Source of the DNA: Oscillospiraceae bacterium
Lineage (GTDB): Bacteria > Bacillota > Clostridia > Oscillospirales > CAG-272
Length of the DNA stretch: 64,000 nucleotides
Reading direction: 5' to 3'
Assembly: GCA_015065005.1 (NCBI GenBank)
Contig: SVRE01000001.1
Location: forward strand, 10,593-74,592
Positions 1 through 64,000 of this stretch are shown piece by piece. The notes under the pieces were generated by a model that was given only the letters and a program-made list of their open reading frames with translations, made no database searches and was not told where the DNA came from. Within the stretch, counting starts at the first letter, position 1. Each line of letters starts with the position of its first letter. The translations under genes and the position numbers were made by a program.

Positions 1-378
1 ACAGCGCATTTTGCCGCATACGTGTTTGAAAAGCTTGGCTTTGACGTTTATCCCAAGTATGATGAAATGCGCTCTGACATAATCCAAACAGTTAAGTTTG
101 GCTACGCAGACGGGCTTATAAAATTCTGCCAGGGAATACAGAGTGCAAGCGCGGTTGACTCCTACGTTACCCCTATGCCTTGGGCTATGCCGGGATACAA
201 GGATGAGGTAATTATGGCGGCAGGTACATTTACACAGGGCTCTTCAATTGAGCTGAGTGCAGACGGCCCCGTACGTCCACCGTATACAGCGTTTTTCCAA
301 GGCTCTTTAACCTACGAGAGTGGAAAAATTGCTATTTTGACAGCAGCAGAAAAGCTTTTAGAGGACAAAAATGCTTAG
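1..378 (+). CDS. methionine gamma-lyase family / YnbB (aluminium-resistance type) PLP enzyme, 3' fragment (5' end outside window)
   Basis: The ORF is open to the window edge in frame 1. The C-terminus PGYKDEVIMAAGTFTQGSSIELSADGPVRPPYTAFFQGSLTYE matches my memory of the conserved YnbB-type C-terminus. Confidence 0.7.
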   Translation, partial: TAHFAAYVFEKLGFDVYPKYDEMRSDIIQTVKFGYADGLIKFCQGIQSASAVDSYVTPMPWAMPGYKDEVIMAAGTFTQGSSIELSADGPVRPPYTAFFQGSLTYESGKIAILTAAEKLLEDKNA

Positions 379-853
379 TATTAAGATTATCGCCATAGGT
401 GACTTAAAGGAAAAATATTTAAGGGATGCCTGTGAGGAATATAAGAAAAGGCTTGGCGCTTGGGCAAGGGTAGAGGAAATTGCCTTGAAAGAGGAAAGGC
501 TGCCTGACAACCCAACGGAAAGCCAAATAAAAGCAGGGCTTGAGGCTGAGGAAAAGAAGATTTTGGAAAAAATTTCACCAAAGGCTTATGTAATTGCTAT
601 GTGCGTTGAGGGCAAGCAGCTTTCAAGCGAGGAATATGCTAAGAAAATAGAGGAAATTACAAACACAGGGTACAGCGAAATTGTGCTGATAATCGGCTCC
701 TCCTTTGGTATGACCGATACGGTAAAGCAAAGGGCAAATTTCAGACTGTCTGTTTCCAAATTGACATTTCCACACCAGCTTTTAAGGGTAATTTTATATG
801 AGGCCACATACAGAGCTATGAGCATTATTAATGGCACAAAATATCATAAGTGA
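371..853 (+). CDS. rlmH: 23S rRNA (pseudouridine1915-N3)-methyltransferase RlmH (SPOUT)
   Basis: 160 aa, typical RlmH length and sequence (MLSIKIIAIGDLKEKYL..., LSVSKLTFPHQLLRVILYEATYRA). The start overlaps the upstream stop. Confidence 0.9.
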   Translation: MLSIKIIAIGDLKEKYLRDACEEYKKRLGAWARVEEIALKEERLPDNPTESQIKAGLEAEEKKILEKISPKAYVIAMCVEGKQLSSEEYAKKIEEITNTGYSEIVLIIGSSFGMTDTVKQRANFRLSVSKLTFPHQLLRVILYEATYRAMSIINGTKYHK

Positions 854-1126
854 CAAGATGCATTGAGTCAGCTTGTCATCCTGAGCGAAGCGTGGCGGAG
901 TCGAATGGATCTTCAAACGATTTTTGCAAACCCGTATGGGGAGATTCACGAATCGCCCGCATTGAACCGAACATGCAATTTAATTTGGTATGTAAATTTA
1001 AACGGGTCAATCGTGATTGACCCCTACATCGCACTCGATATATTTTGCGCTGCAAAATACGATATATCCCTTACGGGATACGATATGTTTCGCTTGGCGA
1101 AACGAGGAGGAAAGGAGAAAACCAAA
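854..1126. repeat. composite intergenic repeat block (solo GTCATCC..GGATCT arm, GATTCACGAATCG hairpin word, ACGATAT-spaced mini-hairpins)
   Basis: 875-914 resembles the left arm of the element at 3328-3356. 938-958 GGGGAGATTCACGAATCGCCC recurs at 62141-62163, and as rc-like copies at 41511-41527 and 41554-41574. 1025-1105 has hairpins TTTTGCGCTGCAAAA, ATCCCTTACGGGAT and TTTCGCTTGGCGAAA separated by ACGATAT, as in 43945-44107. Confidence 0.6.
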
Positions 1127-3004
1127 ATGGAAAATAGAGTAGACGTATGTGTTGTGGGCGCAGGACACTCAGGGGTTGAAGCGGCGCTTGCTTGTGCGCG
1201 ACTTGGCATGAACACCATACTTTTTACAATGTCCTTGGACGCTATTGCTAATTTACCCTGCAATCCATCTATCGGTGGCACTGCCAAGGGGCATTTGGTA
1301 TATGAAATAGACGCACTTGGGGGCGAAATGGGCCACAGTGCAGATTTGGTTACTCTCCAATCAAGAACCCTTAATTTGGGCAAGGGCGCGGCTGTTTACT
1401 CCAAAAGAATACAGGCGGACAGAATGATGTACCGCTCTGTTATGAAGTCCGTCCTTGAAAACACCAAGAATTTGCGAGTTATTCAAGCGGAAATTACTGA
1501 CATAAAAACCGTAAACGAAAATGGCGAAAAGAGAATAGACTGTGTTGTTACCCGTTTGGGTGAGGAATATCCTTGCCGTGCGGCAATTCTTTGCACAGGC
1601 ACATACTTAAACGGTACGGTGCATACAGGAAATATCTGTTATTTAAGCGGCCCCGACTCCTTAATGGCGGCAACCTTTTTAACGGACGCTTTGAAGCGAG
1701 AGGGTATTTCCATGATGCGCTTTAAAACAGGAACGCCTGCACGTGTGCATAAGGACACAATTGATTTTTCTAAGCTTGAAATTCAAGAGGGTGATGAAGG
1801 TACACTCCCCTTTTCCTGGAGAACGGATGAAGAAAATTATCCGGCAAGAGAGCAAATTCCTTGCCATATAGTATATACAAACGCAAAAACCCACCAAGTA
1901 ATACGGGATAATTTAACAAAAAGTGCTATGTACTCAGGCAATATACACGGCACAGGACCAAGGTATTGCCCGTCTATTGAGGACAAATTGGTTCGCTTTG
2001 CCGATAAGGAAAGGCACCAGCTGTTTATTGAGCCCTGCGGACTTGACACAAAGGAAATGTATATACAGGGCTTTTCCACCTCTATGCCAACGGATGTTCA
2101 GCTTGAGATGCTACATTCCTTGGACGGATTTGAAAATGCAGAGGTTATGAGATACGCATATGCCATTGAGTATGATTGTACAGACCCACAGGAGCTTTTA
2201 GCTACTCTTGAATACAAGAAAATAAGCGGCCTTTACGGAGCAGGGCAGTTTAACGGCACCTCAGGCTATGAGGAAGCGGCAGCGCAGGGCCTTGTGGCAG
2301 GCATTAATGCCAGCCTTAAAATAAAGGGCGAGGAGCCTATGATTTTAAGCCGTTCATCATCATATATAGGCACTTTGATTGATGACCTTGTAACAAAGGG
2401 AACACAGGAGCCATACAGAATGATGACATCAAGGAGCGAATACCGCTTGCTTCTGCGCCAGGATAATGCAGATTTGCGCTTGACCCCAATCGGCAGACGT
2501 GTGGGGCTTGTAAATGATGAGCAATGGGCTTATTTTGAAAAGAGGAAAAAGCAGATAGAGGATGAGAAAAACCGCCTGTCCCACGTGCTTATTTATCCAA
2601 CAGATGAGGTGAATAAGGTTCTTGTGGAAAGCGGCACAAGTCCGATTTCTGTACCTACACAGCTTGGGGAGCTATTAAAAAGACCTCAGCTTGACCTTGA
2701 AAAATTAGGGCAGTTTGATTTGCAAAAGCCAAAGCTTAAAAAGAGTGTGGTATTCACCGCGCAAACGGACATAAAATATGACGGTTATGTTAAAAAGCAG
2801 CTTCAAGAGGTGGCAAGACAGGAAAAAATGGAGAACAAGCCCCTGCCCGCCGACCTTGATTATACAACAATCAAGGGACTAAGAATTGAAGCGTGCCAGA
2901 AGCTGAACAAGGTAAAGCCGCTCACCTTGGGACAAGCCTCTCGCATAAGTGGCGTTTCCCCGGCGGATATTTCGGTGCTTATGATATATTTGAATACAAA
3001 GTAA
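1127..3004 (+). CDS. mnmG: tRNA uridine-5-carboxymethylaminomethyl(34) synthesis enzyme MnmG (GidA)
   Basis: [27 protein letters not shown] carries the FAD-binding GxGxxG, and full-length MnmG-like sequence follows. RBS AGGAGGAAAGGAG precedes ATG 1127. The 863 start in the ORF track reads through repeat DNA. Confidence 0.95.
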
Positions 3005-3007
3005 ATC

Positions 3008-3289
3008 ATGTATTATATTTACATTATGATACATTATTACTAATTGGAATAACGAGGTTATGTACATTGGTGTTACAAACAATCTTAAACGAAGAATGTA
3101 TGAACACAAAAATAAACTTGTTGAAGGATTTACTAAAAAATATAATGTTAATAAATTGGTTTACTATGAGAACATAGGCGATGCTATTTGTGCAATTAAA
3201 AGGGAAAAACAACTTAAAAATGGTCACGGGAAAAGAAAAATAGACTTGTGGAAAGTAAAAATCCAGAATGGATTGAACTTGAAATATGA
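3008..3289 (+). pseudogene. GIY-YIG nuclease family gene disrupted by a 10-bp tandem duplication and a 1-nt homopolymer frameshift
   Basis: ATG 3008 gives MYYIYIM then a stop. Removing one copy of TACATTATGA/TACATTATTA (3020-3039) restores MYYIYIITNWNNEVMYIGVTNNLKRRMYEHK. After the A5 run (3216-3220) another frame reads WSREKKNRLVESKNPEWIELEI*, the canonical family C-terminus, ending at 3289. Confidence 0.7.
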
Positions 3290-3305
3290 GGAAAGTATCA
3301 AGTAT

Positions 3306-3427
3306 TGTCATCCTGAGCCACTATACATTGTCATCCCGAGCGAAGTCGAGGGATCTATGTAAGGGAAATAACAAAAGAGGAAAAGAACGAAAGATCTCTC
3401 CACGCGCTGCGCTCGGTCGAGATGACA
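3306..3427. repeat. palindromic (MITE/REP-like) element, family GTCATYCCGAG..TCGAGGRATCT / AGATYTCTCC..GGTCGARATGAC
   Basis: The left arm TTGTCATCCCGAGCGAAGTCGAGGGATCT (3328-3356) pairs imperfectly with the right arm AGATCTCTCCACGCGCTGCGCTCGGTCGAGATGACA (3392-3427). A second full copy lies at 32876-32965 and a solo arm at 875-914. Confidence 0.65.
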
Positions 3428-3530
3428 GAGGGGATGTTTGGTCGAGATGACACGACAGGCGCTTGGTCGAGATGACACGACAGGCGCTTGGTCGAGATGA
3501 CACGATAGACGTTTGGTTGAGATGGCAGAG
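3415..3530. repeat. 25-bp tandem repeat (about 4.5 copies) GGTCGAGATGACACGACAGGCGCTT
   Basis: GGTCGAGATGACA starts at 3415, 3440, 3465 and 3490, with a degenerate GGTTGAGATGGCA at 3515. The units are contiguous with no spacers. Confidence 0.85.
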
Positions 3531-3708
3531 TAGTTTACTGAAGGTCGGTGAAAAATGCGAAAGTTGAAGTTTTTTGAGCAATATTACAAAGCAAATGTAA
3601 ACCCACGGTTGCGTAATTCAAACCGTGGGTTACTTGCATTTATTGCTTATGTGTGATACAATCATTTTGATGGCAATATATTGCCTTGAAATATTTAAGG
3701 AGGGTATT

Positions 3709-5082
3709 ATGAAAAGAATTATCATTTTGGTTTTGAGCATTGGCGTAGTAATGGCTGTTTTGTTTGGGCTTTGCTCCTGTGGGACGCGTGTGGTTGTCAA
3801 CTTTGATACTGACGGTGGCAGTGAGGTGGAGAGCCAAGAGGTTTTATCTGGTAAGCACGCGCATTTGCCCGAAGCGCCTATAAAGGATGGCTATGCCTTT
3901 ATTGGATGGTATGCGGGTGATGAGGAGTGGTCCTTTGCAGGGCACGTTGTAACAGAGGATATTACCCTTAAGGCAAGATGGGCAAAATGCTTGATTTTTG
4001 AGGAAAACGATGACGGTACATATACAGTAAGTGATTACAAGCCTATTGCAGAGAATATAACAATTCCATCTACATATAAAGGAGAGGATGTAACTGCTAT
4101 TGGCTCTGGCGCCTTTGCACCGGGTGACAACCCTGAAAAGCATCTTTTGAGCATAACCATACCAGACACGGTAACAGTTATAGAGGCTTGGGCGTTTTCC
4201 GGTTGTGACAGGCTTTCATCCGTTAAGCTACCAAGTGAGCTTGAGAAAATTGAGGATAACGCCTTTAATGGCTGTATCAGCATGACAAGCATTAACATTC
4301 CAAGCAGTGTTGAGCATATTGGAGAGAATGTATTTAAGGATTGCGATGATATTCAAATGGAAGAGTCAGAAGGGCTTTATTACCTTGATAATTGGCTTAT
4401 CAGAGCTGAAAGCGGTATAAAGAAAGCTGAGATAAGCAATGGCTGTGTAGGCATTGCGGGTAGCGCATTTTATGATTGCAAGAAGCTGGAAAGCGTGCGC
4501 ATTGCGGGCAGTGTGGACTTTATCGGTCCATGCGCTTTTGGACAATGTGAGAAGCTTACACAGATTGAGTTTTTGGGACAGATTAGTGAAATATGCAATG
4601 GCGCATTTTCTTCCACGGGAATAACCCAAATGGAGCTACCCGATGGCATAGAAAGTATAAGCGAGCGTATGTTTGCAAACTGTGAAGAGCTTGTAAGCGT
4701 TGTAATTCCGAATGGTGTTAAGACAATCGGAGAAAGGGCGTTTGTAAATTGCAGTAAGCTTGAAAATGTATCAATGCCAAATAGCTTGCGAGAAATAGGA
4801 GAAAACGCATTTACGACCTGCCACAGCTTAAAGGAAATAACAATACCAAGCGGAGTTGAGAAAATAGGGAAAGAAGCATTTGAGTATAGTGGTCTTACAA
4901 GGTTGATAATACCAAAAAGCGTAAAAGAGGTTGGGTTTTATATAACCTTTGGATGTGACGATATAGTCCTTATCGGCTGTGAGGCACAGGAAAAGCCCGA
5001 GGGATGGGATGAGGATTGGACTCAATTTGACAGTGTGTTTGATTCTGTTATTATAGCTTGGGGATATGGGCAAGATAATTAG
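3709..5082 (+). CDS. BspA-type leucine-rich-repeat lipoprotein with N-terminal Listeria-Bacteroides (Flg_new) repeat
   Basis: RBS AAGGAGGG precedes ATG 3709. Signal plus lipobox-like MKRIIILVLSIGVVMAVLFGLCSCG. VNFDTDGGS...DGYAFIGWY...ITLKARW repeat. Multiple ~23-aa LRR_5 units (IPxxVxxIGxxAFxxCxxL). Confidence 0.8.
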   Translation: MKRIIILVLSIGVVMAVLFGLCSCGTRVVVNFDTDGGSEVESQEVLSGKHAHLPEAPIKDGYAFIGWYAGDEEWSFAGHVVTEDITLKARWAKCLIFEENDDGTYTVSDYKPIAENITIPSTYKGEDVTAIGSGAFAPGDNPEKHLLSITIPDTVTVIEAWAFSGCDRLSSVKLPSELEKIEDNAFNGCISMTSINIPSSVEHIGENVFKDCDDIQMEESEGLYYLDNWLIRAESGIKKAEISNGCVGIAGSAFYDCKKLESVRIAGSVDFIGPCAFGQCEKLTQIEFLGQISEICNGAFSSTGITQMELPDGIESISERMFANCEELVSVVIPNGVKTIGERAFVNCSKLENVSMPNSLREIGENAFTTCHSLKEITIPSGVEKIGKEAFEYSGLTRLIIPKSVKEVGFYITFGCDDIVLIGCEAQEKPEGWDEDWTQFDSVFDSVIIAWGYGQDN

Positions 5083-5086
5083 ATAA

Positions 5087-5111
5087 AGGGGGCATAACAG
5101 CCCCCTCTTTT
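5087..5111 (+). terminator. rho-independent terminator
   Basis: GGGGGC-ATAACA-GCCCCC followed by TCTTTT. Confidence 0.7.
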
Positions 5112-5200
5112 CATTAAATGGAATTTTGAATGTGTGTTGACTTTTATTAGGTTTAATGATAGAATAGAAACAGTAAAATTTTTATTTATGGAGATTTGTT

Positions 5201-6442
5201 ATGGCAATTATTAATGTAAGAGATTTTGGCGCTAAGGGTGACGGTTGTACCCTTGATACAAAGGCGATACAGGCGGCAATTGACGCTGCTAATGCTGGGG
5301 ACAGCGTTGTGCTTGGTGGCAAGGGCTTTTTTAACTGCGGTACACTTCGCTTAAAGAGCAATATTAAATTTGTTATTGAGCAGGGCTCTGAGCTTTGCGG
5401 CTCAAGAAACTTGGCACATTATTACGCAAACGGCTTTTACCACAACGAAATGGTTGATACAATTTCCTTGATTTACGCACTTGACTGCGAAAATATTGAA
5501 ATTTGCGGCGGCGGTAAAATCCAAATGAACGGTGATGCCTTTGTTAACTTTGACGCTTGGTGTCCAAGTGAGGTAAACAGAGATGAAATGGTAAAGGAGT
5601 TTGAGGAGCAGACTGTTGTGGGCCCTGAAACAAAGGTAACACGCCCATCCCAGCCAATTTTCTTTAATAATTGCAAAAACATACATATTCACGACCTTAA
5701 GGTGTTTAATTCTCCTTGCTGGACCTTTACATTTTCCAACTGTGACGGTATTATGTTCGAAAAAATGTATGTTGACAACCACAACAGAATTGCAAATAAT
5801 GACGGTGTTCATTTCAGCGCGTCTAAGAACGGTGTTGTAAGAAACTGCACCTTCTTGTGCGGAGATGACTGCTTTGCCGCAACCTGTATTACAAATACAG
5901 AGGGGGTTTGTGAGAATATAGAGGTTAGTGACTGCTTAATGTCCTCTCGCTCTGCGGCTATCCGCTTTGGTCATCTTTACAGTAAGATAAGAAATATCCT
6001 TGTTAAGGATATTAAAATTTTGCCATCTAACAGGGGTATTTCTATATTCTCAGGAGATGACGGAATTGTAGAAAACGTTAAGGTTTCAAATGTTCAGTGT
6101 GAAACACGCATCCACGCAGGCGGCTGGTGGGGCAAGGGAGAGGGCTTCATTATTTGCGCTGCAAACGCAGGCGGTCAGATAAAGGATGTTACTATTGAAA
6201 ATTGCCACTTTATAGAGGAAAACCCATCTATCGTTGCAGGAACAGAGGGTAATGTTGACGGTGTTAAGCTTGTTAACTGTACATTTGAGTATAAGGAAGG
6301 CTCAACACATCCATACTTTAAAAACAAAATGGACCTCCAGCCAAATATTCCACAGCTTCAAAAGGCGCCATTTAACACAGGTGATACCCTTTATGTGTTT
6401 GGCAGCGAAAACGTAACTTTAAATGGAGAAGCGGTTAAATGA
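5201..6442 (+). CDS. glycoside hydrolase family 28-like (polygalacturonase-type right-handed beta-helix)
   Basis: N-terminal INVRDFGAKGDGxTLDTKAIQAAID, plus NNDGVHF, CGDDCFA and AIRFG motifs typical of GH28/pectate-lyase-fold enzymes. Confidence 0.7.
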   Translation: MAIINVRDFGAKGDGCTLDTKAIQAAIDAANAGDSVVLGGKGFFNCGTLRLKSNIKFVIEQGSELCGSRNLAHYYANGFYHNEMVDTISLIYALDCENIEICGGGKIQMNGDAFVNFDAWCPSEVNRDEMVKEFEEQTVVGPETKVTRPSQPIFFNNCKNIHIHDLKVFNSPCWTFTFSNCDGIMFEKMYVDNHNRIANNDGVHFSASKNGVVRNCTFLCGDDCFAATCITNTEGVCENIEVSDCLMSSRSAAIRFGHLYSKIRNILVKDIKILPSNRGISIFSGDDGIVENVKVSNVQCETRIHAGGWWGKGEGFIICAANAGGQIKDVTIENCHFIEENPSIVAGTEGNVDGVKLVNCTFEYKEGSTHPYFKNKMDLQPNIPQLQKAPFNTGDTLYVFGSENVTLNGEAVK

Positions 6443-6978
6443 TTTTTAAATCAACCTTAATGGATAAGGATGCGGTGCTTCGCTCTTTGCGCCGTATTTC
6501 CCACGAGATATTGGAAAAGAACAAGGGCGGCGACAATTTGTGCCTTGTAGGAATACTAAGGCGTGGCGTGCCGATGGCGCAAATTATTGCGGAAAATATA
6601 AAAAGGATAGAGGGCGTGGACGTAAATGTAGGTATTCTTGACATTTCCGCCCACCGTGATGATATAGATTTCCGAGGGATTTCAAATGATAATAAAACAG
6701 ACATTCCTTTTGAAATAAGCGGAAAAAACGTGGTGCTTGTGGACGATGTTTTGTTTACAGGCAGAAGCGTGCGTGCGGCAATGGATGCCTTAATGTCAAT
6801 GGGGCGCCCTGCTAAAATTCAGCTTGCAACCTTGATAGACAGGGGACACAGGGAGTTGCCCGTTTGTGCCAACTATATCGGTAAGAACTTTCCCACCGCA
6901 AGGACGGAAATGATAAAGGTTTACTTTGACGGAATAGATGAAGAAACCTGTGTTAAACTATATGACGTGGAAAATTAA
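6439..6978 (+). CDS. pyrR: bifunctional pyrimidine operon regulator / uracil phosphoribosyltransferase PyrR
   Basis: 179 aa. PRPP motif VVLVDDVLFTGRSVRAA, then LIDRGHRELP. ATGA overlap with the upstream gene. Confidence 0.9.
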   Translation: MIFKSTLMDKDAVLRSLRRISHEILEKNKGGDNLCLVGILRRGVPMAQIIAENIKRIEGVDVNVGILDISAHRDDIDFRGISNDNKTDIPFEISGKNVVLVDDVLFTGRSVRAAMDALMSMGRPAKIQLATLIDRGHRELPVCANYIGKNFPTARTEMIKVYFDGIDEETCVKLYDVEN

Positions 6979-7007
6979 TAATTTATAATACTACGCAACC
7001 AATAAAA

Positions 7008-7040
7008 ACAGGCTATTGCTTTGGGCAATAGCCTGTTTTG
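7008..7040. terminator. bidirectional terminator between pyrR and the TraX-family gene
   Basis: ACAGGCTATTGC-loop-GCAATAGCCTGT flanked by an A-run and a T-run. Confidence 0.75.
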
Positions 7041-7042
7041 GT

Positions 7043-7786
7043 TTACTTTATGAGTAATGCAATTCCGTAAAGGATAACTAAGTGTGCGGGGTAGAAAATA
7101 TAGAAGAAATACTTCATATTAAGCTTGCCACGCTCGCCTGAGTACAAAAGCAATGGGACAATGGCGAAAATACTGTAATATTGAATCGGTGTTGAAACGT
7201 AGGAGTAAATCAGTAATGGGATTGCCATACAAAGAACCCTTACAGGGACAATATCAAGCCTTTTCAGCCACTGGGGGGCATCGGTTTTATTAAGGCTTGG
7301 GGCGGAGGCAAAAACCGCTGCCATACAGCCTAATATTCCGTATGAATATCCGAAGGCTGCAAACTTTGTGACAAGAAATAAGCCTAAAGTACCGCAGAGA
7401 AATGAACAAAGGGAGGCTATTTTTATGTAAGTCTTACACTCCTTGTCAAAAAGGGATATTTTAAACCAATCAAGCAAATAAATAAGCCCAAGGGATAGGG
7501 TAAAGGTGACAAGTACATTCCAGTGGAAATCATTAAACAGTATAATCATAGGAATTTGGCAAGCAACGCCGAGAATGCCAACCGTTAAAATGTATTTAAG
7601 CTTGTTTTTTGTATATCTTGCACCCTCTGAAATCATAAAGGCAAATATGGGGAAGGAAAGCCTGCCTATAATTCTGAAAATTACTTCCTGCGGAAAGAAA
7701 ATCATACCAAAGTGGTCTATAAGCATTGTAACCGCTGCTATTATTTTAAGAGCATTACCGTTTAGAACTCTGATTTTGTTTAGCAT
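7043..7786 (-). CDS. TraX family membrane protein
   Basis: LNGNALKIIAAVTMLIDHFG and a polytopic membrane profile. ATG 7786 is preceded by GGAAAGG. The TTG at 7801 in the ORF track is less likely. Confidence 0.75.
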   Translation of the reverse strand: MLNKIRVLNGNALKIIAAVTMLIDHFGMIFFPQEVIFRIIGRLSFPIFAFMISEGARYTKNKLKYILTVGILGVACQIPMIILFNDFHWNVLVTFTLSLGLIYLLDWFKISLFDKECKTYIKIASLCSFLCGTLGLFLVTKFAAFGYSYGILGCMAAVFASAPSLNKTDAPQWLKRLDIVPVRVLCMAIPLLIYSYVSTPIQYYSIFAIVPLLLYSGERGKLNMKYFFYIFYPAHLVILYGIALLIK

Positions 7787-7787
7787 A

Positions 7788-9074
7788 TTAGTCCTTTCCA
7801 AGCATAATTTTGATAATTTCCTTGTCTGTCTCGCTCATACCCTTTTGCGCCAAGCGGGAAACATTTTTAATGGTGTTTTCAACACCCTTTGTAATAATAC
7901 CGTCACCGCCGTAGAATTGGTGGCCTGATGCCATCATTTCGTAGCCTAAAATACCTGCTTCAACCGCCATTGCGATTTTTGCGGCACAGGATGATTTTGC
8001 ACCGTCACAAATTGTGCCGGATAAAATAGCGATTGCGTTTACAAGGGTGTGGGCAATTTCGTAATATCTGCCGCCCTTCAAATATGCAATACCGCAGCCA
8101 CAGCCGCAGCCTGCGGAAATTGCACCGCAATATGCACTTAAGCAGCCGATACCTGTTTTTTGGTGTATTGTTATTAAATCCGAAACTATTAATGCGCGCA
8201 AAAGCGTTTCTCTGTCTGCTTTTAAGCTTTCTGCATAAATTACAACAGGGACAGATGCAGTCATACCCTGGTTACCGCTACCGGAAATAATGCAAACAGG
8301 CATTTCACATCCGCTCATACGGGCGTCACTTCCTGCGGCGGCGTATGCTCTTGCAATGGTACGCACGTCTCCGTTTGCTAATTTTAAGAGCGTCTTGCCG
8401 ATAGATGCTCCCCACTCACCGTCCAAGCCTTCCCTTGCAATAGCCATATTAAATTCGATCTGGCGGTCAAGATAAGGGGTAAGCTCGCTTAAATCAACAG
8501 TCTCAGCAAACTCCACGATAGTTTTTACATTCAGGGAGGAGCGGTCTGTTGATTCCTTTTCAACCGTATCCTCCTCGGTTGCGTAATTGTTTGTTATATC
8601 CTGTCCGTTCAGCTTAACGTACACAATATTCGTGTGGCGCTTTGCAAGATTGGCGACAGCCGCTTGTCCGTTATGTGTACCCTCAATCAAAATTTCAAAG
8701 GCGTTTTCTGTTTCAAGCTCATAGATTTCAATAGGGGTGTTTTCCTTGTAGCTTTTAATTTTTTCAACATCTTCGCTGCAAAGCGCGCAAAGCACCTCTA
8801 ACCTTTTTTTCGGGCAGGAGGAAATAATACCTGCGCAAATGGCACTGTCAATACCGTGCATGCCACCTGTCATAGGAACAATAACGCTTTTTACATTTTT
8901 AATAATATTTCCGCTTAAGCCAACCTTGAGACTTGTGGGATAAGCGCCCAATGCGTGGGAAATTATAGAGGATGCGTATGCGATTGCAATAGGCTCAGTA
9001 CAGCCCATAGCAGGTATAAGCTCCTCAATCAAAATATCAGTATAGGTTCTTATAATTTCGTTAGAAAGTGGCAT
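7788..9074 (-). CDS. L-cysteine desulfidase family protein (UPF0597 / YhaM-like, serine dehydratase alpha-like)
   Basis: 428 aa. N-terminal ...IPAMGCTEPIAIAYA and Gly/Cys-rich CGCGCGIAY are typical of the family. Confidence 0.75.
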   Translation of the reverse strand: MPLSNEIIRTYTDILIEELIPAMGCTEPIAIAYASSIISHALGAYPTSLKVGLSGNIIKNVKSVIVPMTGGMHGIDSAICAGIISSCPKKRLEVLCALCSEDVEKIKSYKENTPIEIYELETENAFEILIEGTHNGQAAVANLAKRHTNIVYVKLNGQDITNNYATEEDTVEKESTDRSSLNVKTIVEFAETVDLSELTPYLDRQIEFNMAIAREGLDGEWGASIGKTLLKLANGDVRTIARAYAAAGSDARMSGCEMPVCIISGSGNQGMTASVPVVIYAESLKADRETLLRALIVSDLITIHQKTGIGCLSAYCGAISAGCGCGCGIAYLKGGRYYEIAHTLVNAIAILSGTICDGAKSSCAAKIAMAVEAGILGYEMMASGHQFYGGDGIITKGVENTIKNVSRLAQKGMSETDKEIIKIMLGKD

Positions 9075-9200
9075 AAATTCACCTCAACACACATTACTTC
9101 CATTATATAATAGCATAAAAATTAAAGCTATTCAAGTGCGAAGATTAATTTATTAATAAAAGAAGAGCAAGCCATAAGCTTGCCCTTGCATGTGTATGCG

Positions 9201-9533
9201 TTATTCTTCATCTGTATCAGCGGCGCCGCCCTGGGTTGTTGTGTCATCCTGCGTGCCTTCACCGTCAGCATTGTCTCCCTCAGGCTCGGTATCGGTTGTA
9301 CCCTCTCCATCGGGCATTAAGCTTGATTCAGGCTCCGGGTCAACATCATCACCTGAGCCATCATCTTCTTCGCTTGAGGACTCTGCAATTTTGAAAAACG
9401 GACCTAACAAATCCTTTCCTGTGTTGACAAGATTTTCCAAAGTGCTGTCAACAGACGCCTGGTCACAAGATGTGAAAGCGAATAGGGATAAAACCAAAAG
9501 AACAGATAAAACAATAGTAGTGAGCTTTTTCAT
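9201..9533 (-). CDS. small acidic secreted lipoprotein (hypothetical)
   Basis: MKKLTTIVLSVLLVLSLFAFTSC signal/lipobox-like N-terminus, then a D/E/G/T-rich low-complexity tail. Confidence 0.55.
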   Translation of the reverse strand: MKKLTTIVLSVLLVLSLFAFTSCDQASVDSTLENLVNTGKDLLGPFFKIAESSSEEDDGSGDDVDPEPESSLMPDGEGTTDTEPEGDNADGEGTQDDTTTQGGAADTDEE

Positions 9534-9685
9534 AATAACAAATCTCTCCTTTTTGTCATTTATTATATTTTACCATCTTATTTTATTCTTGTCAATAGTT
9601 AAAATATGTGTTGACAATGGCTAATTGTAATGATAAAATACAATAAGAAAAGAAATTCCTTTTTATTAATATTTTGGAGGCTTTT

Positions 9686-10921
9686 ATGGAAAAGGTTAGA
9701 ATGGGTATAATCGGCTTTGGCTGTCGCGCTTACGGTATGATGGACATACTGCTTGGCTTTGATGATGTGGAAATTACAGCCGTTTGTGATAAATATGAGG
9801 ACAGGCGTGATAATGCGCAGAAAAGAGTAACCGAGAAAAAGGGAAATGTTCCCTTTGCAACCACTGATTACAAGGCGCTTTTGGCACGTGAGGATGTTGA
9901 TGCGGTTTATATCGCTACTGACTGGGAAATGCATTTCCCGATTGCAATAGATTCAATGCGCGCAGGCAAGGCGGTTGCCTTGGAGGTTGGCGGCGCATAC
10001 TGCGTACAGGATTGCTATGATCTTGTTTCCGCTTGGGAGGAAACAAAAACACCGTTTATGTTTATGGAAAATTGCTGTTATAACAGAGATGAGCTTCTTG
10101 CTACCGCTATGGTAAGGAAGGGTCTTTTCGGCAAGATTGTTCATTGCTCCGGCGCTTACGCCCACGACCTTCGCGGCGAGGTAACGGGCGGCAAGGAAAA
10201 CAGGCACTACCGTTTAAGAAACTATTTAAACAGAAACTGTGAGAACTACCCAACACACGAGCTTGGTCCTATGGCTAAGATCCTTGACATTAACAGGGGT
10301 AACCAAATGGTTTCTCTTGTTTCTATGGCAACCCTTTCCTGGGGTATGGAGCAGTATGTTGAGGACAGGCGTGACACAATTAACCCCGACCTTATCGGTG
10401 CTGATTTTGCACAGGGCGACATTATACATACTCTTATCAAGTGTGCAAACGGTGAAACAATGATGCTTAAGCTTGATACATCCTTGCCACGCTCTTATTC
10501 AAGAGAATTTCAGGTAAGAGGAACAAAGGGCCTTTACGAGCAGGATACAAATACCGCATATTTTGACGGTCAGCCTGAGTATTGGTCACGTGTTGAGTAT
10601 GTTGAAAAGTATAAGAACTCTGCTGAAAAATACAAGTCTATGCTGCCTGATGCTTGGCAGGTTATAACCCAGGAGGCTCTTGATGCAGGCCATGGCGGAA
10701 TGGACTACGTTGAATTACGTGAGTTTGTTGACAGGCTTAAGGACGGACGTGAAATGGCAATAGACGTTTATGATGCGGCTGCCTGGATGGTTGTTACCTG
10801 CTTGTCTGAGGAGTCAATTAAGCAGGGTGGCGCTGTTATGCAAATTCCTGACTTTACAAAGGGAGCTTGGAAAACAAGACCGTCACAGGACGTGCTTGCT
10901 TTTAATGAGTACAAGGAATGA
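9686..10921 (+). CDS. Gfo/Idh/MocA family oxidoreductase (GH109-like NAD-dependent glycosidase type)
   Basis: GGAGG precedes ATG 9686. MEKVRMGIIGFGCRAYG Rossmann N-terminus, about 410 aa. Confidence 0.7.
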   Translation: MEKVRMGIIGFGCRAYGMMDILLGFDDVEITAVCDKYEDRRDNAQKRVTEKKGNVPFATTDYKALLAREDVDAVYIATDWEMHFPIAIDSMRAGKAVALEVGGAYCVQDCYDLVSAWEETKTPFMFMENCCYNRDELLATAMVRKGLFGKIVHCSGAYAHDLRGEVTGGKENRHYRLRNYLNRNCENYPTHELGPMAKILDINRGNQMVSLVSMATLSWGMEQYVEDRRDTINPDLIGADFAQGDIIHTLIKCANGETMMLKLDTSLPRSYSREFQVRGTKGLYEQDTNTAYFDGQPEYWSRVEYVEKYKNSAEKYKSMLPDAWQVITQEALDAGHGGMDYVELREFVDRLKDGREMAIDVYDAAAWMVVTCLSEESIKQGGAVMQIPDFTKGAWKTRPSQDVLAFNEYKE

Positions 10922-11595
10922 TGAAAAAAAGAACAATACTTTTATTCTTGGTAGGTATTTTGTCTCTTATTCTTTTGATTTCGTGCAGCTGTGACAAGGA
11001 GGAAAGGACTGATTTTGAGGTTGAATTTCAGACCTATGTTGATAACATAGCAATCCCTTCACAGAATGTGGGAATAGATGGGTATGTTACTTATCCAACA
11101 GCTGAAATGAAAAGACCGGGCTATAACTTTAAGGGCTGGTATCTTGGTGAGAAAAAGTGGGACTTTGAGAAGGATACCGTAACAAAGGATATGACCTTGA
11201 CGGCAAAATGGGAGGCTTATCTTTCCTATGCTGAGGCAAAGGATACAAGCGGCGGACTTTGGGTTGTGGGTTGTGATTTTAAAACAACTGAGATTGTAAT
11301 CCCAAGTGAGCATAACGGTAGAAAAGTAACGGGAATTTACTGGGCATTTGCCGGAAGAACAAAGATAAAGAGCATTGAAATTCCGGACACAGTTACCTAT
11401 ATAAGCTCAAAGGCGTTTAATAAATGTGAGTCTCTTGAAAGCATTACTATACCGAAAGGTGTAGCTACAATCGGGCCGGGTGCCTTTAGCCTTTGCGACA
11501 GCCTTAAGGAGATTTGTTGTGAGGCAGAGGAAAAGCCACAGGGCTGGCATGAGAACTTTAACATGACTGAGGCACAGGTAAGCTTTAATAAATAG
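10918..11595 (+). CDS. BspA-type LRR lipoprotein with Listeria-Bacteroides repeat (short paralog of 3709-5082)
   Basis: MMKKRTILLFLVGILSLILLISCSC lipobox. PGYNFKGWY...MTLTAKW repeat. LRR_5 units. C-terminal CEAEEKPQGW matches CEAQEKPEGW of the 3709 gene. Confidence 0.75.
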   Translation: MMKKRTILLFLVGILSLILLISCSCDKEERTDFEVEFQTYVDNIAIPSQNVGIDGYVTYPTAEMKRPGYNFKGWYLGEKKWDFEKDTVTKDMTLTAKWEAYLSYAEAKDTSGGLWVVGCDFKTTEIVIPSEHNGRKVTGIYWAFAGRTKIKSIEIPDTVTYISSKAFNKCESLESITIPKGVATIGPGAFSLCDSLKEICCEAEEKPQGWHENFNMTEAQVSFNK

Positions 11596-11629
11596 AAAAA
11601 ATTGGCTATCGTTTTGATAGCCTTTTTTA
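11596..11629 (+). terminator. rho-independent terminator
   Basis: GGCTATC-GTTTT-GATAGCC followed by TTTTTT. Confidence 0.75.
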
Positions 11630-11743
11630 TTGTATTTGGTTAAACTATTTATTGGTTTTCATTGACAAACAGAAAATTTTCTGCTATTATGTATAGCAGA
11701 CTATTTCCTTGAGGCGCACAGAACGAAAGGAGATAATCAAAAT

Positions 11744-13111
11744 ATGGGAAAATATTTTGGCACGGATGGCTTCCGCGGTGAGGCGGGAGTCAGTCTAAAT
11801 TCGGAGCATGCCTATAAAATCGGTAGATTTTTGGGCTGGTACTACGGCCGTGACGGAAAGCGCGTGCGCGCGGTAATCGGCAAGGACACAAGGCGCTCAA
11901 GCTATATGTTTGAGTATGCTATTGCCTCAGGTCTTGCTGCAAGCGGTGCGGATGCGTATATGCTACACGTTACTACCACTCCGAGTGTATCTTATGCTAC
12001 AAGCGGGGATGATTTTGATTGCGGAATTATGATTTCCGCCAGTCACAATCCCTTCTATGACAACGGTATAAAGATTGTAAATTCAAGGGGCGAAAAGCTG
12101 GATGATTTAACAATTTCTAAAATTGAAATGTATCTTGACGGCAATCTTAAGGAATTGGGTATAGAAACCGAGGATATTCCTTATGCTAAGGGTGCAGGCA
12201 TTGGAGAAATTGTTGATTATTCCGCAGGCAGAAACAGGTATATCGGTTATTTGATTTCCTTGTCACGCCATTCATTTAAGCATATCAAGGTTGGTCTTGA
12301 CTGTGCAAACGGCGGCGCTTGGATGATTGCAAAAAGCGTTTTTGATGCTTTGGGCGCAAAGACCTATACTATTAATGCTGAGCCAAACGGCTTGAACATC
12401 AATCACGAGGCGGGCTCTACCCACATTGAGCAGCTTTGCAAATATGTTAAGGAAAACAACCTTGACATAGGCTTTGCCTTTGACGGTGATGCAGACAGAT
12501 GTATTGCTGTTGACGAAAAGGGTGAGGTTGTTAACGGCGACCATATTCTTTATATTTTGGGAACCTACTATAAGAATAGGGACTGTCTTGCAAACAATAC
12601 CGTGGTTACTACCATTATGTCTAATCTTGGCTTATATCGCGCACTTGATGATGCGGGCATTAAGTATGAGCAAACAACTGTCGGTGACAGGTTTGTTTAT
12701 GAAAATATGCAGGCAAACGGACATCAATTGGGCGGTGAGCAGTCAGGACACATTATTCTTTCCAAGTACGCAACCACAGGTGACGGTATTCTTACCGCCA
12801 TTAAGGTTATGGAGGCGGTAATTGAATCAAAGGGCACGCTTTCCAAGCTGAAGGCTCCCGTTATGATGCTGCCACAGGTTATTAAAAACGTACGTGTAGA
12901 GAACAAGCAAGCTGTTAAGGACAATTCGGCTGTTCAAAAAGAGGTTGAGGCAGTGAAATTGCTTCTTGGCAACAAGGGCAGAATTCTTCTTCGCGAAAGC
13001 GGAACAGAGCCATTAATTCGTGTAATGGTTGAGGCTGTAAGTGAGGAGGAGTGCAACGAATGTGTTGACAGAGTGGTTGATGTTATAAGAGGGGAGGGCT
13101 TAGCAAGGTGA
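11744..13111 (+). CDS. glmM: phosphoglucosamine mutase
   Basis: MGKYFGTDGFRG start, active-site loop ISASHNPFYDNGIK, 455 aa. Confidence 0.95.
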   Translation: MGKYFGTDGFRGEAGVSLNSEHAYKIGRFLGWYYGRDGKRVRAVIGKDTRRSSYMFEYAIASGLAASGADAYMLHVTTTPSVSYATSGDDFDCGIMISASHNPFYDNGIKIVNSRGEKLDDLTISKIEMYLDGNLKELGIETEDIPYAKGAGIGEIVDYSAGRNRYIGYLISLSRHSFKHIKVGLDCANGGAWMIAKSVFDALGAKTYTINAEPNGLNINHEAGSTHIEQLCKYVKENNLDIGFAFDGDADRCIAVDEKGEVVNGDHILYILGTYYKNRDCLANNTVVTTIMSNLGLYRALDDAGIKYEQTTVGDRFVYENMQANGHQLGGEQSGHIILSKYATTGDGILTAIKVMEAVIESKGTLSKLKAPVMMLPQVIKNVRVENKQAVKDNSAVQKEVEAVKLLLGNKGRILLRESGTEPLIRVMVEAVSEEECNECVDRVVDVIRGEGLAR

Positions 13112-13133
13112 GCCTTCACCGCTAAGAGTTGAT

Positions 13134-13823
13134 ATGGCTAACGATATTAAAGAGGCAATGAAGACAAAAAGCCTTTATGCCTACCCTGAACATTCAATTG
13201 CTTATCCGTTAATAGCTCAGTTTGAGTATCCTTGGCAGGCGCTTTCCTCCATTTCTTCATTTATTTTGGAAATAGGTAAGAGCTTGTCAGCTGAGGAATA
13301 CGAAAAAATCGGAGAAAATATCTGGATAGCAAAATCCGCAAAGGTTGCACCAAGCGCATATATCGGCGGCCCTGCCATTATCGGCAAGGGGGCTGAGGTA
13401 AGGCACTGTGCCTTTATACGTGGCAGTGCAATAGTTGGCGAGGGTGCAGTTGTTGGAAATTCAACTGAACTCAAAAACTGTATTCTCTTTGACGGTGTAC
13501 AGGTGCCGCACTATAACTATGTGGGGGATTCCATACTTGGATATAAATCACATATGGGTGCAGGCAGTATAACCTCCAATGTAAAAAGCGACAAAACGCC
13601 CGTTAGTGTCCACGCTTCGGGGCAGGGCATTGAAACAGGCCTGAAAAAGTTTGGCGCTATGCTTGGAGATTACGTTGAAGTGGGCTGTAACAGCGTACTC
13701 AATCCCGGCACGGTTGTTGGCAGTGGCTCTAACATTTATCCATTATCAAGTGTCAGGGGCTTTGTGCCACCGAACTGTATTCACAAAACAAGAGAAAATA
13801 TTGTACAAAAAAGGAAAAATTAA
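13134..13823 (+). CDS. left-handed beta-helix (hexapeptide-repeat) protein, GlmU C-terminal acetyltransferase-like
   Basis: Hexapeptide repeats IGGPAIIGKGAEVRHCAFIRGSAIVGEGAVVGNSTELKNCILFDGVQV. Lies between glmM and glmS. Confidence 0.6.
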   Translation: MANDIKEAMKTKSLYAYPEHSIAYPLIAQFEYPWQALSSISSFILEIGKSLSAEEYEKIGENIWIAKSAKVAPSAYIGGPAIIGKGAEVRHCAFIRGSAIVGEGAVVGNSTELKNCILFDGVQVPHYNYVGDSILGYKSHMGAGSITSNVKSDKTPVSVHASGQGIETGLKKFGAMLGDYVEVGCNSVLNPGTVVGSGSNIYPLSSVRGFVPPNCIHKTRENIVQKRKN

Positions 13824-13882
13824 TCAGATTCACTAATTTAGCGCCTCATAGTGACAAGGTCTCCTTTAAATCAAGGTTATGA

Positions 13883-14115
13883 TAGCGCCAGACCACGGTG
13901 AAGGGGTGTTGGAAAACACCTATAACAAAGGACGTTAAAATGCGTTGTGTGGTTAACGAGGTAAGAGGTTATCGATTTTTCGGCGGATGCCTCTTCGGTG
14001 CTTACAGGCATCGTTAATAACATATTAAATATGCGAGTAATTGCAAAACAAGGTGTGTTATAAATTATTAATATTAATACAAGGAAGGACAGGGGACGCT
14101 TACAGCCCAAGTCGT
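13883..14115 (+). ncRNA. glmS ribozyme: glmS glucosamine-6-phosphate-activated ribozyme
   Basis: A/GCGCCAGA cleavage-site motif at 13884-13892. The core AACGAGGTAAGAGGTTATCGATTTTTCGGCGGATGCCTCTTCGG matches the B. subtilis core GACGAGGACGGAGGGUUAUCGAAUUUUCGGCGGAUGCCUCCCGG. Sits directly upstream of glmS. The 3' boundary is approximate. Confidence 0.85.
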
Positions 14116-14137
14116 TTCCCTGTTTTAATGGTTAATT

Positions 14138-15955
14138 ATGTGTGGAATAATTGGTTATACGGGCTTCGAGGAAGCAACCGGCAAGGTCACCTGTGGCCTT
14201 GAAATTTTAGAATATCGCGGATACGATTCTGTTGGCATTTGCGCCAAGGGTCAGGATGGTATCAAGCTTTTAAAAACAAAGGGTAGAGTGAGTAGCTTAA
14301 ATGAGGCTCTATCCAAATCTCCCATTGACAGCGCCTTTTGTGCCATAGGGCACACAAGATGGGCAACACACGGTGCGCCATCTGACACAAATGCCCACCC
14401 CCATAATGTGGGTAGGACCTATTTGGTTCACAACGGCATTATTGAAAATTATAAGGAGCTGAAGGCGGAGCTTGAAAAGGGCGGAGTTAAATTCTTGTCT
14501 GAAACGGATACAGAGGTTGGCTGCGCTTTGATTAATAAGTATTATGAAGAGGGTTGTGACCCGCATACAGCAATTTTAAAGGCCACCGGCTTTATGCATG
14601 GCTCCTATGCCTTTGCTATTATGTTTGAGGGTGAGGACAACACTATTTATGCGGTAAGAAAGGGTAGCCCCTTGATTATTGCAAAGGGCATTGACGGTTA
14701 TTATCTTGCATCAGACCTGACTGCCTTGTTACCGTTTACAAAGGTTTACTGCTCCTTGAATGAGGGTGAGGTTGTTCGCCTGACGAAGGACGGCGCCTTT
14801 ATATTCAACAAGGGTGAGCCTGATTGGAAGGTAACAAATATGAGCTTTGAATCCGCAAAAAAGGGCGGATACGACCATTTTATGCTTAAGGAAATGAACG
14901 AGCAGCCAAATGCAATTAAAAACGCCTTGTCCCCAAGGATAAAGGACGGCTTGCCCGATTTTTCCTGTGACGGTATAGATGACAGCTTTTTTGAGGATAT
15001 AAAGGAAATCCATATCGTTGCCTGTGGCTCGGCAATGCACGCAGGGCTTTTGGCGGCCCCTATAATTGAGGGGCTTTGTATGGTGCCCTGCCGCTCATAT
15101 ATTGCATCGGAATACAGATATAACCCACCGTTTACACAAAAGGGTACATTGGTTATTATCGTTTCACAATCCGGTGAAACGGCGGATAGCTTGGCGTCCT
15201 TGCGCTATGCAAAAAGCCAGGGCTTGAAAACCCTGGGAATTGTAAATGCGGTTGAAACAACTATTGCAAGGGAAGCGGATTTTTGCGCCTATACCTATGC
15301 AGGACCGGAAATTGCGGTTGCCACCACAAAGGGATATACCACCCAGGCTTCATTGCTTTATTTATTTGCTGTTGCTATGTCCTTTAAAAAGGGCATAACT
15401 GACAAGGAAAATGCAAAATCCTTGACAGAGTGTCTGTTTTTTGAAGCTCCACAGGTTGTTGAGCAAACACTTGAAAGGGGCGAGGAGATAAAGGCAATCG
15501 CTAAAGAAATTTATGAAAGCCAGAGCATTTTTTACATTGGCAGGGGTCTTGATTACGCTTTGTCACAGGAGGCATCACTTAAGCTTAAGGAAATTTCCTA
15601 TGTTCATTGTGAGGCTTACGCGGCAGGAGAGCTTAAGCACGGTACAATTTCATTGATTGAAAGGGGTACACCTGTTATTGCCATTGCAACAGAGGAGGCT
15701 CTCTTTGACAAAATGGACAGCAATATCAAAGAGGTTAAAAGCCGTGGGTCACACACTGTGCTTATTTGCACTGACAAAATGGAAAATGCGCACGCTTGTG
15801 CGGACCGTGTGTTTGTTTTGCCAAGGTCCAGCCGAATAGGCGGCATTTTCGGGGCGATTTTAGCCGTTCAGATGATAGCTTATGAGGTGGCGCGCTTACG
15901 TGGCTGCGACATAGATAAGCCAAGAAACCTTGCCAAAAGCGTAACGGTGGAGTAA
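14138..15955 (+). CDS. glmS: glutamine--fructose-6-phosphate aminotransferase (isomerizing)
   Basis: MCGIIGY N-terminal Cys nucleophile, two SIS domains, C-terminal KSVTVE, 605 aa. Confidence 0.97.
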   Translation: MCGIIGYTGFEEATGKVTCGLEILEYRGYDSVGICAKGQDGIKLLKTKGRVSSLNEALSKSPIDSAFCAIGHTRWATHGAPSDTNAHPHNVGRTYLVHNGIIENYKELKAELEKGGVKFLSETDTEVGCALINKYYEEGCDPHTAILKATGFMHGSYAFAIMFEGEDNTIYAVRKGSPLIIAKGIDGYYLASDLTALLPFTKVYCSLNEGEVVRLTKDGAFIFNKGEPDWKVTNMSFESAKKGGYDHFMLKEMNEQPNAIKNALSPRIKDGLPDFSCDGIDDSFFEDIKEIHIVACGSAMHAGLLAAPIIEGLCMVPCRSYIASEYRYNPPFTQKGTLVIIVSQSGETADSLASLRYAKSQGLKTLGIVNAVETTIAREADFCAYTYAGPEIAVATTKGYTTQASLLYLFAVAMSFKKGITDKENAKSLTECLFFEAPQVVEQTLERGEEIKAIAKEIYESQSIFYIGRGLDYALSQEASLKLKEISYVHCEAYAAGELKHGTISLIERGTPVIAIATEEALFDKMDSNIKEVKSRGSHTVLICTDKMENAHACADRVFVLPRSSRIGGIFGAILAVQMIAYEVARLRGCDIDKPRNLAKSVTVE

Positions 15956-16009
15956 GCAAACCGATTATCTGACAGGGAGCTGTTTGCGCAACCGATGCTC
16001 CAAATCCCC

Positions 16010-16160
16010 TTGACAAACAGGCAAAAGTGTGATAGTATAAATATACTATTCACAAAGGAAGGTATTTAAAAAATGGACGAGGGCGGGTGTAGTACCATAG
16101 CTCACTTTATATAAAATATAAGCATTGCCTATTGAAATATATAGGTAATGCTTTTTTGTC
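16010..16160 (+). promoter_or_regulatory. leader unit: promoter, 13-codon mini-ORF (16073-16114, MDEGGCSTIAHFI) and intrinsic terminator upstream of the CNNM gene
   Basis: TTGACA (16010-16015), 17 nt, TAGTAT. RBS AAAGGAAGG, 8 nt, ATG 16073. 12-bp stem AGCATTGCCTAT/ATAGGTAATGCT (16121-16152) followed by TTTTTT. No obvious promoter between the terminator and TTG 16200. Confidence 0.4.
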
Positions 16161-16199
16161 GTTTTTACTGTTTGTCAATTAAGAAAGGATGTTATTAAA

Positions 16200-17519
16200 T
16201 TGTTAGGCGCAATTATTTTACAAATTATACTTATTATATTAAATGCAATTTTTGCAAGCTCGGAGATTGCTATTATTTCTGCCAACAGGGCAGGAATTGA
16301 AAAGCTTGCGAGTGAAAAAAACAGGAGTGCCAAAATGATTTTGGCGCTGACAAAAAATCCGTCAAAGTTTTTGTCAACCATACAGGTTGCAATAACCTTG
16401 TCCGCACTTTTAGGCTCCGCTTATGCAGCGGACAGCTTCGCTTCTCCATTGGTAGAGCTTCTTATAAATGCAGGTGTGGGCATTGACCCGGATACAATCA
16501 ACAGCCTTTGCGTGCTTTTGATTACTATCATTTTGTCATTTTTCAGTATTGTTTTCGGTGAGCTTGTGCCAAAGAGAATGGCTATGAAAAATCCACAAAA
16601 GACCGCTTTGCGCGTAGCTCCGCTTTTGTATGTGGTATCCGTTATTTTCAAGCCCTTTGTTTGGGTGCTTACAAAAACAACAAACGGTATTTTAAAGCTT
16701 TTGAGAATTAACCCGAATGAGCAGAATGATGCGGTTACTGAGGAAGAAATAAGGATTATGCTGAAGGATAGCTCGGACAAGGGTGAGATTGACTCCATAG
16801 AAAATGAGCTTATACAAAACGTATTTGAGTTTGACGATATCTCTATTTTGGAGATTTGCACCCACCGAAAGGATGTACATATATTATACACGGATGATTC
16901 CTTTGCAGAATGGAAAAAAACCATATCGCAAACAAGGCATAGCTTTTATCCCGTTTGCGGTGAAAATGCCGATGACGTGGTTGGAATTTTGAATATTAAA
17001 CGCTTTTTCCGCCTTGGCTGTCAAAGCATAGAGAGCGCCATGGCGCAGGCGGTTGAAAAGCCGTATTTTGTGCCTGAAAATATGAAGGCGGATATGCTTT
17101 TTGCGGAAATGAAAAAGTCACGAAACTACTATGCGGTTGTTGTGGACGAATACGGCGGAACAAGCGGTATAGTTACAATGCACGACCTTTTAGAGGTGCT
17201 TGTCGGCGATTTGAACGATAAGGACGATGTGGTAACTGTTGATATCAAGAGAATGGCTGACGGACGTTACCAAATTCTCGGTTCGGCATTTTTAGAGGAT
17301 GTGGAAAAGGAGCTTGAGCTTGAATTTGAGGAGTGCGAGTACGATACCTTTGGCGGTTACATTATGGGTATTTTGGGTACAGTGCCTGAGGACGGAAGCC
17401 GACTGGAATTGGAAACGGACAGTCTTTTTATCAATATAGTTAAAATTGATGAGCATAGAATTGAAAAAACAATAGTTACTAAAAAGGAAATATTAAAAGA
17501 GGAAGAAGAGGAAGAGTAA
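16200..17519 (+). CDS. hemolysin/CNNM family protein (DUF21 + CBS pair + CorC_HlyC; putative Mg2+/Co2+ efflux)
   Basis: TTG start. N-terminal LNAIFASSEIAIISAN DUF21 membrane domain, CBS region and a CorC-type C-terminus. Confidence 0.8.
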   Translation: MLGAIILQIILIILNAIFASSEIAIISANRAGIEKLASEKNRSAKMILALTKNPSKFLSTIQVAITLSALLGSAYAADSFASPLVELLINAGVGIDPDTINSLCVLLITIILSFFSIVFGELVPKRMAMKNPQKTALRVAPLLYVVSVIFKPFVWVLTKTTNGILKLLRINPNEQNDAVTEEEIRIMLKDSSDKGEIDSIENELIQNVFEFDDISILEICTHRKDVHILYTDDSFAEWKKTISQTRHSFYPVCGENADDVVGILNIKRFFRLGCQSIESAMAQAVEKPYFVPENMKADMLFAEMKKSRNYYAVVVDEYGGTSGIVTMHDLLEVLVGDLNDKDDVVTVDIKRMADGRYQILGSAFLEDVEKELELEFEECEYDTFGGYIMGILGTVPEDGSRLELETDSLFINIVKIDEHRIEKTIVTKKEILKEEEEEE

Positions 17520-18047
17520 ATGGAACTGACAAGGGCAATTGAAGAAAGAAGAAGTATTAGAAAATACGCACCCTGTGTTGTTAAAAAAGAGGAAATTGAG
17601 GAGCTTGTGGCAAGCGCACAGCTTGCTCCCTCGTGGAAAAATTCACAAACTGCAAGGTTTTATGTAGCTCTGAGCGATGAGATTAAGGAAAAGGTAAGGG
17701 GTAGCCTTGCCAGCTTTAATTACGAAAGGACAGAAAACGCAGGAGCATTTATCGTAACAACCGTTGTTCACGGTATAAGCGGTTATACTGCCCAGGGGGA
17801 AACACACCTTGGCAACGGATTTGAGTGCTTTGATAATGGCTTGGCGGTGGAAAACCTGCTTCTAAAGGCTACCGAAATGGGTTACGGTACTCTTATTATG
17901 GGACTTTACAAGGAGGACAAAATTCGCGAGCTTTTTGGAATACCCGATGAGGAAAATGTGGTTGTTGTAATTGCCCTTGGCAAGGCAGACATTGAGCCCG
18001 AAATGCCACAAAGAAAAGAAATAGAGGGCATTTTAAAGATTTTTTAA
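17520..18047 (+). CDS. nitroreductase family protein
   Basis: AIEERRSIRKY motif, 175 aa, abuts the upstream stop. Confidence 0.8.
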   Translation: MELTRAIEERRSIRKYAPCVVKKEEIEELVASAQLAPSWKNSQTARFYVALSDEIKEKVRGSLASFNYERTENAGAFIVTTVVHGISGYTAQGETHLGNGFECFDNGLAVENLLLKATEMGYGTLIMGLYKEDKIRELFGIPDEENVVVVIALGKADIEPEMPQRKEIEGILKIF

Positions 18048-18057
18048 TTGTAAAATA

Positions 18058-18091
18058 AAATCACCCCTCGGTTTTTCCGAGGGGTGATTCT
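18058..18091. terminator. bidirectional terminator
   Basis: AATCACCCCTCGG-TTTTT-CCGAGGGGTGATT. Confidence 0.75.
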
Positions 18092-18118
18092 TATGTTACG
18101 TTACTTGCTTGTTTTATG

Positions 18119-19036
18119 TTATGATATTTGCATCTCTCTATTTAATTTTTTTGGCTTGCTTGGGATTTGCGACAAAACCACGGCAACAAGCATTAAGCCA
18201 CAGCCGATTAATATTTTTGTTGTTGGTATTTGGCTCTCGATTATACACTCTGCAATTACGGCAAATAAGGCTTCTAAAGAGCAGAAAAGAGCGCATACCG
18301 TTGGGTTTCCGTTCCTTTGGCCAAGCATTTGGCAGGTGTAGGCAACGCCTGCTGAAAAGATGCCGCAATAAATAATAGGGAAAAGAGTTAAGCTGATTCC
18401 CTCTGTTGTTATTGTGCCAAAGGTCAAGCCGCAAATTGTGCTTAAAACGCCTGTAACAAGGAATTGTATGCAGGAAAAGAGAAGTGGGTTAACCTTTTTT
18501 GCTCCCTTGTCAAAAACGATAATGTGCAAAGCAAAAAAGACCGCGCAGATAAGAAGAAGCAAATCTCCCAAGGAAACGGCGCCGAAGCCGTTTGAGAAGG
18601 AGAGAAAATAAAGCCCTGCAACCGCAAAGGGCAAGGCAATTATCATAAAGACAGAGGGTCTTTCTTTAAAGAATGATATTATTGCCACGAAAACTAAATA
18701 TAAGCTTGTAATAAAGCCTGCCTTTCCGCTTTCCCCTGTTAACTCAATACCAAACTGTTGAAATGAGCTGGCGGTGAACAAAACAAGGCCTGCCAACGCT
18801 CCCCATTTAACTGTGGAAACTATCCTTTGTCGGGAGTGGTCAGCTTTTCTTTCAAAAATAAGAACAATGGGAACAAGCGCCAAAGCGGCAACAAGCATCC
18901 TGAAGCCGCCAAAGCCGAAGGTATCAAGCAGATCTGAGTTGCGTGAGGCGATTTCCTGTATAGGAAATGCGGTTCCCCAAACTATTGCCGAAATCAGGCA
19001 TAAGGGGGATGAAGATATTTTTTTCTTTTCTTTCAT
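18119..19036 (-). CDS. DMT superfamily (EamA) transporter
   Basis: 305 aa, about 10 TM helices, with the duplicated EamA-like halves pattern. Confidence 0.75.
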   Translation of the reverse strand: MKEKKKISSSPLCLISAIVWGTAFPIQEIASRNSDLLDTFGFGGFRMLVAALALVPIVLIFERKADHSRQRIVSTVKWGALAGLVLFTASSFQQFGIELTGESGKAGFITSLYLVFVAIISFFKERPSVFMIIALPFAVAGLYFLSFSNGFGAVSLGDLLLLICAVFFALHIIVFDKGAKKVNPLLFSCIQFLVTGVLSTICGLTFGTITTEGISLTLFPIIYCGIFSAGVAYTCQMLGQRNGNPTVCALFCSLEALFAVIAECIIESQIPTTKILIGCGLMLVAVVLSQIPSKPKKLNREMQIS

Positions 19037-19089
19037 TTTATAATTTCGCTCATTTCATATGGACAGCTAAGCTCCATAAATTTCTGCGC

Positions 19090-20073
19090 TTAAAGGGCGC
19101 TTTCCAAGGAGCTTATATAGTCATTAATTATTTGGTTTAATTGGTCAAGGGTGGATGCTTGGTTAATTTTGGCACGCACGCTTGCACTACCGCGCTCACC
19201 CTTCAAATACCAGGCAAGGTGCTTCCTTGCCTCGCAAATGGCAATTCTTTCACCGTGCTCCTCTATCATATATCCGACCTGCTCCATTGCAACCTGTATT
19301 CTTTCAAAAATAGTGGGGGGAGTGTACGTTTTTTTATCAAAAAAGCATTTTATTTCATCAAATATGAAGGGATTTCCCATAGCGCCCCTGCCTATCATAA
19401 CGCTGTCAACACCCGTTTCCTCAATCATTCTAATAGCGTCACTGGCGTTAAATATATCTCCGTTACCGATAACAGGGATAGATACAGCGTTCTTTACCGC
19501 CTTTAGGTAGTCCCAATTGGCATAGGGCTCATACATTTGCTCTCTTGTGCGTCCGTGCACGCAAATTGCGGCGGCTCCGTTTGCCTCGGCAATTTTTGCG
19601 ATTTCCGTACAGTTTATGGAGTTTTCATCCCAGCCTGCACGAATTTTTACGGTTACGGGTATGGCGGATGCTTTTACTGTTTCTTTTATGATTTCGCCAC
19701 ACAGGGTGGGGTTTTTTAAAAGCGCACTACCATCCCCTGCGGAAACAATCTTCTTAACGGGGCATCCCATATTAATATCGATTACCTCCGGGAGATTATC
19801 GTTTTTTCTGTGCTCATATGTGGCAGTAGAGAGCAGATAAGCGCTTTCTGCCATTATTTTCGGGTCGCTGCCGAAAATCTGTATGCCAAGGGGGCGGTCA
19901 TCGTCCTTAATCTCGGCAAGCTCAGCAGTTTTTTTGTCCTTAAAGTGTATCGCCTTGGAGCTTACCATTTCGCTGACGCAATAGGTTGCTCCGTATCGCC
20001 TTGCAATCTTACGGAAGGCATAGTCAGTTACTCCTGCCATCGGCGCCAAAATTATGTTTTGCTTAAAGTTCAT
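19090..20073 (-). CDS. dusB: tRNA dihydrouridine synthase DusB
   Basis: ILAPMAGVTDYAFR, INMGCPVKK and HGRTREQ motifs, 327 aa. Confidence 0.9.
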   Translation of the reverse strand: MNFKQNIILAPMAGVTDYAFRKIARRYGATYCVSEMVSSKAIHFKDKKTAELAEIKDDDRPLGIQIFGSDPKIMAESAYLLSTATYEHRKNDNLPEVIDINMGCPVKKIVSAGDGSALLKNPTLCGEIIKETVKASAIPVTVKIRAGWDENSINCTEIAKIAEANGAAAICVHGRTREQMYEPYANWDYLKAVKNAVSIPVIGNGDIFNASDAIRMIEETGVDSVMIGRGAMGNPFIFDEIKCFFDKKTYTPPTIFERIQVAMEQVGYMIEEHGERIAICEARKHLAWYLKGERGSASVRAKINQASTLDQLNQIINDYISSLESAL

Positions 20074-20100
20074 AATTAATCTCCGCGCATCAGTACAAAA

Positions 20101-20277
20101 TCAATTTTGCTTTTGTACTGATTTGTATTCGTCGTAGTATTTGTAGTAAGGACAGCCTCTTGATTTGTCGGTAAGGAATTGAAGGTACTCATCCTCATCC
20201 ATATCTATTTTGCAGATATATTCCTCGAATTCTTCATCATAGTCGTAGTATTCACAGGTTTCGCAGTTGTTTGCCAT
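20101..20277 (-). CDS. small acidic CxxC protein (DUF6472-like, hypothetical)
   Basis: MANNCETCEYYDYDEEFEEYICKIDMDEDEY...RGCPYY. The upstream in-frame extension to 20322 runs into repeat DNA. Confidence 0.5.
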   Translation of the reverse strand: MANNCETCEYYDYDEEFEEYICKIDMDEDEYLQFLTDKSRGCPYYKYYDEYKSVQKQN

Positions 20278-20282
20278 ATTTA

Positions 20283-20517
20283 CAACCCTTCCGTCTGCTA
20301 AAGCAGACACCTCCCCTTGCACAGGGGAGGCATTTTGTTTATGTTCATTTCACTTTTGCCCAAAAGGCAAAAATATCACTCGCCACAGGCGAATATCGCG
20401 CTTGTGTAAGGCAAGCATATCACGTGGTAAAGCCACATTTTACTCACGATTGAGTTTACTCTATTGTGTATGTCAAGCATATCACGTGGCAAAGCCACGT
20501 TTCACTCACAATTTAGC
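20283..20517. repeat. hairpin-array repeat block (ATATCAC word family) with a 62-bp tandem duplication
   Basis: Hairpins GTCTGCTAAAGCAGAC, CTCCCCTTGCACAGGGGAG, TTTGCCCAAAAGGCAAA, TCGCCACAGGCGA. CAAGCATATCACGTGG(T/C)AAAGCCAC..TCACTCAC starts at 20412 and again at 20474. Confidence 0.7.
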
Positions 20518-21963
20518 TTAGTCGATTGTGTATGTTGTACCCTCACGTGTGTCCTTAATGGTAACTCCCATGTCTGCAAGCTCCCCACGGATTTCATCAG
20601 CACGGGCAAAGTTCTTTTCCTTCTTTGCACTTGCTCTTTCGGCAATTAAGCCCTCAATTTTTGCTTTGAGCGAAGGATCAATGTCCGCACCTGCATCATT
20701 TGCTTGTGTGCTTTCGGCAGCCTGACTTACCAAAGCCTTTGCTGAGTCAATAAGACCAACGCACAAAACCGCATTGTCAATTTCCTCAATAGCCTTAAGC
20801 TTAGATGCATCTGTGGTATTTGCCTTTAATATGTCGTAAATGCAGGTAATACCAAGGGCGGTGTTCATATCGTTACCAACCTTGTCAATGAATGATTGCT
20901 TTGCGCCCTTTACAAATTCTGCATCAACCTCGCCGCCGTTTTTAAGTCCTGCAATTTTGCGAACAAGCTTCATATAGGTTGCGCTTGCCTGGTCAAGTGC
21001 CTCGTAGGAGAACACAAGGGGCTTTCTGTAATGTGACTGTAAGCAGAAGAACCTATATACAAGCGGATTATATCCCTTGCTTTCAATGAGAGATACGGTT
21101 AAGAAATCTCCCTTTGATTTGCTCATTTTACCTGTTTCGTCATTTAAGTGATGAACGTGGAACCAATAGTTACACCATTTTTCACCTGTATAAGCCTCGC
21201 TCTGTGCGATTTCGTTTGTGTGGTGTGGGAAAATGTTGTCAACACCGCCACAGTGGATGTCAAGCTTTTTGCCCAGGTGCTTCATACAAATGCAGGAGCA
21301 TTCAATGTGCCAGCCCGGATAGCCGATACCCCAGGGGCTGTTCCATTTAAGCTCTTGGTCATCGAACTTCGATTTGGTAAACCAAAGAACAAAGTCACTC
21401 TTATTCTTTTTGTTTACGTCCTCGGTAACGTCATCACGTACGCCAACCATTAATTCCTCGCTGGAGTGGCCTGTCAGCACATTGTAGTTTTCAACCTTGG
21501 ATGTGTCAAAATAAATATTTCCGTCAGCAAGGTAAGCATATCCCTTTTCCATAAGGCTTTCGATAACCTTAATAAAATCATCAATGCACTGTGTAGCAGG
21601 CTCAACAATATCGGGGTACTTAATATTCAGCTTCTTGCAATCACTGAAAAATGCATTTTTGTAAAACTCCGCAATTTCCATAACGGTTTTTTTCTCACGC
21701 TTTGCACCCTTTAGCATTTTGTCCTCGCCTGTGTCACCGTCACTTGAAAGGTGGCCAACGTCAGTTATGTTCATAACTCTTGTTACGTCATAGCCGCTAA
21801 AGCGTAGAAATCTTTCAAGCACGTCCTCCATAATGTAGGTGCGCAGGTTGCCTATGTGTGCAAAATGGTAAACGGTAGGACCGCAGGTGTACATTTTTAC
21901 CTTGTTTTCTTCATTTGGAACAAAGTCCTCAACCTTTTTTGTAAGTGTATTGTAAAGCTTCAT
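20518..21963 (-). CDS. cysS: cysteine--tRNA ligase
   Basis: HFAHIGN (HIGH) and KMSKSKG (KMSKS) motifs, 481 aa. Confidence 0.97.
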   Translation of the reverse strand: MKLYNTLTKKVEDFVPNEENKVKMYTCGPTVYHFAHIGNLRTYIMEDVLERFLRFSGYDVTRVMNITDVGHLSSDGDTGEDKMLKGAKREKKTVMEIAEFYKNAFFSDCKKLNIKYPDIVEPATQCIDDFIKVIESLMEKGYAYLADGNIYFDTSKVENYNVLTGHSSEELMVGVRDDVTEDVNKKNKSDFVLWFTKSKFDDQELKWNSPWGIGYPGWHIECSCICMKHLGKKLDIHCGGVDNIFPHHTNEIAQSEAYTGEKWCNYWFHVHHLNDETGKMSKSKGDFLTVSLIESKGYNPLVYRFFCLQSHYRKPLVFSYEALDQASATYMKLVRKIAGLKNGGEVDAEFVKGAKQSFIDKVGNDMNTALGITCIYDILKANTTDASKLKAIEEIDNAVLCVGLIDSAKALVSQAAESTQANDAGADIDPSLKAKIEGLIAERASAKKEKNFARADEIRGELADMGVTIKDTREGTTYTID

Positions 21964-22733
21964 AATTGTTTACCTCTGAAATACTTATTAATATCTATGA
22001 TTTCTAAAATCAGAATCGGAACGCAGAATATTATGCCTACAACGGTAAGCCCTTCGGAGAAGGAAAGAGTACAGTTGTACGCCATATGGAATAAAAATCC
22101 CGGCAGCACTGAATTGAATTTAACAAAAATCCAGCCCATAAAAATACCTAATACCGTTGCGTATATAATGCCGATTGGGGTGCCGTGCGCCACGCCGAAA
22201 AATACGGCGGAGATAACAATGGCAAGCCAAGGGTGCATTTCCTTTTTCAGTGAGCCTAAAATAAGCCCCCTGAACAAAACCTCCTCCAAAAGCGGAGCCA
22301 TAAAGCCAACGCTTAAAAACTGCATAAGAGAGGAGCTGTTGTTCACATCCTCGTAGGCGCTGTCCTGTGCCTGTAGCCAGCTTTCGGGAATAATGCCCGA
22401 CATTTCTACCAAGCCAAGAATAACGGCAATTGCGTAGGCGGTTGAAATGCCCAAAACTATCATGGACAGGAAAAAGCGCGGCGGCATTTTATTAATATAT
22501 GCCATTTCTGTAAGAGTGGTCTTTCTTATCTTGAAAATCAAGGCAAAAAGCAGGATTGAAATACAGCCTGAAACAATGGTTAATTCAACCGTCAGATTAT
22601 ATACATAATCCGCGCCCACAATTAAGGCAATCAGGTTTATTGCCGCAACCTGAGCCAGAAAATAAATGGCGAAATAAAGGAGGCTTTTGCCAAAAGCAAA
22701 TAAAATCCCCTTAAAAGAGCGTTTGTTTTCCAA
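21960..22733 (-). CDS. CPBP family intramembrane glutamic endopeptidase (CAAX/Abi type)
   Basis: EEVLFRG, FGVAHG and FHMAYN motifs. 4-nt overlap with cysS. Confidence 0.8.
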   Translation of the reverse strand: MENKRSFKGILFAFGKSLLYFAIYFLAQVAAINLIALIVGADYVYNLTVELTIVSGCISILLFALIFKIRKTTLTEMAYINKMPPRFFLSMIVLGISTAYAIAVILGLVEMSGIIPESWLQAQDSAYEDVNNSSSLMQFLSVGFMAPLLEEVLFRGLILGSLKKEMHPWLAIVISAVFFGVAHGTPIGIIYATVLGIFMGWIFVKFNSVLPGFLFHMAYNCTLSFSEGLTVVGIIFCVPILILEIIDINKYFRGKQL

Positions 22734-22836
22734 AAAATCAACTCCGTATTATTGATATTTTGAAATATTGTAGCACAAAAACACGTCTTTGTAAATATAT
22801 AGAATAATAATTTTTTTAAAAATATTAATAAAAGTA

Positions 22837-22865
22837 TTGCAATTTGGAAAAAACTATGTTATAAT
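22837..22865 (+). promoter_or_regulatory. sigma-A type promoter of the rimP-nusA-infB operon
   Basis: TTGCAA (22837-22842), 17 nt, TATAAT (22860-22865). Confidence 0.6.
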
Positions 22866-23020
22866 CGGGGCAGTTAATACCAAGGCGAGAGTGGACTTAC
22901 AGCAGTTCACTCTCTCTTTAGTATTTGCGGCTATGCTGCAAAGGGTGCGGGGGCTGCCCATCAGCCCGAATTTGCAGCTGCGCGGCAAATCGGTTGTTTT
23001 TGAAAGGATGGTGAACGGAT

Positions 23021-23482
23021 TTGAAATCATCAAAGGGTATTGTTTCCTTGGTTACGCCTATTGCCAATCAGGTGGCAGAGGAGCTTGGCTATTTTGTGTG
23101 GGACATTGATTATGTAAAGGAAGGCACGGAATGGTTTTTGCGTATCGACATTGACAAGGAGGGCGGAGTAAGGATTGATGACTGTGAGAGGTTCTCACGC
23201 GCTATCGACCCCTTGCTTGACGAGGCAAATCCTATTGAGGATGCCTACAATTTGCAAATTTCCTCTCCCGGTATTGAGAGGGTGATCAAGAATGATTTTC
23301 ACCTGGAGCATTGCCTTGGGGAAATGGTTTCGGTGCGCTTATATGCGCCGCTGAACGGCTTTAAGGAATATATCGGCAATCTGGTTTCCTATAATGAGGA
23401 CACTGTTACCGTACACGCTGATGAGCTTGTTGAGATTCCGAGAAAATCAATCGGCAAAATGAACACCTACTTTGAAATTTAA
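23021..23482 (+). CDS. rimP: ribosome maturation factor RimP
   Basis: 153 aa, TTG start, ...VAEELGYFVWDIDYVKEG...LRIDID typical of RimP, lies upstream of nusA. Confidence 0.85.
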   Translation: MKSSKGIVSLVTPIANQVAEELGYFVWDIDYVKEGTEWFLRIDIDKEGGVRIDDCERFSRAIDPLLDEANPIEDAYNLQISSPGIERVIKNDFHLEHCLGEMVSVRLYAPLNGFKEYIGNLVSYNEDTVTVHADELVEIPRKSIGKMNTYFEI

Positions 23483-23525
23483 TTAAGTACATCAATTTCG
23501 AATTTTTAGATAAAGGAGATTTAAA

Positions 23526-24593
23526 ATGAATAAGGAATTTTTTGAAGCACTTGATTTGCTTGAAAAGGAGCGCCATATTCCGAAGGCGTATATGATTGAA
23601 AAGGTTGAGGCGGCGCTTGCTACCGCTTGCAGACGTGAGCTTGGCTCAACAAACATCTCAGTTGTTATTGATGATGAAAAGCAGGATATAAAGGTTTACC
23701 GTAAGTACAAAATCGTTTCTGTTGTTGAGGACCCACAGACCGAGATTACAAAGGACCAGATTACAGAGTTTGAAATTAAAATGAAGGCGCAGGGCAAGAA
23801 GCTCAAGACCCGTTCACGTAAGAGAAGCATTGGCGCTGATTACGAATATGAGCTTCAGACAAAGGAATTCCGCCGCTTAAGCGCACAGAACGCAAAGCAG
23901 GTTATTATCCAGGGTATCCGTGAGGCAGAAAGAAGCTACCAGGCTAAGGAATACGAGGATAAGCGCGGCGAGATGCTTTCCGCTATTGTAACCAAGGTTG
24001 AGGATTCTACAGGAAATGTTGTTGTTGACACAGGTATTTCACAGGCTGTTCTTTTGAAGAGTGAGCAGATTCCGGGTGAGGTTCTCCGTGTTGATGACAG
24101 AATTAAGGTGTTTGCAACACAGGTTAACGGCGCAAACGAAAAGGGTCCCCTTGTTTCACTTACAAGAATTCACCCTAACCTTGTAAAAAGGCTTTTTGAA
24201 ACCGAGGTTCCCGAAATCAGTGACGGAACAGTTATTATAAAGAGCATCAGCCGTGAGGCAGGCTCAAGAACAAAGATTGCTGTTTATTCAAGAGATCCTG
24301 AGGTTGACGCTGTTGGTGCTTGTATCGGTAACAAGGGTGCAAGAATTAACGTGGTTGTTGATGAGCTTAACGGAGAAAAGATAGACGTTATTCCATACAG
24401 TGATGACGTTTGTGACTATGTAAAGGCGGCTCTTTCTCCTGCTACTGTTAAGGATGTTGAGCTTGTTGGTGACAGACAAACAAGGGCAACCGTCAGCGCT
24501 GACCAGCTATCTCTTGCTATCGGTAAGATGGGTCAGAATGCACGCTTGGCTGCAAGGCTTACAGGCTGCAAGATTGATATTAAGAGCGAGTAA
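23526..24593 (+). CDS. nusA: transcription termination/antitermination factor NusA
   Basis: MNKEFFEALDLLEKERHIPK N-terminus, S1 and two KH regions, 355 aa. Confidence 0.97.
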   Translation: MNKEFFEALDLLEKERHIPKAYMIEKVEAALATACRRELGSTNISVVIDDEKQDIKVYRKYKIVSVVEDPQTEITKDQITEFEIKMKAQGKKLKTRSRKRSIGADYEYELQTKEFRRLSAQNAKQVIIQGIREAERSYQAKEYEDKRGEMLSAIVTKVEDSTGNVVVDTGISQAVLLKSEQIPGEVLRVDDRIKVFATQVNGANEKGPLVSLTRIHPNLVKRLFETEVPEISDGTVIIKSISREAGSRTKIAVYSRDPEVDAVGACIGNKGARINVVVDELNGEKIDVIPYSDDVCDYVKAALSPATVKDVELVGDRQTRATVSADQLSLAIGKMGQNARLAARLTGCKIDIKSE

Positions 24594-24625
24594 GCTGAGA
24601 CGCTTACTAAGATGGGAGGTATTCC

Positions 24626-24898
24626 ATGGAAAAGATTAAAAAGGTGCCTATGAGAAAATGCCTTGGCTGTATGCAGTCCTTTCCAAAAAAAGACCTGGTA
24701 AGAGTTGTGAGAACTCCCGAAAATGAGGTTTGTATGGATTTGACAGGAAAGAAATCAGGCAGGGGAGCATACCTTTGCAGAGACAAGGCGTGCTTGAAAA
24801 AGGCTGTTAAGGCGAAAAGATTGCAGTCTAATCTTGAGGTACAGATAAGTGATGAGTTAATAGAGGCGCTTTCAAAGGAGCTTGACGGAATTGAATAA
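24626..24898 (+). CDS. ylxR: YlxR/RnpM family (DUF448) RNA-binding protein
   Basis: PMRKCLGCMQSFPKKDLVRVV...GRGAYLC motif, conserved position after nusA. Confidence 0.85.
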   Translation: MEKIKKVPMRKCLGCMQSFPKKDLVRVVRTPENEVCMDLTGKKSGRGAYLCRDKACLKKAVKAKRLQSNLEVQISDELIEALSKELDGIE

Positions 24899-25208
24899 TA
24901 GGTTTTTGTCTATGCTTGGTCTTGCCAAAAGGGCAGGGGCATTGATAATCGGCACCGACTTGGTGACAAAAGCACTCCCAAGCGGGAAGGTAAGGCTGGT
25001 TATGTATGCGGGAAATGCTTCCGCAAATACTGAAAAGAAAATCACTGATAAGTGTAAATTCTACACTACAAAATGCGTAAAATTAACATATAACGGTGAT
25101 GAAATTGCCCACGCTATCGGCAAGCTTTCATTGGTCTCCGTAATTGGAATTTCCGATGAAAATTTTTCCAAGGAACTAATCTCTCTTATATCTAACGAAA
25201 CGAGGTAA
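24882..25208 (+). CDS. ylxQ: L7Ae-family ribosomal-protein-like YlxQ
   Basis: [13 protein letters not shown] motif, conserved position before infB. The start is uncertain (TTG 24882 or ATG 24912). Confidence 0.8.
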
Positions 25209-25213
25209 AAGAT

Positions 25214-28138
25214 ATGGCACGTATAAAGGATTTTGCAAAGGATTTTAACCTTGATATAAAGGACGCTCTTGATTTAATCGAAAGGGCAGGCTTAGGCACA
25301 CGTCAATCCGGTGCTAACATAGAGGCAGATGAAATTTCCGCTGTTGTTAACGTACTTACACTTGAAAACCAGTGCAAGGGTATTGATGATTACCTTGACG
25401 GTAAAAATACAATAACAACCCAAAAGAAGGCTAAGGCTAAAAAGGCTGCACCGAAGGCTGAGACAGAGGAAAAGAAGGAAGAGCCAAAGGCTGAGGCAAA
25501 GAAGGAAGCGCCTAAGGCTGAAGTGAAGAAGGAAGAGCCAAAGGCTGAGGTGAAGAAGGAAACACCAAAGACTGAGGTTAAAAAGGAAGAGCCAAAGGCT
25601 GAGGTGAAGAAGGAAGAGCCAAAGGCTGAGGCAAAGAAGGAAACACCAAAGGCTGAGGCAAAGAAGGAAGAGCCAAAGGTTGAGGTGAAGAAGGAAGAGC
25701 CAAAGGTTGAGGTGAAGAAGGAAGAGCCAAAGGTTGAGGTGAAGAAGGAAGAGCCAAAGGCTGAGGCAAAGAAGGAAACACCAAAGGCTGAGGCAAAGAA
25801 GGAAGAACCAAAGGCAGAAGCGAAGAAGGAAGAGCCAAAGGCTGAGGTTAAGAAGGAAGAGCCAAGGGTTGAGCAAAAGCCACAGTTTAACAAAAATGAC
25901 CGCTTTGCAAAGCCACAGTTTGAAAACAGAGACGGCTTTAAGAAGGACTTTAATAAGGATAAGCCGTTTAATAAGGACTTTAACAAGGACCAAAAGGGCG
26001 GCTTTGAGAAGAAGGAGTTCAACAAGGACTTTAATAAGGACAGAAACAATCAAAACCGCAACAATTTTGGCGGCTTTGACAAGGATAGAAACGAAAAGAA
26101 AACATATAACGTAACTCCAAAGCAGAAAAAGCCTGAGAGCAACATTATTGAAATTAAGACAAAGACAGGAGAAACAAAGGTTGTTGATACAAGAACATCT
26201 TATGTTGACCTGTCCAAGTATGATGAGAAGTTTGACAGCTATGAGGCAACCCACGGCAACTTCGGCGGCGGTGCAGGTAAGCAGAAGTTGAAAAAGCAGA
26301 ATAACAGGGACAGCTTTAATTCCAAGAAGGAAAAAGAGCGCCAGGCTATGGAAAAGATGAAGAGGGCAGCATTTGAAAAGGCAAAGAACACCCAGCTTTC
26401 CATTACCGTTCCTGATGAAATCACAGTTGGTGAGCTTGCTTCCCGCTTGAAGGTTAACTCAGGCGAAATTATCAAAAAGCTTATGATGATGGGTGTTATG
26501 GCTTCTGTTAACGAGGTTATTGACTTTGACACCGCATATCTTATCGGTGATGAGCTTGGTGCAAAGGTAACAAAGGAAGTTGTTGTTACAATTGAGGAAA
26601 AGCTTTTTGAGGAAGAAACAGACGCACCTGAATCATTGGTTGAGCGCGCACCTGTTGTTTGCGTTATGGGTCACGTTGACCACGGTAAAACATCACTCCT
26701 TGACGCTATAAGACACACACACGTTACCACAGGTGAGGCAGGCGGTATTACACAGCATATCGGTGCTTACAGAGTTAATGTAAACGGCAAGGATATTACA
26801 TTCCTTGACACTCCCGGCCACGAGGCATTTACAGCTATGCGTTTGCGCGGCGCCATGGCAACAGATATTGCAATTATCGTTGTTGCGGCTGATGACGGTA
26901 TTATGCCACAGACAGTTGAGGCTATTAACCACGCAAAGGCGGCAGGTGTTGACATTGTTGTTGCTATTAACAAGATGGATAAGCCAACCGCTAACCCGGA
27001 AAATATTAAGCAGGAGCTTACAAAGTATGACCTTGTTCCTGAGGAATGGGGCGGAGATATTATGTGTATTCCTGTTTCCGCACACACAAAGATGGGTATG
27101 GATGACTTGCTTGAAAGCGTGCTTTTGATTGCTGAGGTTAAGGAATTAAAGGCTAATCCGAACAGACTTGCAAAGGGTATCGTTATCGAGGCTAAGCTTG
27201 ATAAGGGTAGAGGCCCTGTTGCAACAATCCTTGTTCAAAACGGTACACTTAAGTCCGGTGATGTTGTAATCGCAGGCACTGCTGTTGGTAGGGTAAGAGC
27301 TATGACAGACCATACAGGCAAGGTACTTAAGGTGGCAGGTCCTTCTGTTCCTGTTGAAATTACAGGTCTTTCCGAGGTTCCTAACGCAGGTGATGAGTTC
27401 AATGCGGTTAAGGATGAAAGGATGGCAAGAGAATTAGCTGAGCAAAGACGTGCAAAGGCTAAGGAGGAAATCTTTAAGGCTAATGCTAAGGTTAACCTTG
27501 ATGATTTGTTCAGCCAGATTAGCGAGGGTGTTAAGGAGCTTAACATTATTGTTAAGGCTGACGTTGGCGGCTCCTGTGAGGCTGTAAAGGCGTCCCTTGT
27601 TAAGCTTTCAAACGCAGAGGTTAAGGTTAATGTTATTCACACCGCAGCAGGCGGTATTACAGAGAGTGACGTTATGCTGGCGGCGGCATCCAATGCTATT
27701 ATCGTTGGCTTTAACGTACGTCCTGATAAGAACGCTATTGACTCTGCCGAAAGACAGAATGTTGACATAAGAACACACAGAATTATTTACGAAATCATAG
27801 AGGAAATTGAAGCCGCTATGAAGGGTATGCTTGCCCCAACCTACAAGGAAGTGATTTACGGTCACGCCGAGGTAAGGCAGACAATCCGTGTACCAGGTGT
27901 TGGTACAATTGCGGGCTGTTATGTACAGGACGGTAAGGTAACACGTTCCGCTTCAATCAGAATCATCCGTGACGGTATAGTTATTGCTGAGGACAAGATT
28001 GCATCCCTTAAGAGATTTAAGGATGACGCAAAGGAAGTCAACGCTGGCTACGAGTGCGGTGTAGGCCTTGATAAGTTTAACGACATTAAGGAAAATGACG
28101 TGCTTGAGGCATTTGGTATGGAAGAGGTAGAGAAGTAA
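25214..28138 (+). CDS. infB: translation initiation factor IF-2
   Basis: G domain [21 protein letters not shown]. 974 aa with a low-complexity Lys/Glu/Pro N-terminal region. Confidence 0.97.
25472..25876 (+). repeat. 15 tandem 27-bp (9-aa, KKEEPKAEV-type) repeats inside infB
   Basis: Counted 15 consecutive KKE(E/T/A)PK(A/V/T)E(A/V) units from aa 87 of IF-2. Confidence 0.9.
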
Positions 28139-28288
28139 TTTGCGTGCGCAAATTACAGCGAAATTCGCCGCCATTGCGGCGAGTGAAATAGTTGTAGGGA
28201 CGGGCGCACACGAGACCACCAAGCCTACTAAAGAGCGGCTTGAGGACCCATATCCCGACTGTCCGCTAATGCGAAAATTGTATAATTG

Positions 28289-28322
28289 AAAAGAGCAAGC
28301 ATTTTAGTGCTTGCTCTTTTGC
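28289..28322 (+). terminator. rho-independent terminator ending the infB operon
   Basis: AGAGCAAGCA-TTTTAG-TGCTTGCTCT followed by TTTG. Confidence 0.75.
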
Positions 28323-28363
28323 TTTAGCGCAACTGACGGTTGCACAGAGCAACCTACGGTTTA

Positions 28364-28392
28364 TTGACAAATAATGATAAATAAGATATAAT
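28364..28392 (+). promoter_or_regulatory. sigma-A type promoter of 28419 gene
   Basis: TTGACA (28364-28369), 17 nt, TATAAT (28387-28392). Confidence 0.6.
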
Positions 28393-28418
28393 GAACAATA
28401 TGAAAAAGGGGGGATTAT

Positions 28419-29318
28419 ATGAAAAGACAGGTAGCGTTTAACAAGCTTTTTAATTTGTTTGTAATTATGGGCGCGGTTTTTGTGTATGGTGCCTGTGTGA
28501 TGCTACAAGACGACCCGGAGCTTGGGAGAAGCGTGGGCGGTGGCATTGTAATGCTTGTAATAGCTGCCCATTTTATACTAGTCCCAACTATTTTGATGCC
28601 TGTCATATATTTGTTCGATGAAAAAGGAGTTACGATTTGCTTTTTATTCTTCCCAAATGAACGATATCTGTGGGAAAATATAGCGGCGATAGAGGCAACT
28701 GACGACAGATCAGACTCCCGTCACCCTATACTTGACTTCTTCTTTTCACGGGTGTTTGAAATATCGGGAGCGGTTGAGGGCAAGGAGCGCTTTTATATGC
28801 AAGGGCACATCCGCAGAAGCCGCCGCACTAAGCGGCTGCTTGAAAAATATTGGGACGGAAAAATAACAGGCTATTTTATTGATGACGTGAAGGCGTGGGT
28901 GAACAAGAAAAAAGGCAAGAAAAAGGAAACGCCTGTTGATTCCGCAAAAATAGCAGCTATGGAAAGGGAATTGAGAGCTGAAGTAAAGGAATGGGTTAAG
29001 CCATATATATCAAAGGCTGAGGAAATTGGCTTAAATGCAGATTTAAAATTTGTGTACACCACAAAAAATTTGAGGGAATCCAACTCAAGACCCAAGGAAA
29101 ATTTCATATACATAGCTATTGTAAGGTTATCAAAAATAGGTGAAAAGGATACCGACAAGGTAGTTGAGGTAAGCGCAGATTTGATGAAGGGCTACACTCA
29201 CAAAAAGGAATACAAGGGAGTAAAAAACAAGCACGCAGGGGATGAGCTTACCTTCTATTTAGAGGACACCTTAAAGGAAATTTCCGGAAACGGCATAGAA
29301 TCATATTCAGACAAATAA
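28419..29318 (+). CDS. hypothetical membrane protein (2 TM + possible bPH-like domain + Lys-rich linker + soluble C-terminal domain)
   Basis: 299 aa. TM segments FNLFVIMGAVFVYGACVML and IVMLVIAAHFILVPTILMPVIYLF. No family motif recognised. Has its own promoter and terminator. Confidence 0.55.
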   Translation: MKRQVAFNKLFNLFVIMGAVFVYGACVMLQDDPELGRSVGGGIVMLVIAAHFILVPTILMPVIYLFDEKGVTICFLFFPNERYLWENIAAIEATDDRSDSRHPILDFFFSRVFEISGAVEGKERFYMQGHIRRSRRTKRLLEKYWDGKITGYFIDDVKAWVNKKKGKKKETPVDSAKIAAMERELRAEVKEWVKPYISKAEEIGLNADLKFVYTTKNLRESNSRPKENFIYIAIVRLSKIGEKDTDKVVEVSADLMKGYTHKKEYKGVKNKHAGDELTFYLEDTLKEISGNGIESYSDK

Positions 29319-29347
29319 AAAATTCGGGGAAGCAGCCCCGAATTTTT
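29313..29347 (+). terminator. terminator hairpin, copy 1 of a 35-nt identical direct repeat
   Basis: AAATAAAAAATTCGGGGAAGCAGCCCCGAATTTTT, identical to 30464-30498. Confidence 0.8.
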
Positions 29348-29405
29348 TGTTTTGTGAATAAACGGCACAAATTTGGAATAAAATATATAAAATTTGGAAA
29401 AATCA

Positions 29406-29433
29406 TTGACATTTTTGGGAAGCGTGGTACAAT
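29406..29433 (+). promoter_or_regulatory. sigma-A type promoter (extended -10) of the GHKL-STAS gene
   Basis: TTGACA (29406-29411), 16 nt, TGgTACAAT. Confidence 0.55.
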
Positions 29434-29458
29434 ATAATTGAAAATAGGGGGTGATATT

Positions 29459-30469
29459 ATGGCAAAAGAAAATAAAGAGCAGATAAAAAGCTATATCTTG
29501 AAGCTTGTTGCGGCAGGTGACGAGGAGCTGGTGAAAAAGACTACGGAAGCCTTTGATGTGTCAAAGTCAACTGTATATAATTACATTAAAGAGCTTTGCA
29601 ATAATGGCGTTATAAAAAAAGAGGGCTCATCATATGACATAGTGTCACAGAGTCAAATGTTTCTTTACGATAACAAGGACTTGGATGAAGGCAGAGTTTT
29701 TGAAAAGGATATAGCGCCAATATTCAAGGGACTTAAAAAAAACGTATTTTCAATTTGGAGATACGCATTTACCGAGATGATGAATAATGCGATTGAGCAT
29801 TCATCGTCTCAAAAAATATTCGTATTTGTTTTCACCAACCCATTGGAATCAACTATAATGATTTCCGACAATGGAGTAGGCATTTTCAAAAACATACAAG
29901 AATATATGAGAAAAGAAAAGGGACAGGAGCTTTCCCTTGACGAGAGCGCAACTCTTTTGTTTGCGGGAAAATTTACTACCGCTAAGGCTATGCATTCGGG
30001 CGAGGGCATTTTCTTCACATCTCATTTGATGGATAGGTTTTTTATTGTTTCAGACGAGGTGTTTTTTTCAAGAAACAACTTCAGCGACTCGAAAAGAAAT
30101 GTAGCCGAACCATCTGGCAGCACGCTTGTTTGTATGTCACTGAACAACCATACAAAAAAGACTACAAAGGAAGTGTTTGACAGGTTTTCCAATGTAGATG
30201 ACGGATTTATAAAAACGCAAATTCCAATAGCTCACATTTTCCCATACGGCAGTCCTGTTTCTCGCTCAGAGGGCAGGCGACTCGGAGAATTGATACTGAA
30301 ATTCAAAGAGGTTGACTTAGATTTTACGGGAGTGGAAGAGGTCGGTCAAGCCTTTTGCCACGAAATGTTTGTGGTATGGCAGGGCAGAAATCCGGACATT
30401 AAGCTAAATGTGTTAAATGCCGAGGATGACGTTTTAAGGATGATTAAAAGAGTTATAAACACAAAATAA
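29459..30469 (+). CDS. wHTH + GHKL (HATPase_c, RsbW/SpoIIAB-like) + STAS-like (DUF4325-type) fusion protein
   Basis: AGGGGGTGA precedes ATG 29459. N-terminal VSKSTVYNYIKELCNNGVI HTH. N-box EMMNNAIEHS, G1 DNGVGIF, G2 SGEGIFF. C-terminal VDLDFTGVEEVGQAFCHEMF matches the DUF4325/STAS-like pattern as I remember it. Confidence 0.65.
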   Translation: MAKENKEQIKSYILKLVAAGDEELVKKTTEAFDVSKSTVYNYIKELCNNGVIKKEGSSYDIVSQSQMFLYDNKDLDEGRVFEKDIAPIFKGLKKNVFSIWRYAFTEMMNNAIEHSSSQKIFVFVFTNPLESTIMISDNGVGIFKNIQEYMRKEKGQELSLDESATLLFAGKFTTAKAMHSGEGIFFTSHLMDRFFIVSDEVFFSRNNFSDSKRNVAEPSGSTLVCMSLNNHTKKTTKEVFDRFSNVDDGFIKTQIPIAHIFPYGSPVSRSEGRRLGELILKFKEVDLDFTGVEEVGQAFCHEMFVVWQGRNPDIKLNVLNAEDDVLRMIKRVINTK

Positions 30470-30498
30470 AAAATTCGGGGAAGCAGCCCCGAATTTTT
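30464..30498 (+). terminator. terminator hairpin, copy 2 of the 35-nt identical direct repeat
   Basis: Identical to 29313-29347, including the last Lys codon and the TAA stop. Confidence 0.8.
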
Positions 30499-30559
30499 GT
30501 TTTTATATTTGCGGGAGGGGTTTTGCCCCTCCCCTACATTTTGAATGTAGAAACGGTTA

Positions 30560-32104
30560 TTACTTAGCGTAGTCAACCACACGGCTTTCACGGATAAGGT
30601 TAACCTTGATTTGACCCGGATATTCAAGCTCGGATTCAATCTTCTTAACAATATCACGAGCAACGAGTGCCATTGTGTCATCACCAATTTGCTCAGGCTT
30701 AACCATAATACGAATTTCACGGCCTGCCTGGATAGCAAAGGTTTTTTCAACGCCCTCAAAGCTCTTGGCAATTTCCTCAAGCTTTTCAAGTCTCTTTATG
30801 TAGTTTTCAAGATTTTCACGTCTTGCACCCGGGCGGGCAGCGGAAATAGCATCAGCAGCCTGTACAATTACAGCTATAATTGTCTGCGCCTCAACATCAC
30901 CGTGGTGAGCCTCGATTGCGTGAATAACCTCTTTGGATTCCTTGTACTTCTTAGCTACGTCAACACCGATATTTACGTGTGAGCCCTCAACCTCAGCGGT
31001 TAATGCCTTACCGATATCGTGGAGCAAGCCTGCGCGCTTAGCAAGTGTTACATCAACACCAAGCTCAGCCGCCATAACGCCTGCAATAGTGGAAACCTCA
31101 ATGGAGTGGTCAAGCACGTTCTGACCGTAGCTTGTTCTGTACTTAAGCCTACCAAGAAGCTTAATAAGCTCAATATTAATACCGTGTACACCTGTTTCAA
31201 AGGTAGCCTTTTCGCCGGCTTGCTTAATTGAAGCCTCAACCTCACGCCTTGCCTTTTCAACAGTTTCCTCAATTCTTGTTGGGTGAATACGTCCATCGGA
31301 AATAAGCTTTTCGATGGCAATTCTTGCAGTTTCACGTCTTACCGGGTCAAAGCCTGAAATTGTAATAGCCTCAGGTGTGTCATCAATAATAAGCTCAACG
31401 CCTGTAAGGTTTTCAATAGCTCTTACATTACGTCCCTCACGGCCGATAATTCTACCCTTCATTTCATCGTTTGGAAGGGCAACAACGGAAATTGTAGCCT
31501 CACTTACGTGGTCGGCTGCACACTTTGCAATAGCGAGAGAAATAATATTCTTTGCCTTTTGGTCAGCCTCTTCCTTAAACTCAGCCTCAAGCTCCATAAG
31601 CTTTTGTGCCTGCTCGTGCTTAACATCGTCCTCAAGATTTTTGATAAGCATAGCTCTTGCCTCCTCAGCACTGTAGCCTGAAATCTTTTCAAGCAATTTA
31701 AGCTGAGATTCGTGTAGCTGTTCGATTTTTTCTTTGATTTCTTCTGCTTCCTTAACCTTTTTAGCTAAAGCCTCTTCCTTTTTCTCCATAGCTTCAGCCT
31801 TTTTATCAAGATTGTCTTCCTTATTAGCAAGTCTTGTTTCCTGACGGGTTAATTCGGCACGTCTTTCCTTAACCTCACGCTCAAGCTCATTTCTTGAATT
31901 CTGGATTTCATCCTTAGCATCAAGTAAATACTCTTTACGCTTGGTTTCTGCGGCTTTGATAGCATCTTCAAGTAGCTTTTTTGCTTGCTCTTCCGCTGAG
32001 CCGATCTGCTTTTCGGCAATAGTGCGTCTGATGATTATACCGGCAACAACCCCGGCAACCGCACAAGCAACGCCAATAATGACAGCGATGTACCATTGTA
32101 CCAC
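30560..32104 (-). CDS. rny: ribonuclease Y
   Basis: N-terminal TM helix, coiled coil, KH domain, HD domain (LLHDIGKA), 514 aa. Confidence 0.95.
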
Positions 32105-32360
32105 AACAACATACCTCCTTAAATTATTTCGGCGATAATGCTAGAAATTATTAAACATGAATTATGTAAAAAGCATAATAAATCCGCCGATAAATTCAAA
32201 ATGCCAAATTTCTACATAATATAATTATATAATATACTTTGCTTGTAGTCAAGAGAAAAATTTAAAATTATTTGCGTTTTTTATTGACTCGCGGTGAAAT
32301 ATAAACTATAATGATAAGGGAAATGCTTCCATTTATTAAAGAATTATTGGCGAGGTGCAT

Positions 32361-32846
32361 ATGAAATTAACCGAGGCTAAATTTAATTTTGCAGAGAAAA
32401 TAGCAAAGTCCGCACTTTTAACAGCAACAAAGGGGGACGGGGCTCTTAATACTATGACGGTTTCCTGGGGTGGGTCCGGTATCCTTTGGGGTAAGGAGGT
32501 TTGCTTTGTTTTTGTCCGTCCCGAGAGATATACATTTGAGTTCTGCGAGGACGGGGATACTATGTCCTTATCGTTTTTCGGCAAGGAAAGGAAGGACACT
32601 TTAGCCCTTTGCGGAACAAAAAGCGGCAGGGACGTGGACAAATTTGAGGCTTGTGGCTTAAAATTTACCGTAAATGAGGGTGCGTGCGTTTTTGACGATG
32701 CGGAGATAACCGTAATTCTTAAAAAGCTGTACGCTCAGGACTTAGATGAGGACTGCTTTGAAAGTGAGCTTGCAAAGCCATTCTACGCAAACGGCGGCTA
32801 TCACAGAATGTATATTTGCGAGATTAAGGACATAATCACAGCGTAG
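32361..32846 (+). CDS. flavin reductase family protein
   Basis: NTMTVSWGGSGILWGKEVCFVFVRPERYTFEF is a typical flavin-reductase-like FMN-binding fold. Alternative GTG start at 32355. Confidence 0.65.
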   Translation: MKLTEAKFNFAEKIAKSALLTATKGDGALNTMTVSWGGSGILWGKEVCFVFVRPERYTFEFCEDGDTMSLSFFGKERKDTLALCGTKSGRDVDKFEACGLKFTVNEGACVFDDAEITVILKKLYAQDLDEDCFESELAKPFYANGGYHRMYICEIKDIITA

Positions 32847-32875
32847 CTGTGAAATGCAAAATTGATGCCACAAGA

Positions 32876-32965
32876 CGTCATTCCGAGAAAAGTCGAGGAA
32901 TCTATGGGCTAAAAGTTACTTTAATATATAGATTTCTCCGCGCGCTTTGTTTGGTCGAAATGACA
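32876..32965. repeat. second full copy of the palindromic GTCATYCCGAG/GGTCGARATGAC element
   Basis: CGTCATTCCGAGAAAAGTCGAGGAATCTAT ... ATAGATTTCTCCGCGCGCTTTGTTTGGTCGAAATGACAG. The terminal pair GTCATT/AATGAC replaces GTCATC/GATGAC of the 3328-3427 copy. Confidence 0.65.
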
Positions 32966-33054
32966 GGCTACTGTGTGAATTTAATATTAAACGTTATATG
33001 GTTTGCCATTGGCAAGCTGATAAGTGTACAGGCACACTTGGAAGGAGAACGAAA

Positions 33055-35253
33055 ATGAAGGATTGTGTATGGATTACCTGTAAGGAGGCAGAGGGCTCTG
33101 CCAACCAGGTGTATTATTTTAAAAAGGAATTTGACTTAAAGGTTGTTAAGGCGGCTAAGGTGGACATTTCCGCCCAAGCACGTTACAAGCTATATATTAA
33201 TGATAGCTTGGTTGGCTTCGGCCCTTGTAAGGGCACGCGTGAAAAGACCTTTTTTGACACAATAGATGTAACTGATTACTTAAAGGTTGGCACAAACAAA
33301 ATTTACGTTGAGGTTTTGCAGCTTGCATCTACCGATATGGAGGGTAAGATGTCCCCCATTGAGGGTGTTTTGCGTGTTGGAGCTGCAATTCTTGTTATGG
33401 AGCTTGTTTGCGGTGACGTTGTTGTAAGGACAGATGATAGCTGGGAATGTGCAAAAATTACAGGCATTGAACAGGTTAATGCAAGGAGCTGTTATTCGGG
33501 TGCTACACGTGAAAAGGTGGACTCTGTGGCTGTAAAAGCGGCAAATTTCGACAATGCCAAGGTACAGTGCGGCGTTTCTGACGGTGAAGCAGACCACTAT
33601 TGGTGGGGCGGTACAAACAAGTGCTTCCTTTTTGAGCGTCCTATTCCAATGCTTGATATGCAGGAAAAGCTTGGCATTATTAAATTTGACGGCGAATATT
33701 TTGAAAGTGAATACTTAACCTTTGGCTTCCCCAGATTTAAAATTACGGGCAAGGGTAAGGTTGACCTTGTTTATTTTGAGTGCTTTGACTCCGACTGCGG
33801 AAAAACAAACAGTGACAGAACAGACAGGAGCCTTGGAATTTGCCGTGAAATGATAGATACGGTTGAGGTTGACGGAGAATATGAGTTTGAGCCATTCTGG
33901 TTCAGGTGCTTCCGCTACATAAAGGTGGAAAAAACCGGGGACGTGTCGATAAAAATGGTTGGAATGACTGAGGTTAACTACCCGATGTTCCCACGCACAG
34001 ACTACGATTTCGGCAATAAAACCGATAATAAGCTTTGGGAAATCAGTGTACGCACTTTACAGCGCTGTATGCACGAAACATATGAGGATTGCCCGTTCTA
34101 TGAGCAGCTTCAATACGCTATGGACACATCTGTTCAAATGGTGTTTAACTATCAGCTGACAGATGATGACTTGCTTGCAAGAAAGGCGATGGATGATTTT
34201 GCGGCTGAGCAGCACGCAGACGGACTTATGCCATCAAGAACTCCGTCAGTAGGGGAGCAGCATATCCCGTCCTTCCAATTCTACTTTATCTTCATGGTGT
34301 ATGCACACTATATCCGCTTTGGGGATGTGTCTCTTGTGAGAAAACACCTTCGCGCAATGGACGGTGTTATTGAGTGGTTCAGACACTTAATTAACGAGGA
34401 CGGCGTTGTTGGACAGAGCAAGTATTGGAACTTTATCGATTGGGCAACCCCTTGGGTTTATGACCAAAAGCGCGGATGCGAGGGCGGTGTACCCCTTGGA
34501 GTTAACGAGGGTGTTATCGGTATTTACAATCCAATGATGGCTTATTTCTTACAATGCGCAGCAAAGCTTAACGAGATTTGCGGAAGAGAAGACGTTGCGA
34601 GTGAATACTTAGATGTGGCAGAAATGCTTAAGAAGAACACTGAAAAGTATTTCTACGACAAGGAAAAGGGACTTTATGCTGATGATGTGAACCATATTTA
34701 CTATTCACAGCATATGCAGACCTGGTGCGTGCTTAGCGGCGTTTGCAAGGGCGCAAAGGCAAGAAAAATTATGAAAAATGCCCTTTCCCTTGAGGCTAAG
34801 GCTACATACGCATTTGCGTATTTCTGGTTCAGAGCCCTTGAAAGGGTAGGTCTTTATGACAAAACAAAGGAAATGATGGACAGCTATCGCGGACTTTTGA
34901 AGCTTAACTGTACCACAATACCCGAAACCCCCACATATTCAAGAAGTGATTGCCACGCTTGGGGCGCGCTTGCAATTTATGAGTTTTCCGCAACTGTTCT
35001 TGGCGTGCGTACGGAAAACGTAAACGAAAAGAGCGTGTCAATTAAGCCGTACATAAAGGGCAGGAGCTATGCAAGGGGTACGGTTTCCACAATTGGCGGC
35101 GATATAACGGTTTCTTGGAAAAAGGATAAGGATAAGTTTATTTTAACCGTTTCCTCAGCTAACCAAGGCGTGAAAAAGGTTATAACAATGCCAAACGGTG
35201 ACGTTTATGAAACAAAGAAAAAGGAAGCAACATTTAAATGCAGCTTGAAATAA
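33055..35253 (+). CDS. six-hairpin glycoside hydrolase, alpha-L-rhamnosidase (GH78)-like
   Basis: GGAAGGAG precedes ATG 33055. YEDCPFYEQLQYAMDTS and the overall ~730-aa layout recall rhamnosidase-related proteins. The family assignment is tentative. Confidence 0.55.
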   Translation: MKDCVWITCKEAEGSANQVYYFKKEFDLKVVKAAKVDISAQARYKLYINDSLVGFGPCKGTREKTFFDTIDVTDYLKVGTNKIYVEVLQLASTDMEGKMSPIEGVLRVGAAILVMELVCGDVVVRTDDSWECAKITGIEQVNARSCYSGATREKVDSVAVKAANFDNAKVQCGVSDGEADHYWWGGTNKCFLFERPIPMLDMQEKLGIIKFDGEYFESEYLTFGFPRFKITGKGKVDLVYFECFDSDCGKTNSDRTDRSLGICREMIDTVEVDGEYEFEPFWFRCFRYIKVEKTGDVSIKMVGMTEVNYPMFPRTDYDFGNKTDNKLWEISVRTLQRCMHETYEDCPFYEQLQYAMDTSVQMVFNYQLTDDDLLARKAMDDFAAEQHADGLMPSRTPSVGEQHIPSFQFYFIFMVYAHYIRFGDVSLVRKHLRAMDGVIEWFRHLINEDGVVGQSKYWNFIDWATPWVYDQKRGCEGGVPLGVNEGVIGIYNPMMAYFLQCAAKLNEICGREDVASEYLDVAEMLKKNTEKYFYDKEKGLYADDVNHIYYSQHMQTWCVLSGVCKGAKARKIMKNALSLEAKATYAFAYFWFRALERVGLYDKTKEMMDSYRGLLKLNCTTIPETPTYSRSDCHAWGALAIYEFSATVLGVRTENVNEKSVSIKPYIKGRSYARGTVSTIGGDITVSWKKDKDKFILTVSSANQGVKKVITMPNGDVYETKKKEATFKCSLK

Positions 35254-35459
35254 AACAGGGGGATAAATTCCGCCATTTTAAAGGAACTGTTTACCAAGTA
35301 ATAGCCCTTGCCAAGCACACAGAAAGCGAAGAAACGCTTGTGGTGTATAAAGACGCAGACGGTAACGCTTGGGCAAGACCGATTGAGATGTTTTGTTCCT
35401 TAGTGGATACGGAAAAATATCCCGACGTAAAGCAAAAATACAGATTTGAAAAAATATAG
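35238..35459 (+). CDS. DUF1653 domain protein
   Basis: [31 protein letters not shown]...WARPIEMF is the typical DUF1653 pattern. Confidence 0.75.
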
Positions 35460-35470
35460 AGGAAAATAAA

Positions 35471-35848
35471 ATGAAAATTGCACTAATTGCACACGATAAG
35501 AAAAAGGATGCTATGATAGCCCTGGCTATTAAGTATCAGGACACGCTTGCAAAGCACGAGCTTTATGCAACAGGTACAACAGGCACACTTGTTATGGGTG
35601 AAACAGGCTTGAAAATCAAGAGAATGAAATCAGGCCCTCTTGGCGGTGACCAGCAGATTGGCTCTATGGTAGCTGAGGGAAAGCTTGACTTGATTGTTTT
35701 CCTTCGTGACCCACTGACCTCACAGCCACACGAGCCTGACGTGTCAGCTCTTCTTCGCCTTTGCGATGTACAGTCAATTCCTTTGGCAACAAACGTAAAG
35801 AGTGCAGAAATTATGCTTGACGCAGTACAAAATGGACTAAAGCTATAA
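35471..35848 (+). CDS. mgsA: methylglyoxal synthase
   Basis: [33 protein letters not shown] motifs, 125 aa. Confidence 0.92.
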
Positions 35849-35868
35849 TTCAAGAAGCTTAGTGTACA

Positions 35869-35910
35869 TAAAAAAGGACAGAGAACGAAAATTCTCTGTC
35901 CTGTTTTTTT
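35869..35910. terminator. bidirectional terminator
   Basis: AGGACAGAGAA-CGAAAA-TTCTCTGTCCT flanked by A- and T-runs. Confidence 0.75.
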
Positions 35911-38821
35911 ATTTGCCAAGTGTGTTGAACTTGTACTTGTATCCGTCTGATGCTCTCTTTTTCTTAAATAGTGTGAAGTAAAGTGTCAAAATTGTTCCTG
36001 CGATAAGAAGAAGCCCGCCAACTATTGCGGTGATAATCATCCACAAAGGAATTTCGTTGCCTGTCAGCTTGTTAATACCCTCTGTAAAGCTTTCGTTACA
36101 GCGCTTACAGGTGATTCTTCTGATACCGGATACCATTTCGGTAGGCTCTCTTTCCACGTAGCCCTCATCCCAATCGTGATTTTTGCTATCCTTTGAAAGA
36201 GTTGTTCGCCTTATACCGGAATCGCTGGAGCAAATGGTACATCTGAATTCCTTAACACCCGTATCTACACAGGTTGGTGTTTTGATTATTGTGCCCGCAT
36301 CCCACTTGTGGTTGTCACCGGACAACGGAAGCGGAGCATCCAATGTCTTAGAGCAGATTTTACAAGTGACCCTTGCAATACCGTACTCACCACAGTTTGA
36401 TTCCTTTATGATTACCTTATTTTCCTCATCGTATTGATGGGCGCCGCTTGGTGTCAAAAGCTGAGAGCTTGGCAGCATTGCATCATCATAATTCAATTTG
36501 GAGCAAAGGGTACATTTTCTAACCCAATAATAGTAATCCTCACAAATAGAGCCGTCCTCAAAGAATTGAAAAGTTTGCATATTTGCAAACAAGGGACCTC
36601 TGCAATCGTCTGTATAAACGTGTGCATCCGGGTTTGTCTTTTCATTTACAATTTTTGAGTTTGCAATTTCATCATTACAGTTCAAGCACTTGTCAACAGT
36701 GTAGCCCTGTGTTGAGCAGGTAGGCTCAACGTGGATGTTCTTGAAATCGTGGGTAAGCTGTGGCACAAAGCTATCCTTTAATTCGTATGAGCAATACTTA
36801 CATTCGTGATGTGTATATCCTTCCTTGTAGCAGGTCGGTTCATATACGGTGATATCACACTGATGCTCTGTATAAACAATAGGGTTATTGCCAAATTGCT
36901 GGTTGGCGCCGTCATATGTTTTGCCAAGCTGGTCACGGAAAACCGCTGATACGGTAAGGCCCTGGAAGGTTGAGGTATTACCCTCAATAAACACCTCTTG
37001 AACAGGTGTTATCTTTGAATCCAGGCGGAAAGCACCGTTGTCAATCCTTTCAACGTTTTTACCGATGGTAAGCGCATTCATACGAATATTGTTAAATGCG
37101 TTGCCCGAAATTGTTTTTGCATTAACAACCATATGGTCGATTACAACATTTGTGTGAATTTGTGAAAAGGCATTGTAGCCGATTGTGCCGCTTATATGCT
37201 CAAGGCCCTTAAGGGATTTAAGATTGGGGATATGGTAAAATGCATATTGCTCGATATCCTCCATTGACTCGGGAATTACAATTTCCTGCAAATGCTGATT
37301 CCTACAGAAAATACCTGTGTTTGCGTTGTTACGTGTATTTCCGTAAACCTTTTTTGTGCCAAGAGGAATTTCAACGGAAATAATCTTTTCCTCTGTTACA
37401 TTGTAATTGTACTGAATATATTCTGTACTGAAGGAAAGGGCATAGAATGGATTTTCTGTATCAAAGGAATAAAGCGCTCTTGCTGGTACTCTGATAGCCT
37501 TTTCCTGGTTTTTCAGGTCAAGAATGATAACTGTAACGTAAGTGTCAATTGGGTTTGGATAGAAGGTTTCGTAGGTCGTAGCCTCGTCACACTTCTGGCA
37601 GTAGTGCTTGTAAATACCTGCCTGTGTCTTTTCTTCAGTATTAATCAAGGGCTGTACAACGGATGTAATGGTTGAGTGTCCGATTCCGTTTGGAAAATCA
37701 ACGGTGTCCTCTACATTACAGTAGCTGCATTTGTAAACAATGGTTGCAGCCTCTGTACAGGAGCTTGGAATGCCGGAGGAGTAAACACGGTTGTGGGCAC
37801 AGGAGGCAAACTTGTAGTATCCTGTTGAATCATCATACTTGAATGTGTAGTTTTTATCCGGGAAGCAGCCTGCAATATCAAAGGAGAAGTAACCGCCTGT
37901 AATAGCCGCTTGGTATTTGGTGTAATCACGGGCGTATCCGTTCAATCTGCCTAAATTAAACTTGCCGCCAAGCACGGATAGGTTAACAAGCCTGTCCACC
38001 TTATATCCGCCTATATCCTCAAAGAAATATTCGCAATTTGTTGTGATTTCAGCTGTTTCATAAACAGTAAAGTCGGCACATGAAATGCCTGATGTGCGTA
38101 GCAGCTTTTCGCAGCTCAGCCCACCGTACACAGATGCACTGAACACACCGTCATAGGCTGAAATGTTGGTGCTTATGTTCACAAAGCACTCGTTTGTACT
38201 AACGGATGTGCTCTTGTCAACAGAAACAAAAAGAGTATTAAAGCTTGTTGTCGGGGAAAGACAAACAAGTCCTGTTGTGGCAAGTCCGGGTATTTGCGCC
38301 CCGTTTGTGTGGATAACCTTGCCGCCGCCTGTGAACACCACGCCTGTGTCAGTGCCAAATATTCCGCCGCCCTTTGTGTTGATTGAGAGGGTGTGGCCGT
38401 TAGTGTCTAAAACGAATACACCTCTGTTCAATACAAGCTCCTTATCAATGGCAAAGCTGTTTGTCAGCTTTACATAGGTACACTGGGCCTCAATTGCGGC
38501 ACAAAGCTCCTCACCCGAAGAAACCTCACGCCCTGCCACAAGGTAAAGCACAGAGTCACCTGCAACGGAGGCTGCCTTACCGCCTTCATAAATCTTACCC
38601 TTGTTATCAACCCAGCCGTAGAAGGTATCTCCATCCTTCAGGTTTGGAATTATAGTGGTAAAATCCTTCCCTGCTTCTACAAATTGGGTATAGACAAAAT
38701 CTCCATACTTGTATGTAACCTTAACGTTTGGGGCTGCAACCGCGCTCAGCGAAAAAATTGCAACCAATGACAAAATAGCAACGATGGCTATTGACAGTTT
38801 TAAAAGCCTTGATTTATTCAT
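35909..38821 (-). CDS. large membrane-anchored surface protein (Listeria-Bacteroides repeat, beta-helix-like region, BspA-type LRRs, six H..C..G..CxxC modules, C-terminal TM anchor)
   Basis: Signal peptide ...SLSAVAAP. GDTFYGWVD repeat. LRR_5 units around IEQYAFYHIPNLKSL. C-terminal IPLWMIITAIVGGLLLIAGTILTLYFTLF followed by KKKR. Confidence 0.75.
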   Translation of the reverse strand: MNKSRLLKLSIAIVAILSLVAIFSLSAVAAPNVKVTYKYGDFVYTQFVEAGKDFTTIIPNLKDGDTFYGWVDNKGKIYEGGKAASVAGDSVLYLVAGREVSSGEELCAAIEAQCTYVKLTNSFAIDKELVLNRGVFVLDTNGHTLSINTKGGGIFGTDTGVVFTGGGKVIHTNGAQIPGLATTGLVCLSPTTSFNTLFVSVDKSTSVSTNECFVNISTNISAYDGVFSASVYGGLSCEKLLRTSGISCADFTVYETAEITTNCEYFFEDIGGYKVDRLVNLSVLGGKFNLGRLNGYARDYTKYQAAITGGYFSFDIAGCFPDKNYTFKYDDSTGYYKFASCAHNRVYSSGIPSSCTEAATIVYKCSYCNVEDTVDFPNGIGHSTITSVVQPLINTEEKTQAGIYKHYCQKCDEATTYETFYPNPIDTYVTVIILDLKNQEKAIRVPARALYSFDTENPFYALSFSTEYIQYNYNVTEEKIISVEIPLGTKKVYGNTRNNANTGIFCRNQHLQEIVIPESMEDIEQYAFYHIPNLKSLKGLEHISGTIGYNAFSQIHTNVVIDHMVVNAKTISGNAFNNIRMNALTIGKNVERIDNGAFRLDSKITPVQEVFIEGNTSTFQGLTVSAVFRDQLGKTYDGANQQFGNNPIVYTEHQCDITVYEPTCYKEGYTHHECKYCSYELKDSFVPQLTHDFKNIHVEPTCSTQGYTVDKCLNCNDEIANSKIVNEKTNPDAHVYTDDCRGPLFANMQTFQFFEDGSICEDYYYWVRKCTLCSKLNYDDAMLPSSQLLTPSGAHQYDEENKVIIKESNCGEYGIARVTCKICSKTLDAPLPLSGDNHKWDAGTIIKTPTCVDTGVKEFRCTICSSDSGIRRTTLSKDSKNHDWDEGYVEREPTEMVSGIRRITCKRCNESFTEGINKLTGNEIPLWMIITAIVGGLLLIAGTILTLYFTLFKKKRASDGYKYKFNTLGK

Positions 38822-38985
38822 ATCTACTCCTATTTAAAACAAATAGTTATTCTTACACATTATTTATTATACATTAAATATAAGGGCTTGTCAATAAGAT
38901 TTTGTAGCAAAATGCCCAAGCTCGCAAAGAGCCCGGGCATTTCTATAAGCTTATTTAAACAATCCTGGGTTAAATATTTATGAGC

Positions 38986-40593
38986 TTACTTAAATAATCT
39001 TGGGTTGAATATTTCGTTTCCTGTTTCCTTATACCAATTAAAGGACACGGGCTTTTGGTTAACTAAATAATGTGAAGGGGTTGTTGTTTCCATCCAATCA
39101 AGGGGAATAAATTCATCAGCCTGGCGGGAGGCAATTTCAAATGCCTGCATAAGCTCCCTTTCCTCTTCCTCATTCAAAATTCCCGGCTTGCAGGAAACAA
39201 ATAGGGGGGAGCCGCTTTGGGCAAGTGCGAAAAGCCACTCCTTGTTAAGCTTCCAGTCAATAGCGCCCGTTATTCCCACACAGTCAGCATCTGACATAAA
39301 GAAGGAACGGTTTTGGCAATTCCTGAAGGCTAAGGTGTTAACACCCATTTTTGCTGTTCTTGACCATTCAAAGCCGCTTGTGTCATCACCTGTTCTGTTA
39401 AGCTGGTGTATGCCTGCGCAAAGGTGGCCTATACAGTTGCAGCCAATAATAACAGCGCCCTTTGATGAATCCTTGATTGCTTGGTAAAAATCCTTTACAA
39501 TCTGCGCGCTTGTTCTTGTTCGGTCATAGAAGCACCAGTCGGAGCTTGTCATGCTTTCGGGAATTTCAAAGCCCCATTTGCCGAAAATGTCAAAGGTAGA
39601 GAAGTCGTGCTTGATTAAGGTGTAGCCCCAATCAACAATTCTTGCGGTTGTTTCCTTTACATAGTTAATAACCTCAGGGTGGGACGGGTCAAGGACCTTA
39701 TTGCAGCGGCTTAAATACCACTCCTCGGGGAAGCCAACCTTTCTTGGCTCATCATCACGTCCGTCAATCAAATATCTTACCCAGATGCCCGGGCGCACTC
39801 CCTGTGCCTTTATGTCCTGTGCAAGTGCCTTCATATCGTGGAAGCGCTCATTAAGCTTATCCCAAGGTGCATCACAGGAGTTAAGCTGCCATCCGTCATC
39901 AATAACCATATAAGGGATATTTTCACAGTTACGGCACATTCTTTTTACAAATTTTGTGTCCTCAACAATTTCCGCCTGGGAGGATTTTCCGTAGGCGTAG
40001 TACCAGTTGTTTGAGCCGTACACAATATGGTCAGGCAAATAAGGGTTGGGACTCAGAACAGAGCAGAACTGCTGCAAGGCAGAGTATGCGCTCATATTTT
40101 CATATTCCTTGAAAACAACAGTTGCACATTCAAGCATTTTACCCTCAAGCAAAACGCCCTTGCCGCCGTTTCTTGTATCAAGCCAAAGGGTTACACCGCA
40201 CTCATCATACTGCCAGAAGGCAAGGGAGTTTGGCTGCACCTTGACACCCATACATTCGGTAAGCCTGTTACTGTAATCTCTGTTCATATCGCTGCCGTTT
40301 GATGTTGCAATATACCAGGGCATACATCTTTCAGGGCGGATGGTTTGCCACTGTAAGTCACCGTAGCCTCTTTCCCAAGCGTCCCCAAGAACCTTTACAT
40401 CAGTACGCATAGGTACATTCCAACGGATGCGGACAAAGGAAAGCCCTTTTTTGTAGGCGGTTGCATAGACGGTTAACTCATCACCCTCAAGGGTCAATTT
40501 TGCACAGCCGTCCTCACAGTATGTGGAGTCGGTCAGAAGGACTGACGTATCATCAAAATATAATGTAATGTTTGATGGAATAGTAATTTTCAT
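38986..40593 (-). CDS. alpha-galactosidase-like glycoside hydrolase (clan GH-D, GH36/GH27-like)
   Basis: YMVIDDGWQ motif, GVRPGIWV, IKHDF, SDADC. 535 aa. Family-level call only. Confidence 0.55.
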   Translation of the reverse strand: MKITIPSNITLYFDDTSVLLTDSTYCEDGCAKLTLEGDELTVYATAYKKGLSFVRIRWNVPMRTDVKVLGDAWERGYGDLQWQTIRPERCMPWYIATSNGSDMNRDYSNRLTECMGVKVQPNSLAFWQYDECGVTLWLDTRNGGKGVLLEGKMLECATVVFKEYENMSAYSALQQFCSVLSPNPYLPDHIVYGSNNWYYAYGKSSQAEIVEDTKFVKRMCRNCENIPYMVIDDGWQLNSCDAPWDKLNERFHDMKALAQDIKAQGVRPGIWVRYLIDGRDDEPRKVGFPEEWYLSRCNKVLDPSHPEVINYVKETTARIVDWGYTLIKHDFSTFDIFGKWGFEIPESMTSSDWCFYDRTRTSAQIVKDFYQAIKDSSKGAVIIGCNCIGHLCAGIHQLNRTGDDTSGFEWSRTAKMGVNTLAFRNCQNRSFFMSDADCVGITGAIDWKLNKEWLFALAQSGSPLFVSCKPGILNEEEERELMQAFEIASRQADEFIPLDWMETTTPSHYLVNQKPVSFNWYKETGNEIFNPRLFK

Positions 40594-40595
40594 TA

Positions 40596-41471
40596 TTAAT
40601 CTTCCTCTCGAAAGTTTGGTGTATATTTAACGCTTGATGCGCTTTTATCCTGTATGTATCCGTCATATCCCAATTCAATGGCGGCGTTGACCACACTGCT
40701 GTATTCAAAGGTGGTAATTTTTCGCCCAAGCTCCGGGTATTGCTCACTGCAAAACTCGGGGGTGTACTGCGCCATTAAGGAAAGCTTGAGCTTGGAAATG
40801 TCAAAGCTGTCATTTAAATCCTGTAAAATCGCAATGCTGTCTTTACGTAACGTGGGCAAAACAAGGTGTCTTACAATAACGCCCTTTTGCATAAGCCCGT
40901 TTTCATCAAAAACACATTTTGGCGCGATTTTAAGCATTTCGGCAAGCGCTCCTTTTGCAACCTGATAATAGTCACTTGCCTTTGAATATTTTTGGGAATA
41001 TTCAGGGGAAAAATATTTCATATCGGTAAGAAAAACATCCACGTACCCCGCCATTTTTGCAATTTCGCTATCAAGCTCATAGCCTGAGGTGTTGTACACA
41101 ACAGGGATTTTCAGCTCTCCTCTTATGAGGTCAAGCGCTTGGCGAACTTTGTCAGCATAATGGGTTGGTGTAACAAGATTTATGTTGCAAGCGCCCATTT
41201 CCTGTAAACGTAGCATTTCTTGCGACAGCGTTTCAACAGTGTACTCCTTGCCGTACCCACCGTGGCTTATATCTACGTTCTGACAGTAAACACATTTAAG
41301 GGGGCAGCCGCTAAAGAAAATAGCTCCGCTTCCCTTTTTGCCGCTTATGCAGGGCTCCTCCCACATATGCAGCATAACCTTGGCAATTTTTACCGTATCG
41401 CCCATTTTACAGTACCCTGTGTCTGTTTTTCGGTTAATTCCGCACCTGCGCGGACATAAATTACAGTTCAT
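40596..41471 (-). CDS. radical SAM protein (PflX/YjjW-like activating-enzyme type)
   Basis: FFSGCPLKCVYCQN CxxxCxxC cluster motif plus an N-terminal CNLCPRRC...GYC cluster. Confidence 0.8.
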   Translation of the reverse strand: MNCNLCPRRCGINRKTDTGYCKMGDTVKIAKVMLHMWEEPCISGKKGSGAIFFSGCPLKCVYCQNVDISHGGYGKEYTVETLSQEMLRLQEMGACNINLVTPTHYADKVRQALDLIRGELKIPVVYNTSGYELDSEIAKMAGYVDVFLTDMKYFSPEYSQKYSKASDYYQVAKGALAEMLKIAPKCVFDENGLMQKGVIVRHLVLPTLRKDSIAILQDLNDSFDISKLKLSLMAQYTPEFCSEQYPELGRKITTFEYSSVVNAAIELGYDGYIQDKSASSVKYTPNFREED

Positions 41472-41477
41472 AAAAGT

Positions 41478-41601
41478 CCTATTTTAATTGATTTATGTTC
41501 ATTTGGCGGTTGATTTGTGAATCACCCACACGTTGTTTTGCATTTTTGCGGAGAATTTGTGAATCGCCCCTGCAAGGCAACCTTAATTTTGCATTTTGCA
41601 T
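41478..41601. repeat. intergenic repeat block (AAATGCAAAATT word and GGGGCGATTCAC-type hairpin words, reverse orientation)
   Basis: TGATTTGTGAATCACCC (41511-41527), AATTTGTGAATCGCCCCTGCA (41554-41574), TTAATTTTGCATTTTGCATTT. Related words occur at 32853-32865, 43322-43335, 938-958 and 62141-62163. Confidence 0.55.
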
Positions 41602-41931
41602 TTAAATGCTTCCTGCTGTTAGTTTAATAATTTTTGCAATGCTGTCCGGCTGTACCTCTGCCTCGTGGGCGGTACGGTTTCTCTTGATTTCGCCGCATAT
41701 TCTGCACTTATGCAGGATAACGTAGCCCTTTTTAGGGTCTATTTCTACCTTTATTGGGTCCATAACTCCTCCGCAAGGGTTTTGCCTGTCCCCGGGCATA
41801 ATGTCAACGTGCTTGGAGCACAAGCATTTCGGACAGTGATTCCTTGAGGAATAGCCCAGCGGCTTTACCTCTGCACCGCAGTTTTCACATATAAAGCCGT
41901 TATCGTTTTTTGTAAATCTTTTGTTTTCCAT
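41602..41931 (-). CDS. RNHCP domain protein
   Basis: Literal RNHCPKCLCSKHVD motif plus additional Cys pairs, 109 aa. Confidence 0.75.
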   Translation of the reverse strand: MENKRFTKNDNGFICENCGAEVKPLGYSSRNHCPKCLCSKHVDIMPGDRQNPCGGVMDPIKVEIDPKKGYVILHKCRICGEIKRNRTAHEAEVQPDSIAKIIKLTAGSI

Positions 41932-41932
41932 A

Positions 41933-43300
41933 TTATTTTCCTACACAAAATCTTGAAAAAATGGTGCTTACAATTTCCTCGCTTGCCTCTCTTGCATCAA
42001 TCATATCAAGGTTGGAAAGGGCTTTTTCAAGGGCAAAAAGAACGATGTCAGGCGTTTGCCCAAATTCCAAAGCCTCTTTTGCGCACTCTGCCTCCTCAAG
42101 GGCTAAATTAACGCTTGAAAATTGCCTTGCGTTTGAGATAACCGCATCGCTTGACAAATCAATTTCACCAAGCTCATACAGCTCCTTGACTGTATCTGCA
42201 AGCAGGTCATAGCCTTGGCAATTTCTTGCACTGATATACACGGTTTTCAGACACGTGGTCCCTATTTTTTGCAAAAATTCCTGAGAAATCCCTCGGGATG
42301 TGTCTGCTTTATTGATAATTGCAATCGCGCTTTTATCTGCTGCACAGTCAAGAATATATTGGTCCTCATCTGTTTCGGGCACGCTTTGGTCAAAAACGCA
42401 GAAAAGCAGCTCCGAGTCGCTGATTTTTTCCTTTGCGCGTTCAATTCCTATTTTTTCAACAGTGTCAAGGCTGTCCCTGATTCCTGCGGTGTCAGCTAAA
42501 TTAAGGGTAACGCCGCCTAAGCTGGCTGTATGCTCAATAACGTCACGTGTTGTGCCAGCTATATCTGTAACGATAGCCAGGTTTTCTCCAAGCAGCATAT
42601 TGTAGAGGGAGCTTTTTCCTGCATTTGGTTTGCCGATAATTGCGGTTTTTATCCCCTCACAAACGGCCCTGCCCGCACGGTAGCTGCGCTTTAAGCTCTT
42701 AAGCTCACCTAAAACAAAGTCCAGGGCTTTTGTCATTTCCCCTCTTGCCACGTCCTCAATATCCTCGTCAGGGTAATCTACCGTTGCATATGCGTGGGCG
42801 ATTAAGCCAAGCATTTTTTCACGTATTGCCGAAATTTTATTTGACAAAGTGCCTCTTGCCTGTGAAGAGGACAAGCGGAGCTGGCTGTCCGTTTTTGCAT
42901 CTATCACGTTTCCCACAGCCTCCGCACGGGAAAGGGTCAGCTTTCCGTTTATGTAAGCGCGCTTTGTAAACTCCCCTGCCCCTGCCATTTTGGCACCGCA
43001 GGAAAGCACGCTTTCAAGAACCGCCTGGGTTACGTAAATGCCGCCGTGACAGCAAATTTCGCACACGTCCTCCCCTGTAAATGAGGCGGGAGACTTAAAA
43101 TAAGTCAAAATTCCGTCATCAATTATGTCACCGTCACGCAGAATTTCACCGTAGTAGCATTTACGCGGCTCTATATTTTCAGCTTTTGTGCGGACAACAC
43201 GCCGTGCAATTTCAAGGGCGTTATCCCCGCTTATTCTTATAACTGCCACACCGCCCTTGCCACGTGCGGTTGATACTGCGGCTATTGTCTCATTTAACAT
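41933..43300 (-). CDS. mnmE: tRNA modification GTPase MnmE (TrmE)
   Basis: GKPNAGKSS and DTAG G-domain motifs, C-terminal FCVGK, 455 aa. Confidence 0.95.
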   Translation of the reverse strand: MLNETIAAVSTARGKGGVAVIRISGDNALEIARRVVRTKAENIEPRKCYYGEILRDGDIIDDGILTYFKSPASFTGEDVCEICCHGGIYVTQAVLESVLSCGAKMAGAGEFTKRAYINGKLTLSRAEAVGNVIDAKTDSQLRLSSSQARGTLSNKISAIREKMLGLIAHAYATVDYPDEDIEDVARGEMTKALDFVLGELKSLKRSYRAGRAVCEGIKTAIIGKPNAGKSSLYNMLLGENLAIVTDIAGTTRDVIEHTASLGGVTLNLADTAGIRDSLDTVEKIGIERAKEKISDSELLFCVFDQSVPETDEDQYILDCAADKSAIAIINKADTSRGISQEFLQKIGTTCLKTVYISARNCQGYDLLADTVKELYELGEIDLSSDAVISNARQFSSVNLALEEAECAKEALEFGQTPDIVLFALEKALSNLDMIDAREASEEIVSTIFSRFCVGK

Positions 43301-43367
43301 AAAAAACTCCCTTCGGGAAATGCAAAATTAAGTATGGGTGGTTCGCCCGTAAGGCTAAGGTGCGCGT

Positions 43368-43922
43368 CTATTTCTTTTCCACAATGAAGAAATACGGTGA
43401 TGTTGGTGAGTTTACAATTTGAAATTTGGAAATGCTCATTTCAAAGCGAGAAAGAGTAGAGAAGTAGCTCTTGAGCATAACCCCTTCCTCGTACCCCTCG
43501 GCGTGTCCGGGGTAAACCGCAACTAACAAAATACCGTCATGGTCAAGCATTTTAATGGCGCCCTGCACAGCAGGTAATGTGGTTTCACGCTTGGTGGTTA
43601 AAGCCTTGTTTCCGCTGCCCGGCAGGTAGCCCAAATTAAACATGCCTGCTTTTATTTTTTCGCTTATATAGTTTTTCGCGTTGTGGTGGGAATCCAGAAT
43701 TAAGGTATAGTTTTTCGGGCAATTTTCCTTTTCCAAAAACTCGGCGGTGCTTTTTAAAGCCCCTTCTTGTATATCAAAGGCATAGACCTTGCCGCTTGCT
43801 CCAACAGTTTTGGAAAGAAAGCAGGTGTCGTGCCCATTCCCCATTGTAAAGTCAGCACATACATCCCCCTCCTTAAGATGTGAGAGTATGAAGTGTTTTT
43901 GTAATGTAAGTAAGTCAGTCAT
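43368..43922 (-). CDS. mnmM: class I SAM-dependent methyltransferase, YtqB/MnmM-like (tRNA mnm5s2U34 methyltransferase)
   Basis: [29 protein letters not shown] and FNLGYLPG align well with my memory of B. subtilis YtqB ([37 protein letters not shown]). Lies near mnmE. Confidence 0.75.
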   Translation of the reverse strand: [184 protein letters not shown]

Positions 43923-43944
43923 ATATTACTCCTTGAGTTCACAC

Positions 43945-44107
43945 GGCAGAACCGTATATCGTGCCGTTTAAGGCATACCGTATCTCGTTAAGATATATCG
44001 CGTCCGTCAGGACATACCGTAAAGAACGAGATTTGCGCTACGCACAAACGATATTGGTGTTGCCAACGATATTCGCTTGGCCAACGGTATTCCGCCTATG
44101 GCGGAGT
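43945..44107. repeat. hairpin-array repeat block (ACGATAT / CCGTAT word family)
   Basis: TGCCGTTTAAGGCA, TCCGTCAGGA, TGCGCTACGCA and CCGCCTATGGCGG mini-hairpins separated by (A)CCGTAT / ACGATAT(T) words. CGATATTCGCTTGGCCAACGG parallels CGATATGTTTCGCTTGGCGAAACG at 1081-1104. Confidence 0.65.
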
Positions 44108-44236
44108 TTATTAAATTATACCCTTAATTTGCCTCTTTGTCAAGTTATTATATATTTATCTTGACAAAATTAGCGGTTAGTGCTAAAATATAGTTGCTTA
44201 TTTTATTATTTACTTTTTTTGAAAGGAAATTGACCT

Positions 44237-46852
44237 ATGAAATGGACATCCTTAAATGATTTGAGAGAAAAGTATCTTAGCTTCTTTGAGTCCAAGGGGC
44301 ATTTAAGATTGCCAAGCTTTTCTTTAGTACCTAATAATGATAAATCCTTGCTTCTTATCAACTCAGGCATGGCGCCTATGAAGAAGTTCTTTACAGGTGA
44401 GGTGACTCCGCCGAAAAACAGAGTTACAACCTGCCAGAAGTGTATCAGAACCCCTGACCTTGAGCGTGTTGGACACACTGCACGTCACGGTACATTCTTC
44501 GAAATGCTCGGTAACTTCAGCTTTGGTGACTACTTTAAGGTTGAGGCTATTGATTGGGCGTGGGAATTTTTGACAAAGACACTTGAAATTCCCGAAAATC
44601 TCCTTTGGCCTTCTATTTATGAGAATGATGAAGAGGCATACGATATCTGGAAGAACAGGATCGGCGTGCCTGAGGAGCATATAGTTCGCCTTGGCAAGGC
44701 TGATAACTTCTGGGAGCACGGTAGCGGTCCTTGTGGTCCTTGCTCTGAGATTTACTTTGACAGGGGTGTTGAGCGCGGATGCGGCTCACCTGACTGTAAG
44801 CCCGGCTGTGACTGTGACAGATTTATGGAAATCTGGAACAACGTATTCTCTCAGTTCAACAATGACGGTAAGGGCAATTACACAGAGCTTGTGCAGAAGA
44901 ATATAGACACAGGTATGGGTCTTGAGCGTCTTGCATGCGTTATGCAGAATGTTGAGAATATGTTCGAGGTTGACTCTGTACGTAAAATTCTTGACAAGGT
45001 GTGCGAAATTTCAGGTAAAAAATACGGTGACGATGAAAGAAATGACATTTCCATCCGTGTTGTAACTGACCACACAAGAAGCGCAATGTTTATGATTTCT
45101 GACGGTGTAATTCCGTCAAATGAGGGCAGGGGATATGTTCTTCGCAGAATTATCCGCCGCGCTTGCCGTCACGGTAAGCTCCTTGGCATTAACCACCCAT
45201 TCCTTGTTGAAATGTGTGAGGTTGCTATCGGTGAGAGCCGTGATGCATATAAGGAATTGGGCGAAAAGGCTGATTATATTAAGAAGGTTCTTTCCCTTGA
45301 GGAGGAGCGCTTTGATGCTACAATAGATGCAGGTCTTTCCATTCTTGAGGGCCTTGTAAAGGACGCAAAGAAGGAGGGCAAGAGCGTGCTTGACGGTGCG
45401 GATGCCTTCAAGCTTTACGATACCTTTGGCTTCCCCATTGATTTGACAAGGGAAATTGCAGAGGAAAACGGACTTGAAACAGATATGGACGGCTTTAATG
45501 CCCTTATGGCTGAGCAGAAGCAGAGGGCAAGAAACGCCCGCGCTAACATCAGCGGCTGGAGCGACAAGGCTAAGTCCTTTGATATTGCGAAAACAGAATT
45601 TGCAGGCTACACAGGCTATGAGTGTGAGGGTAAGGTTCTTGCAATTCTTGATGAAAACGGTGAGAGCGTAGATTCTGCCTCTGAGGGTGAATGCTCTGTT
45701 ATACTTGACAAAACCACCTTCTACGGTGAGGGCGGCGGTCAGGTTGGAGACAGCGGTGTTATTTCCAACGATAAGTGTGAGCTTAGTGTTCTTGATACAA
45801 AGAAAACAGAGGGCGTATATATCCATATGTGCAACGTTGCAAGCGGTGAGATAAGGGTTGGTGACACTGTTAAGTGTGCGGTTGACGGCGCAAGACGTGA
45901 GGCTATTATGCGCAACCACTCAGCTGTACATATGCTCCAGGCGGCGCTCCGTGCTGTGCTTGGCACACACGTTGAGCAGGCAGGCTCCTATGTTGACGAA
46001 AAGATTGGTCGCTTTGACTTTACACATTTTGCGGCACTCACAAAGGAAGAGATTGCTAAGGTTGAGGCCATTGTAAACGCAAACATTTTGGCAGGCACTG
46101 CTATTGAAACTGTTGAAACAGACATAGAAACTGCACGTAAAAACGGTGCTATGGCTCTCTTTGGTGAGAAGTACGGCAAGGTTGTACGTATGGTTAAAAT
46201 GGGAGATTTCTCCGTTGAGCTTTGCGGCGGTACCCACCTTGACAATACAGCCAAGGCCGGTATGTTTAAGATTATTACCGAAATCGGTGTTGCAGCAGGT
46301 ACAAGACGTATTGAGGTTGTAACAGGCTACGGTGTGCTTGACCTTTTAAACAAGAAGGAAGAGCTTATTCTTGGCACAGCAAATGAGCTAAGATGCCAGA
46401 ACGCAAACGATATTGTAAAAAGGGCAGGCTCTCTCCAGGAGGAAATCCGCACACTTAAGAAGGAAATTGAAAGCCTTAACTCCAAAATGGCAGGCGGCAA
46501 AGTAGATGCACTTCTTGCAAGCGCTAAGAAGGTTGGTAATTACGTTATAGTTACCGAGGACCTAAAGGATATGGGCGTTGATGCGGTGCGTTCACTTGGC
46601 GATACCATTAAGGACAAGGAGCCAAATGCGGTTGCTGTATTCGCTATCCACACAGGAGACAAGCTTAACTTTATTGCGGTATGCGGTAAGGACGCTGTTA
46701 AAAACGGCGCACACGCAGGTAATATCTTGCGTGAGGTAAGTGCAGTAACAGGCGGCCGTGGCGGCGGACGTCCTGACAGTGCAATGAGTGGCGGCAAGGA
46801 TATTTCCAAAATTGCAGATGCGCTTAACATTGTTGCAGATTTGCTTAAATAA
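44237..46852 (+). CDS. alaS: alanine--tRNA ligase
   Basis: FEMLGNFSFGDYF, HSAVHMLQ and CGGTH motifs, 871 aa. Promoter-like TTGACA..17..TAAAAT upstream (about 44161-44189). Confidence 0.97.
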   Translation: MKWTSLNDLREKYLSFFESKGHLRLPSFSLVPNNDKSLLLINSGMAPMKKFFTGEVTPPKNRVTTCQKCIRTPDLERVGHTARHGTFFEMLGNFSFGDYFKVEAIDWAWEFLTKTLEIPENLLWPSIYENDEEAYDIWKNRIGVPEEHIVRLGKADNFWEHGSGPCGPCSEIYFDRGVERGCGSPDCKPGCDCDRFMEIWNNVFSQFNNDGKGNYTELVQKNIDTGMGLERLACVMQNVENMFEVDSVRKILDKVCEISGKKYGDDERNDISIRVVTDHTRSAMFMISDGVIPSNEGRGYVLRRIIRRACRHGKLLGINHPFLVEMCEVAIGESRDAYKELGEKADYIKKVLSLEEERFDATIDAGLSILEGLVKDAKKEGKSVLDGADAFKLYDTFGFPIDLTREIAEENGLETDMDGFNALMAEQKQRARNARANISGWSDKAKSFDIAKTEFAGYTGYECEGKVLAILDENGESVDSASEGECSVILDKTTFYGEGGGQVGDSGVISNDKCELSVLDTKKTEGVYIHMCNVASGEIRVGDTVKCAVDGARREAIMRNHSAVHMLQAALRAVLGTHVEQAGSYVDEKIGRFDFTHFAALTKEEIAKVEAIVNANILAGTAIETVETDIETARKNGAMALFGEKYGKVVRMVKMGDFSVELCGGTHLDNTAKAGMFKIITEIGVAAGTRRIEVVTGYGVLDLLNKKEELILGTANELRCQNANDIVKRAGSLQEEIRTLKKEIESLNSKMAGGKVDALLASAKKVGNYVIVTEDLKDMGVDAVRSLGDTIKDKEPNAVAVFAIHTGDKLNFIAVCGKDAVKNGAHAGNILREVSAVTGGRGGGRPDSAMSGGKDISKIADALNIVADLLK

Positions 46853-46866
46853 AACAAACGATAAAC

Positions 46867-46899
46867 CAAAAAGGCAGACCGAACACGGTCTGCCTTTTG
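46867..46899. terminator. bidirectional terminator (alaS / XRE gene)
   Basis: GGCAGACC-GAACAC-GGTCTGCC flanked by A- and T-runs. Confidence 0.8.
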
Positions 46900-46919
46900 T
46901 AATTAGGGATAGGCTACGG

Positions 46920-47138
46920 TTAATGTAATGCTTTTGGGGTTTGAATTAAACCTGCTAAATAATCAAGAGAGACATTGTAAAATTCTGCAAGGGTAATTAA
47001 GTGGTGCAAGGGGATTTCGTACGTTCCGTTTTCGTACCGCGCGTATTGTTGCTGTTTCATACCCAGCAATTCTGCAATTTCTGTTTGGCTTTTATCGTAA
47101 TCTTCTCTCAAATCTTTAATTCGTTGATAGAAATACAT
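46920..47138 (-). CDS. XRE-family helix-turn-helix transcriptional regulator
   Basis: MYFYQRIKDLREDYDKSQTEIAELLGMKQQQYARYENG (HTH_3). AAGGAG precedes ATG 47138. The longer ORF to 47228 is unlikely. Confidence 0.8.
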   Translation of the reverse strand: MYFYQRIKDLREDYDKSQTEIAELLGMKQQQYARYENGTYEIPLHHLITLAEFYNVSLDYLAGLIQTPKALH

Positions 47139-47194
47139 ACTTAATTGAAATCTCCTTTTACCAATAGCAATTTTAACAACAAAACAATTGTAGC

Positions 47195-47270
47195 ATACAA
47201 CTTGAATGTTGTACTTGACATACAACAAAAATGTTGTTATAATAAAAATGCTACAACAATTTTATTGTAA
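47195..47270. promoter_or_regulatory. divergent promoter/operator region with TACAAC/GTTGTA half-site repeats
   Basis: TTGACA (47215-47220), 17 nt, TATAAT (47238-47243). ACAACAAAAATGTTGT dyad overlaps the spacer. Further ATACAAC / TGTTGTA copies at 47195-47214 and 47252-47269. Confidence 0.5.
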
Positions 47271-47280
47271 AGGAGAAGAT

Positions 47281-47550
47281 ATGAACAGTTTAATTGAAAA
47301 AATTTGGAGAGAAGAGTATAAGCCGTCTGAGAAACACGTTTTGTACGGAGAGGAGATTACACATTCGGCTCGTTTGCTTGATGCAAAAGAAAAGGAGCTA
47401 TGGGACAGGCTAAACGAAGAAAACAGAAAGCTTTTTGATGAAATAATAGGAATTTATTATGATATGGTGGACTATTACAAGCTTGATGCTTACACACAAG
47501 GGATTCATTTTGTAGGGGATTTGTTAAAGGAAATCATTAATACTAATTGA
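47281..47550 (+). CDS. small helical hypothetical protein (partner of the XRE regulator; DUF6809-like by recollection)
   Basis: AAGGAGAAG precedes ATG 47281. 89 aa with no TM segment and no catalytic motif. Confidence 0.5.
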   Translation: MNSLIEKIWREEYKPSEKHVLYGEEITHSARLLDAKEKELWDRLNEENRKLFDEIIGIYYDMVDYYKLDAYTQGIHFVGDLLKEIINTN

Positions 47551-47610
47551 AGGAAAACAAGGGCAGGCCCAAGCGGTCTGCCTTTGAATTTTACAGATGC
47601 TGAAAGCTTT

Positions 47611-47707
47611 ATTTATATTTTCATTTATATTTTCATTTATATTTCTATTTCCATTTCCATTTCCCATATGTTGAACATATGATAAACATATGATGAACAT
47701 ATGTTGC
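47611..47707. promoter_or_regulatory. iteron-like array: 3 x 12 bp, 3 x 6 bp, then four CATATG palindromes at 11-bp phasing
   Basis: ATTTATATTTTC at 47611, 47623 and 47635. ATTTCC x3 from 47647. CATATG at 47665, 47676, 47687 and 47698. Confidence 0.6.
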
Positions 47708-47870
47708 GTTATTTGCCGTTTTCAACAAAACGCAAGCTTAAAATTATGTCAAATTAACTTTTATTTGTTTGTTTTGACAAAAAATTGAAGCAAATAAAAA
47801 AATCCCTTGACTATTAAAAGCTTTTGTGTTAAACTAACTATGTAAATTTATATATTAAAAGGAGAAATTT

Positions 47871-49403
47871 ATGAAAAAGAAAATTATACTTATGCTTTCT
47901 ATGATTGCGTTTGTAGTTTGCTTACTTGCGATTTCTGTTTCAGCTGTTGAGGTTGACGGCATTTACTACAGGCTTTCAGGAAGCGGCGAAAACGCAACAG
48001 CAACGGTTACTAACGAAAATGCCACCTTATGTACCCTTACAAATGTTGTAATTCCTGAAACAATTACATATGAAAACGTTACATATACGGTAACGGCAAT
48101 TGACGCACATGCATTTTCAGGCGCTCAGAGTAGCTGGGGAAAAAATCAAACTATTGTGTCATTGGTTGTTCCGAAAACAGTAACAAGCATTGGTCCACAT
48201 GTTTTACGTGAATGCAAGAGTATAACAACTGTTACTATCAAGTCAGAAACAGTTAGCTTTAATGATGCGGAGTTTTATAATTGCGAAAACCTTGAAAGCA
48301 TCAGCTTTGACGGTGAGGTAAAAAAGTTTGGTCAGTATTGCTTCTACGGTTGTAAGAATCTTACCACAGTTAAGTACCCAAGTACTCTTACAGAAATTGG
48401 CGGTCACTGCTTCAGACTGTGTACAAGCCTTTCAAACGGAGATCTTTCAAATACAAAGATAACCTCTATTGGTGGCGGTGCGTTTTGGGATTGTAAGTCC
48501 ATTACCGAGTTTAAGTTCCCATCAACACTTACAAGCATTGGAAGCAACGGCATTCAAGAAACCCCAATAACTACATTGGTTTTGCCACACAGCATTACAA
48601 CCTTGAATAACGACAGTATAGCTAACAATAGAAAGCTTTACTTGATGGTATTGCCTGAAATTGCTGAGGATAACACAGCCATCAATGCAGGCGCTATCCA
48701 CGACTTTTTCCCAAAAGTAGTTATTTACTCCGGTGACAAGTATGAGCATTTGACATCATCAGGAAAGCTTTTTGCAAGTTACACAGTTAAGCCTTTTAGC
48801 GAGTATGACCCAAGTGTAACCTATACACAAAAAACATTCTTCTACGGTGCAACCACATGTAGCAAGTGCAACGGCCTTTTGGGTGAGGAAAGCTTCAAGT
48901 TCACAAGCGTTCTTGAGGAAATGAAGATAAGCACGCTTTGTACACATTGCGGTGGCGAGGATATTAAGGAAAGCTTTGCGCCTTCCTTTGTTGACCTTGG
49001 CTATTCCACATTTACAGCAAACGGCACATGCTCAATAGTACACGGCTTCAAGGTTGATTACAGCTCAATCGAAAAATATAATTCAGTATTTTCCGACAAC
49101 CAGGTTTCTGCCTTTGGTGTTTTTGCTGTAGCTGACAGTAAGGTAGAAAACAAGGCTTTTGACAGTGAAGGAAATGCCTTGGGCGGTGTAATCCATTACC
49201 AAATGAAGCAAGAGCATACTTATTTGGAAATTAAAATTGTAGGCATTCCGAGTGAAGGCAATGCTGCAAGCGGAGAAGCATATACAGACATTAAGTTCCA
49301 TATGTGTGCATACGTAAAAATAGGCGGCGAAATTTATTATATTACAGATAAGGCTATCGGTACAGAGCTAGGCAGCTCTGTAAGCTACAATACTGAAAAA
49401 TAA
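47871..49403 (+). CDS. secreted BspA-type leucine-rich-repeat protein
   Basis: Signal peptide MKKKIILMLSMIAFVVCLLAISVSA. LRR_5 units (VTAIDAHAFSG, VTSIGPHVLREC, LTEIGGHCFRLC...). 510 aa. Confidence 0.75.
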   Translation: MKKKIILMLSMIAFVVCLLAISVSAVEVDGIYYRLSGSGENATATVTNENATLCTLTNVVIPETITYENVTYTVTAIDAHAFSGAQSSWGKNQTIVSLVVPKTVTSIGPHVLRECKSITTVTIKSETVSFNDAEFYNCENLESISFDGEVKKFGQYCFYGCKNLTTVKYPSTLTEIGGHCFRLCTSLSNGDLSNTKITSIGGGAFWDCKSITEFKFPSTLTSIGSNGIQETPITTLVLPHSITTLNNDSIANNRKLYLMVLPEIAEDNTAINAGAIHDFFPKVVIYSGDKYEHLTSSGKLFASYTVKPFSEYDPSVTYTQKTFFYGATTCSKCNGLLGEESFKFTSVLEEMKISTLCTHCGGEDIKESFAPSFVDLGYSTFTANGTCSIVHGFKVDYSSIEKYNSVFSDNQVSAFGVFAVADSKVENKAFDSEGNALGGVIHYQMKQEHTYLEIKIVGIPSEGNAASGEAYTDIKFHMCAYVKIGGEIYYITDKAIGTELGSSVSYNTEK

Positions 49404-49579
49404 AGCAGTTTTAAGGGGCAGATTTATCTGCTCCTTTTTGCATATAATAATGATAACACCAATAAATGTTAACAAAACGTGAATTTACATTAATTTTATC
49501 TTATATAGTATTTACATTTATAGATAAATATGTTAAAATGAAAAAAATTTGGGTTTAAAACCTGTAAAGGAGTGAAGAT

Positions 49580-49897
49580 ATGGGAAAAAGCTTATTTTTG
49601 GAAGGCGCAGATCCACACTGGGCATTGGTTTGCTTAATCGGTATTGCGGTTGTCTTTGTTGGTCTTGCGGTAATTATCGGCCTTGTTGAGCTTATGAACT
49701 TGGTTACTACTAAGTTAGAGGGCAAAAAGAAGGTTGTGGCTCCAAAGGCACAATCACCTGCATCACCTGCACCTGTGGCAGTAGGTGCGGCTATCGAAAA
49801 CCGTGACGAGATTGTTGCGGCGGTATGTGCGGCTGTTGCTGAGGAGAACGGTACTGATATTTCAGCTATCCGTGTTGTTTCATTTAAAAAAGTATAA
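49580..49897 (+). CDS. oadG: OadG-family gamma subunit of Na+-translocating decarboxylase
   Basis: Single N-terminal TM helix, Ala/Pro linker, first gene of the decarboxylase operon. Confidence 0.65.
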   Translation: MGKSLFLEGADPHWALVCLIGIAVVFVGLAVIIGLVELMNLVTTKLEGKKKVVAPKAQSPASPAPVAVGAAIENRDEIVAAVCAAVAEENGTDISAIRVVSFKKV

Positions 49898-49918
49898 TTT
49901 TGAAAGGATGTATATAAA

Positions 49919-50269
49919 ATGAAAGCTTATAGAGTTAATGTTAATGGTAATGTTTACGAAATCACACTTGAGGTAATTGATAAGGCTGATATAAAGGCAG
50001 CTCCTGCTCCAAAAGCAGCACCTGCACCTGCTCCTGCGGCACCTGCACAGGCAGGCTCAAAGAGCGTTACAGCTCCAATGCCGGGCAATATTTTAAAGGT
50101 TAATGTTCAAAACGGACAGGCTGTTAAGGCCGGTGATGTTTTGATGATTCTTGAGGCTATGAAGATGGAGAATGAAATTATGGCTCCTTCTGATTGCACA
50201 GTGGCATCTGTTAATGTAACTGCCGGCACAACTGTTGAGGCTGGCACTGTTCTTTGCACACTCGCATAA
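49919..50269 (+). CDS. biotin carboxyl-carrier (biotinyl domain) subunit
   Basis: Ala/Pro-rich linker followed by [14 protein letters not shown] with the biotinyl-Lys motif. Confidence 0.85.
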
Positions 50270-50281
50270 GAGAGGTAAAAA

Positions 50282-51466
50282 ATGGAAGGTATTATCACTT
50301 TTTTGAAGGACACGGGTGTGTATAAGTTTTTCACCGTTGATGCAGGCTGGAAAAACTTGGTTATGATTGCAATTGCTTGCGTTCTTTGCTATCTTGCTAT
50401 CGGCAAGAAGTTTGAGCCGTTGCTCCTTTTGCCAATCGCAATCGGTATGCTTCTCACAAATCTTCCCGGTGCTGACATTTTCCACGAGGAATTGTTTGTG
50501 GGCGGACACGTTCATTGGGAAATGTTTGGTGACCCTAATTCTACAATAGGCTTGCTTGACGTTCTTTATTTAGGCGTTAAGCTGGGTATTTACCCTTGCT
50601 TGATATTTATCGGCGTTGGCGCAATGACAGACTTTGGTCCTCTCCTTGCAAACCCGAAAAGCTTGATCTTGGGTGCTGCTGCACAGATTGGTATTTTTGC
50701 TACCTATGCTGGCGCTGTTGCAATGGGCTTTACAGGCGCTGAGGCAGGATCTATCGGTATTATCGGCGGTGCTGACGGCCCTACCGCTATCTTTGTAACA
50801 TCAAAGTTAGCTCCACATCTTTTAGGTCCAATCGCTGTTGCGGCTTACTCCTATATGGCGCTTGTTCCTGTAATCCAGCCACCTATTATGAAGCTGCTTA
50901 CAACTAAAAAGGAAAGACAAATCGTTATGTCAGGCTTGCGCCCTGTTTCCAAGCTCCAAAAGATTTTGTTCCCAATAGTTGTTACCATTTTTGTTGCCCT
51001 TTTGGTTCCAAGCGCGGCGCCGCTTGTTGGCTGCTTAATGTTTGGTAACCTGCTTAAGGAGTGCGGCGTTTGTGAGCGTCTTTGCAAGACAGTTCAGAAT
51101 GAGCTTATGAATATCGTTACAGTATTCTTGGGTCTTAGCGTTGGTGCTACTGCAACAGCTGCAACCTTCTTGAGCCTTAACACAATCAAGATTATTGTAA
51201 TGGGCGTTGTTGCCTTCGGTATTGCTACTGCAAGTGGAGTATTGATTGCAAAGCTTATGAACGTATTTTTGCCCGAGGGCAAGAAAATCAACCCACTTAT
51301 CGGCTCCGCAGGTGTATCTGCTGTTCCTATGGCGGCACGTGTTTCACAAAAGGTTGGTCAAAAGGAAAATCCTTCAAACTTCCTTCTTATGCACGCTATG
51401 GGTCCAAACGTTGCGGGCGTTATCGGCTCTGCAATTGCGGCAGGCGTATTGCTCGCTTTACACTAA
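50282..51466 (+). CDS. oadB: sodium-ion-translocating decarboxylase beta subunit
   Basis: 394-aa polytopic protein. GADGPTAIF and [13 protein letters not shown] are typical OadB/GcdB motifs. Confidence 0.9.
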
Positions 51467-51493
51467 TAATCGGACACAAACGAGGTAATATAA

Positions 51494-52897
51494 ATGGCTA
51501 AGAAAGTTTTAATTACAGATACAATTTTACGTGACGCACATCAGTCACAGGCGGCAACCCGTATGAGAATTGAGGATATGCTCCCTGCTTGTAAGGCTCT
51601 TGACCAGGTTGGCTATTGGTCACTTGAATGTTGGGGCGGTGCTACCTTTGACTCCTGTATGCGTTTCTTGGGTGAGGACCCTTGGGACAGGCTTCGCGCT
51701 TTGCGCAAGGCTATGCCTAACACAAGGCTTCAAATGCTCCTTCGCGGTCAGAACCTCCTTGGTTATAAGCACTATGCTGATGATGTTGTTGAGGAGTTTG
51801 TAAAGAAATCCATTAACAACGGTATTGACGTTATCCGTATTTTTGACGCGCTCAATGACGTAAGAAATATTGAGACAGCTATGAAGGCTACAAAGAAATA
51901 CGGCGGACACTGTGAGGCTGCTATTTCTTACACAGAAAGCCCTGTTCACAACCTTGAGTACTTTGTAAAGCTTGCAAAGGAGCTTGAAAACAGAGGCGCT
52001 GATACTATTTGTATTAAGGATATGGCTAACCTTTTGTTGCCATATGACGCATATGAGCTTGTTTCCGCACTTAAAAAGGAAATTAAGGTTCCGATTCACT
52101 TGCACACACACAATACCACAGGTACCGGCGATATGACATACTTAATGGCAATCCAGGCAGGCGTTGATATTATTGATACAGCCTTGTCCCCACTTGCTAA
52201 CGGTACATCACAGCCATCTACCGAGGCTATGGTTGCTACTTTGAGAGGTACTGAGTATGATACAGGCATTAAGCTTGAGTCCTTGAACGAGGCAGCAGCT
52301 CATTTCAGAGGCGTTGCGGCTAAGCTTAAGGAGCAAGGCAGCCTTGACCCTAAGGTTTTAAATGTTGACCCTAATACCTTGCTTTATCAGGTTCCCGGCG
52401 GAATGCTTTCTAACCTTATTTCCCAGCTTAAGCAGGCGAAAGCTGAGGACAAGTACTATGAGGTACTCCAAGAGGTGCCAAGAGTCAGAAAGGACTTTGG
52501 TTACCCACCGCTTGTAACTCCTACAAGCCAGATCGTTGGTTCACAGGCTGTGTTCAATGTATTGACAGGTGAGAGATACAAGATGGTAACAAAGGAATCC
52601 AAGGGACTTTTGAAGGGCGAATACGGTCGTGTTCCCGGCGAGGTTAACGAAGAAGTAAGGAAGAAGGCAATTGGAGATGAGCCAATTATCGAGTGCCGTC
52701 CTGCTGACCTAATCGAGCCTGAGCTTGAAAAGTACAGAGCCGAGGCAGGCGAGCTTGCTAAGTGTGATGAGGACGTGTTGTCCTACGCACTCTTCCCACA
52801 GGTTGCAACAAAATTCCTAAAGGAAAAGTACAACCCAACCCCAAAGGAAGACCCGAACGCAGTCAGAGAGCTTTTTGTTGAGGACTTGAACAGATAA
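51494..52897 (+). CDS. oadA: oxaloacetate decarboxylase alpha subunit, carboxyltransferase (5S) part without biotinyl domain
   Basis: ITDTILRDAHQSQAATRMR and ECWGGATFD motifs. 467 aa, ends before any AMKM motif. Confidence 0.88.
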   Translation: MAKKVLITDTILRDAHQSQAATRMRIEDMLPACKALDQVGYWSLECWGGATFDSCMRFLGEDPWDRLRALRKAMPNTRLQMLLRGQNLLGYKHYADDVVEEFVKKSINNGIDVIRIFDALNDVRNIETAMKATKKYGGHCEAAISYTESPVHNLEYFVKLAKELENRGADTICIKDMANLLLPYDAYELVSALKKEIKVPIHLHTHNTTGTGDMTYLMAIQAGVDIIDTALSPLANGTSQPSTEAMVATLRGTEYDTGIKLESLNEAAAHFRGVAAKLKEQGSLDPKVLNVDPNTLLYQVPGGMLSNLISQLKQAKAEDKYYEVLQEVPRVRKDFGYPPLVTPTSQIVGSQAVFNVLTGERYKMVTKESKGLLKGEYGRVPGEVNEEVRKKAIGDEPIIECRPADLIEPELEKYRAEAGELAKCDEDVLSYALFPQVATKFLKEKYNPTPKEDPNAVRELFVEDLNR

Positions 52898-52988
52898 AAA
52901 TAAAACAGCAACGGAAAAAGGAAGATATTCTTAGCGGAGAAATCATAAATAACCTTGCTTGATTTAATCCGCAGAAACCAAATAATGA

Positions 52989-53023
52989 ACGCCGGCAGAT
53001 TTTCAAAAGTCTGTCGGCGTTTG
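52989..53023. terminator. bidirectional terminator
   Basis: ACGCCGGCAGA-TTTTCAAAAG-TCTGTCGGCGT followed by TT. Confidence 0.7.
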
Positions 53024-53049
53024 CTATTCGATAAATTGGGATTGGTTGA

Positions 53050-53412
53050 TTACAGCGGTGTTCCTACTTCAATTAAGTTACCATCCAAATCGTAGAATCT
53101 GACCACCTTTTGCCCCCAACTGTGTGTCATCAGATGATTGACATATTCGATTTCGGGGTAAAGTGTTTCAAGACGCTCTACAAATTGTTCTATGTTGGGC
53201 TCTTCAAAATACAACTCAGATTGATTGCTGTTTGGAATTACACTTCTTTCTATGAATTGTTCCCAGTATCCCGATTCCTGTAAATATAGATTATTCGTCA
53301 ATTCCATATTCCCATCGTTGTCTTGAAGAAGTTGAAACCCAAACATATCACGATAGAACTTTAACGCACGGCTACAATCCTTAACAGCAATAAGCGTTCC
53401 TTTATACTTCAT
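53050..53412 (-). CDS. VOC (glyoxalase/bleomycin-resistance) family protein
   Basis: MKYKGTLIAVKDCSRALKFYRDMFGF...VVRFYDLDGNLIEVG. GGAGGAGAA precedes ATG 53412. The extension to 53523 is repeat DNA. Confidence 0.75.
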   Translation of the reverse strand: MKYKGTLIAVKDCSRALKFYRDMFGFQLLQDNDGNMELTNNLYLQESGYWEQFIERSVIPNSNQSELYFEEPNIEQFVERLETLYPEIEYVNHLMTHSWGQKVVRFYDLDGNLIEVGTPL

Positions 53413-53454
53413 ATGCGTTCTCCTCCGCAAATTCTTATTTATCTTTCTGTTTAT

Positions 53455-53715
53455 CGCCAGTTTCGCATTTGTATTACAAACGCTTCGGGCAAAGCCTGTA
53501 CCCCTAAGGTTGCGCGCACCCAAAGGCTCCCTCCGGGAGGGAGCTGTCGCCGTAGGCGACTGAGGGAGAGTGCGCTACAATCAAGCTAATCTGAACTAAA
53601 AATTTCGCAGGCTCCTTCCACCGCTACGTCAGAACCCCTTAACCTCGTTCCTCGGTTAGGGAATCCAACAGCGGTCCCCCTCCCTCTCGGATGGAGGCTT
53701 TTGCGGTGGCATCGA
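53455..53715. repeat. structured intergenic repeat block (GCTCCCTCCGGGAGGGAGC / GTCGCCGTAGGCGAC family)
   Basis: Hairpins at 53525-53545, 53546-53560 and 53635-53661 (CCCTTAACC..GGTTAGGG). Long-range complement CCACCGC (53609) / GCGGTGG (53703). Confidence 0.55.
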
Positions 53716-53719
53716 TATA

Positions 53720-54043
53720 CTAGCATACACCACGAAAGTTCGTATCAATTTGATAGTTTGTAAATCTTATAACCTTCAAATTGTATCCTTCAAGAATTTC
53801 AGTACGAAAAATGTCCCTTTGCCTGCCTTCTTCAGTAAAGTGCTGTGAACCATCAATTTCAATAATCAATTTTGCCTTATGACAATAAAAATCCGCAATA
53901 AAATTGCCGATGGCCTTTTGACGTTGAAACCGAATTTCGTATTTCGACAAAAAGTCGTACCACAGGTGATTTTCCTGTGGCGTTGCATTCTTGCGTAGAT
54001 TTTTGGCAAGAGTAATATTCTTTTCATTATAATCAAGAGACAT
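53720..54043 (-). CDS. DUF559 endonuclease-domain protein (Vsr/restriction-endonuclease-like fold)
   Basis: LRKNATPQENHLWYDFL...FQRQKAIGNFIADFYCHKAKLIIEIDGSQH...VIRFTN is the classic DUF559 pattern. Confidence 0.8.
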   Translation of the reverse strand: MSLDYNEKNITLAKNLRKNATPQENHLWYDFLSKYEIRFQRQKAIGNFIADFYCHKAKLIIEIDGSQHFTEEGRQRDIFRTEILEGYNLKVIRFTNYQIDTNFRGVC

Positions 54044-54172
54044 ATTGACCCCTTCAAAGCTTTATTGCACTCATTATACCACAAATCGGCAGAGGAAACA
54101 ATTCCCCTGCCGAAAATTTATGCTTGCTAAATCTCTTTTGCTATTTCATTTGCAAAAGTAATAAATATATAT

Positions 54173-54724
54173 TTAAAAGCTTTCCTTAATCGCCTTAACA
54201 ACTAAGTCAGCGCACAAATCAATGCCCTCTTCGCTTAGGTGGATTTTGTCACATTCCTTAATATATTTATGAACGTCCTTTACTACTGCTGAGTGAAGGT
54301 CGTTTATTTTTATGCCTATTTCCTGTAGCTTAGGAACGATAATTTCATTAAAGCGCTTTATTTTATCGTTGTGTGTCCATTCAAATTCATCCCACACAGG
54401 TGTGGTGGTTGCAAAAATTACGTTTGGTGTCACCTTTTTTAAAAGTGTGGCAATACGCACCATATTTTCAACGTATTCCTCCTCGCTTGTGAAAAGACCG
54501 TCATCAAAAATCTCCGTGCAGTCCCAAAGGCCGTTATTCCAGTGGATAACGTCAGCGCCCTTAATCCCGTCCTGCCAATCAAAAAGACCGCGCAATGTAT
54601 ATTTTGCAAAGCGGCAGTTGTCCTCCGGCTGGTAAACCTCGTACTCATCTCCCAAAAGCGCAGGCACCTTTGTGCCATAGCCCCACAGGCGAATTGAATC
54701 TCCTAATAATACAACCTTTTTCAT
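54173..54724 (-). CDS. SGNH/GDSL hydrolase family protein
   Basis: Block I VVLLGDSI, a C-terminal D..H-type region, 183 aa. Confidence 0.7.
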   Translation of the reverse strand: MKKVVLLGDSIRLWGYGTKVPALLGDEYEVYQPEDNCRFAKYTLRGLFDWQDGIKGADVIHWNNGLWDCTEIFDDGLFTSEEEYVENMVRIATLLKKVTPNVIFATTTPVWDEFEWTHNDKIKRFNEIIVPKLQEIGIKINDLHSAVVKDVHKYIKECDKIHLSEEGIDLCADLVVKAIKESF

Positions 54725-54902
54725 ATCGGTACTCCTTTTTGTGTTGTTGATTTAATTATAAATGCTTTTTTGCCAATAGTCAATAAAAAAGCGGAAAAAA
54801 CGGACAGCTGACACCGGTTTTTTAATGCAATAATAGAATTACGGAAAAGATAAGGTATCGTGTTTAGCAGAGATACTAATAAAAAGGAAAGGGGGCAAGG
54901 CT

Positions 54903-55328
54903 ATGGCAAGAAAAAAACAGCTTATGACGCTTAGCCAATTGACAGAGGAGGGTAACGGGACCCTAATTCCCGAAAATGAAAATAAAAGCTCAGAAAAAGA
55001 GGCTTTGTCAGAGGCTGAAATGGGCGAGGAAATTCGTGGCGCACGCAAAAAACGGGGGCGTGTGAAACGAAGGAATGGTGAATCCTTTAAAAAAAGCCTT
55101 GCCAATATTCTTGGTATGGTAATTGCCCCCGAAACTGTTGCCGAGGCGGTTAAGAAAACACCCCTCGGCGCAGATATCACATATCAGGAGGCTATCCTGA
55201 TAGCACAGGTATTAAAAGCCTCAAATGGAGATACACAGGCGGCGGTATTCCTTCGCGACACCTCAGGCAATAAGCTGAAGGAAATGCAGGATAAGGAGCT
55301 TGATGTAAAGTCCTTTGAGGACTTTTAA
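54903..55328 (+). CDS. island gene A: hypothetical protein with small-terminase-like C-terminal motif
   Basis: AAAGGAAAGGGGG RBS. Basic patch KKRGRVKRR. ITYQEAILIAQVLKASNGDTQAAVFLRDTSGNKLKE recalls the C-terminal region of Terminase_2-type TerS proteins (from memory). No HTH seen. Confidence 0.4.
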   Translation: MARKKQLMTLSQLTEEGNGTLIPENENKSSEKEALSEAEMGEEIRGARKKRGRVKRRNGESFKKSLANILGMVIAPETVAEAVKKTPLGADITYQEAILIAQVLKASNGDTQAAVFLRDTSGNKLKEMQDKELDVKSFEDF

Positions 55329-55360
55329 TTTCTTGAAATCAACAAGAAAGGAGAAAAGGA

Positions 55361-55993
55361 ATGAAAATCGGAGAAATAAAGGCGCAGGCAATAATGCTTA
55401 TGTATCCTGACGTTTCTATAAGCTTTGATGAAGAGGATGAAAAGGATGTGGAAAGGGCAATTTATGAGCTTAAGCTCAACCCGAATTTTGAAGGTGTGCT
55501 AAGGTTCTGCATAGGCTCTATAAACAGGGCTTTGTCCTATGTTGAGGGGCAGGGCTTTGCAGAAACCAAATGTGTGGATATTAGCTCAGCGGATTGCCAA
55601 AGGACAAATGATGGCAGAGCTGTTTTGCCAATGCCAAATGACGTATTCAGCATTGAAAGGGTTTTGTGCCACGCAGGGGGTAAAGCATATGAGCTTTGCT
55701 TTGAGGTAAGAGGCAATGAAATTATATCAGACTACAAAAGCGATACATACACCGTAATTTACAAAGTAAAGGCGGAACGAATTACAAGTGCCACCCCTGA
55801 TTCCTACAAGCTTAACGTTTCCGACAGCATAGCGGAGGCGATTCCGTATTTTGTGGCAGCGGAGCTATTTAAACAGGAAAACAGCCAGGCATCACAGGGG
55901 TATTTTGACTACTTTGAAGATTCAATTAAGCGCATTGGAGAAATGAAAGCCCCTTGCCACCAGTGCTTTGAAACGATTTATTCTATGGAGTAG
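55361..55993 (+). CDS. island gene B: hypothetical 210-aa protein (possible virion adaptor/connector-type)
   Basis: Intact ORF with RBS AGGAGAAAAGG, tightly linked to C. No motif recognised. Confidence 0.4.
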   Translation: MKIGEIKAQAIMLMYPDVSISFDEEDEKDVERAIYELKLNPNFEGVLRFCIGSINRALSYVEGQGFAETKCVDISSADCQRTNDGRAVLPMPNDVFSIERVLCHAGGKAYELCFEVRGNEIISDYKSDTYTVIYKVKAERITSATPDSYKLNVSDSIAEAIPYFVAAELFKQENSQASQGYFDYFEDSIKRIGEMKAPCHQCFETIYSME

Positions 55994-55996
55994 GGA

Positions 55997-58453
55997 ATGG
56001 GAAAAAAGAAGCTTTACAAAATGAAAAGTATATGTGACCCTACCCTTAGCCGGGGTGTTAACACAAAAAATATGATTGAAAACAATGGCATCCTGGAAAA
56101 AAGAAATGGTTGGCGGGTTATAGGCGAATTCAAGGATGATAATTATATGCCTATGGAAATCAATGGAATATATGAGTTCAAGGGGCGAAATTTTACCCCT
56201 TTGATTATTCACGCAGGCAATAAGCTTTACAGATGCAGCTATGACTTGCAAAGCAAGGTGGAAATTCCTATGGAATATGGAATACTCTTGAAAAATCAAA
56301 AAAGCACAGGAGTTATTCACAAGGGACTTTTGTGGCTTGGCGGTATGGGGGAGCTTTTGGTGTATGATGGTGCTTCTGTAAAAAGGGTTTATGAAAGCGG
56401 TCTTACATATGTTCCCACAACAACCGTTGGAATTACGGAAACACAGCTTGGCATAAAGCCACAAAAAAACGAGAGTGTAAATCTTCTGACGCGAAAAAGA
56501 AAAAATTCTCTAAGAGGACAGAAAACAGAGCAGGGTAGCCATTTCTTTCAGCTTGATGCAAAAGCTAAGTACGGACAGCCGTTTAAAATCAACGCTTGCT
56601 TTCGTGTGAAACGAAATGAGGAGGAGATTAATGAGGTTACAACAGGGTATGTGGGCGTTAATTCAGCAGGAGAAGAGGTAAACACCGTGGTTTACATTGA
56701 AATATACGTGTCTGTGCTTGAGAACAAAGAGATAGAAAGCAGCCCTGTTTGCTATGATGCAAACGGAAATGTAATCACGGTAAAGCATGCAGATTTCAGA
56801 TGGAAGCTTGAAAACGGAAGAGATTTGACCTTGTATTTCAATGCCTTGACTCCGCAGCTTAATGAGGACAACATTACAGTTGAATTTGTGGAGGACGTGG
56901 ATGAAAACAGAGCACTTGACGGTGTATGCGTGCTATCTTCAATTCAGGATGAAAAGGGGGAGAGCACTGTACTTTTATCTTGTGGAAACGGCAGGGTGTA
57001 TTACTCAAGCAGTATTTCCGATAGTCTGTATTTCCCAGTGAGCAACATTATCAAGGTGGGGCAGGAAAACAAGGAGGTAACCGCTATATTCCCAATGCTG
57101 AACGGATACATAGGCGTCTTTAAGAAAAACTCATTTTACAGGATTAAAATAAACACTGATGTAAATGGAGAATACAGGGTTTACCCCAGCTCAGATACAC
57201 GTGGGTGCTTCAGCCCGCACGTTGCCAAAAGCCTTGAATACGACTGTCTGGCGTTGAATGAGGATGGGGTTTTCGGTACAAGTGATACGGATAATGCGGA
57301 GGTTATGACCACCCGCCTTTGCAACCGATCCTGTGGATTGCAAAGAGAGCTGTCTTGCTATTCGGAAAAGGATGGGCTTGATGCTGTGGCTACGGTTCAT
57401 AAGGGGCAATATTACCTTTTTATCGGGGGACGTGTCTATATTTCGGGCAAAAAAACAGGAAAAAGCACCTCGACCAAGGACTTTGAATACGAATGGTGGG
57501 TGTGGGAGGGATGCCCCTGCAACAGTGTTTGCTCCGCCGGGGGAATGCTTTATATGGGCAGATTAAACGGAGACGTGGCTACTTTTGATAATGAGTACAC
57601 GGATAGGCAAGAGACAACCTTAAGCTTGCATTACGGAGATTATATGCTTGAGCAGAATGATAATGCGGTTGTGATATTTAATGACGGGGCGGGAATTTCA
57701 AATGTGGACAAGGTCAGGCTTGATACCCACTATGTGTATGCCGGCTGTTGTTCCTACTCACCGATTGACTGGTCTGTTTCAGTGCCGTCAGAGAGTTTCT
57801 TTGACAAGAACGGGAATGTGGCGCTATATGACGGAATGTGGGTTAAGCTTACAGATTCAAACGGTGAGGTGATTTATCACGATATCATTAAGGCCACAGA
57901 TCCGGCAGAGGGGTGTATTTATTGCGGCGATTTAGGATATAGCAGCAATACAAGTGTCCATCTTTATTTAGAGAGAGGAAAAGAAACAGAATATACACTG
58001 TCAAATGCGGGAGAGGGCTTTACGCTACTGCTTGATAACAAGGAAGTTGTTCTTTTTGATTTGAATGTTGAAAGAATATTTTTAAGTGAAAAAAAGGCGG
58101 TGGAGTGTGAGCTTTCTACCCCTGTTACGGACCTTGAAACGGATGAAAAAAAGACACTTTACGGAATTGAGCTTATCTTATCGGATGAAACAAGGTGCAA
58201 AATTAATATTGGATATGAAACAAAGCACAATTCCTTTGAAAAATCAGTAATTGTGGGAGATTGCCTTGATTTTAACTCCTTGGATTTTACTGATTTCGGT
58301 TTTAATTCAATGTTAAGGCAAAGCACAAGGATAAATTGTCTTGAAAGACAACTTGATTATATAAAAATAAGGGTTAAATCAAGCAAGGGCGGCAAGCTTG
58401 GCATTCACGATATATCTTTGATTTATTCCGTGGTGGAACATATAAAAAAGTAA
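55997..58453 (+). CDS. island gene C: hypothetical 818-aa beta-rich structural-type protein
   Basis: 3-nt gap after B. Recurrent G-x-hydrophobic-Y/F strand motifs (LWLGGMGELLVYDG, NGRVYYSSS, GQYYLFIGGRVYI, GMLYMGRLNG) suggest a propeller/beta-sandwich. No enzymatic motif. Confidence 0.4.
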   Translation: MGKKKLYKMKSICDPTLSRGVNTKNMIENNGILEKRNGWRVIGEFKDDNYMPMEINGIYEFKGRNFTPLIIHAGNKLYRCSYDLQSKVEIPMEYGILLKNQKSTGVIHKGLLWLGGMGELLVYDGASVKRVYESGLTYVPTTTVGITETQLGIKPQKNESVNLLTRKRKNSLRGQKTEQGSHFFQLDAKAKYGQPFKINACFRVKRNEEEINEVTTGYVGVNSAGEEVNTVVYIEIYVSVLENKEIESSPVCYDANGNVITVKHADFRWKLENGRDLTLYFNALTPQLNEDNITVEFVEDVDENRALDGVCVLSSIQDEKGESTVLLSCGNGRVYYSSSISDSLYFPVSNIIKVGQENKEVTAIFPMLNGYIGVFKKNSFYRIKINTDVNGEYRVYPSSDTRGCFSPHVAKSLEYDCLALNEDGVFGTSDTDNAEVMTTRLCNRSCGLQRELSCYSEKDGLDAVATVHKGQYYLFIGGRVYISGKKTGKSTSTKDFEYEWWVWEGCPCNSVCSAGGMLYMGRLNGDVATFDNEYTDRQETTLSLHYGDYMLEQNDNAVVIFNDGAGISNVDKVRLDTHYVYAGCCSYSPIDWSVSVPSESFFDKNGNVALYDGMWVKLTDSNGEVIYHDIIKATDPAEGCIYCGDLGYSSNTSVHLYLERGKETEYTLSNAGEGFTLLLDNKEVVLFDLNVERIFLSEKKAVECELSTPVTDLETDEKKTLYGIELILSDETRCKINIGYETKHNSFEKSVIVGDCLDFNSLDFTDFGFNSMLRQSTRINCLERQLDYIKIRVKSSKGGKLGIHDISLIYSVVEHIKK

Positions 58454-58465
58454 AGGAGAAAATAG

Positions 58466-60184
58466 TTGAGTAAGGATTTTAGATTAACAGAGGAAGAAAT
58501 TAACAAAACTATATTGCGCTCCCCATATTCTTTGGCAGATTCCCCTGCACAAAGCGGACTGGGAGCAAAGCAGATAAAGAAATATTTTTACGATTTTATC
58601 AGGTACTTTGCTCAGTGCCTTAATCTTCATTTGGGTGATATTGCAGAGATTACAGAAGCCTTAACAGTGGCTTGTCAGCAGCAACAGCTTGAATCAAGCG
58701 AGCACAATGCAAGCCTGTCAGCTCATCCCCATTTAAGACTTCAGATAGAAGGTGCAAAAAGCACAGCAAATGATGCGTATAATCTTGCAAGAAGTATTGA
58801 TTTAAGCCCTCTTGCAACAAAAGAGGAGCTGGAGGCGGCAAGCACTGTCAACGGTGAAGTTCATGAGGAAATAAGAGCGCTTATTGAGCTGGCGAAGGAG
58901 AAGGCGAGCAGCGCGTACAATTTGGCAAGCGGCAAGTCGAAGGTGCATCCTGTGGTAAATATAGAGGGGATGTACACACTGCTTAAGGACGGGCTTGAGG
59001 GTATTAACGAGGGTGACGTTATTGTTATTGCAGAGCCCTTGGTGCCTGAGTTTATTGTTTATGAAAAGACAAGCTCCCAATCAGGCGGAGATGTGTTCGT
59101 CGACAGCGGTGAGGCGTACACAACCGAGTATGAGGCAGGTAAGATATACTACCTACACTGGCTTGGCGTTCGCGTTTTGGCACTTGAAAGCGGAATTGAC
59201 ACAAGCAAGCTTGCAACCAAGGAGGAGCTTGGCACTAAGATAAGTGAGCTTTTAGCAACCCTTGACGAAAAAACAGCGCCCCTTGCAACTAAGGAGGAGC
59301 TGGAAGCACAAGAGGCGGAAACGGATGAAAAAATCTCTGCTTTGGTAACCAAGGATGAGCTTACCGCCCATAACGAAAGCGAGGAAGCCCATGCTGATAT
59401 CAGAGAATTGATGCAGAAAAAGGAAAATTTACTATTGTCACGCTCCAGCAACAGGGTATACGTAAAGTGGAGCATTGGTAATATGTACGGCTTCCTTGAG
59501 GAATATTACACAAAGGCAGGTCTTTTGGTGGATGAATACCCGGTGCGTGCAGGAGATTTGATTTTTGTTGTGGAAAACGGCTTGCAGGTGTTTCGTGTAT
59601 CAGGTGTGGATCCGAGCGCTACGGTTATTTCCGACCTTTCCGCCTTTTTGGCGTGTGAGTGGGAAAATGATACTACCTATTACATTGAGCCGCTTGGGGT
59701 GTACCTGAGTGCAATAGGAAGCAAGCTTGATATAAAAGAGCTTAAAAAAGAACCGCGCTTAATTCAAGAGCTGACCCTTAAGGAGGATACAGTAGTTAAA
59801 ATTAACACTGACAGTGACGGTAATGCCTTTTCGCTTGAAGAGGTTATGGTTATAATTGAATATCCTGCCGTGACGGCTGCCACACAGATATGGATGTCCC
59901 ACAATGATATGCTTGCGGTGTTTACACAGTCTGTCAGCACAGGCGCGCCCGCAATGAAAATCGAAGGAAAATACAACGGCGCTTACGGGGATTGGTTCTA
60001 TAACACAATTGTCTGCACATCATCCAGAGCCCAGCAAATGCTTTATTCATATCCCTTGGGACACCGCAATACCAACAAATTGAATAAAGAATTAAGCTCG
60101 ATTACCCTTGCGCTGGACTCGGATTTAAAAAAACCGTTGATAACAGGCACTAAAATTACAGTATTGGGGGTTGATTCTAAATGA
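58466..60184 (+). CDS. island gene D: tail-fibre-like protein
   Basis: Four (P/K/A)L(A/V)TK(E/D)EL units, HNESEEAHADIR motif, internally duplicated ~90-aa domain, 572 aa. Confidence 0.55.
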   Translation: MSKDFRLTEEEINKTILRSPYSLADSPAQSGLGAKQIKKYFYDFIRYFAQCLNLHLGDIAEITEALTVACQQQQLESSEHNASLSAHPHLRLQIEGAKSTANDAYNLARSIDLSPLATKEELEAASTVNGEVHEEIRALIELAKEKASSAYNLASGKSKVHPVVNIEGMYTLLKDGLEGINEGDVIVIAEPLVPEFIVYEKTSSQSGGDVFVDSGEAYTTEYEAGKIYYLHWLGVRVLALESGIDTSKLATKEELGTKISELLATLDEKTAPLATKEELEAQEAETDEKISALVTKDELTAHNESEEAHADIRELMQKKENLLLSRSSNRVYVKWSIGNMYGFLEEYYTKAGLLVDEYPVRAGDLIFVVENGLQVFRVSGVDPSATVISDLSAFLACEWENDTTYYIEPLGVYLSAIGSKLDIKELKKEPRLIQELTLKEDTVVKINTDSDGNAFSLEEVMVIIEYPAVTAATQIWMSHNDMLAVFTQSVSTGAPAMKIEGKYNGAYGDWFYNTIVCTSSRAQQMLYSYPLGHRNTNKLNKELSSITLALDSDLKKPLITGTKITVLGVDSK

Positions 60185-60411
60185 GAATTTGTGAAAACGG
60201 AATTTACAGAGACGCAACACCACAAGATTTTATTGGTGGAGAAGAAGTAGGACTTGCACCCTATAAGGAAAGAGTAGTTAACAGAATACGTGAAAGATAT
60301 TCTATTGATGATGAGCTTGCCATTATTCGCCAAAGGGACACAAAGCCCGAGGAATTTGAGGTGTACAATGCTTTTGTTGAGCAGATAAAATCGGAGGAAA
60401 AAGCAAAATGA
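60181..60411 (+). CDS. island gene E: small hypothetical protein (76 aa)
   Basis: ATGA overlaps on both sides. YSIDDELAIIRQRDTKPEEFEVYNAFVEQIK resembles small proteins that follow fibre genes in Firmicute prophages (recollection only). Confidence 0.4.
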   Translation: MRICENGIYRDATPQDFIGGEEVGLAPYKERVVNRIRERYSIDDELAIIRQRDTKPEEFEVYNAFVEQIKSEEKAK

Positions 60412-60941
60412 AAAAACTATTATTTATTGTATTTGCTTTAACGCTTTGCTTGAGCCTTGCAGGTGTATGTATGGCAAGTGATTTTGAGGCAGAGGAGATA
60501 ACAAACGATATTGAAACGTACATAACGGAAAGAATTGTGCCTATTGTGGTGGGTGTGCTTACCTCCATGGTGGCTTTGATAACGGTGCTTCGCAAGATTT
60601 TCAGCGCATTAAGGTCGCTAAAGGACACAAAGGACACATTTGTAGAGGAGGCAAAGGAAAGGGCAAGCGCCTTCAGGAGCAACACAGAGCTGCTTGAAAC
60701 CAAGGCACAGGAGATAAAAAAGACTGTTGAAAAGGTGCCTACTCTTGATGAGCAGATGGTACAGCTTAAAGGTGAAATGTCAGCCCTTATTGATGAGTGC
60801 AATGTGCTGGCAGAGATTTTGTCCCTTGGCTTTTCCGCCAACAGTGAGGTTATCAAAAGCGGAAAGGGCAAGCAGATGGCGAAGCTGCTTGAAAAATCGA
60901 AGAATTTTTCAAGCAGCAATGATGCTTGCCAAGGCAAATGA
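60408..60941 (+). CDS. island gene F: signal/TM-anchored coiled-coil protein
   Basis: MKKLLFIVFALTLCLSLAGVCMA signal. TM IVPIVVGVLTSMVALITVL. About 110 aa of heptad-rich sequence. The stop lies inside the repeat element. Confidence 0.5.
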   Translation: MKKLLFIVFALTLCLSLAGVCMASDFEAEEITNDIETYITERIVPIVVGVLTSMVALITVLRKIFSALRSLKDTKDTFVEEAKERASAFRSNTELLETKAQEIKKTVEKVPTLDEQMVQLKGEMSALIDECNVLAEILSLGFSANSEVIKSGKGKQMAKLLEKSKNFSSSNDACQGK

Positions 60942-61085
60942 TGTAGGCTTACGCCTAATGATGTGTGCCTGCGGGCATATGAGGGCAAGCATTGCATCAT
61001 TGCGTAGCGAAAGCAAGCAACATCATTTTGAGCTGGGAGAAAAACATCATATCGGCATAGCCGATGCATTATTCAAAGAAAGGAG
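60917..61085 (+). repeat. AATGATG/CATCATT hairpin-array element, copy 1
   Basis: Three AATGATG words with mini-hairpins TTGCCAAGGCAA, TAGGCTTACGCCTA, TGCCTGCGGGCA. Then three CATCAT(T) words and ATCGGCATAGCCGAT. Ends in AAAGGAG, the RBS of G. Confidence 0.8.
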
Positions 61086-61093
61086 AATTTAAA

Positions 61094-61504
61094 ATGAAAA
61101 GGCTTAAAATACCGTTTTTATACCTTCTATCCTTTGTGCTTAGCATTGGACCTGTGGTTTTGTACTTTATGCTGAACATAGAGAATTACATACAAACCGT
61201 GTCTGACGGGATAAAGCTTGCCCTTGGCGCCACTATTCTTATGGTTATAGTTCTTTTAAAGGTGCTTGGTAAGCTAAAGCTACCCTCAAGGATTTACCTT
61301 TTTGGCATTACCTTTTTGCTATGCTATCTTTTGGCATCTATACTTAAGGACTTGATTATATTTTCCTTGCTTGCCTTGATTGGCGAAATTCTTGACTGCA
61401 TTTGCCAGGCGCTTATCAAGAAGGCTAAGGAGGACAGGGCAATAGAAAAGGCGGCGGAGAAGAATGCCCAGGAAATGGCAAAGGCATTTAGCGGACGGGT
61501 GTGA
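61094..61504 (+). CDS. island gene G: 4-TM small membrane protein with charged C-terminal tail (holin-like features)
   Basis: AAAGGAG precedes ATG 61094. Four hydrophobic helices. Tail KKAKEDRAIEKAAEKNAQEMAK. Confidence 0.45.
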   Translation: MKRLKIPFLYLLSFVLSIGPVVLYFMLNIENYIQTVSDGIKLALGATILMVIVLLKVLGKLKLPSRIYLFGITFLLCYLLASILKDLIIFSLLALIGEILDCICQALIKKAKEDRAIEKAAEKNAQEMAKAFSGRV

Positions 61505-61523
61505 AAACCGCTGAGGCGGTTTT

Positions 61524-61707
61524 CAATGATGTTTGCCAAGGCAAATGATGCAGGCTTTGCCAATGATGTAGGCTTACGCCAATGATGTGTGCCTGCGAGC
61601 ACATAAGGCAAACATTACATCATTGCGAAGAGGAAGCGAGCAACATCATTTTGAGCGAAGCGAAAAACATCATATCGGCATAGCCGATGCATCATTAATA
61701 AAGGAGA
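61524..61707 (+). repeat. AATGATG/CATCATT hairpin-array element, copy 2
   Basis: Alignable with 60917-61085 along its whole length, with one extra 18-nt unit CAGGCTTTGCCAATGATG. Ends in AAAGGAG, the RBS of H. Preceded by the hairpin AACCGCTGAGGCGGTT (61504-61523). Confidence 0.8.
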
Positions 61708-61715
61708 AAACAAAC

Positions 61716-62570
61716 ATGAAAAAGAACAATTTTACAGAATCGTTTTACAGGAGTGCAGGCTATTTTGTTGTTGTGCTGATTTCCCTGGTTTATGTGGCGA
61801 GCAGCTTAATTAACATTTCCAAAACGGGCAAGAGCATTTACGAGATAATTGCCACAGGCGTACTTAGCTTGATTGTGGGAATTATGATAAACGGGATTTT
61901 CCGCTCTATTGGCATCCGCCGCGGGGATGAGGACGAGCGCACGGTGGCAACAAACAATCTGCACGCAAGGACTGTTGATGAAATAGCGCCGTATATTGAC
62001 AAGCTTGACGAGTTTTGCGAAAGGGAAAACGCACGCGTGCTACGTGAGATACGCACACGTATTCTTGCCAAAGAGGGAATGAAATACAGCGATTACTTTG
62101 ATAGTGAGGGTGGGACCTTTGAAAATGCAAAAATAAATTGTAGGGGCGATTCACGAATCGACCGTGAAATTGACAAGGCAAGGGCGAAGACGTACAAAAA
62201 GGCTTTAAGGGTGAAGATTAAGCCCCTTGTGTCCTCCAACCTTACCTCTGACGGAGTCAAGGCATCTGACCCCTTTGATTTTGGCAGGAGCAAGAAGGAA
62301 TTTACCTCCCGGAAAAATGCAAGTGATATGATTATCAAGCTGCTTATGGCTGTGATTTTCGGCTACTTTGGGGTTAGCCTTGCAAGCCAGGTTAATGTGG
62401 CATCCATCATTTGGAACGCCTTGCAAATTGTGCTTTACATAACAGGCGGCGTTATTCAAATGTACTCCTCGTATATGTGGGTGGTGGATGACTACCGCGG
62501 CAGTGTGATTAAAAAAATTGATTATTTGCAGAAGTTTAAAAAATACGCACAAACAAAGCCTGAGCGATAA
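61716..62570 (+). CDS. island gene H: 2+2-TM membrane protein with central helical cytoplasmic domain
   Basis: ATG 61716 follows AAAGGAG. TM pairs at the N- and C-termini. The upstream in-frame extension to 61587 is translated repeat DNA. Confidence 0.5.
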   Translation: MKKNNFTESFYRSAGYFVVVLISLVYVASSLINISKTGKSIYEIIATGVLSLIVGIMINGIFRSIGIRRGDEDERTVATNNLHARTVDEIAPYIDKLDEFCERENARVLREIRTRILAKEGMKYSDYFDSEGGTFENAKINCRGDSRIDREIDKARAKTYKKALRVKIKPLVSSNLTSDGVKASDPFDFGRSKKEFTSRKNASDMIIKLLMAVIFGYFGVSLASQVNVASIIWNALQIVLYITGGVIQMYSSYMWVVDDYRGSVIKKIDYLQKFKKYAQTKPER

Positions 62571-62590
62571 AGCTCAGGCTTTGCCTTTGG
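62556..62590 (+). terminator. terminator of the island operon
   Basis: AGCCTGAGC-GATAA-GCTCAGGCT followed by TTGCCTTT. The stop codon lies in the loop. Confidence 0.6.
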
Positions 62591-62677
62591 TAATATTAAA
62601 CTTTTAAGTATATAATATTGACAAGGGAAAACAAAAGTGTTAAAATAACATTATCATTTTAACTCGGAGGTTCAAAA

Positions 62678-63514
62678 ATGAACAACGGTAAGATTTTAGA
62701 CTTAAAGAAAAAGGCTACTGATATAAGGCTCGGCGCTGTTGAAGCTGTATTTAACGGTAAGTCAGGTCACCCGGGTGGAGCGCTTTCCGCCGCTGACGTG
62801 ATTGCTTGCCTGTATTTTTCAGAGCTTAACATAGACCCAAAAAAGCCAACCGATCCAAACAGAGACAGATTTGTTCTTTCCAAGGGCCACTCTTGCCCTG
62901 CCCTTTATGCGGCAATGGCTATGCGCGGTTATTTTGATATCAGTGAGCTTAAAAATTTCAGAAAGCTTGGCTCACTTACCCAGGGTCACCCTGATATGAA
63001 AACAATGAAGGGTATTGATATGTCCGCAGGCTCATTGGGCCAGGGCTTTTCCGTTGCTTGCGGAATGGCACTTGCTGCAAAGCTTAATAACCAGGACTAT
63101 CGTACCTACGCTATGATTGGTGACGGAGAGAGCCAGGAGGGTCAGGTTTGGGAGGCTACTATGTTTGCCGCCCACTACAAGCTTGATAACCTTTGCTTGA
63201 TTATAGATAATAACGGCTTGCAGATTGACGGACGTGTAAAGGACGTTATGAACACAATGCCTTACCCAAGCAAGTTCAAGGCATTTGGCTGGAATGTTAT
63301 TTCCATTGACGGACATAATATAGAGGAAATTCTTGATGCCTTTGAAAAGGCAAGACAGACAAAGGGCAAGCCAACCGTAATTGTTGCAAAGACAGTTAAG
63401 GGTAAGGGCGTTTCCTTTATGGAAAATCAAGCAGGCTGGCACGGTAAGGCGCCGAATGAGGAGCAGTATAACCAGGCTAAGAGCGAGCTTGAGGCTTATA
63501 AAAAGTCACTTTAA
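62678..63514 (+). CDS. tktA: transketolase, N-terminal (TPP-binding) subunit
   Basis: SGHPGGALSAAD and GDGESQEGQVWEA motifs, 278 aa. Promoter TTGACA..17..TAAAAT about 62620-62648. Confidence 0.92.
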   Translation: MNNGKILDLKKKATDIRLGAVEAVFNGKSGHPGGALSAADVIACLYFSELNIDPKKPTDPNRDRFVLSKGHSCPALYAAMAMRGYFDISELKNFRKLGSLTQGHPDMKTMKGIDMSAGSLGQGFSVACGMALAAKLNNQDYRTYAMIGDGESQEGQVWEATMFAAHYKLDNLCLIIDNNGLQIDGRVKDVMNTMPYPSKFKAFGWNVISIDGHNIEEILDAFEKARQTKGKPTVIVAKTVKGKGVSFMENQAGWHGKAPNEEQYNQAKSELEAYKKSL

Positions 63515-63528
63515 GGAGGTAAAGAGAA

Positions 63529-64000
63529 ATGGCAGATAAGATAGCGACAAGAGAAGCATACGGAAATGCTTTAGCTGAATTTGGCGCGCAAAACAATGAT
63601 ATTGTAGTTCTCGATGCCGACTTAGCGGAGGCTACAAAAACTTGTGTATTTAAAAAGAAATTCCCCGAAAGGTTTTTTGACTGCGGTATTGCGGAGAATA
63701 ATATGTTTGGTGTTGCGGCAGGTCTTGCAACAACAGGCAAAATCCCATTTGCATCTACCTTTGCTATGTTCGCAGCAGGCAGGAGCTTTGACCAGGTTAG
63801 AAACTCTATCGGTTATCCACACTTGAACGTTAAAATCTGCGCTACCCACGGTGGCGTCAGCGTTGGTGAGGACGGTGCAACACACCAGTGCTGTGAGGAT
63901 ATGGCGCTTATGCGTACAATTCCCGGTATGGTTGTTATGAACCCGTCTGATGCGGTTGAGGCAAGATGTGCGGTTGAAGCGGCAATTAAGTATAACGGCC
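63529..64000 (+). CDS. tktB: transketolase, C-terminal (pyrimidine-binding) subunit, 5' part (runs off window)
   Basis: AGGAGG precedes ATG 63529. MADKIATREAYGNALAEFG...CGIAENNMFGVAAGLA. No stop before the window end, so it is absent from the ORF track. Confidence 0.9.
   Translation, partial: MADKIATREAYGNALAEFGAQNNDIVVLDADLAEATKTCVFKKKFPERFFDCGIAENNMFGVAAGLATTGKIPFASTFAMFAAGRSFDQVRNSIGYPHLNVKICATHGGVSVGEDGATHQCCEDMALMRTIPGMVVMNPSDAVEARCAVEAAIKYNG

Follow-up and report, generated by a model that had tools for sequence, protein, structure and literature searches.

In textbook accounts, GHKL anti-sigma kinases and STAS antagonists signal through protein-protein contacts whose end point is a sigma factor. 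A gene at 29459..30469 (+ strand) of the window, the 64-kb stretch of Oscillospiraceae DNA analysed here, encodes a 336-aa product in which both parts are joined to a DNA-binding domain. This locus raises the question of what such a protein might control, and whether its parts could still operate as a partner switch.

Domain architecture and gene layout

The three-domain architecture is real and is backed by Pfam, two AlphaFold models, and Foldseek, in agreement with the sequence-only reading that had proposed it. A winged helix-turn-helix (wHTH) domain (residues 1-63; 29459..29647, +), assigned from Pfam, AlphaFold (AF2), and a family profile, carries the recognition helix SKSTVYNY at residues 35-42. 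It is followed by a GHKL (Bergerat) ATP-binding domain of the SpoIIAB/RsbW type (residues 64-235; 29648..30163, +; Pfam, AF2, Foldseek, and conservation) and by a STAS-like DUF4325 domain (residues 236-336 plus the stop codon; 30164..30469, +; Pfam, AF2, and Foldseek). All motifs quoted in that reading were located in the product, namely VSKSTVYNYIKELCNNGVI at residues 34-52, EMMNNAIEHS at 106-115, DNGVGIF at 137-143, GEGIFF at 181-186, and VDLDFTGVEEVGQAFCHEMFVVW at 285-307.

The DUF4325 assignment is the firmest at the level of Pfam, where PF14213 scores 46.2 bits against a gathering cut-off of 23 (E=3.8e-12) over residues 271-325, in an alignment spanning profile positions 1-63 of 64. On the window protein, PF13581 (HATPase_c_2) reaches 26.0 bits (E=1e-5), 1.4 bits below its cut-off of 27.4, HATPase_c reaches 24.4 bits against 26.4, and the many wHTH matches over residues 6-60 are weak and all under cut-off. 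In a diverse set of 116 family members, DUF4325 is present in 116/116, HATPase_c_2 in 84/116 (E<=1e-3; best 1.3e-10), and HATPase_c likewise in 84/116, while HTH_24, HTH_11, and MarR_2 are each found in 14-19. Longer family members (P0216, P0177, P0258, and P0180) contain no informative additional Pfam domains. An NCBIfam scan gave nothing near cut-off, the best match being the HTH region of the FTL_1293 family (26 bits vs 170).

The full-length AF2 model (pLDDT 87, pTM 0.81) resolves the N-terminal domain, at high pLDDT, as three helices (residues 2-18, 24-32, and 36-48) and a wing formed by a beta-hairpin (52-61), and a family profile search of PDB sequences matches this domain to MarR, AspA, LrpA, ArsR, and MecI structures. 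With the same model, the best Foldseek matches in the PDB are SpoIIAB structures (1til, 1tid, and 1l0o; E=6e-5 to 1e-4, target TM 0.74-0.78), followed by RsbW (6m36) and UsfX (8ih8), which bears out the earlier assignment of an RsbW/SpoIIAB-type ATPase. Residues 232-336 modelled in isolation (pLDDT 79) have exclusively STAS domains as top PDB matches (pendrin, prestin, SLC26A9, RsbS 6jhk, stressosome, and YchM), with query TM 0.5-0.57 and E=8e-3 to 0.13, a modest significance. Single-sequence and profile searches of PDB sequences returned GHKL and wHTH relatives only and no solved DUF4325 structure, and a BFVD fold search gave domain-level matches only.

The ATP site comprises an N-box (E106/N110/H114), a G1 box (D137-G139-G141), a lid (K171-T173), and a G2 box (G181-G183). 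Across 116 sequences of 30-60% identity, N110, H114, D137, G139, G141, G170, T173, and G181 are invariant, and E106, N109, K171, and G183 are at least 90% conserved. Since all nucleotide-contacting motifs are invariant, the GHKL domain probably binds ATP. The STAS-like domain is less conventional. The canonical phospho-acceptor lies at the N-terminus of STAS helix alpha-2 (Ser58 in SpoIIAA, Ser56 in RsbV). The equivalent position in the family is G296-Q297 (at least 90% conserved), as mapped by secondary-structure order and a weak local hhalign match (VDLDFTGVEEV to VLNLEDLSFM). The hhalign comparison of the C-terminal profile with approximate SpoIIAA/RsbV sequences was not significant and serves as a register check only. 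Because this conserved glutamine occupies the phospho-serine position, a classical phosphorylation-driven partner switch by this module appears unlikely, and the partner-switch-like interpretation offered earlier does not hold in its canonical form.

The gene itself runs from an ATG at 29459 to a stop codon at 30467-30469. A program-made list of open reading frames gives a longer start for the same gene at TTG 29438; the ATG is favoured because homologs begin MAKENKEQ and a ribosome-binding site, AGGGGGTGA, lies at 29446..29454 (+). Upstream is a sigma-A-type promoter (29406..29433, +) that is kept in orthologs, with a -35 box TTGACA at 29406-29411, a 16-nt spacer, and an extended -10 element TGnTACAAT (29428-33), matching 11/12 consensus positions. 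A 41-nt direct repeat brackets the gene: copy 1 (29313..29353, +) contains a terminator hairpin that insulates the gene from the upstream ORF, and copy 2 (30464..30504, +), 95% identical, contains the downstream terminator hairpin. With Rho-independent hairpins on both flanks (29317-29348 and 30469-30498), the gene is monocistronic, and the near-consensus promoter agrees with the strong promoter proposed from the sequence. A similar hairpin lies upstream of the gene in orthologs L001 and L249.

Family, neighbouring genes, and phage copies

The protein belongs to a family whose recurrence is far above chance. A word-indexed search returned 1,981 homologs. In a 50%-clustered library, 1,967 representatives matched at E<=1e-3, 506 of these at E<=1e-30, and almost all are full length at 330-360 aa; the family thus amounts to about 2,000 clusters at 50% identity, uniform in length. 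It is present in at least 567 species-representative genomes, mainly of gut and rumen Clostridia, with some carriers among Planctomycetota, Melainabacteria, and temperate phages. Cultured carriers include Parablautia intestinalis, Claveliimonas monacensis, and Ruminococcus turbiniformis. The only name that sources give the family is "DUF4325 domain-containing protein", and no functional study of DUF4325/PF14213 or of STAS-like plus HATPase proteins was found in the literature.

In the window, the gene is flanked by housekeeping genes: nusA-ylxR-L7Ae-infB and a 299-aa gene, then rny and genes for a flavin reductase, a rhamnosidase, DUF1653, and MGS. The position beside rny is retained in lineages down to 73% identity, and genomic context is variable beyond the genus level. 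The 299-aa gene (28419..29318, +) encodes a predicted membrane protein with no Pfam match; in L248 a homolog precedes the regulator, in L249 one follows it by 22 nt, and L001 and 83 other loci have none. It is tied to the regulator only within the window's lineage and is at most a candidate functional partner. No conserved partner gene emerged when ORFs were called in the flanks of 83 related loci, clustered all against all, and scanned with Pfam and PHROG; the most recurrent neighbour families occur in at most 9/83 loci and at most 3/120 immediate neighbours. Upstream same-strand gaps among related loci are almost all longer than 70 nt. As the sequence-only reading had noted for this locus, no sigma factor or PP2C phosphatase adjoins the gene in the window, nor does either recur, or any known operon appear, beside the 83 related loci.

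These observations bear on a partner switch of a non-canonical kind, which we regard as unlikely. Under it, the GHKL domain would be a Ser/Thr kinase that phosphorylates the fused STAS-like domain at S270 or S268, either in cis or from one protomer to another, or T173 of its own lid, and the protein would sequester a separate partner such as a sigma factor, the wHTH serving autoregulation only. The resemblance of the GHKL fold to the anti-sigma kinases SpoIIAB, RsbW, and UsfX is consistent with this scheme. So are the invariant R269-S270 and the at least 90% conserved S268, which sit at the N-terminus of the preceding STAS helix, expected to lie beside the canonical site in a beta-alpha-beta fold. 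A phosphorylated kinase-STAS fusion is also known (Rv1364c, Ser-600; PMC9138534), and in one relative, L251, a SpoIIE-type PP2C gene lies some 4 kb from the regulator. The conserved glutamine and the lack of a recurrent phosphatase or sigma factor gene near the 83 loci argue against it, and a single cognate sigma factor is not obvious for a family that extends to Planctomycetota, Melainabacteria, and phages.

Chromosomal loci have housekeeping flanks; relatives are nonetheless encoded, at full length, in 39 viral loci of IMG/VR. In 14 of the 38 viral loci analysed, a replication/regulator module stands on one side of the gene and terS-terL-portal on the other, and the gene has a promoter and putative operator of its own. 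Phage proteins are also represented by PHROG phrog_3364, which matches residues 27-231 (HTH plus GHKL; E=1e-9 to 1e-11). Searches with tblastn found no homologs among 50,697 GenBank phage records or 72,556 PLSDB plasmids; an absence of any mobile-element link, concluded from these two results, was overturned by the IMG/VR relatives.

With full-length relatives in temperate phages, the gene may have an accessory role. A fuller version of this idea, which we consider improbable, is that temperate phages have spread the gene for an accessory or conflict function. It could then be a prophage moron, encode a kinase of the abortive-infection or toxin-antitoxin-like kind, or serve as an anti-host regulator; the HTH would keep expression low, and the GHKL-STAS portion would detect infection or stress and act on a target in the cell. 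Besides the phage loci, a patchy spread across phyla, the changing context beyond the genus level, and the reported transcriptional coupling of DUF4325 genes to a VapC PIN toxin subgroup (PMC5499597) fit such a role. Against it, PADLOC-DB v2 matched only the wHTH (Csa3, CasR, and CARF3 HTH regions; best E=5.7e-6, residues 9-62) and had no model matching the GHKL or STAS parts, the protein has no recognisable effector domain, the GenBank phage and PLSDB plasmid searches were negative, and only 1/83 species-representative loci lies in a terS-terL-type phage module, terS being found once among 120 flanking genes. The conflict-system idea raised earlier finds no support for the window copy, given the HTH-only PADLOC match, the housekeeping context, and the stable rny synteny.

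A 21-bp-phased repeat array in the promoter

The most informative feature of the locus was overlooked in the sequence-only reading: a putative operator array in the gene's own promoter, phased at 21 bp, which indicates autoregulation. Putative operator O1 (TTTGGAA; 29372..29378, +) begins 34 nt upstream of the first -35 base. O2 (TTTGGAA; 29393..29399, +) follows 21 bp after O1 and ends 6 nt before the -35 box, and the imperfect O3 (TTTGGGAA; 29414..29421, +) lies 21 bp after O2, within the -35/-10 spacer, where orthologs have TTTGGAAA or TGTGGAAA. The phasing is exact, corresponds to two helical turns, and takes the repeats past the -35 box into the spacer; direct repeats running across the core promoter in this way are an unusual layout for a putative operator. 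Counting from the first -35 base, repeats start at -34, -13, and +8 in the window gene and its clade, positions are fixed at -55/-34/-13/+8 in its subfamily, and the array has 2-4 direct repeats across the family. When four orthologous promoters are aligned, the conserved blocks are the repeat sites, the -35 box, and the -10 box.

This arrangement recurs upstream of the family's genes. Exact 6-mer direct repeats at 21-bp spacing number 2.27 per own-upstream region vs 0.2 in control upstream regions, compared with about 0.03 at other spacings, and a 21-bp repeat is present in 57/80 own-upstream regions vs 36/303 controls (Fisher p=6e-25). The repeat sequence changes with the recognition helix: SKSxVYNY helices occur with TTGGAA (16/19), SxTxVxRY with TATAGT (11/29), and NQNTVHxY with CGAATA (11/17), and odd helices have private repeats. 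There are zero crossovers in 38 motif-bearing loci; since most of the covariation lies between clades, it represents a handful of independent events, not dozens. The first site of the TATAGT subfamily falls on the -10 hexamer, and the promoter itself may supply part of the signal.

The site pair is confined to the regulator. Across 345 kb comprising the window and related loci, it is virtually restricted to the regulator's promoter and always lies on the gene strand, and in 12 phage loci operator pairs are again found only there. Within the 64-kb window, TTGGAA-N13-17-TTGGAA has this single occurrence and no second target, and none was found within +/-8 kb of 20 related loci. Lone TTTGGAA sites in the window are at chance level (24 vs 22.6 expected). 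Among the matches listed in a metagenome scan for TTTTGGAA-N13-TTTTGGAA (at least 120), all were environmental chance matches and none adjoined a homolog.

With repeat and recognition helix varying in step, the array points to direct autorepression, in which the protein would probably shut off its own promoter through the 21-bp-spaced sites. It is very improbable that the repeats are instead structural promoter elements or are bound by another factor, with the N-terminal domain making protein-protein or RNA contacts: the wHTH Pfam scores of the window protein are each below cut-off and operator binding by the protein is predicted from sequence comparison, but the repeat switches exactly with the helix, the site pair is restricted to the regulator's promoter, and it accompanies the gene into phage genomes.

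Proposed mechanism and comparison with known systems

On balance, we favour with modest confidence a self-contained, autoregulated one-component transcription regulator controlled by its ATP state. We infer that the protein binds DNA, which way it regulates, and that it responds to nucleotide. Several protomers would sit side by side on one face of the DNA and repress the promoter, giving negative autoregulation. As the canonical site cannot be phosphorylated, the STAS-like domain could act as a built-in docking partner of the GHKL domain, like SpoIIAA on SpoIIAB, and the ATP/ADP state of the GHKL domain would decide whether the two engage, setting oligomerisation or DNA affinity. Weighing against the regulator model, the sole detectable site is the gene's own promoter, which leaves it with no visible output.

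A more specific and speculative form, to which we give little credence, is a DNA-templated polymer: the STAS-like domain would dock on the GHKL domain of the next protomer, one protomer per 21-bp repeat, head to tail, with ATP/ADP setting assembly and promoter occupancy. If true, the protein would be an energy-charge-sensing regulator of a new one-component class, a single-gene switch present on chromosomes and spread by temperate phages, with further unseen targets. The regulator model alone, if true, would define a large unnamed family of nucleotide-controlled regulators, phage copies included, and would offer a first functional handle on DUF4325. It is directly testable, with defined sites, residues to mutate, and cultured carriers.

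Known proteins share parts of this design. Stand-alone DUF4325 proteins have the PF14213 domain in common with the window protein and occur coupled to PIN.4 VapC genes (PMC5499597) and as phage ORFs (PMC7924643), but they are about 100 aa, consist of the domain alone, and stand beside other genes; as none is characterised, they give no functional guidance. A phage DUF4325 ORF is also a BFVD match. PHROG phrog_3364 shares the HTH plus GHKL part, but its profile stops before the STAS-like domain.

The closest comparison is with SpoIIAB-SpoIIAA and RsbW-RsbV of Bacillus. The GHKL domain is closest to SpoIIAB/RsbW, the C-terminal domain is STAS-like as are SpoIIAA, RsbV, and RsbS, and nucleotide-dependent docking of STAS on the kinase is a likely working principle. 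Unlike these pairs, the window protein fuses both parts and a wHTH in one chain, its family has a conserved Gln for the phospho-acceptor Ser, and no sigma factor or PP2C partner was found in the window or recurring at the 83 loci, the output apparently being direct DNA binding. Two sigma-signalling modules are thereby joined to a DNA-binding domain with the phospho-acceptor removed.

The sequence-only reading had stressed that kinase and STAS antagonist are normally separate proteins and are here fused with an HTH. The fusion by itself is not unprecedented. Mycobacterium tuberculosis Rv1364c is a PAS-PP2C-kinase-STAS single polypeptide, phosphorylated at Ser-600, that acts on sigma F and for which intramolecular or inter-protomer partner switching has been proposed (PMC9138534). 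It likewise has an RsbW-type kinase and a STAS domain on one chain, whereas the window protein has no PAS, PP2C, phospho-Ser, or sigma F link and has a DNA-binding domain instead. In Actinoplanes missouriensis, SipA fuses a kinase-type anti-sigma domain with an antagonist domain, and sigma-SsdA fuses a promoter-recognising module with an antagonist domain (PMC10733313), showing that partner-switch modules can be wired directly to transcription proteins. That system is two-protein and sigma-factor-based, in contrast to a single wHTH protein with putative direct-repeat operators. Kinase-STAS fusion is therefore already known (PMC9138534, PMC10733313), and the addition of a wHTH is the new element.

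A three-domain protein with an intact nucleotide pocket

Computational analysis established that the regulator combines three domains with an intact ATP pocket and lacks the canonical phospho-acceptor. Its gene, proposed in the sequence-only reading, is real and encodes 336 aa (ATG at 29459, stop codon at 30467–30469, AGGGGGTGA preceding the start), and all motifs quoted there were found (residues 34–52, 106–115, 137–143, 181–186, and 285–307). In Pfam, DUF4325 scores well above its cut-off (46.2 bits vs. 23), HATPase_c_2 (26.0 bits, cut-off 27.4) and HATPase_c (24.4 bits, cut-off 26.4) fall just under theirs, and many winged-HTH (wHTH) families match residues 6–60, all below threshold. NCBIfam and PADLOC returned only an HTH likeness to the HTH regions of Csa3 and CasR.

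An AlphaFold2 model of the full protein, built from 121 sequences (pLDDT 87, pTM 0.81), shows a wHTH of three helices and a beta-hairpin (residues 2–61), a GHKL body of helices and sheet whose lid (residues 174–178) is disordered, and a C-terminal unit of the order beta-alpha-beta-alpha-beta-alpha. In a Foldseek search of the PDB, the full model matches SpoIIAB chains best (E = 6e-5, target TM 0.74–0.78), followed by Hsp90/TRAP1 N-domains, histidine-kinase catalytic domains, RsbW, and UsfX, which supports a GHKL domain of the RsbW/SpoIIAB type. Modeled separately (pLDDT 79), residues 232–336 have as top matches the STAS domains of pendrin, prestin, SLC26A9, RsbS, the stressosome, and YchM (query TM 0.5–0.57, with modest E-values of 8e-3 to 0.13), supporting a STAS-like assignment at the level of the fold; PDB sequence searches found no solved structure matching DUF4325. 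All three domain assignments of the sequence-only reading are thereby upheld.

Across 116 sequences at 30–60% identity, invariant residues lie in the N-box (N110, H114), G1 (D137, G139, G141), the lid (L167, G170, T173), and G2 (H179, G181), as well as at R269, S270, and F299, and E106, N109, K171, G183, S268, G296, and Q297 are at least 90% conserved. The nucleotide pocket is thus intact. Going by the order of secondary-structure elements, strand 284–288 and helix 297–310 correspond to beta-3 and alpha-2 of SpoIIAA, which places G296-Q297 at the phospho-serine position; a weak, non-significant local hhalign match to reference sequences agrees in register. Classical antagonist phosphorylation and dephosphorylation at the canonical site are thus not possible, and a candidate alternative functional site is R269-S270, where the preceding helix begins; these residues might contact phosphate or act as an acceptor of a non-canonical kind. 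Overall, the observations behind the partner-switch-like label were confirmed, and its interpretation is partly supported: kinase-type and STAS-like modules are indeed fused, but the canonical acceptor is replaced.

Helix-matched direct repeats over the promoter

The main new result, also obtained computationally, is a dedicated repeat array that covers the core promoter and matches the recognition helix. The gene has a near-consensus promoter (29406–29433; TTGACA, 16 nt, TGnTACAAT) and terminator hairpins on both flanks, and is therefore monocistronic with a strong promoter, as had been claimed. Short direct repeats at a spacing of exactly 21 bp are strikingly overrepresented upstream of family members: repeated 6-mers at this distance number 2.27 per own-upstream region, compared with ~0.03 at other distances and 0.2 per region in controls (303 upstream regions of the same loci). 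The 21-bp repeat is present in 57 of 80 own-upstream regions vs. 36 of 303 controls (Fisher p = 6e-25). In the window, the putative operators are O1 (29372) and O2 (29393), both TTTGGAA, and O3 (29414; TTTGGGAA). Relative to where the −35 hexamer begins, sites in this subfamily start at the fixed offsets −55, −34, −13, and +8, so that two sites bracket the −35 box, one of them filling the spacer, and the conserved blocks among four aligned orthologous promoters are the repeat sites, the −35, and the −10.

Each subfamily has its own repeat sequence, which changes in step with the recognition helix, and no crossover was seen: SKSxVYNY goes with TTGGAA (paired sites in 16/19 loci), SxTxVxRY with TATAGT(TAA) (11/29), and NQNTVHxY with (A/G)CGAATAA (11/17), and proteins whose helix is unusual have repeats of their own, e.g., TTATCAGTAATAA or TACTTTATCCCAACTTTCT. 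Positions vary slightly: the CGAATAA group has sites at −31 and −10, in some cases also at +11, and in the TATAGT group one site coincides with the −10 hexamer and another follows it by 21 bp. Over 345 kb of the window and related loci, paired sites are essentially confined to this gene's promoter, always on its strand. The covariation lies mainly between clades and so reflects a few independent switches; retention of motif and phase across 40–60% protein divergence is nevertheless evidence of constraint in its own right. Because the promoters are near-consensus by themselves and the proximal site overlaps core elements, the simplest reading is negative autoregulation, in which the regulator would repress its own promoter through its own wHTH.

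In the CGAATAA subfamily, an extra inverted copy of the site, TTATTCGCTTTAA, is found beyond the direct repeats, ~100–130 nt before the gene (loci L045, L044, L066, L083, L084, L055, and L050), which suggests a palindromic nucleation site followed by direct-repeat extension. The only candidate second target in any locus is a divergent promoter region of L052 (~6175–6361), lying two or three genes upstream of the regulator, where TTTTGAAAA, resembling the TTTTGGAAA operator, is repeated at 21 bp.

Distribution, genomic context, and phage carriage

A word-indexed search recovered 1,981 homologs, the best 120 of which are all 328–349 aa long (59–98% identity) and named, if at all, “DUF4325 domain-containing protein” or, once, “anti-sigma regulatory factor”. 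Exhaustive search of a 50%-clustered library yielded 1,967 representatives at E ≤ 1e-3, of which 506 reach E ≤ 1e-30; almost every alignment runs end to end. Relatives are encoded in at least 567 stretches of species-representative genomes, mostly from gut and rumen Lachnospiraceae, Oscillospirales, and unclassified Clostridia, including the cultured Parablautia intestinalis, Claveliimonas monacensis, and Ruminococcus turbiniformis; MAGs of Thermoguttaceae and Melainabacteria have annotated members that are more distant (~33% identity). In a diverse set of 116 members, DUF4325 was detected in all 116, HATPase_c_2 and HATPase_c in 84 each, and wHTH families in at most 19, so the architecture is conserved as a unit rather than being peculiar to one genome. 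Literature mentions of DUF4325 were confined to tables, with no functional study found; the family is uncharacterized and widespread.

The regulator gene is flanked by housekeeping genes, with nusA-ylxR-L7Ae-infB and then the 299-aa gene upstream, and rny (convergent), flavin reductase, rhamnosidase, DUF1653, and MGS downstream. ORFs were called in 83 loci (±8 kb), all neighbors were clustered, and 120 immediate neighbors were scanned with Pfam and PHROGs. No gene family recurred (the best in 9/83, at scattered positions) and no Pfam family occurred in more than 3/120; the sequence-only reading was thus right that no sigma factor or phosphatase lies nearby, and no known operon lies beside the homologs in these loci. 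As for the defense or mobile-island enrichment it raised, the neighbors are a housekeeping mixture with no excess of integrases or defense genes. Same-strand upstream gaps are nearly all >70 nt, making an independent promoter the rule. In the window's clade the gene stably adjoins rny, a linkage kept in L001 (80% protein identity), L248 (73%, with the same infB-side context), and L249 (73%, with an ATP synthase operon upstream), and gone at ≤68%. A single SpoIIE-type PP2C phosphatase gene, with no recurrence elsewhere, lies ~4 kb downstream of a relative (68% identity) in L251 (10921–13032).

The 299-aa ORF (28419–29318, +) has two predicted N-terminal TM segments, no Pfam match, and its own perfect promoter (28364–28392; TTGACA-17-TATAAT). 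In L248 a homolog (51% identity) precedes the regulator, in L249 one (52%) follows it after 22 nt and is probably co-transcribed with it, and L001 and 83 other loci have none; the protein may be a lineage-specific partner. A 41-nt direct repeat (29313–29353 and 30464–30504, 95% identical) brackets the regulator gene and has only these two copies within the 64-kb window, each of which contains the final codons with their stop codon as well as the terminator hairpin AAAAAATTCGGGGAAGCAGCCCCGAATTTTT. Hairpins related to it but differing in the loop are present at the orthologous loci L001 and L249, and the arrangement fits rearrangement of an ancestral operon of both genes with terminator duplication. 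A 15-nt match (28281–28295, TATAATTGAAAAGAG; 29433–29447, TATAATTGAAAATAG) has a similar spacing (1152 bp vs. 1151 bp for the terminator repeat) and may be chance or the trace of a tandem cassette duplication. Within infB (25214–28138), the IF-2 N-terminal region (~25450–25900) contains roughly 15 near-identical Lys/Glu/Pro-rich repeats (KKEEPKAEV and variants).

No relatives were found by tblastn in GenBank phages or PLSDB plasmids, and an IMG/VR scan identified 39 loci (L209–L247; e.g., L215, 6001–7029) with full-length relatives (33–49% identity) inside temperate-phage genomes, flanked on both sides by genuine phage modules according to clustering and PHROG annotation. In 14/38 loci the gene lies directly upstream of terS-terL-portal-minor head protein and downstream of a replication initiator, RusA resolvase, and phrog_36 regulator, and in a second group it adjoins the tape-measure region. 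Phage-borne copies have their own promoter and a TATAGTTAA operator pair at 21-bp spacing, found nowhere else in the 13-kb phage loci. The uncharacterized PHROG 3364 matches the HTH and GHKL part. Only 1/83 species-representative loci (L041) shares the terS-side module, so the family is mostly chromosomal and also a self-contained temperate-phage cassette. Such carriage keeps alive an accessory or conflict role, against which stand the lack of an effector domain and of any defense-model match.

Proposed mechanism and known partner-switching systems

The autoregulation model is concrete and testable. With sites two helical turns (21 bp) apart, several protomers would bind one face of the DNA, repressing transcription. 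ATP or ADP would occupy the GHKL domain, on which the non-phosphorylatable STAS-like domain would dock in a nucleotide-dependent manner, by analogy with SpoIIAB-ADP-SpoIIAA, which forms a tight complex; this coupling may set DNA affinity or oligomerization. That the repeats are direct and not inverted suggests a head-to-tail arrangement of protomers, which a GHKL–STAS contact in trans would provide.

The regulator would work most like the SpoIIAB/SpoIIAA and RsbW/RsbV modules, although without their acceptor serine and their sigma-factor and phosphatase partners. Kinase-STAS fusions already exist in Rv1364c (PMC9138534) and in SipA, alongside sigma-SsdA (PMC10733313), but unlike the regulator, none of these carries a wHTH or direct-repeat operators.
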